Of a stretch of 64,000 bases of DNA, positions 1 through 64,000 are shown in pieces. A model generated the notes under the pieces. That model saw only the letters and a program-made list of their open reading frames with translations. It searched no databases and was not told the origin of the DNA. The stretch is taken from NCBI GenBank assembly GCA_964106645.2, contig OZ067041.1; one strand, given 5' to 3'. The position numbers and the translations under genes were made by a program. Each line of letters opens with the position of its first letter. Position 1 is the stretch's first letter. The DNA is from Podarcis pityusensis. Lineage: Eukaryota.

Positions 1-1849
1 TTTTATTTTATTTTTTACATTGCTGGCCTTATGGTTGTTGCATTGATTTGTATATTTGAATATACCAACTTAAGAATCTTCCCAGCTGAAATGTGGAATA
101 CCAACAATAACCACCTTCATGGCAAACATGTGCGCTTCAACCAGATCTTATTATTTTTATGATAAATGGTTTGTACATAATACAAGTAGTGCTTGATTTT
201 TATACAGGTAAATGTTTGTGAGATATATTAAGGTAATATTAACAGTGAAGTATAAAGCCTCACTGCTTGTTCCAGTGCAAAACTGAGTGGAAAAAGATTT
301 ATTCAGATAAAACTAAATAGATTTAGTTTCAAAATATTACTTCGATATATGTTTTTATATATTTGTAGATTGCCCTGATAATTGAACTTCTTGTTTCCAA
401 AACACCTCAGAACACTGGAATATTTTTGGTGCTTTTCTTTGTGGTTTATTCTTGCATTCACTACCTCTCCCCATTTTTATTTTTATTTTGGTTTTAAGTC
501 TTAAGGGAAGGAAATGCAGAAATGCCTTAAAGCATGGTGACAGTGGGCAGAATCAAAGCATAACATCCAGTCCATTTCAGATGGATTAGAATTCAACTCA
601 CAGCACCATAAAGTAGGCAGACATTTTCAGTATTTAGGGACATTCCTACAGTGCTCTGAAAACCCAACATGATTTTTGCTGTGATTTCAGAAAAGCAGTA
701 CTGCTGCTAAGCAGAAACACATTTCTCCAGTATGAACAATTACTAAATGAATATTGCAAAATTCCCAATTATGATCAATTATACAACTTGCACTTTGGAT
801 TTATGTTATCACAGTCAGTACAATTTGATGCAGGTATACGCAGAAGGAAATCCTAGTTACTCAGCTGCAATCCTACATACACTTACCTGGAAATAAGCTC
901 CAATGGATGCAATAGGTCTTACTTTACTGAGTAAAGAAGGATTGATCTGAAAGTAAAAATTGTCCTCCCGTTATCTATGGAAAAGTAAGGTAAGCTACCT
1001 TAGAGTAGTCTCCCAATCTTGGTTCTCTTGCTATCCCCCGCCCCATCCCCACAACCAGAAAATGTTTAATAAGATTAAATGTTAAATGAGCCAGAAAAGG
1101 GGGGTGGAATTGTCAAAAATTTTATATTTATTTTTAAAAATCACTCATTTTCTTGAACTGAGGAAGCAATATATTATTTTGAGCAGATGGGATGAACTGA
1201 TATTGCTCATTGGTAACAAACTAACAAGCAAAATGAACTGACAAATCACAAGCTTATCAGGCAAAGAAGCTGTATCCCTCTTTGAATGGGAAAGGGTGAC
1301 ACCTGGTGGTTGAATTCTATCAAGTTCCCTATTATAAGAAGAGGCCATTGTCAAGTCCGGCAGTGGTAGCTGGGGAAATTCTACTTGCTACACAGAAGTA
1401 GCAAATTGGAATATTCAGTTGTTGTTTTGATAATGATTTTTCTTAGAAGAATAAAAGTGGATTCAAGCTGAAATGGGATGTCTGTTCCAACCTCTGCTCA
1501 ACGGCACTACTTACTTACTCTGTCTTTGAAAGAAACCACTTACTAATAAATCTTTCCAAAACTTATGCAGACGATCTATTTTAACAAACTCCAAATGCAC
1601 TTTTTACAGTCACTTGCATTTAGCTAATGGGGAGGGGGAGGCTTCCCTATCTCAGGTTCTCAAATCTAGGATTATCTTATGTATATAAGGACATCATGAG
1701 ATTCACAAGGCAACTACAAATTTAAGATATACTCTAGGATCTACTCCTGCCCCAAACTTACATTTGTAGATACCTAATTCACTCCTTCTCACATCCTAAA
1801 CAATTTCATAAAGGTGTCTCTCACCATCCTATTGCCAAATTACTGATTA

Positions 1850-2580
1850 ATTAATTAATTTCTATCCCAGCTTTTCTCCGGAAGGAGCCCAGGTGGCAAA
1901 CACATCCACAATTCAAAAACAACACTATCAAAATATTCCAAAAACTATTACAACTGAAAACATCTAAAAGCAAATTTCAATTAAAAACAGTATTTCATCC
2001 GGTACTCTTTAGTCACTAAATGCCTGGGTAAAGAGGAATGTTTTCAAATTACTTCTGAAAGTTAAAAGTAATGGAGACAGATGCACCTCACTAGAGAGGG
2101 CATTCCATAAACAGGGAACCTCCTGCCAACCTAGCTGTTCAAAAGCACGCGGGAAGGTAAATGGCGTTTCCGTGCGCTCTGGTTTCCGTCACAGTGTTCC
2201 GTTGCACCAGAAGTGGTTTAGTCATGCTGGCCAGATGACCCGGAAAGCTGTCCGTAGACAAACACCAGCTCCCTTGGCCTGAAAGCAAGATGAGCGCCAC
2301 AACCCTAGTCGCCTTTGACTGGATTTAACCGTCCAGGGGTCCTTTACCTTTACCTTAAACAGGGAACCACCACTGAAAAGGCCCTATCGCCAGTTAACCC
2401 CAACTGGGCAGCTCCTGGTAAGAGCATTACCATCAAGTCCTCACCAGCCAATTCTAGGGACCTAGATGGTTGATATTAGGGAAGGTGCTCTCTTAGGAAC
2501 TTGGGTCCCATTTATATGCTCTGTATGCTAATACTAACACCCTGGATGCCAGTAGTTCACTGGTAGCCAGTGCAGTGCTT
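1850..2580 (-). mobile_element. Degraded L2-like LINE 3' end, interrupted by a Sauria SINE
   Basis: L2-type motifs (gagagggcattcca...accactgaaaaggccct) continue across the SINE insertion; boundaries approximate. Confidence 0.55.
2121..2355 (+). mobile_element. 5'-truncated Sauria SINE with 13-bp TSD
   Basis: cctgccaacctagc...aggggtcctttacctttacctt tail; TSD taaacagggaacc at 2108-2120 and 2356-2368. Confidence 0.85.
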
Positions 2581-2734
2581 GCACAATGATAATCTTCTAC
2601 TATCTTTCTTATGCATGATTTACATTGCAAAATTTGTAAATCCTGAAATCACCTTGATAGAGTATTTCTATCACTTAACTCAATTTCTTGCACACTGAAA
2701 AGACTCCACTCTATAATTCCTGGAATACTTAGCT

Positions 2735-3540
2735 CTCCGATATCTTTGTAGCCTTTGACATCATTGACCATGGTGTCCTAGAGAAACTCGAGGGAGGCAC
2801 TGTAATGGGATGGTCCTGCTCTTACCTGTAGGGTCCTTACTAGAAAGCAAGCAATCGTAAATAACGTTCTCAGCAATATAGCTTTTAAGCCAAGAGTCCA
2901 TTATGTCTCACTATTCAACATATGAAATTGCTAAGAGCTGTTATCCAGAGACATTATGTTGGTGACATACAGTTCCATCTCTCCATTTCATCTGAATCAG
3001 GGAAGACTGCGAAGGTGCTGAACTGGTATCTGAAAGCAGTGATGGGCTAGGTGGGAGTCACAAAACTGAGAGGTGCTGTAGGTGAGCAGTTCCTGCGTCT
3101 GGAAACCTGGCTCTGGTCATGGGCTGCATTCCCCTTGAAGAAATTCGTATATTTGTAGCCTGGAAATACAGTACTCCTGGATTCGAATCTGTCACTGGAA
3201 TCTGTCTGTGGCTAAGAGTGTTTAAGACCAGCTTAGGCCAGTTTGCAAGCTCAAGTCATCCCTGGCCCAAGATAGCCTGGTCTCAGTTGCCTATGCTTTG
3301 GGACCCTCATGTCTGGACTACTGTAATGCACTGCTGTAATATTGGATGCTGGAGGCTGAAGCTAGTGCAGAATTTGGCTGCTGGGTTGGTCAGTGGGGCA
3401 GTTCAATGGCACCATGAACCACCAATCCAAGGTGTTAGTACTAGCATACCAAGGCAGATGTGGGTTGGGACTCTAAAGGAGTGCTTTCCCCAATATCAAT
3501 AATCTCGGGCCCTTGCCTTGCCACTTGTAGGGTAATATCT
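2735..3540 (+). mobile_element. Degraded L2 LINE reverse-transcriptase remnant
   Basis: gcctttgacatcattgaccatggt reads as an AFD(T)IDHG RT motif; further remnants resembling LDYCNAL and KLVQNLAA; many frameshifts. Confidence 0.6.
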
Positions 3541-3827
3541 GGTATACACTCAGACTTTCAGCACATTGCTCTAATTCTGAGCCCTAGTTCATTCAGTATG
3601 GTGCCCCTTAGCAACCATGGACAGATACTTCCCTTATGAAGTGGCTGCTCCACATCAATACCTGATTGCATGAATCCCAATGGACACAAATTATCTCTCC
3701 CCCAGAAGAAACATGTGTACACTCATCAATATAGAACAGCAACTTCATATGTGAATTGAACAACATGGGGGTGGGGAGAGTGATGCCCACAGCTTCACCA
3801 TGTAAGAAGAGAAGCACTGCTGCTTAC

Positions 3828-3963
3828 CTTTATGGCTAAACTTAAAATCACAACAGATGGACAATTTCCAACTGATGCTGGCAACACATGCATGGTTTTG
3901 CGGTTGGTTAAAAGAAATTTATGAAGAGCAGTGGCGACCTGCCCCAAGTCAGAAGGAATTATC
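3828..3963 (-). other. CGGBP1: CGGBP1 5' leader exon (conserved part); 5' boundary uncertain, may extend to a candidate acceptor at 4314
   Basis: Strong minus-strand donor AAG|GTAAGC at 3828/3827. The minus-strand sequence (ataattccttctgacttggggcaggtcgccactgctctt ... gattttaagtttagccataaag) resembles my recollection of the human CGGBP1 5' UTR. Position divergent from ZNF654 matches known synteny. A polypyrimidine acceptor (ctttttcttttttcag) lies at ~4330-4315. Confidence 0.65.
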
Positions 3964-6483
3964 CTAACATCATGCCCTATCCTCTGCTGCACATGAGCAT
4001 TTTCAATCTCTCTTGCTCATTTGCCAGAAGAGCTCAGAAGAAGTACTCAGTAGATCACTTCATCAGTTGCCTGTGCATGCCCTAAATGTGGTCACTCAAG
4101 GTCACTTAACACAGATTAACAATGCATCTACATCATGTTGTCATAAATACAGTGGCTACCAAGAATTATTTCACCTCTTTCAATGTCTGCTTATGAGTGG
4201 AGTGAGAATTTTAATCTGTGTGAGTACAAAACTGGGAAATTACTCTATATGAATTAATCTGGTGGGTGCGATTTTGTGCAGACATAATAGTCCAGATGTA
4301 ATAAGAATGGTGAACTGAAAAAAGAAAAAGCTGCAAATGGTAGGAGAACTTTATCTAATGAGGGACTACACTGGTTCCTGGGTTAAAGCAAATGTCATAG
4401 AATGTCCTCATTATTATTATCTGAGGCATCCATTCCCAGATTTAGCAAGTGCACATTTGTGGAACAGTTCCTCCTCATGTGTGCCTGGAAGCCATATTTT
4501 CTGATTTGAAAGCCCTGTCCCAACTCCTGGATATTTGAGGGAGCTTGTGGTTACTTAACAGCAAGGGCAAACTGTTGTTTGCTGTATGAATTTAGTCCAC
4601 ACATTCTGTGGCTGAACCATGTGTGATCAAGGTGTTTGTGCTATAATGATACCACAAAGCTGGGTATAAAGGTGTTTGTTTTTTGATGGTGGATACTGAT
4701 ACGAGTTGCAACTGGGCAGCAGCTATAGGATAAGTACCTATAAAAACTGAGAATCTCTTATCTATTCCTTGTTATTGTTGTTGGTTTTTTTGTTTTGCAC
4801 CATGGGAATGGCACAATATGCTTTTTTTTAACATTGTAATCTGTGAGCTACGATGAGGCAGTGTATTTTTGTGATTCTGGTAGAAATCACTTGGATCTAT
4901 ATCTTAAACTGCATTTTCCATAATGATGCTGCTGTAGTGTAGAGCATTAGGTGAACTATTTCTTATGCTGTACTCTCAGTTATGCCTTGATGATGGATGG
5001 GACAGTGCAGGTGTGAAGAGTGTTTGAATTTAAGCCAAAGAGCAATCTTGTCTCAGACGTGCAACCATGCCCTGGACCTGTATTTTTGTGCCACAGCTTT
5101 GTCATAAAATGCTAGATTTTCATGTGTGCATGTGTGGGAGAGGGTTCCTTTAATTGTACAGCCTGTCAGTATAGGAGTGAACTATAATAAATGCTGGGTT
5201 TTACAGATCCAGCTGTAAAAATAGTATAGATTCATGAGAATCCATATGTGAGATTTCTATTTCTAAAACATGAAGTGCTGGAGATATTATTTCATGGCAT
5301 AATCTTGGGTCAAAAGGTTGAGCTGTCACCAGATTCATTTGGGTGTTCATCTGTAATAATAGCCATAATTTTGAAATTTAAAATATTATGGTCCTCTTCG
5401 CACCAACTGGTAAATACTATGAAAGGGTTAGTGAAAGAATCAGCTTTTCAGGTAAAATACAATTCACACATTTTCCTATTATCAATATTGTTATGAGAAC
5501 TAGATTAAAACAAAATGCACAGAATCTAGGCCAGACAATGCCTTAACGATTGTGAAAAGCCTGGAACCATAATAGTACTGAAGTCTCCAAGATAAGCCAA
5601 AACTAAGTGGACATCAATAAAACTGAAAGCTGCCCTGGGGAAAAAACTATAATCCAGACTAACGTATCTCACAGAGACTGTGCAAGAACAAATGAGCTCT
5701 CAGGAGGCAAAATATAGTATACATAGTGCAGAAGCCCCACTAAGTTCCCTACACCTTAACTCCCAGAGAAGTGTATATCGGATTACAGCTTTACAGTTCA
5801 AATTTAGGCATGTTACTGTTTACTTTGAAGTAATTTTACTTTGAAGTAATTCAACTACGCTCAACAGGGCTTACTCCAGGCATTAGTACTATAGGCATAG
5901 GACACTAGCACCTGAATCATGAAACCAGTCAGTGGGCAAGGACCTCATGCAAACGTTTCCAGAACTGGACCCATCAATAAACGCTCCATTATGATACCTC
6001 ACCAGGAACATGTTTTTTTGTTCTTCAGTGAATTTTACGCTACTACAGTGCCAAACTCTTTCTCAGTGGCTCTTTAGAGGTTCCCACATTATATTTCCCT
6101 GTGCAGATTTTTCTTCATCAGATACAACATTTATGTTCCACAATGGCTTCGTCTTAACGAGGAGCCCCAACGTGTGCCCCCCAACACACCTCCTTCCTGG
6201 CTCCCCCCCTTTACTCGCCGCTTCCAAATCTCAGGGGTTCTTTTTCCCTCGACAGAATTTCCTGCGCCCCCTGACCCGCCATTTCCCAACACCCCCCATC
6301 TTAGCCACCCCTTTCTCCATACAACCCAATGCTATGTCTCCCCACCCAGATGGGGAGGGGGAACCATTTCCCTCCCCCCCCCCGCCGCCCAACCTCCTTC
6401 TTACAGCTCTTGACAGCCGCCTGTTCTGTCCCCGGGGGGGGGGGGGTCCGGGGCTCAGCTTCGACCTGCTGCTCCGCGCTCAC

Positions 6484-6760
6484 CTTCCAGGTCCCGCGAC
6501 AGCGCGGAGCAGACTTGGCGGAGCCGCCTACCAGACAGATAGACAGACTGGAGGAGGAGGGAGGGGGGCGGTGAGGGCGGTTGCACAGAGTTGCTTCCTC
6601 TCTCCGGCTCAGCCCAAGCGGGGCGGGACTTACCCCCCCAGCAACACCGCCGCCAATCACGGCGTCGGAAAAAGGGAGAAAGCCCATGCGAGAGGAGGGA
6701 GGAGCGAACGGCGTTCCCTGCGCCTCGCGACGAAGAGAGTGGCAGGGGCTCGCGCCAGTC
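6484..6760 (-). other. CGGBP1: Probable alternative first (non-coding) exons of CGGBP1
   Basis: Two minus-strand donors inside the CpG island: GAAG|GTGAGC at 6484/6483 and GGG|GTAAGT at 6634/6633. Head-to-head arrangement with ZNF654 as in mammals. TSS not defined by sequence. Confidence 0.5.
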
Positions 6761-7203
6761 GCTGAGGAGAGGAGGCGGAAGTCGAGGGTGGAGGCCGCGG
6801 CCCACTCACAAGGGAGGAGGCGGAGATTGTTTACTTTGAAGGATGAAATACGGGCCCAATCGCCGAGGGCGTAGGAGGAGCTTAGGAGGGGGGAGGGGGT
6901 TGATCGATAGGGCCTCACGCCAATCAGAATGTGGGTCTGAAAGTTCAGCCGCGGATAGGGAGGTGCGTTTCCCAATCAGGAGCCGGAGAGCCGGAGCTGT
7001 GCCGAAATTAAACGGCCGGAGGGTCGGAGGTTGCGGGGGCCCGTGGCGGCTGATTGGCAAGCGAGCTCGCCAGTAAGGACGGCCCGTGGGGGGTGGTGCC
7101 GGAATTGAGGAACGCCGCGACAGGGGGCGGGCCATCCGGCGGATCGGGAGCACAGGGGAGGGGAGCTGGAGGAGCTCGGTACGCGCAGGGCGGCCGGAGC
7201 AGC

Positions 7204-7335
7204 ATGGCGGAAGACGAGAGCGATCAGGAGTCAGAGAGGCTCGGCGAGGAACTGGAGGCCATTGCCGGGCCGCGGCTTCCCACCGGCTTGTCCCCGGCCT
7301 TGAGCAGCCAGTATTATTGCTACCGCTTCTGCCAG
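7204..7335 (+). CDS. ZNF654: ZNF654 exon 1 (MAEDESDQESERLGEELEAI...YYCYRFCQ)
   Basis: agcATGG start; donor CAG|GTGAGG; 132 nt, phase 0. Confidence 0.93.
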
Positions 7336-8045
7336 GTGAGGCGCTGGCCCCGCCCCCTGGAGGCTGACACCTTGCGGGGTGGGGGTGGGCTGGGGAGGCG
7401 GACAGAAGGACAGGGGCGGCCGGGGAGGAAAAGCTGCTCGGCGTCGGGTCCCCTGCGGGTGGTTCTCTTGGAGGCGCTTCGCGGGGGCGGACCAACCGCC
7501 GGAGGGGGCGACGCTGAGGGCCCCTTTCTCGGCCAAAGCGAGGCGCCGTTCTCCGGGCCCCTGTTCGCTCCCCCCACCCCTCACGGGCGACGACCGGGCG
7601 CTTGGGAAGCTCCTTCATTTTCTCTCCCATTCCTCTAGTCTCCCCTCAGGTCAGTTTCTCCCCTCGGGAATAGCGAGGTTCACGGGCTCGTGGTTGGCCC
7701 TCCCTTCTTTTATTGTGAGAGGGAACAGTGATTTGTGTGGGGTGTCAACAGTGGAGCTCGGCCTGACCTTTTCATTCCCCCCCCCTCCCTTCCCGGCGCT
7801 GTCGCGGTGGGGGTGCTGGGGAGGAGGGAGGGAGGGAGGGAGGGGGCTTCTCTCCCCGCCCTCTCCGCCCGCCGGTCGGGCAGTTAGTTAGTTGCCAGGG
7901 TGGCGCGCGGGGGTCCCCGTGAGGTCAGGGCTTGGCGGAGGGGGTGCGAGTTGTTTGCAAGTGGTGAGGCAAAAAGGAGCAGGAGGAGACAGATAGGTTT
8001 GTTCTCCTCCGGGGAAAGTCTTTCCTGGCCTGTCCTTCCTATCTT

Positions 8046-8046
<1 letters not shown>

Positions 8047-8085
<39 letters not shown>
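8047..8085. repeat. (AAT)n microsatellite
   Basis: About 13 units, seen directly. Confidence 0.95.
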
Positions 8086-11000
8086 GGCTTCCTTGCCACG
8101 GGAGAAAAAAAAAATGCGGTCCGAGGAAAATGGTTGGTGGCAAACTAGTTTGCGTTGCTGGTGCTGTTTGTTAGGAGAGGTAGCTGTCTCTGAAGGCTTT
8201 TGTTCCCTGGGGAAGAGGAAGAAGAGGAGGACCATGGTTGGTTGAATGGTCTTGTTTTATTAAACAACTGCTTGGTTCGTATTATTTGAAACATCGCTCG
8301 GCTGCTATTTCTACAAGGTATCTTATGACACAAACAGCGCTGTGCAGTGCGTGCTTGAGGTGACGTTCACCCTATTTAGCGAAACTTACTTGCAGGTGTG
8401 TATGCTCATTGGAATCAATCAGGTTTTTTTTTCCTCCTGGAGTCAATTGTTCTAATGAATTATTTGCTTAATTTTGAAACACTTGCTGTTCAACTATTTA
8501 CCAGGTTTGGAACATTTTTAAAGCAGTTTCAAGAGCCTAAAGATGATAAATGACAGCTAAATGTCATTGCTACATTGTTTGCATTTTTGTAGGTTGCTTG
8601 TATATAAGGCAACAGCGATTCAAAATTGACTGGATGGCAAAGTATTGACTTGGTGGCCAAATAAAAAACAATTTTTGCTATTCTTATTTTGTATTTAAAT
8701 TATTTGGGATGGATTCCTGTTACCCGCTTACCTGGAAGTAAGTGAACTCATTGAGTTTTAATTCTGACTAGACATGTTCATATTGGGTTGTTAATGCAAA
8801 GGTAATCAGAAGATAGTTTTTATTTCACGCTGGCCATGCATTTTATATAAATAGTATATCAAATGCTTGACTAATAGATTATTGTAAACACCATAGCTTT
8901 GTAACCTGTGTTAGGCACTTTTGATTGTGGTGTAGTGACAAGAACAGGCAGAAGCTCACAACTGTAACTATATGCTAGGTGCTTCTCTCCCCTTCCCTAA
9001 TAGCATGCAGACGGGGAAAAAATGCCAGTGTATAAAATGCTATGCTTTGGAGTAAGACTGCTGATAGAAACTAACTTGCAAATCTTTAGCTAGCTACATC
9101 TTGTGTGCTGATACCCTTTAAAGAATCCTTTCTGTAATCCTTTCTTCGTAGCTTTTGATTTTTAAAAACTAGATTTAATAGGACTGTGAATGGCCCAGTA
9201 TTTGTTTCTCTCTCATTCCCCATTCTTTCAAACACATAGATTGTATGCACTGAGAGTTCATCTATTCCACACGTACAGTGCTATGTTAGTTGGTGAAAAA
9301 TCTGGCTGGCATGGTAAAACTTGCAGTTTTAAACAGTCTTCATTGATAAACATTTAGACTTCCAAATCAGTGTGTTTAGGGCTGGAATGGAAATCTACTT
9401 AACCTGCCTTTCTATTTTTTATTGGCTTCATATCCTCCATTTTCTGTTTAAACCAGGCAGTGTTGTGCCTTTCCACTGTCACTGTTTCCTTGGCTCTTTT
9501 CTCATACAAGATCTGTCTTGTCTTGTAAGGTGTATTTTTCTCTGTCTCTGGTGTGAAGAGGCTTAGGTATGGAAGGCCTTGCTAGCTGCTTCGGCCAGGC
9601 AGTGTTGCAAACTCGCTTGTGCACTCATTGTGTACAACCCTGTGAATATGTTCCTGACTGGTGTAGAGTAGTTTTAAAATGATATACAAAGTTACTGAAT
9701 TATTACTATAAATTTCCACAATTGGATGCTCAGGGTAAAGTAGTTGGTATAAAATGACAATTTTAATAAATTCCAATAACACATACATTGCTGTGTGCTT
9801 GATATGGAAAAGTGTGTGGCTATTAATTTGCGTGAGTCTGACTGTCATATATATGTATTGACAAGCAGTACCTTGCAGTCAAGTTTTTTTATATAAAAAA
9901 AACCTTAAGAAAAATGATGCCTTAAACTGGAAGAAGGAGACAGTGTTATTACAAGAAAGCAATAGTGAAACAGAGCTAAAGGAAGCTGTGCTTTTTCATG
10001 GCTACAATTCCTATTTCTTATCAAATGGGACTGGAGGATTTAGTTGTCATAACTAGCTTATGCGTAAGCAACGGGTGTTCCTAACTTTGACATTGATTTT
10101 GCAATTTGATGTTGAGTAACACACCTGTTCAGTTAGTAATGTTTGTAGGTAGAGGATATGCATAACACATTTCAGGATCCAAGTTTGGAGCTGGTTTTTA
10201 GTCTTTGGGCATTTTAGTTTACATGAACATAATCTGATTAATATTATTCTACTAAAATATTTCCTTGATGGTAAGTACTTTATGGCAGGTGCTCATTTAC
10301 CTTGCAAGCTCTGAGTTCTGAAATTTGAGATAGGCCTTTATAGAAACAGTGAACTTAGCTGCTACTTACAGGATTTCTTATTTTCATCAACTACTCCCTT
10401 TGGCTAGAGCTGACTATATTTTTGCAGCATCTTAGCAATACTATCCTGTTTTCATATACAAGATTCTGGCTGGAATCCTGTGCATACTTATCAACAAGCA
10501 AGTCCTACTGAACACAGTGGGATTTGGTAGAATTGCACTGTTTGTCTCATTTCTCAGTAGATGCTGAGTCTTTTAAATAACTTCTGAAGACCAAGAGTTA
10601 AAAGGGCATTTTAAACAGCTTTGTGTTTAATAACTCACCAGGAAGGTGTGTATGTAATTTTGTTCCCCCTCAGCCAGTCTTATTTGGTTTCCGTGTTGTC
10701 TGAGGAGAAAAAGAAGTCTTTCAACTAGCATAACTGATAAAAAGCTAGTTAGTATCTTGTGTTCCCGTGCTGATCATAGAGAAAGGGGCTTCCCTTGCTC
10801 TGCAGCTATCATGGGACCAGGCTACTGGCTTCTTCCTGTGTTCTTTGACTTTTAAATAGTGCTACAATGTGTTCTTTGCTTTCATAGTGAAAGGTGCATT
10901 CATGATTGTTAAACTTGTAAATCATAAAACAAGTAGTTCTGCAGATGTTGCTGGACTACAGATCCTACCATCCCTATTGGCCATTCCAGCTCGGGTTTGT

Positions 11001-11624
11001 AGGATTTGGATTCCAGCCACATCTGGAAGCCCACACGTTCCCCATCTTGGCTGTAAACATTTCTCCTACTTCTTCATACATTGTTTAACTGGCTGATAAT
11101 CTGTAAGAGCATAACTTTAATATCTTTGCTCTTGCTTATAGTTGTTGGTTCAAAATACCTTGTATTTTTACATTTTCTCCATAGCATATAATTATGTGTA
11201 TATGCAATAGAGTAACTTTGAATTGCAAATTTTATCTCATAGTAAATCTAGCCTATTCTAGACTGAGTGAGGAAATATATAAGAGAAAACATTAAGCTTT
11301 TTTAAAATAGTATACTATGCTAGAAATGTCACAGGGTAGCCTTCAGCTCTTTACAGGCAGGTAAACCTCTGTGACCAAAGGACTACTTCAAGATGTGCAG
11401 TTGAAGTGTAAGCTGGTTTTGGGTGCTGATCTTTAGATAATGTGCTACAAGTAAAACAGCTAGTTATTTAACATCTAGACCTTCTTGGCTGCGAGTCCTA
11501 GAAAACCTGCTCTCTGCCTTGCAGGCCTTTTCCCACCTAGCCTGGGAGGGCAGGGCTCTGACTGACTCCAGCTGCAAAGGTTGAGGCTGCTAAGCAGACT
11601 CTTGGGTTAGGGTGTTGTTTAGGG

Positions 11625-11760
11625 CAGGCATGGCCAAACTTGACCCTCCAGATGTTTTGGGACTACAGTCCCCATCATCCCTGACCACTGGTTCAGTTAG
11701 CTAGGGATGATGGGAGTTGTTGTCCCAAAACATCTGGAGGGCCAAGTTTGGCCATGCCTG
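11625..11760. mobile_element. 136-bp palindromic hAT MITE
   Basis: TIR caggcatggccaaact / agtttggccatgcctg; 8-bp TSD gtttaggg at 11617 and 11761. Confidence 0.9.
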
Positions 11761-11979
11761 GTTTAGGGGTTTTGTTGGGGGTGGGGTTGTTGCAGTTTTT
11801 AATATATTTTTTGTACCTTATTTTAGATCATATTATGATTTATGTGGAAATTGTTTAATCTGATTGTGTACTTTTTATGTTTTTTATGTTGTAAGTTGTC
11901 ATGAGCATGGTTTTAACTTTGGAAAGGCAGCATACAAATAAAATTATGTATATATGTATCTGATGCCAGCTGACTTATA

Positions 11980-12221
11980 CAATGGAACCTCATATTACGT
12001 ACTGCCCTCCTTACGAATGCTTCGGGTTACGAGCTCCACTGACCCGGAAGTAGATGCTCCTGGTTATGAACTTTGCCCCAGGATGCAAGCGGAAGTCGCA
12101 CGCTGGCGGCGCAGTAGCAGCAGGAAGTGCCATTAGTGAAAGTGCGCCTCATGTTAAGAATGGTTTTGGGTTGCAAACGGACCTCCGGAACGGATTAAGT
12201 TTGTAACCAGACGTGCCACTG
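11980..12221. mobile_element. Tc1/pogo(Tigger)-like MITE
   Basis: TA-flanked, caatgg...ccactg termini; homologous to the 14470 family. Confidence 0.75.
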
Positions 12222-12324
12222 TACCTGGTAGGTTGCTACCTGTTATCATGAAATCATCTCTCTTCTAGCCGAATTCCTAAGTGATATTGGTGGGGGTAAC
12301 AAGTGTCATTTCAACCATTCCCAT

Positions 12325-12982
12325 TGATGATGATGATGATGATGATGATTTATTATTTATACCCTGCCCATCTGGCTGGGTTTCCCCAGCCACTCTGAGC
12401 GGCTTCCAACAAAAGATTAAAAGTACATTAAAACATCAGTCGTTAAAAACTTCCCTAAATAGGGCTGCCTTCAGATGTATTCTAAACCTCAGATACAGTG
12501 GAACCTTGTGTTACGGACGGGATCCGTTCCAGAGGCCCATCCGTAACACAGAACTGACGCAAGCCAAAGTGTCGCGTCTGTGCCCACGCACAGCGCGATT
12601 TAGTGCTTCTTTGCATGTGCGAGCAGCAAAGCCTGGAAGTAACCCATTCTGGTACTTCCTGGTTGCCGCAGGATGCAACACGAAAACACGTAACCTGAAG
12701 CGGACGCAACATGAGGTATGACTGTAGTTGTTAATTTCTTTGACATCTGATGGGAGGGCGTTCCACAGGACGGGCGCCACTACTGAGAAGGCCCTCTGCC
12801 TGGTTCCCTGTAACTTCGCTTCTTGCAGTGACGGATCCGCCAGAAGGCCCTTGGTGTTGGACCTCAGTGTCTGGGCTGAATGATGGGGGGTGGAGACGCT
12901 CCTTCAGGTATACTGGGCCCGATGCCATTTAGGGCTTTAAAGGTCAGCACCACCACTTTGAATTGTGCTCGGAAACGTACTA
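12325..12982 (-). mobile_element. L2-like LINE 3' end with (GAT)n tail, interrupted by a MITE
   Basis: Minus-strand peptides APVLWNALP and GPVYLKERL are typical L2 ORF2 C-terminal motifs; simple-repeat tail. Confidence 0.8.
12496..12724. mobile_element. Tc1/pogo-like MITE nested in L2
   Basis: TA|cagtgg...gactg|TA; the L2 sequence resumes after it. Confidence 0.8.
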
Positions 12983-14469
12983 GGATTACGACTGCTGCAG
13001 TTAGTATGGCCATGTTAAAAAGAATTATAAATTACTGCAGTATTGTTTCTGGAGAAAATGCATGTCATGCCTGCCATCTATTTATGTTAAAAACATATAT
13101 GCTTAATTTTTATTAACAGATTTGGATCAATTTAGTCCTAACCAGCAAAAAAGCCTATGGGAAGAAATGGAAATGGGACATAAATCAACCTCTTCACTGT
13201 GTGAAGCTTCATTGGTTGTCTCCGGGATTGGCTAGGCTCATTTGACAGCAGCAAGAAAACAAGCCTTTAATGTTATTGGCCCTGTCCTATGGAAAGCAAT
13301 ACCAGTAAAGTTTCAACAGACTTTAATCTTTAAATGTCTGCTGAACTTTTCTATGCCACCAAGCATATTTAATGTTTTTATTAAAATAAATGAATGAACA
13401 CGGTTGATTCAACCTCATAATCTACATGCAAACACAGATTCTGTCCCCTCTGTAGTTAATATGTTGCATATTCCATTGTGTTTGCAAATGCAAGGCACAC
13501 TCAACATATTCATTTAAATACTGCTTTAAATATTATTTGAACAAGTTGTGCAGCTTCTGCAATATATACTTGATGCTGAATACCCTCCTCATCACTAGAC
13601 CTGGTAGTAAAATATTCAAAGCAGTAAAAACTGAATGGGAGGAGTTGCCTTATTCAATGATGGCCACTTCATGTTGATGATCTCTAGCAGGCCACCCCAC
13701 TGCCCTCCCTTCAAGTATTCATTCTTATCCCCCCCCTCCAACCACCCCTCCTGTCTTTATTAGTCCATCCGTCTTGTTGGAGGATGTGTGGAAGAACTGC
13801 TTGTTACTAAATGCCTGCAAGCACCTTTGTTCCCTCTCCCTGGCAAGAGCACACACCAGCTCGCTCAAAACAAAGAGCCCCAAATAAGCATTCCTTCCTA
13901 AGACTTGACCTTATTGGTGCCGACAGGTAAAATGAGATTTCTAAGTGCAGTTTTTCAAAAGATAATTTGTTAATATGATATTTGATCAGCATTGAAGCCC
14001 ACGCATATCCATTAGGTTGGTGGTGGTCTACCTCTCACTCTTTGTTCCTTCTTTTGCTTTGTTTTCTCTTCAGGCTACCCTTTATTTTCTATTTCTTTGC
14101 TATATCTTGCTTGTTAGCTCTTTCTGAATGTTATGGAGAGGATGGATGCAATGAGGTGGTGTGTTTATATCAAATACATATTTAAAAAATAAATACAGTA
14201 ATGCTATTTGGTGAAAAAATTCCAGCCCGTCACTGAGATGGGTAATGAAACATTCCAAAAGTAAAAAAAGTCAGGACAAATAGTTGTTGGGTCCCAGTAG
14301 TTTTTCTGTGTATGTAGGCACACTTGTTTATATTGTGCCTGTGTTAGCAGTCCTCAGTTTCATCCAGATCTAGTTCTTGTTTATCAGAGTTCCTGTCCTG
14401 TCTCAAATTGTTGTAATTTTTGGTAGCAATTTTATTGACCCTGACAGTGGACTGCCCATTTGCCAAATA

Positions 14470-14687
14470 CAGTGGTACCTCTGGTTACGTACTTAATTCA
14501 TTCTGGAGGTCCGTTCTTAACCTGAAACTGTTCTTAACCTGAAGCACCACTTTAGCTAATGGGGCCTTGCGCCGGTGCCGCCGTGCAATTTCTCTTCTCA
14601 TCCTGAAGCAAAGTTCTTAACCCGAGGTAATATTTCTGGGTTAGAGGAGTCTGTAACCTGAAGTGTATGTAACCCGAGGTACCACTG
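14470..14687. mobile_element. Tc1/pogo(Tigger)-like MITE
   Basis: TA TSD; TIR cagtggtacctc / gaggtaccactg. Confidence 0.9.
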
Positions 14688-14795
14688 TATTACAAAAGAG
14701 ATCCCCATGGCTTTGCAACTTGTTAGGATTCCTCTTTGTTCTAATTTTGACCATATTTAATTTGTACTCTTTCTTCCCTTTTCCCCTGCCAATAG

Positions 14796-14941
14796 GTTGT
14801 GGAAGACTATGCTGGAAGATGGCAGGTTCCTCTGCCACAGCTTCAAGTGCTTCAGACAGCGCTCTGTTGTTTCACATCTGCTTGTGTATCATTCCCAACT
14901 GATTGTGAGCACGTGCAGTATGTGCTGAGTAGCTTAGCCTT
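14796..14941 (+). CDS. ZNF654: ZNF654 exon 2 (VVEDYAGRWQVPLPQLQVLQTALCCF...VLSSLA)
   Basis: Polypyrimidine tract + AG; donor TT|GTAAGT; 146 nt. Confidence 0.95.
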
Positions 14942-16199
14942 GTAAGTATTATTATTTCACTCTTCATCCTGTAAGATTCCAACGTTGTGAACAAGTAAAA
15001 GTGCTAAACTATATCATAAAATATATAATGAAACCATAAAGAATAGTTTGAGGCCTCAGCAAACCTGTACAACTGGTTAATAAAAATGCCTGGGAAAATA
15101 GAAACAGAACAACTTCAGCAGAACATGTCAAAGCAAAATATTTGTTTCTCCTATTTCTGTCCTAATTTTCTGGATAATTCATCACTTGAGAAATGCATAG
15201 TCAATGACAACTCTGTGTATTTTCTGAGTTAAGTGTTGTGAAGAAGATTAATCTCTCATTCCCCCCCCCCCATGCAAAAATCAATGGTTGTTGTCATAAC
15301 CATTTCACAAGTTTCAGTTTGTAACTAACAATATCCTCCTGTGTGTTCACATGTAAGGCTGGGATTGGCCTATATATATTATTGGGTGATAGTTCTCATT
15401 TTCCACATGTTAATTAATCTAGCTCTATGATAGATTTGGGGGGGGGGGTGTGGATTTTCCCTTGTGAATTTAAGACGTGAAACAGAGCTGAAGATTTCAT
15501 AGAAAAGCTAGTTTTAGATGGGATGGTGTTATTACTATTTTTAAAAGAAACTTAATTGTTGATATGCCATATTAGGATGTTTGCTTATTTTAAATTGGAA
15601 ACCAGCTCAAGCACTTGATAAACCTGCTTTGAGCATTTTTTAAAAAATGATGATCAAAATAATCTGTGATCAGACTGAAATACCTTTTATTTTTAATCCC
15701 CTGTCTGCCTCACGTCTGCCACCTCTGTAAATAATAGTTGTGTTCAGATTGACTTGTGAGTCACAAGTTCCTGTACAGTCTCTGTTTTGAAATACTGAAA
15801 GCTCAATCTTGTCTCTTTTTGATACATATCAGCCAGTATCAGCTGCCAGTGCAGAGTATGTACTGGGTGTGGGAGAGGTTTTCCTTGGCTGGTGAAGACT
15901 AGGAGACACTTGGCTAGTTGCTGGCTGGAATTACCAGTCTCTTCCTTAGGCACTGCACATTAAAAAGCTCAAATCTGTAGTTGATCAATATTGATGTAGT
16001 TTCTTTAAGTGTTCTATACCTTAACTAGATTTCCGTATTTTTACAATGATGCTTCAGTACTTTTGTTCACCACGGCAAGTATGACACTGCTTTCTGAAGA
16101 ATGTAGCAAGCTGCCAGCCTTCCTCCCAACTTTGAAGCGGCATAGGGATAGAGATAACCCTGGCATTTACACAGAAATCTCCAGCTTGAAGGTTTTGAG

Positions 16200-16335
16200 C
16201 AGGCATAGGCAAACTCGGCCCTCCAGATGTTTTGGGCTTACAATTCCCATCATCCTTGACCACTGGTCCTGTTAGCTAGTGATGGTGGGAGTTATAGTCC
16301 CAAAACATCTGGAGGGCTGAGTTTGCCTGTGCCTG
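16200..16335. mobile_element. 136-bp palindromic hAT MITE
   Basis: cagg...cctg termini; 8-bp TSD gttttgag at 16192 and 16336. Confidence 0.9.
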
Positions 16336-17143
16336 GTTTTGAGGAAGAATTTTGGCTTCCAGATGTGTTCATTTATGCCTTTAAATTTTGCCTGTGAACT
16401 AAAATAATCAGCACTTTTGTTTGAGGTACTGTTTGTGTCACGAATGCCTTAGCAGAGGCTTGTAAAAGAAGTTACTTGTATTTTTGGCAGGAAGGCCAGA
16501 ATGGATAGTGAAACATGTTTGGAACTTCCCTTGCAGATTCCTATAAGGGTTGCTTCTCATAATACCACATGCATTTGGGATCATTAGGTTAGATTATCCA
16601 GGAAGCTGGAGTTGACTGGCTCTCTCTCCTCTTAGGTTCCGCAATCTTGAGGATTGCCCACTGCGTAGCCATTATGAAGTTGAATACTGATAGGACTGAA
16701 TTAATACTGACTGGCAAGCCATGTGCAATACGAGGGAAGGGATAGTCAGAATTAATGCTGACTTCATAGCAGAAATGGGGATTCTGTGGCCGTCCAGATG
16801 CTGCTGAACTACAGTTATTGTCATCCCCAACCACTGAACATTCTTGCTGGCAGGAGTTGGAATTCAGGAGCTTCTGGACAGCCACAGGTTCCCAGTCCCT
16901 TCCTATCTCAGTCACACAAGTTTCATCTTCATGATACATAAGTGAGAACATATGCTAGTGCTCTAGTATATTCAGTGGCTTCCTTATGTGTTCTGATGCA
17001 ATTCAGGGTGCTTGTTGATATAAAGCCCACAGGGGCTAGTGTCACATTGGTGCTTAGTTTAAAATTCTGCGCTTAAAACTTGTGAACTAAATATGTCTTC
17101 ATTTTTTGCCTCGTTTTTGATTCCTAATTGCTTTGATTTTTAG

Positions 17144-17225
17144 GAGTTTTTTTGAATTGCTGCTGTTCTTTGGAAAGGATGAATTCTATGAAGATCCTTT
17201 AAAAGATATGCTGGGCTCAATCCAG
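17144..17225 (+). CDS. ZNF654: ZNF654 exon 3 (SFFELLLFFGKDEFYEDPLKDMLGSIQ)
   Basis: ttttag| acceptor; CAG|GTAATT donor; 82 nt. Confidence 0.95.
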
Positions 17226-18084
17226 GTAATTTATTGTTCATATGTTTGAGGAAAGGCTATTATTACAGTTTTCAGAGTATGTGACAGAGACTCAGTAAGC
17301 AAAAAGTAGCCTCCTGCTTTGAAAAATCTTAAAATTGAGAAATGAGATCACTGGTAAATATTTTATGTTATGATCAGTAAGATTAGCTTTTTATGCTAAA
17401 CTTCCCTAGGACAAGGATGGCCAACTTTTTTCAGCCTGTGACTTTGGATCCCACAGTTACAGTGTTGTGTCCTCACATGCACACTGGGAAAGTACAGTAG
17501 AAAACAATTTTTTAGTGCTAAATGACAAGGTGCTTACAGGGAGCTGTCAATTGGAAATAAGCCTGAGAGTCACACAGCTTTTTGCCAGGCCAATACCATT
17601 CTCTGATGTCTTTCTTGTAGCCTTTTCACTCACCAAGAACACTGAGCACTTTGGGCTTGCCTCCCAGCATTGCCACTGCCATCTCAGCCTTCACCCTGTG
17701 ACGCAATGAGAGAATGTTGCAGAAGTCTCTGTGATATATTTGTGTGCTGCTGGGGGTGTTGGGGAAGGAAAGCTTGAGAGAGCTAGTCAAGGTGCATTGA
17801 GAAGGGTAACCTGAACACATTACTGGCCAGCACTCTGACCTAGTCAAGATATCTCTTTTATCTTCATTTTTTAAAATTTTTATTTTAAACTTTGAAAATA
17901 CGAATGTAAACAACGGAAAAGGTTGCCCTTAACTCATGACATAAGCTAAACGAGAATTAATGCTTTAAATGTATTTTACCCTGTGTGTATATGGAATTAT
18001 ATTAAATTATGCAATTTATTTATGAAAAGACAAACAAAGCTCAGTCCACTTGATGTATTAAAGAAATATTTGTATCCATTTTAG

Positions 18085-18220
18085 GAATGTCAGAACCTCT
18101 TGAGCAGATACGGAAGCGTTAATTTGGAGTTGGTGACTCGAATTATCAGAGATGGAGGGCCTTGGGAAGATCCTATATTACAAGCTGTCCTTAAAGCAAA
18201 GCCAGTTTCTCAGGAGTTGG
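18085..18220 (+). CDS. ZNF654: ZNF654 exon 4 (ECQNLLSRYGSVNLELVTRIIRDGGPWEDP...)
   Basis: ttttag| acceptor; weak donor TGG|GTACTA; 136 nt. Confidence 0.93.
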
Positions 18221-19204
18221 GTACTAAACTTTTTTCCATAAATAGACCAAAATAGTACCACAGAGAAATGTCCTAAATCATGATATCTGCTTATAATTTT
18301 ATGTAACTTCATTTGCAGGTTGTCTGTCACTCATTTTATACTGGGGATAGCAGGGTAGAATTGACATTTATAATTTCATTATTTTTCCCCCCAAAACGGA
18401 ATTTCTCTTCCTCCCTGCTGTATCATTATTCCCAGGGCAGCCGACAGTTATGGAAAAGAAAGAAAAAAGAACACCCCATAAAATCACATAACAGAATAAA
18501 ATGAATTGCCATGGAAATTAAAAGACACGGGTGGAATAAGTGCCCCATGTTATTCTTAATATGAGCACACTAGTCTTGCCCTATTGGCCACTTATACATG
18601 TGGAGCTTTCAATTTCTGTGTATTGCTCCTGATGAGCAAAGAGTTCAAAGAACAACTCCATGCATTTCCCCCAGTTGTCTATACAAATCTTCCCCTCACT
18701 CAATTGTGAAACATTTGCTTGTATCGGAGTTTGAAATGCAATTGTAATGAAGAATATTGCAGTAAAAGGCTTACAGTTGTCATTAAACAGTCACTGGGGC
18801 TGAGTTAATATGAAAGAGGCATGTGGCAGTGGAGGTGATATGCTATTTCCTGTTAATGTAAGAATTTTTATACTGATTTCTAAAGTAGCTGACACCTAAC
18901 TGACCTCATTCTATTATTAATCTAGATATTTTACCAATTTTTTTTTATTAAATTTGTTAGTTTGTTACAGAAAAAACATACTTAGTACAGGTAAAAATAC
19001 AGTATAATATAACCAGATTTACACAAAAACATGTGCAATTCATAAATATGCAAAGCAATTTGTTGGGAGGTTGACCTAGCATAATTTGTTAACTTTAACA
19101 GAAGCTCTTACCTTACATCTTTATAAAATAGAACTTTTTGTTTAACCTATGTTGCAATTTAAGATTTTTGTAATCTAACTGTTTTTTTCATTTGTTTTTA
19201 CCAG

Positions 19205-19407
19205 TTAACAAATATTTAAGCTCTGAAAACCCACTGTTCTTTGAATTGCGTGCCAGATACCTTATTGCCTGTGAACGCATCCCAGAGGCAATGGCTCTAA
19301 TCAAATCTTGCATGAATCATCCAGATATTAGTAAAGACCTTTACTTCCATCAAGCATTTTTCATGTGTCTTTATATGTCACCACTGGAAGACCAGCTTTT
19401 TCAAGAG
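19205..19407 (+). CDS. ZNF654: ZNF654 exon 5 (NKYLSSENPLFFELRARYLIACERIPEA...QLFQE)
   Basis: Within ORF 19192-19443; accag| acceptor; GAG|GTACTG donor; 203 nt. Confidence 0.95.
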
Positions 19408-19961
19408 GTACTGTTCAACACATTTTTGTGCTTAACAATATAGCTTAATGTTTTGATGATAATTGATATTTGATAATTGATATTATAGCAAAGTAGACAA
19501 ATGGTAAAACAAGGATGTTTTAAAATCAAATTCCTGCACTAAATATCAAACTTTGTACAGAATATAATTTCTGAAGAGCAATAGAAGCTGTTTCCATCCT
19601 AATGCTAGCATTGCACTACCCCTACTCCAGAACTGGATGTTCATAGTTGGTGTGATGGGGGCCATATAGAAGTAAATGGAGAGGTGAAATTGATGGGACC
19701 AAATTGCAAGCAGTTCCTGATGAGATCCATGTTTTCTCATGGCGTGGGGGGGAGTGAGTGAGAGAAAACGGTTTATAGTGTTAATTAATGTTATTTAAAA
19801 CATAAAACAGTTTTAAAACATGTTAGGCTGGAACAGTATTAATTGTTAGTCTTCTCAATGGAATCCCATAGCAGTGGCACTAAATTTCCTGCAACACTGG
19901 CAACCATGCTGCTGAAAGCTAGTGCCTTCTTTTGCTTGCGAGTTATTGAAATGCTGTATGT

Positions 19962-20322
19962 AAGGTTAAAGGTAAAGGACCCCTGGATGGTTAAGTCCAG
20001 TCAAATGCAACTATGGGGTACAGCCCTTATCTCACTTCGGGCTGAGGAAGCCGGCGTTTGTCTGCAGACATCTTTCCGTGCTATGTGGCCAGCATGACTA
20101 AACTGCTTCTGGTGCAATGGGACACCATGACGAGTGCCAGAGTGCATGGAAATGCCATTTACCTTCCCATCACAGTAGTACCTATTTATCTACACGTACT
20201 GCTATGTTTTTGAACTGCTAGGTTGGCAGAAGCTGGAACAGAACAACAGGAGTTCACCCCTCGCGCGGATTCAAACTGCCAACCTTCTGATTGGCAATCC
20301 CAAGAGACTCAGTGGTTTAGAC
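19962..20322 (-). mobile_element. Older near-full-length Sauria SINE
   Basis: aaggtaaaggacccc tail; conserved blocks gtggccagcatgact and tacctatttatctac. Confidence 0.85.
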
Positions 20323-20940
20323 CTTGTTCAGAAACAGTGTTGATGCAGAAAAAATGTATGCCTCAGGCAGTGATGAGTCTAAAACATGGTCTCCAATTCT
20401 CTAAATAGTCATCTTATACACAGATAGCATGCATACATTAGTAATTTATTCTGGAATTAAAATAATACTTGATACTATCTTAGTCACTCTGCTACAAAAC
20501 TAATAAGGTAGCAATTTTTACTCTGTTACAATCTATAGTTTTACATAGGTTTGAATAAAAATACATCAATTTACAGCAAGTTATAGTTTACTGCTAAACT
20601 TCCATCACAAGTTTCTGTGTGTGTTAATATTATGAAGTTATTTTCTTATCCCTTTTAATGTTGTTACTGAACGTTTTTGGGATGCATTTTACTGAAATCA
20701 AATTTCCAAACTAGCTGCTTACAAGGGTCAAATATATGTTGCATAGAAACTGCCTTAATATACTTCCATTCTAAAATAAAAATCTAGGCAACATTCCCAA
20801 TCCTAACCCAAAATAAAATTGGCATTCATATTTGACAGCAATCGCTCTAGTAGCAGCAGTTTGAGGATTCCAATTACTGTTAAATGGTGAGCATTAATGT
20901 TACTAGACTTACTCAAATGGATCTCATTTTGATTGTATAG

Positions 20941-21080
20941 CATTTGCTGAGGACTGATTGCAAGAATGGCACTGAAATCATCTGCAACATTGCAAAGGAA
21001 GGGAAGACTGCCTTAGCCTTGTACCTTTGTGAATCATTCCTTATTCCACAGCTCAAAAAGGGAGAGATGTATTGCATATG
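20941..21080 (+). CDS. ZNF654: ZNF654 exon 6 (HLLRTDCKNGTEIICNIAKEGKTALALYLCESFLIPQL...)
   Basis: gtatag| acceptor; ATG|GTAAAT donor; 140 nt. Confidence 0.93.
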
Positions 21081-21257
21081 GTAAATACTTTATCTCTCAT
21101 AATATTCTGTTATGGTAACATAATATCTGCAGGTTGTAGATTCATATTGCTACTAAAGACTAGTAGAAGTATAACTTATAGTTGTAACTAATACATAGTC
21201 AAGATTTCACTTTTCTGAATTGCTGTTGAAGATACCCGTACAGCATGGGATATACTG

Positions 21258-21262
<5 letters not shown>

Positions 21263-21341
<79 letters not shown>
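21263..21341. repeat. (CT)n microsatellite
   Basis: Seen directly, in ZNF654 intron 6. Confidence 0.95.
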
Positions 21342-21478
21342 GCGTGCGTCTGCGTTTATAATCCTGAGTTATATGTAAATTACTGTGTTCTTAGTAGCAT
21401 AATTACTCTTTTATAAATATTTCACTTACAGAATTGCTGTTTGAGCTTCTTGCTAACAAACCACTTTCTGTTTTATAG

Positions 21479-21620
21479 GGAGCTGATCTTTATTTGGAGT
21501 AAACTGCAGCTTAAATCTAATCCATCAAAACAAGTATTTGTAGAGCAATGCTACCACCTCCTAAGGATAGCTACAAACATAAGAGTTATATTCCCTTTCA
21601 TGAAAGTTATTAGGGATGAA
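21479..21620 (+). CDS. ZNF654: ZNF654 exon 7 (ELIFIWSKLQLKSNPSKQVF...IRDE)
   Basis: Within ORF 21441-21668; ttatag| acceptor; GAA|GTAAGT donor; 142 nt. Confidence 0.95.
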
Positions 21621-22707
21621 GTAAGTTATTGTTTCTTGCAAACTTCTTTTTTTTTAAAAAAATACTAGATTCCACCACGGCTATGAATAATTATTGTACA
21701 CAGAGTACAGTTGCATAATAGAACTTTTAGTTTAAATGTCAGGAAATTGTTTATAGATGCTGCAACTGAGATAGGAGCATTGCAGACATAACTCTTAATC
21801 ATAATTAATGCTAACCACTATTTTAATCCTGGTTAAGATCCAAAACATACAGTGAAATCATGGTTTAGTTTGCAGCAGAAATGTACACAGTGCCACTACT
21901 GAAACTTGTAGTTCTTTGTCTGTATAGGGACATAAGATCAAGTGGTGTTTAAACAGAAACTTTGAAGATTGTTTTTATTGCATCTAGCTTGTTAGTTTTT
22001 TGCATTCTGTAAATTTATTTGAGAAAAATGCATTTAAAAAATAATAATCTTCCAGTGTTACTTGTCTATATTGCCATTGTTACTTATGCCATCAAGTATT
22101 TATTCAATAACTTTATTACTCATTTCATTGCACTATAATGTAGGCATACTTCAATAAGATGCATACATTATATGTGCATCTGAAGATTGTGTGTTGCACC
22201 ATAAGGGAAATATGTCTCTTCCTCACTTTTACATCACCATGAAAGTACAACCAGAAGTATTACTTCCTTCTAACATACAGAGGTGCAACTTGGTGCTTTC
22301 AGAGGTCTCCTTTATAAATCTGTAACAGTTGTGTGAGTATATGGGAGGCTGCTGTAGCCTCAGGCCATCAGTCTAGCTCATATCAAGGAAGACAACTTCA
22401 TTGGCCCTTCCCCTGGTGTAATACTCCAATTGAAGGCTTGCTATAATAGTCATGGTGTAATAGAAAACAATAACTGTTGATTAAGAACGTAACATGGCAA
22501 AAATAATACTTTGGGGCTAAACAGAAACTTTTTTTTAAACAACATATTTGGCAGGGATGTTTATGCCTGCTCCATTCAGTATATTATAATCTGTAAATAG
22601 CTGTAGAATATTATGAGATGTAGAAGGATCCCAGTAAATTGGATTGTCTTTGTGTTCTGGGTTTTGAAAACATTGGTAAGTTATATTGTCTCATTTCTTT
22701 TCCATAG

Positions 22708-24985
22708 GTTGGCAAAGAAGGCCTGCAGATTTGTGTAGAGATATGTGGAAGTGCTCTCCAGTTGGATCTCCGTGATGATCCAAAAATGAAGTGTCTGATA
22801 TATAAAACCATTGCTCACTTTTTGCCAAATGACTTGGAGATTGTCAGAATATGTGCTCTTTCTGTCTTTTTCCTTGAGCGCACCTTGGAATCATATAGCA
22901 CAGTTGAACATCTGTATAAATGTGCGGATGAAGAGTACAACGATCAAACCAGTTCTGTACAGAATCGTGTGCGTTTTGAGCTGCTTCCAATTTTGAAAAA
23001 GGGCTTGTTCTTTGATCCCGAGTTCTGGAATTTCTTGATGATCAAGCAGAACTGTTTAGCACTGCTAAAGGAGAAAGCATCTGTTGATTTGAATAAAACT
23101 ACGCCAGGGCATTCTTCTGCACATGTTTCAAAGACACGTCGAGGATTGCGTGGTGATCAAGCCTGTATAGCTGATGTAAACAACACAGAACTTGAGCATG
23201 ATAGCCCTTCTGGAGCACATGATAATTCCAAGAAAAACCATATAACTCTCAGCTCATCTAAAGTCGATCACAATGTACCAAGGCACCGTTGTGTGTTATG
23301 TAACAGGGAATTTCTTGGTGGTCACATTGTGAGGCATGCACAAGCTCATCAGAAAAAAGGCAGTTTTTCCTGTGTAATGTGTCGCAGGAAATTCAGGCAA
23401 AAAGGAATAATGCTCAAGCACTTAAAGAATCACATCAAGAAAATGGCAAGGCGTCACCTTGCTGTTACTTGTCATGATCAGGAAACCCCTAATGTAAATG
23501 AAATAAACTGTGCCGATACAGGTGTCGCAACTGAAAATGGGAAGTCGGAAAGCTGCAAAGACAGCAAAGTAGAGGTTGTCATCATACCGGATACAAATCA
23601 GGAGATGCAGAATTCTGAACTCCTATTTGATATAACTGAAAATCATGATAGTTGCCAGGGTACCATTATTGAAAATGGTAGTTGTGATAGCTGTTCAAAT
23701 AATACTCCTGAACCAGAAACCATGGGAGGATTTCCAGAAAGTGATAGCAACCTAAATAAAGAGTTGCCTGTACTTCATAAAGTAAATGGTGTGTTATGCC
23801 CTCAGAATGACTTTGACATTATGGACCAAGCAGGTAACTTCAAGTGTCCTGCTAATGGCTGTATTAGAGTCTTTAAAAAGATAAGATTTCTGAATAAACA
23901 TGCCCGGAAAGCTCACCCCTCTGATTTGAAGGTGCAAGAACACATAATGAAGTCTAATAAAGGAAAATGTCGCTTCTGTCAGAGAAAGTTTTTTGATTCT
24001 CAACATTTTATTGATCATCTAAAGCAGCATGTTTATCCAAATGTTTATTTTTGTTTACACTTTAACTGCAATCAGAGATTTAAGCTATCCACAGAACTTG
24101 CGGAGCATATAAAAAGCCACAGTGAGTTTAAAGCTCAGTGTAACTTTGCACAGTGCGGTAAACTTTTTGAAGATCTTTCGTTGCTGTATGAGCATGAAGC
24201 TCAGCATTATTCCAACAAAACTGGTCCTTTGGAAGAAGCTGATGAAAACATTTTTTCAGATACTACTTTGGAATCCCAGTGTAGCATCCAGGAAAAAGAG
24301 AGTAGTAATAGTAAAAAGGAGACTGTAATAGACTTGCCAGTTCCAACATGGAAAGCGAGGAAAGATTCTACAGAACCAAAGACTTACATTCAGAGTGAGA
24401 AGAAAATTAATAGTGTAATTCCAAATGGGAATGAAAATGCATGTGAAGGTACTGCTACAGTGGTGAACTTGATAGACCAAAAGATACCTGCGGTAGAGCC
24501 AAATTCAGAGAACTGTAATGTTACTGACCAACTAGTCAATGGGTATGGTGAACTGGAACAGACTTCTTCAGCATCCCTAGATACTGATTCAGAAAGTGTG
24601 ATTGACAAAACAAGGACAGAAAATGGATCCGTTCTGCCTGTTTTACAGAACTCTCCTGATACACCACCAAACAGTGTTGCTCAGTTGCCTTCCAAACCAA
24701 ATCTGATAACAGAAAATACTTCATATGGCTTAATTTTAACAAAGCCTTTTGTTAGACCATTGCCACCAAGTTACCTGGATGAGCGATACATTAGCATGCC
24801 AAAACGTAGAAAAACTTTGACTGAGAAAGTAGATACCCATTCAGAACAAGATAAAACTAGTAGCAAATCGGAAAGGTTAAGATGCAGCAAATGCCTGACC
24901 ACCTACTGTAACTCAGAAGCACTTGAGCTTCACCTTGCACAAAAGAAATGTCGGACACTCTTTGGATTCGATTCAGATGATGAAA
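22708..24985 (+). CDS. ZNF654: ZNF654 exon 8, large zinc-finger exon (6 C2H2 + terminal C2HC finger)
   Basis: ORF 22762-24996. Fingers start CVLC, CVMC, CPANGC, CRFC, CLHFNC, CNFAQC, CSKC. ccatag| acceptor; GAAA|GTAAGT donor; 2278 nt. Confidence 0.96.
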
Positions 24986-25308
24986 GTAAGTTTTGAAATA
25001 CTAGGTCCATGTATAGTTGTAAAAGCATTAGACAAGATACAGTGGAAACAAGCATGTGCCAGACAAATATTGAAAATGAGTGCGGTACATTTAAGGAGAA
25101 ATGAATCCAAAATGTTAGGGTAGATAGATGCAAGAAACAATTGAATATAAGCTGTCAGATTTAGAATATAGGCAAGCAAGTTAGTTTGAGTGCTTTTTTA
25201 AAGACAGTATTCCGTACTTGTTAAGTAGCTGAATTCCAGTATAAAACAAGAATAGAGAGTACCTCATTGTGTATACTGTAAACATAATAATGTAATATTT
25301 GTTCACAG

Positions 25309-25316
25309 GTGCCTGA
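25309..25316 (+). CDS. ZNF654: ZNF654 exon 9 coding part (..S A stop)
   Basis: gttcacag|GT GCC TGA completes DDESA*, matching the recalled human C-terminus. Confidence 0.85.
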
Positions 25317-27009
25317 TCAAATGTTGTGAGAAGATTTCTCAGTGAAGAGTGATGTGGTGGAGCACTACAATATTCTGCATCAGTTGTCTTTCCCTTGTTG
25401 GCCTTAATTACAAGAAGTCTGAAGTTACTAAAGAAAATCATGATCTTGCTCACTTGGGTCAGATCTAAGTGACTGTAGGAACTGCAGAATTTGAGTCCAG
25501 AAAAACTGTGTTAAAGCCCCCAAAGTACCAGTAATCTAGAAGCCACAAGGTCCTACATGAAGTTCCAGTGTAAGTAAGTTCAAAGTGCAGTAACATACTG
25601 AGTGGGAACTAGGGAGAAACACAAGTGGTACATGCCTCTTTCAGATGTGCACAGTCAAAGGAAGCCTGTCTATATTATAACAACTATTTTGAGTCATTCT
25701 ATTAAATGTCCGTATGCATAAAACCCAGCCAATTAAAAGTTCATCTGTTTGTAGAGGTTGATTATTCTTAGCATTGGCATTTGGCTTATATTGTACTGTA
25801 CTTTGGAAAGAGAACTTGTGAATGTAACAGAAGATCAGAACATGGCCATATCCTGGTAAAAATGTTAAGGCATACAAAACATGGAAGCATGTCTCAATCT
25901 AATATTTCAAAACACAAGCAATTAAACTTCTTTCAAATGCACCAACTTTCCTTTTTTTTTAATATCTGACCCATAGATGACCTCTATAAAGAATGCAGGC
26001 GAAGTGAAAAAAATTTAAGTACAGTGTTGGATACATGCAGTTTGAGGCTTAAAAGTAAATGCATATGCTATTGAAGGCAGCTGAACTTGACCTGGAATAT
26101 AAAATGATTTTTTTATTCAAAGTATAGTTATTATGTTGGTACAGTTGATATCTTGAAAGACCAGTTTCCTCTATAAAGTGAGCTACTTGGTGGTTGTTTT
26201 TTAAAAAGATACATTTCCAACTTATCTAGAGTCCCACGAGATTCAAAGTAGATTGTCAATCCTAGGAATAAAAGCACTTGGCAAAATAACTTCATTCTTG
26301 GTGAAAGAGCAGGGAATTAAACGAACATACCCATATTGTAATCAGTATAGGAATATATAATTATCTTTATGAAACAGTTGCTTTTTTCTGAAAGATTATT
26401 GAAATGTATTTCATTACAAAATTTGTGGTAAAAATTTTAGGACTCACTGTTTCTTTAGCTAACTGAATGCCTGTAAGGACAATTCGCACTGTGCCTTGAG
26501 AGGTGAAGCTTTAACCAACCTCATTCATAACATAGTATATGTAAAGACAGAGCATTCAGATTCAAAATAAGATCCAAACAAATATTTTCTTGAATAAATC
26601 AATATGCAAATTTTCATTTCATGAAAGGTCACATGTCAAGAGACTTTGCTAACCACAGATATTTTGGAGACATTTATTTGGGTGGAGTGTATGTTTCAAA
26701 GCATTGAATGATGGTGTGTGAGTTATCACAATTTTAGGCATTTCAACTTGTTGATCAGGTTCACGTTGTTACCTCTTCTCATCCATAAAACAAGCGTATT
26801 TCAGTGTTAAAACAAAAGTTCCATAATCAAATCTAGCCAAACCGGGGGGGGGGGGGGGGAGGATGGAATTATGATCTCACACAAACATGCTTGTACACTA
26901 AAACTATCATTTAGTGTATTGGACACCAAAGTATGTGTTTAACCTTTGCATGCATTTGAGGTTATTGACTTGGATCCAGATTTTTGTTGAGCCATAGGTA
27001 TTACTTAAT

Positions 27010-27430
27010 CTACACTTATTAATTGCCTTCTAAACCACCATCTCAGTGGTTTACACAGAATAATTTAAAGCAGTTAAAAACACAAAAAGAGAAAATACAG
27101 TTAAGACAATACTAAAACCCTAACAAGTGGACCCTCATAGCAAAGCCCCAGCTGGGAGAGCCTGCTGGAACAAAAATGGCTTCAGCCATTTCTGGTAAGT
27201 GCAGATAGCTGCCACCTGTCATATCTCAACAGGAATGCTGTTTCACAGAAGAGGCAGCCACAATAAGAGCTCTGCTCTGAGTTAATGTGGAGCAGGCTTC
27301 TGAAATCCTTGGAACTTGTAGGAGGAACTCTAATCTACTGGCTGTATGTAAGTTAAGGCAGTTTCTCAAGTAACCTGGTCCTGAGCTGTATAGGGACTTG
27401 TATGTCAATACCGACACCTTGAACTTGGCA
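27010..27430 (-). mobile_element. Degraded L2 3' end within the putative ZNF654 3' UTR
   Basis: Minus ORF VLTYKSLYSSGPGYLRNCL resembles the L2 ORF2 C-terminus. Confidence 0.65.
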
Positions 27431-30400
27431 GCAATTGCCTACTTTTCCTTATGCCAGTGGGAACTCTGGATCAGAGGTCTTTGAAGGAACCGTTTTGCAG
27501 AAGGCTTAGTTTGTATTCTGCCCACTGTCAAAGCTGCTCTAGACTATACTAAAATAGCAAAATTCAATCCCAATATAATCCAGATTATAATAGCAGATTT
27601 CTGTTATGTATAAATTATAAAATATTACTTTGCATGGAAATAACTCTCATAGCACATTACACAAATGCCATACCTGGGTTCTCTGCTTTTTACCACTTGA
27701 GATCCAATATAACATTTTTTGTTTTGTTTCTGTGTACCCTGGCACCTGTAAGTGTTTAGTAGTTTACATTAAATGGGAGTCATTAACAAATTTTGGAATT
27801 TAACTGTGATTTAGCTGGAATCTGCTTGATACCATTACTAGATTAGTAAATATTTTTTTCCTATCATTGGAATATTAAAAGTGGAAGTTCTCATAAATGG
27901 CATTTAATTCAGTGGATTTCTGTCAAAATGAAGATAATGACCAAGGAACATAGCAAGAGTCCACAAGAGGTTGTTTTTCAACAGCTGGTAATTCAGAAGC
28001 ATGTTGCCTTTGATTCTGGACGTGGTATATAGCCATCATGACTAGTGGCCATAACACTTTCAGTTTTCAATAGTATTCATATTCAGGTAGTCCTAGCCTT
28101 GTGTGTATTGGCTTTTTTATTTATTTCTAGTTACATTGCTAAATTTGAATGGAAGAGTATTAGCGCTGTTCAAAAACCTGCTTCAGTGGCATCACACTGA
28201 GTATCTTAAAAAAAATAAAATTATTATGCACTATATAATCGTTGCTTTAAAAGACAACTGGGTTTTGCAGTGCTTTCCCTCCAGTTTATGTGGATATTGT
28301 AGCTGTGATACTTTATCTGCTCTGCTGTTTTGTTTTGTTTTTTTTTGGATGTGGACAACAATCTTGGACACCTCTTTAGTTTGAAATTGTTTATTTTCTG
28401 TATATCACCATATATTGGGTATTCAAAATTTGGCTTCCTCAGGAATGATTTCCTTTTTGAAGTTGATGAATTATTTTCTAAAGTGTAGAAAATCAGTCAA
28501 AATAGCTGTAGGAAACATTTTGTAAAAAAGAAAAATTACCCTTCTCTTAAATGTTTACTTTGCCTGTTGTATCAAACCATTTTAAAAAGAAATTTTTAAA
28601 ATGAATATACCATTACTTTTCAGTTATTATCTGATCTCTTTGCTATGCCACCACACAAATGCTTTGGATATGTTTTAGTACTAGGACAGCATGCCATTGC
28701 ATTGCAAAAAGGACGGGTCTGCTGGCAGGTATCTGAATATTTGGGATTTCAGGCACCTTAAAACAGGAATGCTTAAAAATCACGATTGCAAACCCAATCC
28801 GTGTGGCTTTTAAAGAATAAGTTTACCGTAAACAGTGGCCAGAATCTAGCAAACCCACTAACTGCAAAATGCTGAGAGAGCAAGAGAGCTCAGGATAACT
28901 TTCTGATTTAGGGCTCAGGTTACAAAACCCAATCTTAGGTTTTGGCTGTTTGTAGGCTGCCGCTGTTAAACTCAATACAGGGAATGGGAAACTTCAACCA
29001 ACCAACCACCTGCATGCCCCTGGTGAACTTCTTGATTGTTCTGGGAAATAATTGGGATCCCTTTTCTTGTTAACATAGAACCAGCTTTAGATGTACAAAG
29101 ACTGAAGCTGCCGGGACCATATGGGGAGGATTCCCCCCCACCCTCCGTGATCCCGTTCAGTCTTCCTTGTTTCAGATTTTTGGCCCAAGGTTTGTTGGAT
29201 AGTGGAGATTTGCTAATTCAGATAACGCAGTGATAAAGTTATTGAGATGCAAACCCCTAGGGGCAAATATTTGAACTTTGTGTGCTTAAAACTGTTACAT
29301 ATGGATAGTCTGCATTCTAAGTAACTGAAATAAGAAAAACCATCGAACAATTATTAATGGATGGTGTTCCATCTGTCTGTCTGTCCACAGGACTGTATTT
29401 CTCCAGCTGTTAATGCCCCCCACCTCCAAAAGGGACAGCACAATAGATAGTTGTTGTGAAGGGTTTACCCAGAGAAATGTGCTGTGACAGGTGTTAGTCC
29501 CTTTCCATCTCTTCCTTACCCTAATGTCAAGAGAAAAAGAATGCCCACAGCCATGGAAGTGTTACTGAACTCATGACTATCTTCTTGTCTTAAGATTTAA
29601 AGGCTAGAAAACATCACAGTGCTGTGTGTTCTATGTTTCACCAGCTGGTGGCAATATTGGCAATCTCCGCTTGCCCCAATTAGGGTGACAAATACAGATT
29701 TCATGGCTGACCATGTTTTCTAATTGAATGCCCAGTATCTAACTATGCTATCATATGGGAAAACTCTATTATTTTCAAGCATTTCTGTTTATTCTGACCC
29801 TCAGTTACATATCTGATTATCAGTTGTTCTTTATTTTTTAGAATAACTCTTAGTGCCTAAAAGGGTTCTAAACAATACCCAACTGTTGGCTGTGTTTTCC
29901 AGATCAGTTTCTTTAGGATTTGAAATACACTTAAAAAGGATGTTCACAGGTTTGTTACTATATAAATTTGGTTCATTTTAAAGGATATGTAAAAATCTAA
30001 TTGTATTATTTTCTGGGTAACCTTCCTCTACAACCAGTTTTCTAGAAAAAGTTGGAAATAGGATATCTGTGGGAAAGGTCACTGGTACTTTGGTTATTTA
30101 GCCATATTCGTTAAACATCTATAAATTGTATAGTTCGGATCATGTATAACAAGAAGGTTCGGCGATACTCTTTGTTTAACACCAAGGGGTAGGATGAAAC
30201 ACTTAAAAGGGGTGTTTTTTTATTTATTTTGTACTGTATAACACTTTGATTAAATGCAGTGTGTGCATTTTGAGACTCTTACTTTGTAAAAGCTATTACA
30301 GATTCACCAAGAAAGGAAATTTGTGCTTCCTTCTTGAATGTTAAATTATTTTATTTTGCATTTTATATGAATACAAATTAAAACTGAGCCATCAAACTGC

Positions 30401-30464
30401 AATAAATCAACAGTAGTGTTTCCATTTTAAACTTTTTGTATTGTAAATAGAATTGTTCAATAAA
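30401..30464 (+). terminator. Tandem polyadenylation signals (distal ZNF654 end)
   Basis: AATAAA at 30401-30406 and 30459-30464; TGTA motifs between them; T/GT-rich downstream. Confidence 0.6.
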
Positions 30465-31417
30465 ATATTGTCTGTTATTAAAGATGATTTTTATGGTGTC
30501 TGGGATTCTACCTAGGAAATATTTGACAAGTAGATACATCATTGCTTTACAACTTCTAGACTACACAACATTACATTTTGTATAGCAGCCATACAAAGCA
30601 AATGATTAAGGCCATCAAGCAAATGATACTGCTAAAGTAAATATGGTCTAATATGCCAAGTGGCAATGGAACACAGTGACAAAGTTGAAACATTGCAGAG
30701 TTAAGCTGGCTTTTCTTAGTTGATCAGGGTTTGGCCAGGTTTGAAAACTCCCTTGGCAATAGACTCAAAAGCATGGGGAAATATTAAAGTAACAGGGCAT
30801 GCAAATAGTTAACCTTTTTTATATTCTACGATTCCCATTTAAATATTTACCCACAGAGCCACCCATGTTTGTTATGGCTGCTTTTTTGCCACTACCAACA
30901 TCTTTGCAGATCAGCTAAGGTTTCTGACTCCCAAATATTTAACAGTAGCTAAAATGAAGACGGTTAACAATGTGTGGACTTTAGTGCGATTTCAGTTCAG
31001 GTAAAGACAAGTGCCTCAGATACATTCTATTTTGATTGTTATCTGCATTTTTCCACCTTGCTCTGGGTGGGAGATTTTGGGGTTCTAGTAAAGTAGACCC
31101 AGCAATCCTGAAGCCTGCCAACCCCCGCTTTGTACTACCGAAGTGGCACCATCTAGGCACAAGAGGGAGAGGTTTTCGTAGGTTTGGAGGAGCCCAACCT
31201 TTTAAGAAGTACAGTACAGGATACTCCTGGGGAAACTAAAACTAAAAAAAAAAAAAAAGCCCAGTGAAGCCTCAGCAAGTTACGGGGTGGGGGGATGAAT
31301 GAAGGATCCTAGAAAAAGGCATGGCTGGAATCCTAAATGCTGCCACATATTGAGTTGTTTTGCGGGATTTTATGTTTAGAGAAGTTTTTTTTTATATTTG
31401 ATGCTCCTAATATTTCG

Positions 31418-31443
31418 TTGGGAGCCGCCCAGAGTGGCTGGGA

Positions 31444-31475
<32 letters not shown>
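31418..31475 (+). repeat. Short L2-tail fragment plus (AAT)n microsatellite
   Basis: gggagccgcccagagtggctgggga matches the reverse complement of the L2 tail at ~12380-12410. Confidence 0.7.
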
Positions 31476-31477
<2 letters not shown>

Positions 31478-31479
31478 GT

Positions 31480-32460
31480 GTTTTGCTGGCCGCACTAGCA
31501 CTGGGCCTAGAGAGCAGCCTTTTCCCTCAGCGCCCTTTCGTTGCGTATCACAGCAGACAGGCGGCAGCCACTCTCTTCCAACGGCCAAAACTTGGCTAAG
31601 GTATGCTTGGGGAGATCCCCCTTATTAGATGAGGCCTCAGAAGACAACGGAACCAATGCAGCCCCCTCCGCGTTCCAAGCCGAACCCGTTCAGGCCGCGC
31701 TCGCGTCGCGCGAAGCGTCGAGGGGGCGGGGCCGGAGGCTGCTCGCAGCAACACCCGAGCGGCGGAAGCACGTTGACCCTTGAGCCTGTCGGTTGCCAAG
31801 GTTTCCTGTGGCGGGGGGGGGGGAGAAGAGGGGGGGCGCTGGCGGCTTCGGGGGGGGGGGCTCTGCCTGCGCTCCTCACCTCGCGCCACCAAGAGGCGAC
31901 GCCGCCGCCGGCCGCCACCACCACCATGGCTTCGGCCTGGGCGGGGTTGACTGAGCGCGAGCGGGACGGCTGCCGGGAGCTCCTGGATCTTCTCCACACG
32001 GACGACCTGCTGTCGCTGACGGACACGGTGACTAACCGCCTCGTGCAGCCAGACGACCGCCAAGGTATTGGGGCGGGGGGGGGGGAGTACGCGGAAGGGG
32101 TCTGCGGACTTCAAGAGGGGTGGGGGGGAGTAGAAGTGGAGCCTTGTGGGTCTCACTCCGGAGCGGACTCTCATCTTCTAGCTTAGTCAATGCAGAGACT
32201 GTGGCCAGAAATGGGCGAAAGCGGGGCGGAGACCTTGAGTCCCTGTCAGGGGGAAAAGGCGAGGTTTCAGTAAACAAACAATAACAATAATCGCTTTTTC
32301 GAACATAAGCGCCTATAGAGAGCCTCGAGGGGAAATGTTCGAACCGAATGGAAAAACAATAATACTGCATAATTTTGGTATTTCTAAGAGACGGGGGGGG
32401 GGGGAGGAGAGGATGAGGACAAGAATGAACGATCGGGTTAGTATTTTGGAGTTTGTTTTT
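31480..32460 (+). promoter_or_regulatory. CpG-island promoter of C3orf38
   Basis: GC/CpG-rich; GGGGCGGGGC box at ~31723; GCGGAAG ETS-like site at ~31762; strong Kozak (gccaccaccaccATGG). Confidence 0.8.
31926..32064 (+). CDS. C3orf38: C3orf38 homolog exon 1 ([20 protein letters not shown]...[14 protein letters not shown])
   Basis: Kozak ATG at 31926; CAAG|GTATTG donor; matches recalled motif [10 protein letters not shown]; 139 nt. Confidence 0.92.
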
Positions 32461-34187
32461 AAGCTACTTCATTTCTCTCCACACACACATCGTCCTAACT
32501 TTGTTTTTTAAAAAACACACCGCCAGCGATTTGAAAACAAGTGCAGATATTTGTATGCTGTTTTGTGACAGTAGGTCTTCGGGTTGTAGGAACAAAACTG
32601 ATAATCTGCTCCAAGTGTGACTTAACTCTTTGGCTCATAGAACTGCAGAGAAAACAGCAGGCAGAGTTCACTTAACAAGTCTTCGGACTTCAGGAGCTGT
32701 GTTGTCGTTGTGCACTGTTTTAAGGGGGCACAGTTGCAAAAGAATGTATTTGGAAGGGGGGGGGTCCTTAAACTTCATTAACTGAAATCCGTAATCTTTT
32801 TTAATCCTTAACAAATCCATCTGAAGATTCTAGCTGCCAGGAACAGACCTGTCTGCTCTCTTGGTCCAGAGTTTGTCACCCGTCCGGCTTCCAGATCTGA
32901 ATGAAGAGGTTTATATTTGTAAGCCATTCCAGGAGCCTTTTTCACTAACATTTAGTGGGTGTTAGAAATAAATTTGTTTGACCAGAAAATATGTCCAGAC
33001 AAAAATGCATGCTGTCATGTTATCTATAATTTTTTGTTTTATTTTGTAAAATAGGGATTTTTAGGATCTTCTGACAGCGTATGTTTGTTAAAGACTATTT
33101 GCCAGTTAAATATGATACTGGCATATTAAATTCATGTGTCTTTGATGAGACCAAAATAAAGAAGTACTTTATATTTCTAATATGCCTTTAAAAATAGCTT
33201 GCAGTTTGGGTCTTTTACTATTATTTTAACTGTGTTCAGATATAGGAGCCATTATGAGAAAATCGCTTTGTGTTGTTTCCTATTGTTACTTGGCTGGTGA
33301 TTTCATACAGCTGCATGAGTAGTAGTGTCATATGATAAAAGGTAATGCTTATTTGTAGGTAGATAGAAGTTGAAGTATGTGGTTACTGTGTGGAGTTAGT
33401 AGTGGTCATGGCTTCTGCAGCCCCACAGGTGGGACACTGAAAAAAATTAGGGGAGCTTCTAAAAGTTTTCGAAGCCTGTTCTTGCCATTGAGAAGGAGGC
33501 ATTAGTGACTCAGTGTCGTGAGTCAAGAGGCAGCTTCCATTCTGCTTGGTTGTCTTCTGACCACCAGGACAGTGGCAGCTCTGCCTCTCCAATCCTCAAG
33601 TGGTATTGAACACTAGTCCTACTCATAGTAGATCCATTGAAGTCAATGGACATTAATTTCAGTGGGTCAACTCTGAGTAAGAATTGGTAGGATACAGCCC
33701 ATTGTTTGCAACTAAAAGAAAGTGTGTTCAACTGATCTGCCCTTGCCTCTTCCGTCCCTGTCTGAATTTAGTTTGTACGTATGTGGATTCTTGGCATAGG
33801 GGCTTCTTTGTGTTGCTGCCTATTGTTACATAACCAATATTTTCATACAGCTGCACATCTACCACATAACACAAATGCCCCAACTAATACCATACCATGT
33901 ACATGTGCAGTCACAGTACTATAAAAAGGAATTGCAGCTGTGTGTACATACATAATTTAAAATACAGTGATCTAGTGATGATTTTTTTACCTGGTGAAGA
34001 AATGGTTCTAAGACTCACTCTTACCAGGGAGCATTTAAAATTTCTGTAATTCTTAGTGTTGTATCCAGTGGACTTCTGCTTATGTAACAGAACTTAATTT
34101 TTTAAAGCTTCCTGAATGTTCTTTTAAATTGCTCTGGAGGGTTGGGCCTTCTGAAGACCAATTTTGAGGGCAGTTGCTGGACTATGG

Positions 34188-34892
34188 TAGAATCATAGAA
34201 TCATAGAATTATAGAGTTGGAAGAGACCACAAGGGCCATCGAGTCCAACCCCCTGCCAAGCAGGAAACACCATCAGAGCACTCCTGACATATGGTTGTCA
34301 AGCCTCTGCTTAAAGACCTTCAAAGAAGGAGACTCCACCACACTCCTTGGCAGCAAATTCCACTGTCGAACAGCTCTTACTGTCAGGAAGTTCTTCCTAA
34401 TGTTTAGGTGGAATCTTCTTTCTTGTACTTTGGATCCATTGCTCCGTGTCCGCTTCTCTGGAGCAGCAGAAAACAACCTTTCTCCCTCCTCTATGTGACA
34501 TCCTTTTATATATTTGAACATGGCTATCATATCACCCCTTAACCTCCTCTTCTCCACGCTAAACATGCCCAGCTCCCTTAGCCGTTCCTCATAAGGCATC
34601 GTTTCCAGGCCTTTGACCATTTTGGTTGCCCTCCTCTGGACACGTTCCAGTTTGTCAGTGTCCTTCTTGAACAGTGGTGCCCAGAACTGGACTCAGTACT
34701 CCAGGTGAGGTCTGACCAGAGCAGAATACAGTGGCACTATTACTTCCCTTGATCTAGATGCTATACTCCTATTGATGCAGCCCAGGATTGCATTGGCTTT
34801 TTTAGCTGCTGCGTCACACTGTTGGCTCATGTCAAGTTTGTGGTCAACCAAGACTCCTAGATCCTTTTCACATGTACTGCTCTCAAGCCAGG
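34188..34892 (-). mobile_element. Young 5'-truncated CR1 LINE (ORF2 C-terminus)
   Basis: EKDLGVLVD...[12 protein letters not shown]...RRLRGDMI...FKQRLD with one in-frame stop; (ATTCTATG)n tail. Confidence 0.95.
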
Positions 34893-35881
34893 GAAGCAGA
34901 AGAAAGGGAAGCAGAAGAAAGTGAAGTCCCATTGTGTGAACAGAAGCCAGCTTCCACAACATTGGGTTCTTTGCTTACTCAGCAGTGATCAAATACATGT
35001 GATTGCAGCAATAATTTATAATAAAGAACTGAGCCTACAGAAAGATGATACCAATGAAGGTGTTCAATTTAAGTTTAGCACTTTGTTCTGCCTATAAACT
35101 AGAATGCTTGTAGAACACTAGAATCCTATGTTGTGTTTTAATTGTGGGATGTGTTATGTTTTTGGGAAAAAAGAAATCCTACACGAACTTGTCAGTATTC
35201 TACTATTCTGAGCATCTGACTAGATTGTCCAACTTTCATCTCTTCCCATCTTCCATCAGTGCCCAGGGGAAAGGCTACTCTGCTTTGGAACACAGTGAAG
35301 TAAAGTTATAGCTCCAAGTGGGAGGTGGGAATTAAAATAAGAACATTTATGTGCTTATCTGAGAAGGTATTTGGGGAGTACATAGCCGGCTTTTTAGTAC
35401 TTATAGCCTTTGGAAGGTGCTCTGATTCAGTTTAAAATTTAAGAAGCCAAACTAAAGAAAGTTATAAGACTTTAAATAAATTAAATATTTGAAGTGTAAA
35501 TGGTAGAGGTTTGCTGTGAGCACAAGTTGCACCTTATATTTGTAGCATTTGGAAGCAACTCAAAACTGTTTTGGATCCACTCATTTCCTTCTCTAGTTTT
35601 TTGGCGATCCAATGACTTTGGGAGAAGGAGAGCTTTCCTGCTAGGTGATTTACTTTATCTTTGTTATACTGGCAAAGGCATTTTTTCTCACCCCTCCACC
35701 ACCTCCTTCCTAGAAGTACACTCTGTGAAATAAGAGACAACACTATGATTTTTTATTGTTAGGAAAAGAATGGTTGGGAAATAAGTCTAACTCCATCGCT
35801 TATGCCCTGCTTTCACATCCAGAATGATGACCTAAGTAAAGAAAACCATTCCTCTCTCAAATCACTGTGATTGGAGTACAC

Positions 35882-36116
35882 CAGGGGTGTCCAAACTTTT
35901 TTCAAAGTGGGCGAGATTTGATGAAGTGAACATGCATGAGGGCCAACCAAAGCTTTTTTTACAAGTTTACCCTACAATGGTTGAACTTTGTTTAGGATTG
36001 AAATTGATGAGTTTTTAAAAAAAGATTTTACCCCAGAACATATACTGCCATGGGGGCTGGATTAAATCGACTGGCGGGCTGGATTAGACCCCCGAAATGG
36101 ACTTTGGACATGCCTG
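35882..36116. mobile_element. Non-autonomous hAT element
   Basis: caggggtgtccaaa / tttggacatgcctg termini; 8-bp TSD gagtacac / gagcacac (1 mismatch). Confidence 0.75.
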
Positions 36117-36624
36117 GAGCACACTGAGAAAATTATCTACTGTGATTAAATGCTAGTCCTGTCAGTCAAAATGAAATATTATTCCACCTCCCCTCCCCTC
36201 TCCTTTGCGCATACACACCCTTTTAAATTCTGGGCATTTCCCCACTCAGCTTGGATTTGTATCTCAAAAGAAAAGTGAGGGATGTGTGTTTAATTTTATG
36301 GAAAAACACAGGCAACACTTACAAGTTTGGTGATTCCCTGTTTGCCCTTGATACACTTTGTTAAGCAGGCAGTCCAAGTTGGAAACATCAAAGTCTTCCT
36401 GAATCACCCCAATATGCATCATTATTTGAGATATACAGAGAGCTGATGCATATTCCTAGTAAATATGGGGGGAAATAACTTGTTGCATATATTGATCCTT
36501 GTAGTTGAACATCTTTAGGCAGACTTAATTACGATAAGGATTCTTCTGTTTTGATTGGTGAATAATTCTTGATTGAAACATGCATTTCCAATGGATCTCT
36601 TATTGGCTGTCAATGGCAAGCTGA

Positions 36625-36815
36625 AGGGTTGTCGCTATGTAGCAGAGCAGCTGCTTTGCATGCAGAAGATCCCAGGTTCAGGCCCCAGCGTCTCCAGGTG
36701 GGATAGGGAAAGACCCAGTCTGAAACCCTGGAGAGCTGCTGCTAGTCAGTGTAAATAATACTGAGCAAGATGGAGGAATGATCTGACCCAATATAAGGCA
36801 ACTAGCTTCCTATGG
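36625..36815 (+). mobile_element. Old tRNA-derived SINE
   Basis: tRNA-like head (agagcagctgctttgcatgcagaagatcccaggttca) and body; related reverse fragment near 59640-59730. Confidence 0.6.
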
Positions 36816-37174
36816 CACATGGAACTTGTTTTCTTGCCAACCAACATGTGACTTAATTACATTGGACCATGAACCTGTGTGGAAAAATATGTTTTGAATA
36901 GCAGTTGCCACTGAAGACAGGCTCAACAATATTTAGGCCTCTGTCTTCAGCAAGAACCATGCTGCCTTTTACCCATCAGAGTAAAGTTTCTTTGGCTTGG
37001 GAGAAGGGTATGAGGGAAGGAACACCAGTGGCAAAATTTGGCGTTTTTGAGAGACATAATAGCTCAAAAGGACCTTTTAATGGTTCTCAAGTGATTAAGA
37101 CTCAAGTTCCAGCTTTCTTTTGCAGAATGATAATTGGATTCAAGGAACACGCCTGTTTCTGATTTTATTTTCAG

Positions 37175-37395
37175 AAGCCATAAATGCCATCGTATTGTAC
37201 AGTCAAAGTGCTGAAGAGCTGCTGAAGAGAAAGAAGGTATTTCGAGAGGTAATCTTCAAGTATTTGGCAGCAAAAGGAGTCGTAGTGCCGCCTTCTTCTG
37301 AAAAACACCAACTTGTTGATCGTGCAAAGGAGTACTGGTGTGAACAGCTAAAAGATAATGGCTCAGAAGAAATCTATACTGAGCCTGATGTACAG
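37175..37395 (+). CDS. C3orf38: C3orf38 homolog exon 2 ([31 protein letters not shown]...)
   Basis: ttttcag| acceptor; CAG|GTGAGG donor; 221 nt. Confidence 0.93.
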
Positions 37396-38514
37396 GTGAG
37401 GTTTATTGTACATGTTTTATAAATTCAAAGCATTCTTTTTGGAAATTAGTTGCTTGTTCATGCTTTAATAAGTTGTTCACATTTGTCTTCTATGGAGGAG
37501 CAGGGGGCATATTCTTTCTGTTAGAAGTGTATCATGTGACAGCGTTTTTGTGCAACATAAGCATCGGACCTTCCTGTCTGTTCCTCACATGCTTTGAAGA
37601 TAGTAGAATAACAGGTGTCTAAATGAGAGAGGGTTCTGTGAGTGATTCCTACAGAAAGCAGGCCGATTTTGGAAGCCATATTCAGCACAACTGTTCTTTA
37701 GAGCAGAGATGGGGAACCTCTGACCATCTAGATGTCAAACCCCATTCATTCTCTGCAAGCTCCTACACATTTTTGAGGTGAGGCAACCAGAACCATAAAC
37801 AGTATTCGAAATGCACTCATGCCATAGATTTGCATCATGGCATTATTATATCAGCAGTTTTATTTTCAGTTCCTTCCTAATGATCCTTAGCATGGAATTT
37901 GATAAGAATTTACCTTTCTCACAGCTGCCACACACTGGGTCAGCATCTTCATTGAACTACCCAGAACTACTCCCAGGTTTTGTTCCAGGGTAGTCACTGC
38001 CAGTTCAGGCCCCATGAGTGTATATGTGAAATTAAGATGCATCCGTTTTCACTTGTTTATATTGATTTGCATTTGCCATTTTCCTGCTCATTCACTCAGT
38101 TTGGAGAGTACTATGTGTACATCTGATTTCCCCCTACTTCTTTTGCTGCCTTGAACATGGGGGAGGAGAGGAAGTAGAAGTCCTATTGTATGAAATCCAC
38201 TTCAGCATTTCATAGAACCCATGACTAATGAATGGTTCCTGTTTCCACAAAACAGAAATCTACAGAGGTTTTTTCTGCCTAATAAAGTGGATCCAAGTAA
38301 GCTGTCTATTCCACACATCTTTAGACAGCCCCTTCATTTGGTGTGCATAGTTCTGAACATTTTCAAAGCAGAAATTATGGCTGCATTAATTGTTGCATTC
38401 CATGTTAGTTGCAGTCGTAGGGTCCATTTCAACTTTGCTGAACAGTACCATGTGGAAAGGAATAAGTACATTTTGTTACTGCTTAAAAGTAAAAGTCCCT
38501 ACTTGGTTTTTCAG

Positions 38515-39108
38515 AAACCTGAAGAGGGAGGGAAGGAAGGAGGAGACAAGCAAGATCACAGCAAAGATTGCCACAGTCTGGGAGAGGAGTTTTGCCAGTG
38601 GTTCTTTGGAATTCTGAACTCTCAGAACCCGTTGGTTGGAGAACCACATGATGAATGGGGACCACAACATTTTTGGGATGATGTAATCCTAAAGTTTTGC
38701 TATAACACTTCAGAACAAAACATGGAAGAGTACTTGGGTGCAGAATTGGTTAGCCTTCGTTTACTGTCATTGGTGAAAGAAGAATACCTCTTCCTGAACC
38801 CGAACTTGGACGCTGGTGGGCTGAAGTGGACAGTTTCACGACATGGGTTAGTTGTGGTGGCAGTAGCAGGCACAGTTCATAGAAATACTTCTTGCTTGGG
38901 CATCTTTGAACAAATCTTTGGACTCATCCGATGCCCCTTTAGGGAGAATACGTGGAAAATCAAGTTTGTGAACCTAAAGATTGTTGGTCAGAATGCCATG
39001 GAACCTGGGACCCACTTAGAAAGACCTTGCATAAAATATGAGCAGGAAGAACTCCAGGAATTCTATGTTTCCAATGATCTTTCCTTGGTTGAGTCTCAAA
39101 AATCCTGA
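38515..39108 (+). CDS. C3orf38: C3orf38 homolog exon 3 ([10 protein letters not shown]...WGPQHFW...[23 protein letters not shown]); full protein 317 aa
   Basis: tttttcag| acceptor in frame with ORF 38221-39108; 594 nt including stop. Confidence 0.93.
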
Positions 39109-40135
39109 GCATTCTGTGTGCAGAATGAAGTAGAACAGTTTGTGGGCCCAGAAAATACAACACATGAGCATACTTGAGCATTCAAGTAAGTTGTTTGCTT
39201 CTATTTCTTGAGTTAGACTTTCTGGTTGGATGACAAGCCAAAGTACTGCCTAAACAACTAGTGCTAATTGGGTTGACACCTAGTGCTGGTTGGGCTGACT
39301 CAGGTTCCCTAAAGTTACAGTCTGGCACCCTGAAGAGAAAGGAGGAATGGTGAGCAGATGCTTACCTTCTCTCCCTTCTGCTACTGTTCTCTCTCCTGCC
39401 CTTGCTTTCCCCCACTGTGAGACACGGGGAAGCAAGCAGAAAGAAGCAAGCACAAATGAGAAGGATGCAAAACGGGGAAAGACGCATCATCATCATCTTG
39501 TCTACCTGTGGCTTCGTCACCTTCTCCTTGGGGTAGCAGTGGGGGGGGGGGGTAAGGGATATGTGTGGATCAAGACCACCATATTGCCAAAGATTACTTA
39601 ACAGTCACTGGATCTGTGAAGGTGTCTTCTCTTAGAGTAGTTCTTTCACATTAAAGAAGCCCTAACAATGATGGAGCCAACATTAGTGTGTTACTGTTAG
39701 TTGGAAAATTACATTTCTCTTGGGTTCTTTTTGTAATTTGCACTTGTCACTTAATATTTTTTGTGTAAAAGAAACAATGTTAGAATTAAAGCTGCTGTTG
39801 ATCTCAATGCAATTACTATTTACTAGGTATATAAAAAAGGTTAATTAAAGAAATGTTTATAAGAATTTCATGAATCTCAGGGTTGTATAGTGCAATGTAT
39901 TTAATTTTTTAATTTGCAGACATTTATGACTTGATTAAGCTAGACACAATTTAGGAGCTGTATAGTACAACTATACTTAGTCTTACATCTAAAATTATAG
40001 CTACGGTGTTTAAGAAATTTCCATTGATAAGCCTTAAAAACAGACTAATTTCACTTTTCTATAATTGTGAAATATTTTAAATCTATCCCACTACACAGTT
40101 CATTGTGTCTGATTCTTTGTATGGCATTATAGATA

Positions 40136-41030
40136 CAGTGGTGCCTCGCAAGACGAAATTAATTCGTTCCGCAAGTCTCTTCGTCTTGCGAGTTTTTCGT
40201 CTTGCGATGCACGGTTTCCCATAGGAATGCATTGAAAATCAATTAATGCGTTCCTAGGGAAACCGCCTTCAGACCAGGTCCGGGGACAGTCTGTCCCCGG
40301 ACCTCTTCTGAAGGCTGGGGGGGGGGGGGGGACAAGGGCTTTTCTTCCCACCCCCAGCATTTAAAAAAACCCCGGGACAGCGGAGGACTTCTCCGCTGTC
40401 CGGGCGATCTTAAAATGCTGGCGGGCGGCATTTTAAAATCGCCCCGGGACAGCGGAGGACTTCTCCGCTGTCCGGGGCGATTTAAAAGCCCCTGGGAAGG
40501 CGGGCAGGGGGGACAAAGACTTTCGCCCCCCGCCCGCCTTCAGAAGGTGTTCCCGCCCCCCGCCCCGCTTCGGAGCAGCGTTCCGAAGCGGGGCGGCTGG
40601 GGCAGGTGTTCCCGCCCCCCCGCCCCGCTTCGGAGCACCGGGAGAAGCGATCTCCCCGCAGCCCCTTGCTTCAAAAGAGGTCCGGGGGCAGCGGGAAGCG
40701 CAGCGCTTCTTCCCCGCTGCCCCCGGACCTCTTTTGAAGCAAGGGGCGGTGGGGAGAAGCGATCTCCCCGCAGCCCCTTGCTTCAAAAGAGGTCCGGGGG
40801 CAGCGGGAAGCGCTTCCCGCTGTCCCCGGACCTGGGGCTGCGGGGAGAAGATCGCTTCTCCCCGCCGCCCCTTGCTTCAAAAGAGAAGACCTGCTGTCCC
40901 CGGGGCAAGCTTCGTTTTGCGAAGCAAGCCCATAGGGAAATTCGTCTTGCGAGGCAACTCGAAAACGAAAAAACCTTTTGTTTTGCGAGTTTTTCGTCTC
41001 GCGAGGCGTTCGTCTTGCGGGGTACCACTG
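40136..41030. mobile_element. 895-bp Tc1/pogo-like non-autonomous DNA transposon with GC-rich palindromic core
   Basis: TA TSD; TIR cagtggtgcctcgcaagacgaa / ttcgtcttgcggggtaccactg; subterminal cgtcttgcga repeats. Confidence 0.9.
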
Positions 41031-41130
41031 TACTAAGGATGAGCAGCTATAAAATTCAGAAAATGTGGTTCTGATTTGGGTCAATTATATCAAACTACTT
41101 TTGATACAATTATATCAAACTACTTACTGT

Positions 41131-41321
41131 CTGACAGTAAGAGCTGTTCGACAGTGGAATTTGCTGCCAAGGAGTGTGGTGGAGTTTCCTTCATTGGAGG
41201 TCTTTAAGCAGAGGCTTGACAACCATATGTCAGGAGTGCTCTGATGGTGTTTCCTGCTTGGCAGGGGGTTGGACTCGATGGCCCTTGTGGTCTCTTCCAA
41301 CTCTATGATTCTATGATTCTA
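41131..41321 (+). mobile_element. CR1 3' end (~190 bp), near-identical to the copy at 34188; followed by (TTTC)n to ~41367
   Basis: Reverse complement of ~34188-34386; attctatg tail. Confidence 0.92.
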
Positions 41322-41326
41322 CTTTT

Positions 41327-41366
<40 letters not shown>

Positions 41367-42149
41367 TATTTTAATCCAGTACAGGCTCCAGTTCTGAAAC
41401 TTAACTGGATGATATCCAACATTAGCCATATGTAGAACAGACCCATTTAAATCAGTGGACTTAAGTGGTTCTGCTCTGAGTATGTCTGAGATTAGTTGAA
41501 ATTTTTACGGAAAATTATTGGGGGTTACAATTCTGAGTTTCAAGTTTGCAATGCACCTTTAATACTTGTATTCTTGTTAAAATGTACTATTTTTATATAA
41601 AAACGAGTGAATGGCAGCATTTGAAAATCCTAAAGTTCTTGAAATCTTCAAGACTATTTTTGAAATTACACATCAAAGACTTTTTTGTATTACTTTGCCT
41701 TTGGCAAAAAGGTGGAGGAGCTCCTTTCCAAGCAAAACAAACAACCAAAAATCCTGACAGCTATCCTGGAAACAGAATGCCACCTGTATGTACAACTATA
41801 AAAAACAAAAACAAAATGCTTGCTAAAAAGGACAGACGTTTCATTTTGTGAAAATGTTTTGTAAGGTCATTCAATATGCAGTCTTGTCTTGATATCAGTA
41901 CAATGCAGTCAGCTTCCATTAATGTTTCACTGTAGGTGTGGGGAACTTTTGCCCCTCCAGATGCTGCTAAAGTGCTACTCCAGTCAGCCCTAGCCAGAAT
42001 GCCCATTGGCCAAGGATGTTGGGAGCTATAATTCAGCAACACCTGAAGAACCAAAGGTTGCCCACACCTGTTCTATGGGCTGTTGCTTCTTCTTTGCCTT
42101 TAACAACAGGTCGTGTTAGCAGGTAGTCACATTGGCCGCCATGTTTTCC

Positions 42150-42645
42150 AGTCACCCTTGCTGCTACTGATCCAGGTTTAAGTTTATTGTATTGATTTAC
42201 AAAGCCCAGAATAACTTGGGTCCAGGATATATCTCAGGGATTGCCTTAACCCTTTATAATCCAGCTTGATCACTAAGATCATCTGCACGAGCATCTTTGG
42301 TCATTTCCTGAGTTGGTGAGGCTCATTTGATATCAACAAGAAACCAAGCCTTCAGGGCCATCGGTCCAGGCCTATGCAACATCCTGCCAATAGAGATTCA
42401 GCTGGGCATGTTCTGTGCCAACTTTTAAACACATGCTGAAAACTTTTGGGACAGACCTATGCAAACAATTAAGAGTGCATTCACCACAATCGTCTATTGA
42501 TGTTTATTTTTAATTTATTTTTGCTTTTGTTTTTAACTTGTAAAGTGATAAGCTTTACTTTTTTATACTGTTAAAAACTGCTGTAATATATTTTTAATGA
42601 TACAGCAGTATATAAGTATTTTTATAAATAAACAATAAATAAAGT
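42150..42645 (+). mobile_element. Degraded L2 3' end
   Basis: atttacaaagcccagaataacttgggtccaggatat reads as an IYKA..LGPGY motif; A-rich tail. Confidence 0.6.
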
Positions 42646-44284
42646 GAAAACAATGAACCACACGGCTATAATCGCCAATATACCTACAAGCTTTTCTCAG
42701 CTGACACTAGAAATTTCTGCAGAATTTTGAAATTCCTGTTTTGCCAGCAAGGCACATAAGACACCCTCCAGTTGGTGCAAAGAGTGAAATCCAGTGCATA
42801 ATTCACCTACAGAACAGAAAGCAAAATCCTTGTGAGAGGTGAGGGCCGATTGTATATAACTTTGCTGTACTGCATGCTCAAGACATCATGAGTTTAGTGC
42901 CATCTGGAAGTGTGTGTGTGTGTTGGATTTGAACATCTCTCCTTTTTGTTATTTAAAGAGATTTCTTTTTTCATTGACACGGGGGTGGGCAACCATTGTA
43001 CCATGGTTAAAATTTGGTAGAGGTGGCCAGGTCCGGATAAAAATGGCTAGAGGTTGGATCTAGCCCATGGGCTATATGCTGGGGATTGCTGGATTAAGCA
43101 GAATTTCACCACTGCACACTTCCTTGATGCCTCATCAGTAACTCAAAGGCTGGATATTTCCTTTGGCTGAATTACCTCTATCAGATAGAGCAGTTGGAGA
43201 CGATCAACCTGCCATTGATAAAGATCTGAACCCGTCCTTGCTTTTTTCAAGATCTGCTCCTCTCTCAAGCTGGTCAATAATGTCAAGCTGTGATTTATTT
43301 TTTTAAGGGAGAAAATAAAACCTGTATTGTTGCTGGGGTCATGCAGGAAAATGTTATCCATGACAGCTGTCAGGAAGAGAGAGAGAGAGTTGGCTGGCTG
43401 GCAACAGAATTTCAACTGACTTGTTAACAAACACATTTCTGAGAGTCAGGATCCCTGTAGGCTTAGGAGCTCAGGAAGGAATATAGAGCACTGTTCTGGC
43501 AAAAGAATAGCTCTCTCTTCACCTGACTGCAAATCTTAACAATCATGTTGAGAGTGAGATTGAAAGAGGAATTGCTTGCTTTCAGCACCTGTCTCTCTGC
43601 CTTTACATCATCTCCAAGTAAGTTATTTATTCTGCTGCTTAAAGAATGATGCAATAATCGTAACAAATCAATTTCATTAAGGTAGCAGGAAATATTTCCT
43701 GAAGAGTAATTCAATTTCGTCTACCGCCAGACTTGGAACAGGTTCACACATACACATACATCCCTTGATCATCAGATTACTTGACATTTGGCCAAATGTG
43801 TGAATTACCTCTGCTGAAAAGTGTTTATCCATCACCACCATGTTAATAAGTGATTGCTCATTAAGTACATCAGAAGCAGGGAACCCAACGGGAAGATGGC
43901 TGGAATGTCAGTTGCTACCAAAGGAGTGACAGAACTTCTAAAGGTCGGTTGCACAGAAGCAGCATACATTTCTTTGTATGTGTCTCCATTGTAGAAAGTG
44001 CAGCAGGGAGAATTGGTTGGGATGGCTACATCCAAAAATGTCTTAGCCCCCCCCCCCCCAGAAAGTAGATAGTGAGCACCTGTAGTATCTCAACAGGAGC
44101 ACTGTTTCACAGACTTGGGGCTGCTGTACTGAAAAGTCTGCTCCGAATCATTATTCTAAACATTGTGACTTGAGACACTTGTCTTAACTGATAAAAAGTA
44201 GTGTGTGCCATAGATGTCAGTTTGGCTTCAAGTTATAGCAAAGATCCATGAGCCCCTCCATACTGCAAACCTGATACTTTAGGG

Positions 44285-45297
44285 CAGTGTTTTTCAACCT
44301 TTTTTGGGCAAAGGCACATTTGTTTCATGAAAAAAATCACGAGGCACACCACCATTAGAAAATGTTAAAAAATTTAACTCTGTGCCTATATTAACTATAT
44401 ATAAAGTAATTCTCTTGAATAGGAATCAAATAAACACAAAGTATTTTATAATTACTTTATTATGAAATAGTAAGTAAACAGAAATATGAAAAATTATAAA
44501 ATACTTTATTCAGTGTGCAACCTGGGCCTGTTTGGCTGAACACAAAGCTGATATTCTGGCTGGAATCGAAGAAAGACACACACGTAGCTCTTCGTCAACA
44601 GCTCTCAGTCTCTCTCTGTATTTAGTTTTTATAGCAATCATGCTTGAAAAGCTCATCTCTCACAGATATGTAGTGGAAAATGGGAGCAATGTCAAAATAG
44701 CTTTGTTTGCCAGAAGGGGGAACTCCTTGGCAGTATCCAACCAAAAACTGTCCAAAGGTAGATCAGCAAATCTTAGCTTGAAACCACGATTTTGTCTCAG
44801 TTCAGTTAGTTCCTCCTGCTCCTGTAAAGTCATGTCCTTTCCACCAAATGATGCTGAGCTATAAGGGTCCCTAACCCAGTCAAGGCATTCAGTGGAGACT
44901 GAAGAGAAATAAAATGACAACTTCTCCGGTCCTCCTGGTGACTCGAGTCGCGACGTCTTCTTCTCTCCGCTGCTGCGCACACTGTGCTCGGGCGGGAAGG
45001 AAGTCAGAAGATGATGTCCTACTGTGATAGGTCCAGGCTGGAGTCTGGACTAATCACAGCCTGGACATTAGAAAAGTGGAGGGTGTCCCCCTGAGGAGCG
45101 CCAATTGGCGCCCCTGCTGGCCGAGGGTGGGGTCAAAAACCCACCCCCCATACCTAGGACACAGTCCGGCGCCCGCCTAGTGGGCAAAAATTATTTTTTA
45201 AAAAAAATCTTTTGAATTTTTCAATTTTTCCCACGGCACACTAGGCAACATCTTGCGGCACACTAGTGTGCCGCGGAACAGTGGTTGAAAAACACTG
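44285..45297 (-). mobile_element. 1013-bp hAT (Buster/Charlie-type) internal-deletion derivative
   Basis: Perfect 15-bp TIR cagtgtttttcaacc / ggttgaaaaacactg; perfect 8-bp TSD ctttaggg at 44277 and 45298. Confidence 0.93.
44510..44925 (-). pseudogene. hAT transposase C-terminal (dimerisation-domain) remnant
   Basis: WVRDPY...EQEEL...FWL...[39 protein letters not shown]...[11 protein letters not shown]; single TGA at the conserved Cys of TYLCE. Confidence 0.88.
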
Positions 45298-46500
45298 CTT
45301 TAGGGGCAATCTTTTTTCTGTTGAGGGGCCACATGCTTGTGGTAGATAGAGCCAGAGCCGTGAACAAAGGGGTTATTGCAAGTTTGGTGAGGGTTTAGGC
45401 TGCATGATGCCTGAGCTCCTAATTCCTGGATACAGCAAGGGCTAACATCTAATGGGGAATCCAACTGTTGAATTAACCAGGCAAGGCCCATAATGGTCCC
45501 TAAATAGTGTAAGAAAGAAAGAAGCTTTGTGCCAGATGGCAAATGGTTGAGCCCTCTACCTCACCTGCCTGGTAGTGTGAAGGCCAATAGCCAGAGAGTG
45601 GCTCCTGGAAAGACCAGAGCCCTTCATTTGTTTGAAGAACAAACCCATTCCCTTTTTTTTCATTTCCCCATGGTGCTTCTCCTCAAGAATATCATTTTAA
45701 GCAACATACTTGTCAACCACAACGGTGAAACATACGTGTCACTTTCTTCTTTAAGTTGTTCTCTCCTTGTAGTTCATCAACATTATTTATTACTTGTCCA
45801 GATTTCTAGTAGGGTATTCATTCTTTTAGCAATTTGCATTATTTATTGAAATGGCTTGCTCCTACGTGACATCATTTGTAGCAATTATGGGGTTTGGCAT
45901 AATAGCTACGTGATGCCTCGGATGTCGCGTGGAAATGAATGATGACAAAATCCTGTCCCGGTGGTTAACACTGATGTATTGCTGTGAACTTTAAGATCTC
46001 TAATACATTTGATTTTTCCTCATGTTTTCATAATGCTTCAGCATAGAAAGCGACTTTTGGGCTTAGGTCATATTCAAGTCATAGCATAATGTCTGGCACT
46101 TATCTGACATGTGTCTCTGTAGTCCTGTAATTCCAAAGGTGAATTGCTATCAAGTTTCTCCAATAGTTACTAAATTAAAATATAGAGAACAATAACGAGT
46201 CTGTAGCTGATATGAGTAGAACCATTCTGCCTCTTTAAGTCTGATCTTGTGAGCAGCATTCACTGTTCTGCCATCATTGATATGAGATTCTGATCACTGA
46301 ACTGAGATCCCCTGGATAGGGGTTCCTGAATAGGGGTGGGGAAGAAATTTGATTCAGTTCACATTGAAAGGAGAAGCTGCCTAAAATCACACTGTCCAAA
46401 CAATAAGAAAACTGAAACACAGCCATCCTTCAACATTCAGATTCCTCCAAATCTTTCAGTGTAGTTCTCTAGCCAAGTATTGTGTCCAAAAATGCATATA

Positions 46501-46950
46501 CAGTGGTGCCTCGCAAGACGAAAAGAATCCGTTCCGCGAGTCTCTTCGTCTTGCGGGTTTTTTTGTCTTGTGAAGCAAGCCCATTGGTTTAGCGGATTAG
46601 TGCTACAGTACTGTATTAGCAGCTTAGCGGGCTTAGTGGATCAGCTGATAAGCGGCTTAAGGATCAGCTGATAAGCGGCTTAGCATCAGCTGTTAAGCGG
46701 CTTAAAGATCAGCTGATAAGCGGCTTAGCATCAGCTGATAAGCGGCTTAGCCATCAGCTGATAAGCGGTTTAGCGGCTTGGGAAAAAGGGGGGGGGGAGG
46801 AAAAAAACCCCGCAGGAACTCGCAAGACATTTTCGTCTTGCGAAGCAAGCACATAGGAAATTCGTTTTGCGAAGCACCTCCAAAACGGAAAACCCTTTCG
46901 TCTAGCGGGTTTTCCGTCTTGCGAGGCATTCGTCTTGCGGGGCACCACTG
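46501..46950. mobile_element. 450-bp Tc1/pogo-like MITE, same ends as the 40136 element, tandem-repeat core
   Basis: TA TSD; cagtggtgcctcgcaagacgaa / ttcgtcttgcggggcaccactg. Confidence 0.9.
46640..46775. repeat. Minisatellite, six 22-23-bp units (atcagctgataagcggctta-g)
   Basis: Seen directly. Confidence 0.9.
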
Positions 46951-47299
46951 TACTGAGATAAGATGTGCATCATAATGCACATATTAGTGAACATGGCGTA
47001 CAAATATGCTTTAGATTATGGGAAACTGCTTCGCAAAATGAAACCTTAAGGAAGATTGCTTACAAATGTACATATTGGAAATTCACACTGAAATGCTGAT
47101 ATATTTTTATGAGAATTTATTTTTAATCACAAGCTGATGTGAAAATGTAGAGAACTGAAGATCAGAAAATGAGAACCTGAGAGAAAATGAGAACCCCAGT
47201 GACCTCTAGGGGACAAGGCCTTTTCCAGTTTCAGTTTACAGTTTAAACTGAAAACTTTATAAAAAATATTCAAATAAAAGGCCTTTTCCAAATCTAGTA

Positions 47300-47512
47300 C
47301 AGTAGTACCTCGGGTTATAGACGCTTCAGGTTACAGACTCCGCTAACCCAGAAATAGTACCTCAGGTTAAGAACTTTGCTTCAGGATGAGAACAGAAATT
47401 GTGTGGCGGCGGCAACAGGAGGCCCAATTAGCTAAAGTAGTTAAGAACAGTTTCAGGTTAAGAACGTACCTCCAGAACGAATTACGTAAATTCTTAACCT
47501 GAAGTACCACTG
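47300..47512. mobile_element. Tc1/pogo-like MITE (14470 family, opposite orientation)
   Basis: TA TSD; cagtagtacctc / gaagtaccactg. Confidence 0.88.
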
Positions 47513-47681
47513 TAGTGTGCTGGGGATTCAGCTAGGGAATAGTTTGCATCAGGCAGTGTGTTGGTTGGCATCTGTTTGTCTCGGGAGACCATGGAAGGGT
47601 GCACCTTCAGGGCTGAAGTCAAACTATTGGAGAGTTACAGCACCTGCTTAGGCCGTGAGCTCCAGTATGGGAGAGACACGA

Positions 47682-47914
47682 TTCAAGTTACAAGAAAGCA
47701 AATTCTGACGAAACACCAGGAAGAACTTTCTGACAGTAAGAGCTGCTTGACAGTGGAACAGTCTCCCTCGGGAGGTTGTGGACTCTCCTTTCTTGGAAGT
47801 TTTAAGCAGAGGTTGGATGGCCATCTGTCATGGATGCTTTAGTTGAGATTCCTGCATTTCAGGGGGTCGGACTAGATGAGCCTTGAGGTCCCTTCCAACT
47901 CTACAATTCTGTGA
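47682..47914 (+). mobile_element. Older CR1 3' end
   Basis: aggaagaactttctgacagtaagagc...FKQRLDGHL...ccttccaactc. Confidence 0.8.
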
Positions 47915-49652
47915 GTCTATGTTTTGTTGCAGCTGGGCAGGTGAAGGAGTGCAGTTGTTCTGATGTGGCTGCACCATGGCATTTCTCTCTGCGCTCCTCT
48001 TAGCAGTCATTCCTCCTCTAGTTGCTGCTGTGGATACATGGCCTGATTGTCTCTGCAAGGGATTCCCACATGGTGGGGTAATGTGTGCTATTGATTATAA
48101 CACAATCCTCAGCCTGCTTAAGCAGCCATGCTTTCAGTTAATGTAACCTGGTGCTCTCTGGCTGCTTTGACTACAGCTCCCATTAATCCCAGCAAGCGCA
48201 GCTACACTGGTATAGACAATATGGCCATGCTGACTGGGGCTGATAGTTGTTGTCCAAAATAGTTGAAGGGCACCAGGTTGGCAAAGGCTGAAGGCATGTA
48301 CCCTCACCCTGAGTTCAGGATAGTGAATCCATTTAGATGTATGCAAAGAGGTTGGTCGCTGTCATCTAAAACTCCAAATATAATCACCCGATGATCTGTT
48401 TGTTCCCACTCTTTCAAGGGAAGATACAGGAAAGCTGCTAATGAGAGGGCAATTATTTCAGCTGAATGCACTATTTGTTTATAGCTGGTGAAGAAAAACA
48501 ACAACAACCACCCCAGGTTAACCACACACTCAATGCAGTCTGGCAATTAAACAGTTCAATAGCAATAAAACAATTAGATCACAATGGTGAATTTCCATTT
48601 AAAGCTAATTAAAACAGTGTAAAAAGTGATTTGCATTAAGGGAAAACAAATGCAACCATCAATATGCGCTATGAATACAAACAGTGGCTCTGTATCTTAT
48701 GGGTTTTTATGCAGTAATAATTTTAAATGTATTTATTTAAATGAATGCTAGCTGTCCTAGTAACATTTCCTCTGCAGCCTTACCATCTCGGGTGGAAATG
48801 AAGATGAAGGAAGGCGTTCTCTAAAGCAGAGGGCAAAAGAGAGACAGGGCAGCAGAGCACCCAGTTGCTCATCGCATCTTAGCAGTCGTCGATGCCAGAG
48901 AATAATAGGAGCTGGGGAAGAAGGGGAGCAACCACAGGGTAGGAAAGAAGGAAATGCTACACAGGGAGATGGCAAATTAATTCAGGTGAACGTCAAGCAC
49001 ACAAACCAATTAAAGCTAATCATGTTGAAATTCCATTGACACCACTGAGAGAAAGAACATGCTTCCCCATCCATGGGACTGAAAACTGCATAGTGGGGTA
49101 GTGCACAGGCTTCACGTGGGTAGGAAATTGTCTTTCACTGAGATCAGTGGTCCCTCTAGCCAGTATTGTCTATCGACAGGGACTGGCTGGATACTGAGGA
49201 GGGGGCACCGGGAGAAGGTGGGGTTGGAGACTGAATTGGAATAAGGGACCAGTGAACTGAGGGAGCCTGCAACAGCTGAAAGACAAGAGTCGGAGGCAGG
49301 AGGAGCTGCAGGGTTGGAGAGTGAAGGAGAAGAGAGTTCTGCAGCTACTGAGATTTTTCCCAGCCTTGAGGCTTATATCTGATTTGTGGATGGTCAATAC
49401 AGAAGCTGATAGATATGCAGTCATTGTTCTATGTCACATGCTCAAAAATGGTTACCGTTTCCCCACCACCAAGGTGGCAGACTTGCCCACTGCATTTCAG
49501 TACGTTAGACTGCTTGTTAGTGACTCGGCTAGGTTAGCTGATATTAAATTGCATCTCTGATATTAGCACCAGCTTCAGTTCTAAAAGCACCTTTGGCTAC
49601 CTATCATTGAGTGAATGGGCTGTGGGCACTTGATGAGGTAGTCCTATAGCTA

Positions 49653-49707
49653 AAGCTAAGCAGCTATGGTCCTTTAAGCTGCCTGGATGGAAGACCACCT
49701 GGGAACC
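49653..49707 (+). mobile_element. 5S rRNA-derived fragment (SINE3-type head or 5S pseudogene)
   Basis: aagctaagcag...tggatggaagaccacctgggaa resembles the 5S internal control region (GAAGCTAAGCAG...TGGATGGGAGACCGCCTGGGAA). Confidence 0.6.
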
Positions 49708-49837
49708 TTATGGTCCATCTCTAGCTGTTAAATCAGCAGTTTGGAGGTGATAAATGTTTATTTCTGTAATGAAAAGAGTCACTTGCTGATTTCTGTATAT
49801 CATACCTTTATTAAAAGCATACAAACAGGTCAGCCCC

Positions 49838-49839
<2 letters not shown>

Positions 49840-49879
<40 letters not shown>
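49840..49879. repeat. (CA)n microsatellite
   Basis: About 20 units, seen directly. Confidence 0.95.
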
Positions 49880-49882
<3 letters not shown>

Positions 49883-51217
49883 ATTATCCACAAGTATATA
49901 TGAATGGTTCATGTGAAAGTGTGAAAAATGAAACTACGTTGCAAATGTAGAAACTGCCTAATGCCCGGTGGTCATATTATTTGTCTGTCTACCCTGTTAC
50001 ATTCAGAACCTTTTCTGACCAGCCACTCCTGTGCACTTAAATACAAAATCTTTGCCTCTTCCTTGAGACAGAAATATTTCCCGGTCCTGGGGAATTCCAT
50101 GATATTCCCACAGTTGCCACTGTGTGGAGATGTTGTGTCATAATCCCATCCAGACTGTGAACATTGCAGACGGCTCAAGGCTCAGTTGAATTGTCATTGT
50201 CCAAAGTGCTTTTCCTGCCAATTCCATCGTATCATATTCTGAAAAGCTCTGCCTGCATCTTCCTATTGAACCAATATATCTGGTGATACAGAATTTCTTA
50301 CAAACAGCATGTGGCCTGCAATGTTAGGTGCATTTACCTGGGAGTAAGCACTGAACCCAGGGGAACTTGCCTCCATGTAAACATGCATAGGATTACATTT
50401 ATAGTGATTTGCAAGTTGGGGTGCTGTCTGTATTTATCACTTTTGTAAATGGGGTGTCATATTTTTCACATACCCCTCAAAGAATTGATCATTTTTATTT
50501 TTATTTTTAAAAAGTGTGATGGTAGATTGCAAAGTATTACCATATATGCATTTCAACCCTGTTTTTCTATCAAGCGGACACTCAGATGTCTGTATCAGTT
50601 GTGGATTTACCTTCTTGATTATAATCAAGGCAAAGTGTTATTTGCTTTGCTTTTTCCCTGGCACAGGTAAGTGGAGGTTGCATTCAGAATCCAGAGCAGC
50701 GGTTCAAGTGATAGATCTTACTATCTATCCAGGAAGAAAGAAGCATTACGGTCATGACACAACAACAAATAAAACAAAATGTAACAAAGGTGAGAACAAG
50801 CAAACCCTTCACGAATATTATTGGGATACTGATATACAGAGGGTGACAAAAAGCAGGGGTAAACCCTCTGCTGTCCTCCCCTCTTCCTCAGCCAGCTCTT
50901 TGGAAATCCCTCCCTAGAGAAGCTAGACTGGTTTCCTCCTGGCTGTCCTTCCACCAGCAGCTGAAGATAGTTTTATTCTGACAGGATTTTATGGATTGGC
51001 TGTTGTTGTTGTTTTTTTAGGAAAAGGCTTTTGAATTATGCTGTGCTATTTTTCCTAGCTGTATATTAACAGATTTTTTAATATTGTGTTCATTCTATTA
51101 TAGTTTTATTACTTCTTAACTGTTATCTTTCATAGGTTTTTATGAAACATATTCTGTATTTTAGCTGTGTGTTTTTTAATTTGTGTAAGTTGCCATGAGT
51201 CCTGGTCTGCAAAAAGG

Positions 51218-51248
<31 letters not shown>

Positions 51249-51253
51249 TATTA

Positions 51254-51495
51254 CAGTCGTACCTTGGTTCTTGAATTTAATCCGTTCTGGGAGTCCATTT
51301 GACTCCCAAAACTGTTTGAAAACGAAGGTGTGGCTTTCAATTGGCTTCAAGAGCTTCCTGCAGCCAATTGGAAGCCGCATAGGACATTCGGCTTCCAAAA
51401 AATGTTCACAAACCAGAACACTCACTTCCGAGTTTGCAATGTTCAGGAGCCAATTTGTTTGACAACTAAGGCTTTTGACTACCAAGATATGACTG
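51254..51495. mobile_element. Tc1/pogo-like MITE
   Basis: TA|cagtcgtaccttggt...accaagatatgactg|TA, inserted at a (TTA)n tail. Confidence 0.85.
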
Positions 51496-51693
51496 TATTG
51501 TTTCCTTGCCACTGCTGCCAGTTCCACTCAGTAGTTTTCCTGGACTTTGGCAAGTCCTCATACTTCTTCAGGGATATGGGAACTTGGGAGGCTCGCCTCC
51601 AAGTGTTGGGGTTGAGGCACATAGGACTCAGGTAGGCAATAGAAGCATCCTGGGTTTTCAGCCAGAAAGAAGAGGGTGCTGCTGGTCCCAGCT

Positions 51694-52033
51694 ATTGTTG
51701 TTGTTGTTTAGTCATTTAGTCGTGTCTGACTCTTCGTGACCCCATGGACCAGAGCACACCAGGCACTCCTGTCTTTCACTGCCTCCCGCAGTTTGGTCAA
51801 ACTCATGTTTGTAGCTTCAAGAACACTGTCCAACCATCTCATCCTCTGTCGTCCCCTTCTCCTTGTGCCCTCAATCTTTCCCAACATGAGGGTCTTTTCC
51901 AGGGAGTCTTCTCTCTTCTCATGAGGTGGCCAAAGTATTGGAGCCTCAGCTTCAGGATCTGTCCTTCCAGTGAGCACTCAGGGCTGATTTCCTTAAGAAT
52001 GGATAGGTTTGATCTTTTTGCAGTCCATGGGAC
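51694..52033 (-). mobile_element. RTE-BovB LINE 3' end
   Basis: EDSLEKTLMLGKIEGTRRRGRQRMRWLD...LVHGVTKS; (CAA)n tail; one frameshift. Confidence 0.93.
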
Positions 52034-53043
52034 AGCAAGTGCCATATACTTGTCCATAAATAAATATGCTAAGATAGATATAGATATAGATATAGATATC
52101 ACTTAATCAACCCAAACCTCTAAATGGTTTGCATAAAACAACAGAACATATTCCAATAAAATAGAATATAGACAATATCAATAAAATCAAGTGCTATTAT
52201 TAGCAATAAATAAATAAAATCAGCCATTTTAAAACACACACACATAACATAAAATTCCATCTTAAAATTCCATGTCTGGGGAGATTGGTCTGCACAAAAG
52301 TTCTTAGGAGCCACAAACAATACAGTGAAAGCACCTAGCTAATATTAATGGCAATATTAGTATTGTGTTGTATCTGATAGCACTGAAACCAAAGATGATT
52401 ATAGCCTTCCAATTTACATACACACATCTATCTAAACAAACCTTTTCCTGTATATACAGGGTGGCATCTGAGGTCGTGCGAGTGGACTTCTGCTTATGCA
52501 ACAGCTCTTCCCCCCCTTTTCCTCCTGCAAAACCCCCACCCCATTACAATCTGTAGGTTTCTCATTATTTCTGTTAGTTTATTATTCTCTTGTATATTCA
52601 AGTTCGGACAAGCCATCCCGATTTCTTGTAATTAATTATGTATCCTGCTGAAATCCCACCAAATGCTTTCTAAAACGATTAAAAACAACACCATTTCTTG
52701 ATCTTGTTAGATGGTCATAAAATTAGCAATGCCATCTATATAGAGGTTAATTTAAAATATTGTTACTATTCTAATTATAATTGCATTTCCTCCGTCATTA
52801 CTAGGGGCCACTCAACAGATAAAGGGCAGCCTTTCCTTGTACTCTCTGAAATGGACTGTAGTCCACAAAAGGATATACAGTAAAAGATTTGCTCATCTTT
52901 TAAGATGTCACAAGAATCTTTGCTGAAATCAAATTTTTGTGGCAATTGCTGTAATTAAAATGCAAGAAAACACGAATTTCAGAAGCCGAAAAAGAAGAGA
53001 GCAAGAACAACACCACCACCACCACCCTCCTTTGTCTCCAAAA

Positions 53044-53394
53044 AAGGTAAAGGGACCCCTGACCATTAGGTCCAGTCATGATCGACTCTGGGGTTGCAGC
53101 GCTCATCTCGCTTTATTGGCCGAGGGAGCCGGCGTACAGCTTCCGGGTCATGTGGCCAGCATGACTAAGCCGCTTCTGGCGAACCAGAGCAGCGCACGGA
53201 AACGTCGTTTACCTTCCCGCTGGAGCGGTACCTATTTATCTACTTGCACTTTGATGTGCTTTCGAACTGCTAGATTGGCAGGAGCAGGGACCAAGCAACG
53301 GGAGCTCACCCCGTTGCGGGTATTTGAACCGCCGACCTTCTGATTGGTAAGTCCTAGGCTTTGTGGTTTAACCCACAGTGCCATCCGCGTCCCT
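53044..53394 (-). mobile_element. Full-length Sauria SINE (POM-like)
   Basis: tRNA-like head gggacgcggatggcactgtgggttaaacc; ACCTTT tail; 13-bp TSD tttgtctccaaaa at 53031 and 53395. Confidence 0.93.
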
Positions 53395-54204
53395 TTTGTC
53401 TCCAAAAGGAACCCCAAATAAAGATGTCTTGCAGCGTGAGATTTAAAGCTTTAATTGCTCATGTGCTGTTAGCAGTAAGAGTGATGCTGGAAAGATTAGA
53501 AAGTAGCAATTGCAGTTAAACCACCTGGATTTCCAAGCCAGGCTAAAAAAAAAGATACAATTTACAGCACCAAAAAGTAATGAAGAACTCTAATACAGGA
53601 GAAGCCTACATGACACCCTCCAGATGTTATTGGACTACAATTCCCATCAGCCACAGCCAACATGGCCAATGTTCAGGGATTTGGGGAGTTTTTGACCACA
53701 ACATCTGGACCATGTCATATTGCTCTAATAGAACCAGCAGCAAGGTGTTTCCCCTTCTCAACTTTCAGTTGTCGATTATTTAACACCGCCTCCATCTAAT
53801 AACTGAGCTGAACTTAAAAGCATCACAAGAAAGATGTCCCATCTGCAAATGGTTTAAATTGCTCTGCTAGCAAGCATTCCATTGACTCCCCAGAAACGGG
53901 AAGGTTGGATACCTATCTAAAATGGCCTGGGCAGTCAATGCATCCATGATGGTTTCTTTTTTTAAGGAGACAGCTATGCCAAGCTACCACTTAGCATAAA
54001 TAAAATGAGTTCACACACCAATATATTTTATCTAAAAGGGACAGGCTGCATTTTTCTATAAATAAAAATGAAATGGCCATGCTTTTGATTCATTAGATCC
54101 TCTCAAGTCATCTAAGATTAGTTAAGGCTGCAGTGACTGTGTCACAGTATAAACCTATGCATATGCCCTCAGAAACAAACCCCACTGAGTTCAGTGGGGC
54201 CTAA

Positions 54205-54357
54205 AGGTAAAGGGACCCCGGACCATTAGGTCCAGTCGTGACTAACTCTGGGGTTGCGGCGCTCACCTTGCTTTATTGGCCGAGGGAGCCGGTGTACAGC
54301 TTCTGGGTCATGTGGCCAGCATGACTAAGCCGCTACTGGCGAACCAGAGCAGCACAC
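54205..54357 (-). mobile_element. 5'-truncated Sauria SINE
   Basis: Matches ~53044-53198; TSD gggcctaa at 54197 and 54358. Confidence 0.9.
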
Positions 54358-55151
54358 GGGCCTAATCACTGGCAAAGTGCATAGGATTGCCACCACAAAC
54401 TTTGAGCCTGGCTACTTGATACACTCACCACAGGCTACCAGGCCCATCTTGTAGGGGCAGATATACTATGAAACTAATGAAGTTTGAGCTTCAGGGCCCC
54501 TAATCCCAGAGGGGTCCCAGAAAAGACTTTAGTCCACGTTGCTTAAAATTTGGGGGGTCTGGTAGATCCAAATGGAGTCACACAATTCAGATTGATTAAT
54601 TTTTGGTTGTATATAGTTCAACAATCACAAAGTTTTGAGAGTCAGTAGCACAGATGTTGTAAAGGTGTGCTGGTCTGTTGTGGAACAACTCCACTGAAGA
54701 ACGTAACAATAGCTACCCAGACCTCTTTGCTGGTTCTGAAGGCCCCCCCCCCTTAACAATTCACGCTTTAGGGCCCCCAAAATGTAGGTCTGCCAGTGCC
54801 ATCATGACTGTCCAGTTACAAAACAACGGAGGAGGGCCAGATGGGGCTCCTATATGGGGAAAGTCCCTCTGGTAGGTGGGAAAGTCATACAGTTGGGTGG
54901 AATCCCTCAACCCACTTTGCCCCATGGCTCTTGTGAGGGGTGGCATGAGAGTCTTTGTGTCTAGCATTGGGGAGTAACCCCAGTGGCAGAGATGGGCATT
55001 GTATGGGCTCAAAAAAGGGATAGCACTATTTTTAGGAAAAACAATATGGAGTCTTGTGGCACCTTAAGGACACATATATCATGGCATAAGCTTCTGTGAA
55101 CTAAAGTCTGCCTCATCAGTTGCATGAAGTGTTATTCTGAGTTACAGGTAT

Positions 55152-55646
55152 AAAAGTAGAGACATCACCTTGCCAACAAAGGTCCGTATAGTTAAAGCTA
55201 TGGTTTTCCCAGTAGTGATGTAGGGAAGTGAGAGCTGGACCATAAAGAAGACTGATCGCCAAAGAATTGATGCTTTTGAATTATGGTGCTGGAGGAGACT
55301 CTTGAGAGTCCCATGGACTGCAAGAAGATCAAACCTATCCATTCTTAAGGAAATCAGTCCTGAGTGCTCACTGGAAGGACAGATCGTGAAGCTGAGGCTC
55401 CAATACTTTGGCCACCTCATGAGAAGAGAAGACTCCCTGGAAAAGACCCTGATGTTGGGAAAGATGGAGGGCACAAGGAGAAGGGGACGACAGAGGACGA
55501 GATGGTTGGATAGTGTTCTTGAAGCTACCAGCATGAGTTTGACCAAACTGCAGGAGGCAGTGGAAAACAGGAGTGCCTGGCGTGCTCTGGTCCATGGGGT
55601 CACGAAGAGTCAGACACGACTAAACGACTAAACAACAACAACAACA
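55152..55646 (+). mobile_element. RTE-BovB LINE 3' end
   Basis: RDITLPTKVRIVKAMVFPVV*...RIDAFELWCWRRLLRVPWTARRSN...YFGHLMRR; (CAA)n tail. Confidence 0.95.
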
Positions 55647-58600
55647 TAGACACATCACCTTTACCTTTACACACATCACAGCAGGCCCTAAACAATGTGA
55701 TGCCTGTGGCAAAGGACAAGATGGTGCCCCATCCCATGCCCAGAAGCTGACTGGACAGGTAGTTGAATCTTACTTCAGCATGGGAGATGAGACAGTATGC
55801 TCCACCACATTTGGGAGCATCAGACTAGCTTAGGGAATGTATAACAGGCCATGAGGGGAACATAACTGTTGTCCAACCACTTACCACTTCTCCCGTCCTC
55901 CTGTGTATCTGCTTGTCTGAGGTGGCCACCTCACTCAGCCTACAGGTAGCGGTTTAGGGGTAAGCAGAATTGTAATAAAATGAGGTCAGATGCAATATCA
56001 CACAGTATTTCCCTCTGGCCTCACAGTTTGCAAATGCACACATATACCACCATGTGTATATGACTGCAATTCATGATAAAGCTTCATGTATCTGATGAAG
56101 TGGACTGTAGTCCCATATAAACTTAGGCCATAACAAATGTATTTGTCTTTAAGGAGCCACAAGGCTCCTTCTTGTTGTTTCTGTAACAGACCAATATTGC
56201 TGCCCCTCTGAATTTTCTTAGTGGTGCCAATGAAGCCCCAGATAATTGCATAATTTTATTTATTAGTACCTTTACAATGCGTAGCTATGAGGCCATTTAA
56301 AAACAGAAGTAGATCATTGGATTATGATTGAAAGATAGCAGAAATTATGCACCACAGAAACAGAGCAGATGCAATATGGGGATTGTTAAACAGTTAATAG
56401 ATTTTGTCTAGCATCTGCTTAAAGGCCTTAACAGCAGGGATATCTATTGCACCACTGACTAAATTCCACTCTTTCCTTCTCTATCTAGTGGGGAGGGAAG
56501 ATGAGCAGGGACAAAAAATAGGCAGGTAGATTTTTCAGCTTTGCACTCAAAAGAAAATGAGCAGGAAATGGAATTCTTAATTTCCATTTCAGAGAGCCAT
56601 ATATAGACTTTGGCCGTGTCTATAGCACAAGGCATTCTGATTCTTTTCTGTGCAGTTTTAATTCACAAGTTTGTGTCAAGGTTTTACCTCATGTTACCTG
56701 ATTCTTCCCTACTTCTGTTTTTAATTTGTTTTTCTTTCGCTTGTTTACAGGGACAATCACTTGTGTCCCACCATAAAGCCTTCTTGAAGGCTCAGGGAGC
56801 CCTCCCGAACGCTCTGGGGCCACCACCACAAATGTACAAGAAACAGACCAGATTTTTTAAAATCCTCACTAACTGGGTTAGGAGGCAATTTATAGGCAAC
56901 ACAGCGTCATTCACATGCATTTTAATATGTCAGCTTGGATAGTTGAGGGCCAATGTGGCACACAACACAGTGTCTCACATTTTCAAGCCTTCCATCCCAC
57001 TGGGGCATAGCACATTTGGCAGCCATTTTCTCAAATGATGGTTAATAGAGCCTCTTTAGACAGAAGTAAGTTCTAGTGAGTTCAAATGGCTTATTTCCAA
57101 GTAAATGTGCCAGGAGTGCAGGATAAATAACTTGGGTTTGTTTTGTATTTCCCAGCATTCAGTTGTACCTCTAGAATGTATATTTGGCTTAAAATGGGCT
57201 TGCTGCCATTTTCTATTCTACATCAAACATATTCACAACTGATCCGTTTCAGATTAAAAGGTGTTTGTGAAAATCTCCTAATTGCAAATGTCATAGCATC
57301 ACTCTGCCAGACACATACATGGATTCACAGATGTCTGAAACTGTAAACCACACAGGTCAGATGACTATAAAAGGAAGCTCAGATCTTTTTCCTGCAGAAT
57401 TCTAGAGGTACCAGTCAGAGAAAAATGTAGGTATGCCCAAATTCTTACTGAAAAACTGTTTTAAATTGTCCACCCAAGGCCTTAATCATGGAAAAGGAAA
57501 GTAAGGATTCCTTGAGCTTCAATGTTCTGTTTATTAGCATTCATCTTGATTTGCTTGCAAAAAGCTTCTTCTGTAGATAGACTACCTAATGTCTTTATTA
57601 AGTAATTTGTTTTGATTTGTTTATGGGGTGGTTATATGACAATGAGCATTCATCCTGTTTGCTCTGTGGGGTGTCGACATGTCTTCTCATTAATCATTCA
57701 CCCCACACTTTTCATATCTCCATCAATTTCCCAATTGCAAACATTTGTGTGTGTGTGTTTTAAACATGGATTTGTTGCACTATGGCAACAGGGTTCTTTA
57801 ATTCACTAAATTGCACAAACATTAATTTTAACTATGTGCTTGAACCCCTTCCACAAAATAGTTGGTCTGCAGACACCCTAAAATGTGGGTTCTTGCGCAA
57901 AGCAATGCAACCAAAAATTTCCTCAGTTTATGCTTCCCAGCATCAAACACTATGTATGATTTTGCTTTGGAGAAATACAGAAGTGATGCTCTTTATCAGA
58001 TGGATGGACGAGGCATTCCTCCTCATGTGTACCTTTTGCAAAGGGGAGGCAGTGCTTGTGGGACAGGCTCATCATAGCAGCCTTGATCATATAATGAGGG
58101 AAGGATTGAAGTGGAGAGACAAGGTTGTTTCTGCATACTTTAGAAAAGGCATGAAAGCTTAAATGGGGGAATCAACTGAGTGCAGCAGTTACTGTAACAA
58201 TTAAGCTGACATGATGAAAAGAGGGAGCAGAGAGGGTGGGACAGATCATCCACCCCCACAGAATGCCTGCATGGGCAGGTGGCAGTTTTGAGCCATGCCT
58301 CCTGCCAGCAGAAGATAATGGAGCTCAGCTACAAAGCTCCAGTGAGACACAGAGGAGTTTGGGTGGGGAGGCAGATGTCTTTTTCTAAAGTTAAGGAAAC
58401 ACAAACAGATTAGCTGACTAAACCAGGTCAGATAGGAAATGGGAGACAATGGATCGTGGAAGCTAAAGCCATGATAGGTGGTGGAAGCAGTGATGCAGAA
58501 GATGTAGCTGGCACAGTCCTACATTCGTAGCTGCCTTATACTTAGTAAGTATACTGAGTATACTTACATGGGTCTCAGTATAGTTTACAGTGACTAGCAG

Positions 58601-58671
58601 AGAGTCCTGAACCATAGGGTACCTGGCGGCAAGTCCCACTGCTGTACACAATTCAACTGCAGATGCTAGCA

Positions 58672-58807
58672 CAGGCATCCCCAACCTGCGGCCCTCCAGA
58701 TGTGCTGGCCTACAACTCCCATGATCCCTAGCTAACAGGACCAGTGGTCAGGGATGATGAGAATTGTAGTCCAAAACATCTGGAGGGCTGGAGGTTGGGG
58801 ATGCCTG
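58672..58807. mobile_element. 136-bp palindromic hAT MITE
   Basis: TIR caggcatccccaacct / aggttggggatgcctg; 8-bp TSD tgctagca at 58664 and 58808. Confidence 0.9.
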
Positions 58808-59298
58808 TGCTAGCACATAGTCTGGCAGACTCACAGCTCCAAAGTGCAGTGGACCAAAGCCTCTGCAGCCGATCCAAGGGTCAGGGCACCTAGAGGTCAG
58901 TCCAGACAAGCTCAGACCCAAAGAGCTCCCTGGAACATCCAAGCCATGGTCCGGGCAATGTGGGAAGTTGAGCAGAGACAGCTCTCAGCTCTGTTGCCCT
59001 TTTATATGTTGCATGCTGATTGGCTTGCATCTCAGCCTGTAGAGGCATGTGACCTTCACCTGCTTCAGCTGAGGAATCACACATCTCCTCCCAGAGCTAG
59101 CAAGCCCCACCTGGCCAGCTAGGGAGCTGAGCTGTGGGCCCTTGCCTGCCTCAGCCTCCTGGAGCACCACTCCCGCTGCTCCCTACGCCTCAAATCCTGC
59201 TGTGTTCATGGAAACAGGGGCCCCTGCTGCTCTGGTTCCTGTGCACTGACTGCTATCCCTTGGTCATCCTCTGTCACCCTGAGAGTACTTCCCATACC

Positions 59299-59553
59299 AG
59301 CCAGTGTGGTGTAGTGGTTAAGAGCGGTAGTCTCGTAATCTGGGGAACCGGGTTCGCGTCTCCGCTCCTCCACATGCAGCTGCTGGGTGACCTTGGGCCA
59401 GTCACACTTCTTTGAAGTCTCTCAGCCCCACTCACCTCACAGAGTGTTTGTTGTGGGGGAGGAAGGGAAAGGAGAATGTTAGCCGCTTTGAGACTCCTGA
59501 AGGGGAGTGAAAGGCGGGATATCAAATCCAAACTCTTCTTCTTCTTCTTCTTC
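59299..59553 (+). mobile_element. Young tRNA-derived SINE (Squam3-like, L2-type tail)
   Basis: A box tggtgtagtgg, B-box-like ggttcgcgtc, gggtgaccttgggccagtcac core, (CTT)n tail. Confidence 0.85.
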
Positions 59554-61452
59554 TCTCCTTCCCCATCTCCAGCTTGCCCCAGTCCTGGCTACACCCCTCA
59601 CCAGGATCCGCTTCCTCTTCCCATCTGTCCTGCCAGTTCATGACACAGAGACTCTTCAGAATTTCAGATCTGAGTCTCCCTCAGCCCTACTTGGAGATGC
59701 CAGGATTGAACCTGGGTTTCTCTATGTACAGTTAGGGTTTCCCTACTGACAAGTTGTGCCCCATGTATCTAGTGCAGTTTGTGTCTGATCAGAGGACACT
59801 CCTACAGATGGATTTGAGGAAAACCATCCTCACAACCCCCAGCTCACCAGCCGCTGCTGAATGTCCAGGGCAGTTCAGGCCAGGACCCTTGTGGGGTCCA
59901 GAAATTCAGAGCATGCTGCTGGTTAAGTTATTCAGAAATTGGTGTTTAGGTGAAGTGAACAATGCCAAATGCTGAAAGACGTGCAGAATGGCAACATAAA
60001 GAATTTCTGTAAGCGGCTGCAAAATGCAGTTGACAAATATCATCCGCCAGAGTCTTTCCAGATGAAGCATGTGAACACTGGTAGGTAAGGGCTCACCTTC
60101 ACTTCCACTTGTTCAAGTGGTTTTGCCTTGGAAAACTCAATTGTTTTGTCTATTTTCCCTGGAAAACTCAATTGTTGTTTGGGGGAAAGTGGCAGGCCAA
60201 ATGAAAGTGTGGATGGCTCCTAATTTCTGAAGTGTCCCATATCCCACCACGGGAGTGACTGGTCAACTTCCCATGATACATCATGGCTTGGACTGCTATA
60301 TTCTGTCATCTCTCCCACCTTTTCTTAGTTGACCTGGTTTACTCTACCAGGCTGTTTGCATTTATGCAACTCAAAAAGACATCTGCCACCAGCCACCCCC
60401 CGAAGTTCTCATCTGTGCCTCAGTGGAGTTTTGCCGTTGACTGCTATCCTATTTATATTAATTGAATGCACTGTATTCTCCATACACCACTGATTGGCCT
60501 AATTTATTTCAGTTCCTTAAAGGCCTGGGATTTTCCTGTTTTCCCTCGCTGCATTGTTTTTACTCATTTGGCTCCAATTAGCCTCAGCTAACAAAAATAC
60601 ATTATCCTGAGCCTCTCCTTAGCAGTGCTGTTTCTAATGGCACAATTTGTGATTTATTTATTTTTATTTTTAAAGAAGTCTTTAATGTAAAGACATTAGG
60701 AATTAAGTTACATTTCTCTAGTGGGGAAGAGAAATATTAATTGCAAGCACCTGGGGTCCCCCCATCTTTAAAGAAGAGTTGTGATTTTTAACTTTAACTA
60801 ATAAACATTGACAGAATCAGTGAGCTATCAGCACCATGCGTCAGCCCTTTGTGAGGGACATATCATCCCCCTTGCTTGGTTTGCTGAGGAAGTGCTTGAA
60901 TTTTAGCACCCAGACTTGGTATATTTTTCAACTATCTTTCAGCACCAGGATGTTGCTGTGGGAAAGAGATGAACTGTCCCTTTTAAGTTACTGGATTGTT
61001 TTCCTTAGCTAGCCAGGTGAAAAGGAATTGCATGGCCAGCCGCAGAGTCCCCACCCCTAGGGAGTCTGGCTAACTAGAGAGATGAATGAATGGATACGAC
61101 AAGTGGCTGGGATTTAAAAGGCCACAGCTTTACTGATTTCAGGTGTAGGTAAACTTTGGCATAGGCATTGGGCGTGTATCCCTCTCAGTCCCCCGGCATG
61201 AGAGGGTCTAATTGGGGAAGAAGGGACCGTCGCAAAACGCAGGTTTATGCAGATGGTGCCAGTCTACTGTTTATGCCAGGGGAGCGGACCTGAGTGAAGA
61301 CTGCAACACCAGAGTCACTCCCGAAGCACCACCCCCAGGCCGCCGCGGATTGGCTGAATTTGAACTGAGGGCCTGGCAGTGCGCACAATGCTCTGTGGCA
61401 GCTGGAGAGGAGCAGCACGGCCACAAAAACAGGGCTAGGTTCTGAGGGCGCC

Positions 61453-61488
61453 ATGGCAGGCTGCAACCGCTGCTCACTGCTGAATTGG
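61453..61488 (+). CDS. Candidate first coding exon of an unidentified gene (MAGCNRCSLLNW)
   Basis: gcgccATGG Kozak, TGG|GTAAGC donor, local CpG enrichment, upstream ATTGG box; no homology recognised. Confidence 0.3.
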
Positions 61489-63962
61489 GTAAGCGGCCAT
61501 TAAAAGAGAAAGACAATTGCTGAGGTCGTTTGAGGCCTCAAAAGATTAACCCACAAGCTTCCTCTGCTCTGAGGCTGTTCTTCCACATGGCACCACCAAA
61601 TAGTACATTTGAGTCTCTATTTGTGCCATATTGTGTAATTTATTTAATGTAAAAAAAATAAAAATGCACAAAGTGTTAAGTGTATATTTTAGCTAATATA
61701 GCATGCATATCTTGCATCGCACAGCAATTTAAACATGACAACTTTAACTTCACGTTGTGTAAAACTTCCCTACTCCTGCCTGTGTTTTGAATAGAGCTGG
61801 ATAAATCTGTCAATAATGGCTTCTCTCTGTTTCTCTCCCCTTCCCCAGTCTTAAGTTCACTTGTCCACATTTCTGAATTAGTTTGCAATTTGTTTCGTGA
61901 AGAAAAAGGGGAAAAGTACTCATGAATATTGGTTTGCATTTTAATATAAATGTATCCTGAGACACATGTTTTTGTATGCAATTTGCCTATAACACACATT
62001 TTTGCAAAGATATAATACATTCCTGAATGCTTTCTACAGACCAGTGTAAAAATGATATTGATAGCCTATCATTTTAGGATACTATGGTCAATCAGCAGGG
62101 TTTTCTCCTAGCATAGAGCATTCGTTGGGTTTACAAGGCAGATTCTGTGCCAAAAACAGACTGTAATGGATTCAGATAATCCATATCTTCCAATATGGAT
62201 TGTGGGTGGATTTTGTAGGGGGGTGGGGTGGAGAAGGACTCAGTCTCCATCGATACTGGAATAAAATGTTGTGTGTACGTAGTCTATAGATGGAAAGTGC
62301 ATTAGAAAAAAGAGATTTAAGTCAGGGGTGAGGAACCTATGGCTTTTCAGATGCTTTTGGACTCCATCAGCTACAGCTTGCATTGCCAGTGGTTAGGGAT
62401 TATGGGAGCTGGAGTCCAGATTTCCATCCCGGATTTAAGTAGCAAGATTATTTTCTTCAGTAGCTAAAAAGAAAAACTTTTTTAAAAAAACAACCTTTGT
62501 ATGTAGCTAGCATGTAACCTCTGAGACCCACCTTCAGTTCACGTGAAAAACCATGGTGAGTGGCTGTGGATACTTCCATGAATGCCACCAGCGGAGGAGA
62601 AAAAAGTTTTGCAGTTTTCTTTTCAAAGGGTTTCTGTCACTGTTCTTGCTGAATTGATCATCTTAATGGGATATGTTTGGAAAGGATCCAAATTCTAATT
62701 TTGGAAATTGAATTGTTTTAGTGATTAAACAAAGTAACCGAGGGCATCACCCTATTAAATAAGATATTTCATGCATGTGATTAATTGTAATCTCAATGTA
62801 AATCCTTTTGATTTAGAGATTAATGTTGATTCTTTGCTTTGAGTTTACTGTCCATTTGTTTTGTTAATTAAAATTAAAGATAGAAGACAGATAGCTGTGG
62901 AACCTCTTCAGCTTGTTGATGCCCACTTTATTAAATAGGACATTTCCCATTACTATCCTCAAAAGTAATGGGCTTGGTATAACTATATTAACCTTCCTGA
63001 GGAGCAGCATCAATGAACGAGGGAAGTTTGCACTCATTTCTTCTGATTGTAAAGCATGTCACATTTCACATCACTTTAAAAATAACAATAGACAGCCTTT
63101 TGGTCTCCAATGCAGTTTTCTTCCTTCAAAAGAAAGACAATGTGCTTGAAAAATATATCACTTTAACAAAGAGGGTCGTTTTCCCCTTGTGCAGCTTAGT
63201 TTATGGCTTCCGTATTAAATAGCCATCTAAAGCAACAACAGTTTATTGCAGAATGGTGTGCTGCTTTTTTATTGGCATCGTGTGTTGAAAATGCACCCAC
63301 TCCTGCTACAAAGTGGTTCTGTGATCATGGGGGAAACTGAAAAAATAATAAACTTCAAGCTTATTTTATTTAAAAGTGTATCTGCCTTGCTGGATCAGGC
63401 TAAGGCCACTGTTTCAAGCAGTGAGTCCGATGCCTATAGATGCTCACAACAGGGCATAGGAACAACATTCCTCCTGTTCCTTCTGCATATGGCAGTCAGA
63501 GATACACTACCCTTATTCATGGAGGTTCCAGTAACCTCTAATGTCTAATAGCTGTTGATGAATTCATGATCCATCCATTTGCAAACCTTCTTTAAAGCCA
63601 TCTAAAAGGCCATCTGGCAGCAATTTTTACAAGTTAATTCTGAGCTGTATGACACCCTGTGACCTCTACTTTTATTGTCAGTTTCACTGAGTGACCATGG
63701 AGGCTAGTATTGTAGGGAGGAGCATTAACTTCTGTCCCTGACCACTGTTTCCATGACATTCACAACTTTGCTAACTCCTATAATGCTCCCCCAATCGTCT
63801 GTGCTTTAAAGCAAAACAAAAGTCCCAAATGTTTCAACCCAAGGAAACTCCCATTATCCTGGACCATTGGGCATGCTGTGGGGAGTCAGAGACCAAACCA
63901 TCTGGGAGTCACCATGTTGTTGTTGTTGTTGTTGTTTTGTTGTTGTTTATTGAATTTATATA

Positions 63963-64000
63963 CAGTGGTACCTCAGGTTACAGACGCTTCAGGTTACAGA
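63963..64000. mobile_element. Start of a Tc1/pogo-like MITE, cut by the window edge
   Basis: TA|cagtggtacctcaggttacagacgcttcagg, same family as 47300. Confidence 0.8.

Follow-up and report, generated by a model that had tools for sequence, protein, structure and literature searches.

An open reading frame within an intron of the presumed CGGBP1 leader of Podarcis pityusensis: a candidate, usually skipped cassette exon

The window analysed in this study is a stretch of 64,000 nucleotides from Podarcis pityusensis (assembly GCA_964106645.2, contig OZ067041.1), in which domain searches identify two plus-strand landmarks: a large ZNF654-like exon with a TPR_Rlf domain and C2H2 fingers (22786..24996, TPR_Rlf E 6e-43), and a DUF4518 exon that serves as a synteny marker (38221..39108, E 3e-65). 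I take the TPR_Rlf/C2H2 gene to be ZNF654, and the DUF4518 gene is presumably C3orf38. On the plus strand, the ZNF654-like gene probably begins its first exon at ATG 7204, head to head with the leader of a minus-strand transcript. Since no CGGBP1 coding sequence was recognised within the 64-kb window, it is by synteny only that I infer the minus-strand transcript to be that of CGGBP1, which I assume to lie head to head with ZNF654. The putative ZNF654-like first exon (7204-7338) begins about 520 nt from an ATG at 6687 on the opposite strand, a spacing that would suit one bidirectional promoter in a CpG island serving both. A candidate for a distal first exon of the minus-strand gene lies at 31880-31927 on the minus strand, within the DUF4518 gene's CpG island, where a donor-like site is preceded by an ATG (16 codons).

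Splicing of the leader was assessed with Logan contigs: of 20 sequencing runs listed, 14 are putative RNA runs by the search tool's guess, and the contigs of four of these were aligned to positions 1-8000. The four runs represent two related species and not the window's own sample, and contigs lose rare splice forms; the statements below concern 15 joints and 32 aligned pieces, beyond which the alignments comprise a further 8 joints and 6417 pieces. Joints were observed between 946 and 6394 in run X1 (depth 7.6), between 946 and 6405 in X5 (depth 26.9) and between 944 and 6403 in X13 (depth 26.8), two of the three with CT..AC ends, as a minus-strand GT-AG intron should show. Three of the four runs thus connect 6394 or 6403-6405 directly to 944-946, and everything in between, including 3828-3963, is removed as an intron. 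The downstream partner is a 60-nt exon at 887..946 (minus strand) in which the phase-0 frame alone is open. If 946-887 is exonic, contigs should end with 30-base overlaps, and such ends are found at 916 (X6 and X13) and at 917 (X5). Splice support for this exon comes from all four runs: X1, X5 and X13 contribute joints, and X6 contributes its contig end at 916. It is 887-946, and not 3828-3963, that is supported as an internal leader exon. In X5 and X6 exon 946-887 is covered more deeply than can be accounted for by the joints listed within 1-8000; a feeder exon beyond that region would fit this excess.

The upstream partner is a leader exon at 6394..6547 on the minus strand, with donors 6404 and 6393 joined to 946 and a predicted acceptor at 6548. 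Three alternative donors, 6483, 6404 and 6393, follow this strong acceptor, and the use of 6404 and 6393 in different runs delivers different frames to the next exon. Further upstream, a candidate first exon at 6634..6687 on the minus strand, read from the sequence in a bin (6676-6942) without contig cover, has its own ATG (6687) followed by 18 codons to a phase-0 donor at 6633; if the next intron were retained, the frame would extend to 98 codons at the used donor 6393, and both routes would enter exon 946-887 in frame. The skipped intron contains a high-copy short repeat at 2149-2357 (with other copies at 19961-20168, 53043-53220 and 54202-54339) and an inverted pair at 2456-2578 and 3398-3513 (about 124 nt, 70% identity), both situated between 3828-3963 and exon 946-887. 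For region 3751-4100 a second copy was not found in the window.

Within this intron, the first-pass annotation had singled out an ATG in good context that opens 22 codons and ends in phase 0 at a strong donor. All of these elements are present on the minus strand (3828..3893): the ATG at 3893-3891 is followed by 22 stop-free codons ending at donor 3828/3827, and the donor-like site AAG|GTAAGC (3822..3830) matches the consensus at 8 of 9 positions, a level of agreement (at least 8 of 9) reached by only 6 sites on the minus strand of 1-7000, this one included. The Kozak context of the ATG (A at -3, C at +4) is adequate but falls short of the optimum. As claimed, the frame is also open upstream of the ATG, as far as 4016, giving a total length of 63 codons that is matched at 0.8% of local intronic positions; left unspliced, the ATG 3893 frame would run for 32 codons to a stop at 3797. 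The 22-codon peptide is indeed hydrophobic, with a mean Kyte-Doolittle value of 1.3 and a best 19-residue window of 1.78. An AUG-initiated frame upstream of the main open reading frame is thus given by ATG 3893, the CGGBP1 coding sequence being placed by inference outside the window. However, 5 of the 22 AG|GTRAG donors in the window, 3828 among them, are preceded by an ATG that has a purine at -3 and opens 15-40 stop-free codons into the donor, and the ATG-to-donor pattern at 3893-3828 alone is therefore no more than what is expected by chance.

Joining ATG 3893-donor 3828 to exon 946-887 in silico gives a frame that stays open for at least 42 codons, as the phase of donor 3828 matches the sole open frame of that exon. 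This in-frame fit is a weak argument, because stretches of 20 codons are open by chance at 30% of local positions. Of the predicted exon chains, 6 out of 30 are open, which is about the level of chance.

The contigs speak against the routine inclusion of 3828-3963 as a leader exon: among the joints and pieces listed, three of the four related-species runs splice past it and none of the four includes it. The next spliced exon, which the first-pass annotation had proposed to look for in RNA-seq, turns out to be 946-887 joined to 6405 or 6394, bypassing the segment altogether. Contig ends that would be expected for the donor (3857) or for the acceptors (3848 and 3934) are absent among the pieces listed, so that neither the joints nor the contig ends listed mark the donor-like site or either acceptor as used. 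One contig of X5 (record 20, 3607-4265) runs unbroken across donor 3828, another of X6 (record 29, 3595-3893) is likewise continuous over it, and the depth over 3739-4005 (2.7-11) is close to that of neighbouring intron bins. Run X13 has no cover at 3827-4011, a gap that filters or low depth can produce and to which I give no weight. In the bulk leader of the related-species samples 3828-3963 is skipped, as judged from the joints and pieces listed; rare forms are lost from contigs. A rare or tissue-specific inclusion in the leader may still occur.

Inclusion of the ATG needs an acceptor at its upstream side, and the TAG implied by the proposed boundary (3964..3966, minus strand) is poor: its tract has 5 pyrimidines in 17 positions, another AG lies 13 nt upstream, and 96% of the 209 local YAG sites equal or exceed it in pyrimidine content. 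A better-looking candidate on the minus strand is the 3' splice region at 3878..3913, identified by motif counts, which has a branch-point-like TTTTAAC at 3913-3907, an AG-free zone of 61 nt and a CAG ending at 3878. With 9 pyrimidines in 17 positions its tract is average, and 1.4% of the 209 local YAG sites combine the branch-point-like and AG-free features as well as it does. Splicing at 3878 would yield a 50-nt exon (3877-3828) and would leave ATG 3893 in the intron; use of this acceptor was not seen among the contig joints and ends listed. Immediately upstream of the branch-point-like motif, a 7-bp hairpin at 3925-3945 (minus strand) occurs in both the minimum-energy and the centroid fold. 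The folding of 3800-3980 as a whole is no better than that of shuffled sequences (z-score 0.56), and Rfam gives 11 matches at E<=1 on 1-8000, none of which lies in the region of 3828-3963 or comes near its gathering score.

Searches for relatives were negative within their scope. With the 45-codon frame that spans the segment, no candidate protein of 24-79 residues was found, and at 80-2000 residues none of the 11 candidates reached E<=10; the ESM Atlas gave no usable match for the 45- or the 63-residue frame, and for the 6394-6687 frame none of 1338 candidates among longer proteins reached E<=1. Motif scans for vertebrate orthologues returned 11 metagenome loci with unrelated flanks, none of them aligning to the window, and a further scan returned one viral locus. 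Neither at the DNA nor at the protein level did these protein searches and motif scans find a vertebrate orthologue of 3828-3963. The X6 contig that crosses the donor (record 29) has two gap letters, fitting a 2-nt insertion listed at 3710, and 3828-3893 is without apparent indel in this one related species, as would be expected anyway at about 3% divergence.

In human, a coding upstream frame of CGGBP1 has been described. The CGGBP1 uORF c3riboseqorf98 is listed as a tier 1B candidate with two HLA peptides and Ribo-seq evidence, and GENCODE already classes it as protein-coding on account of its evolutionary profile (PMC13275300, Nature 2026, accessible text). In substance this is the claim of the first-pass annotation, an upstream reading frame in the CGGBP1 leader that is judged coding from its evolutionary profile, and the idea that CGGBP1 is bicistronic through a conserved coding uORF is plausible and, being in print for human (PMC13275300, same text), not new. 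The two frames differ in that the human one is supported by Ribo-seq and HLA peptides, whereas the 3828-3893 frame is skipped in the contigs examined. The frame of ATG 6687, as read from the letters, is another candidate counterpart of the human uORF. A GENCODE roadmap preprint mentions ten uORF annotations of this kind, listed in its Table S6, while its main text, as far as available, does not name CGGBP1 (bioRxiv 10.1101/2021.06.10.447896). Two uORFs covered there, HRURF and that of ATXN1, resemble the present frame as short AUG-initiated frames in multi-exon 5' leaders, and for ATXN1 the translational control is tied to alternative splicing of the 5' UTR; both are supported by PhyloCSF and Ribo-seq (bioRxiv 10.1101/2021.06.10.447896, available part). 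CGGBP1 itself is amniote-specific and derived from a hAT transposase, and the accessible portions of the two papers that cover this origin contain nothing on its leader (PMC8097297, PMC9004415). The literature search found nothing on a CGGBP1 uORF or microprotein beyond PMC13275300; a term search of PMC11419116 gave no mention.

An altogether different origin is suggested by the 45-codon frame itself (3828..3962, minus strand), which carries a weak two-repeat pattern resembling leucine-rich repeats (LRRs) and could be the relic exon of an older LRR gene, kept by the transposon-derived CGGBP1 in its leader; I regard this as very improbable. A phmmer search with the 3962-3828 frame retrieves 311 proteins at E<=0.001 from 1.84 billion. 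Yet the 150 of the 311 that were listed are long, each being matched in several stretches, and the low E-values arise by adding up many weak repeat matches: among these 150 fetched proteins no stretch by itself scores above 17.3 bits, and the independent E in PDB is 5.9. Four of six scanned matches are LRR proteins and the other two are repeat proteins of other kinds. In PDB, 39 sequences match at E<=10 (best 1e-9), plant LRR receptors and SHOC2 making up most of them, while five control frames (four of six randomly drawn ones plus the runner-up frame) together give a single match, at E 0.078. From 1930 repeat pairs of the fetched proteins a two-repeat profile was built, which gives the frame 11.2 bits, the best of 4875 windows and a value reached by 1 in 100,000 shuffles, and a profile from the least query-like third of the repeats still gives 7.8 bits, with 34 in 100,000 shuffles as good. 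However, both profiles derive from proteins picked by the same query, the less biased one gives the next frame 6.5 bits, and Pfam returns no LRR family (E<=1 for the 45 residues, E<=0.1 for the 63). Scaled to some 25,000 families, the shuffle rates predict roughly 0.25-8 matches by chance; the resemblance is insignificant across all families and is a lead, not a finding.

Like the 24-residue LRRs of plant/bacterial type (Pfam LRR_1 and LRR_8; the receptor kinases GSO1 and ERL1) and like SHOC2, the frame agrees over two consecutive repeats at the hydrophobic, Pro and Gly positions; in contrast to them it has two repeats only, a spacing of 25 residues and no intact Asn ladder, both conserved Asn positions being shifted or missing. 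Thus the hydrophobic positions of the LxxLxLxxN core fit two repeats and the Asn positions do not, at a level attained by 1-34 per 100,000 shuffles. Unlike LRR_1 and LRR_8 proteins, the frame is without a Pfam match and without further LRR exons nearby: no other LRR-like frame exceeds 4.3 bits in the window's six frames, and no solenoid-capable array of several repeats was found there. The fuller scenario, in which a lost LRR gene would have left this two-repeat remnant when the hAT-derived CGGBP1 took over its promoter and exons, and in which the remnant would survive as an alternatively spliced, translated microprotein exon and be the origin of the human coding uORF, is highly improbable. 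Nearer at hand is the 50-nt exon 3877-3828 as the real cassette, with ATG 3893 intronic between branch point and acceptor; any conservation would then reflect splice signals, or a reading frame begun in an earlier exon. I consider this somewhat unlikely. The branch-point-like motif, the AG-free zone and the CAG at 3878 argue for it, as does the poverty of the competing 3964 acceptor, and two predicted chains from ATG 6687 through 3877-3828 remain open to 887; against this, the pyrimidine tract is only average, the contigs listed do not show the acceptor in use, and open chains are no more frequent than chance. It is unlikely, too, that the segment is a chance intronic reading frame beside a cryptic donor that never enters mature mRNA, the human match, on which the first-pass annotation had relied, being faulty. 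The five similar donors among 22, the intron-like depth with contigs crossing unbroken, and the absence of a Pfam family, an Rfam family and an unusual fold agree with such an origin, which would nevertheless have to account for the coincidence of a good donor, a branch-point-like motif and a long open frame, for 3828-3962 being the best LRR-like frame of the 4875 overlapping stop-free windows, and for the constrained coding uORF that the human CGGBP1 leader does carry (PMC13275300, accessible text). From the 50-nt exon as from the chance frame it follows that no 22-codon microprotein is made.

The reading I tentatively prefer, as a possibility rather than a probability, is that the CGGBP1 leader has at 3828-3963 a minor cassette exon which is usually skipped and which, when included, would add an uORF. 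It is favoured because the donor is among the six best, the 42-codon join is open and the 63-codon frame is rare, and further supported because human CGGBP1 has a coding uORF (PMC13275300, accessible text). It is weakened because no inclusion is seen among the joints and pieces listed for the four runs, the pattern is common (5 of 22 donors) and the 3964 acceptor is poor, and also because no protein relative, short or long, was found and the phmmer matches are repeat proteins only. For the cassette exon to act as proposed, the intron that related animals splice from the minus-strand leader would have to belong to a transcript of CGGBP1, the exon within it would at times be included and its frame translated, and the 3828-3893 frame would correspond to the human c3riboseqorf98. 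Upon inclusion, scanning ribosomes would start at 3893 and make a short hydrophobic peptide. An uORF commonly acts by lowering the arrival of ribosomes at the main start; with fewer ribosomes reaching it, the splicing choice could tune the output of CGGBP1.

If 3828-3893 is not a counterpart of the human uORF, it would be an ordinary intronic reading frame. If it is, the published annotation would simply be extended to another vertebrate, with the one small addition that the related species, as far as examined, mostly seem to leave the exon out. Of wider interest would be the LRR relic alone, which, if true, would reveal the source of the leader of a transposon-derived gene and of a conserved microprotein.
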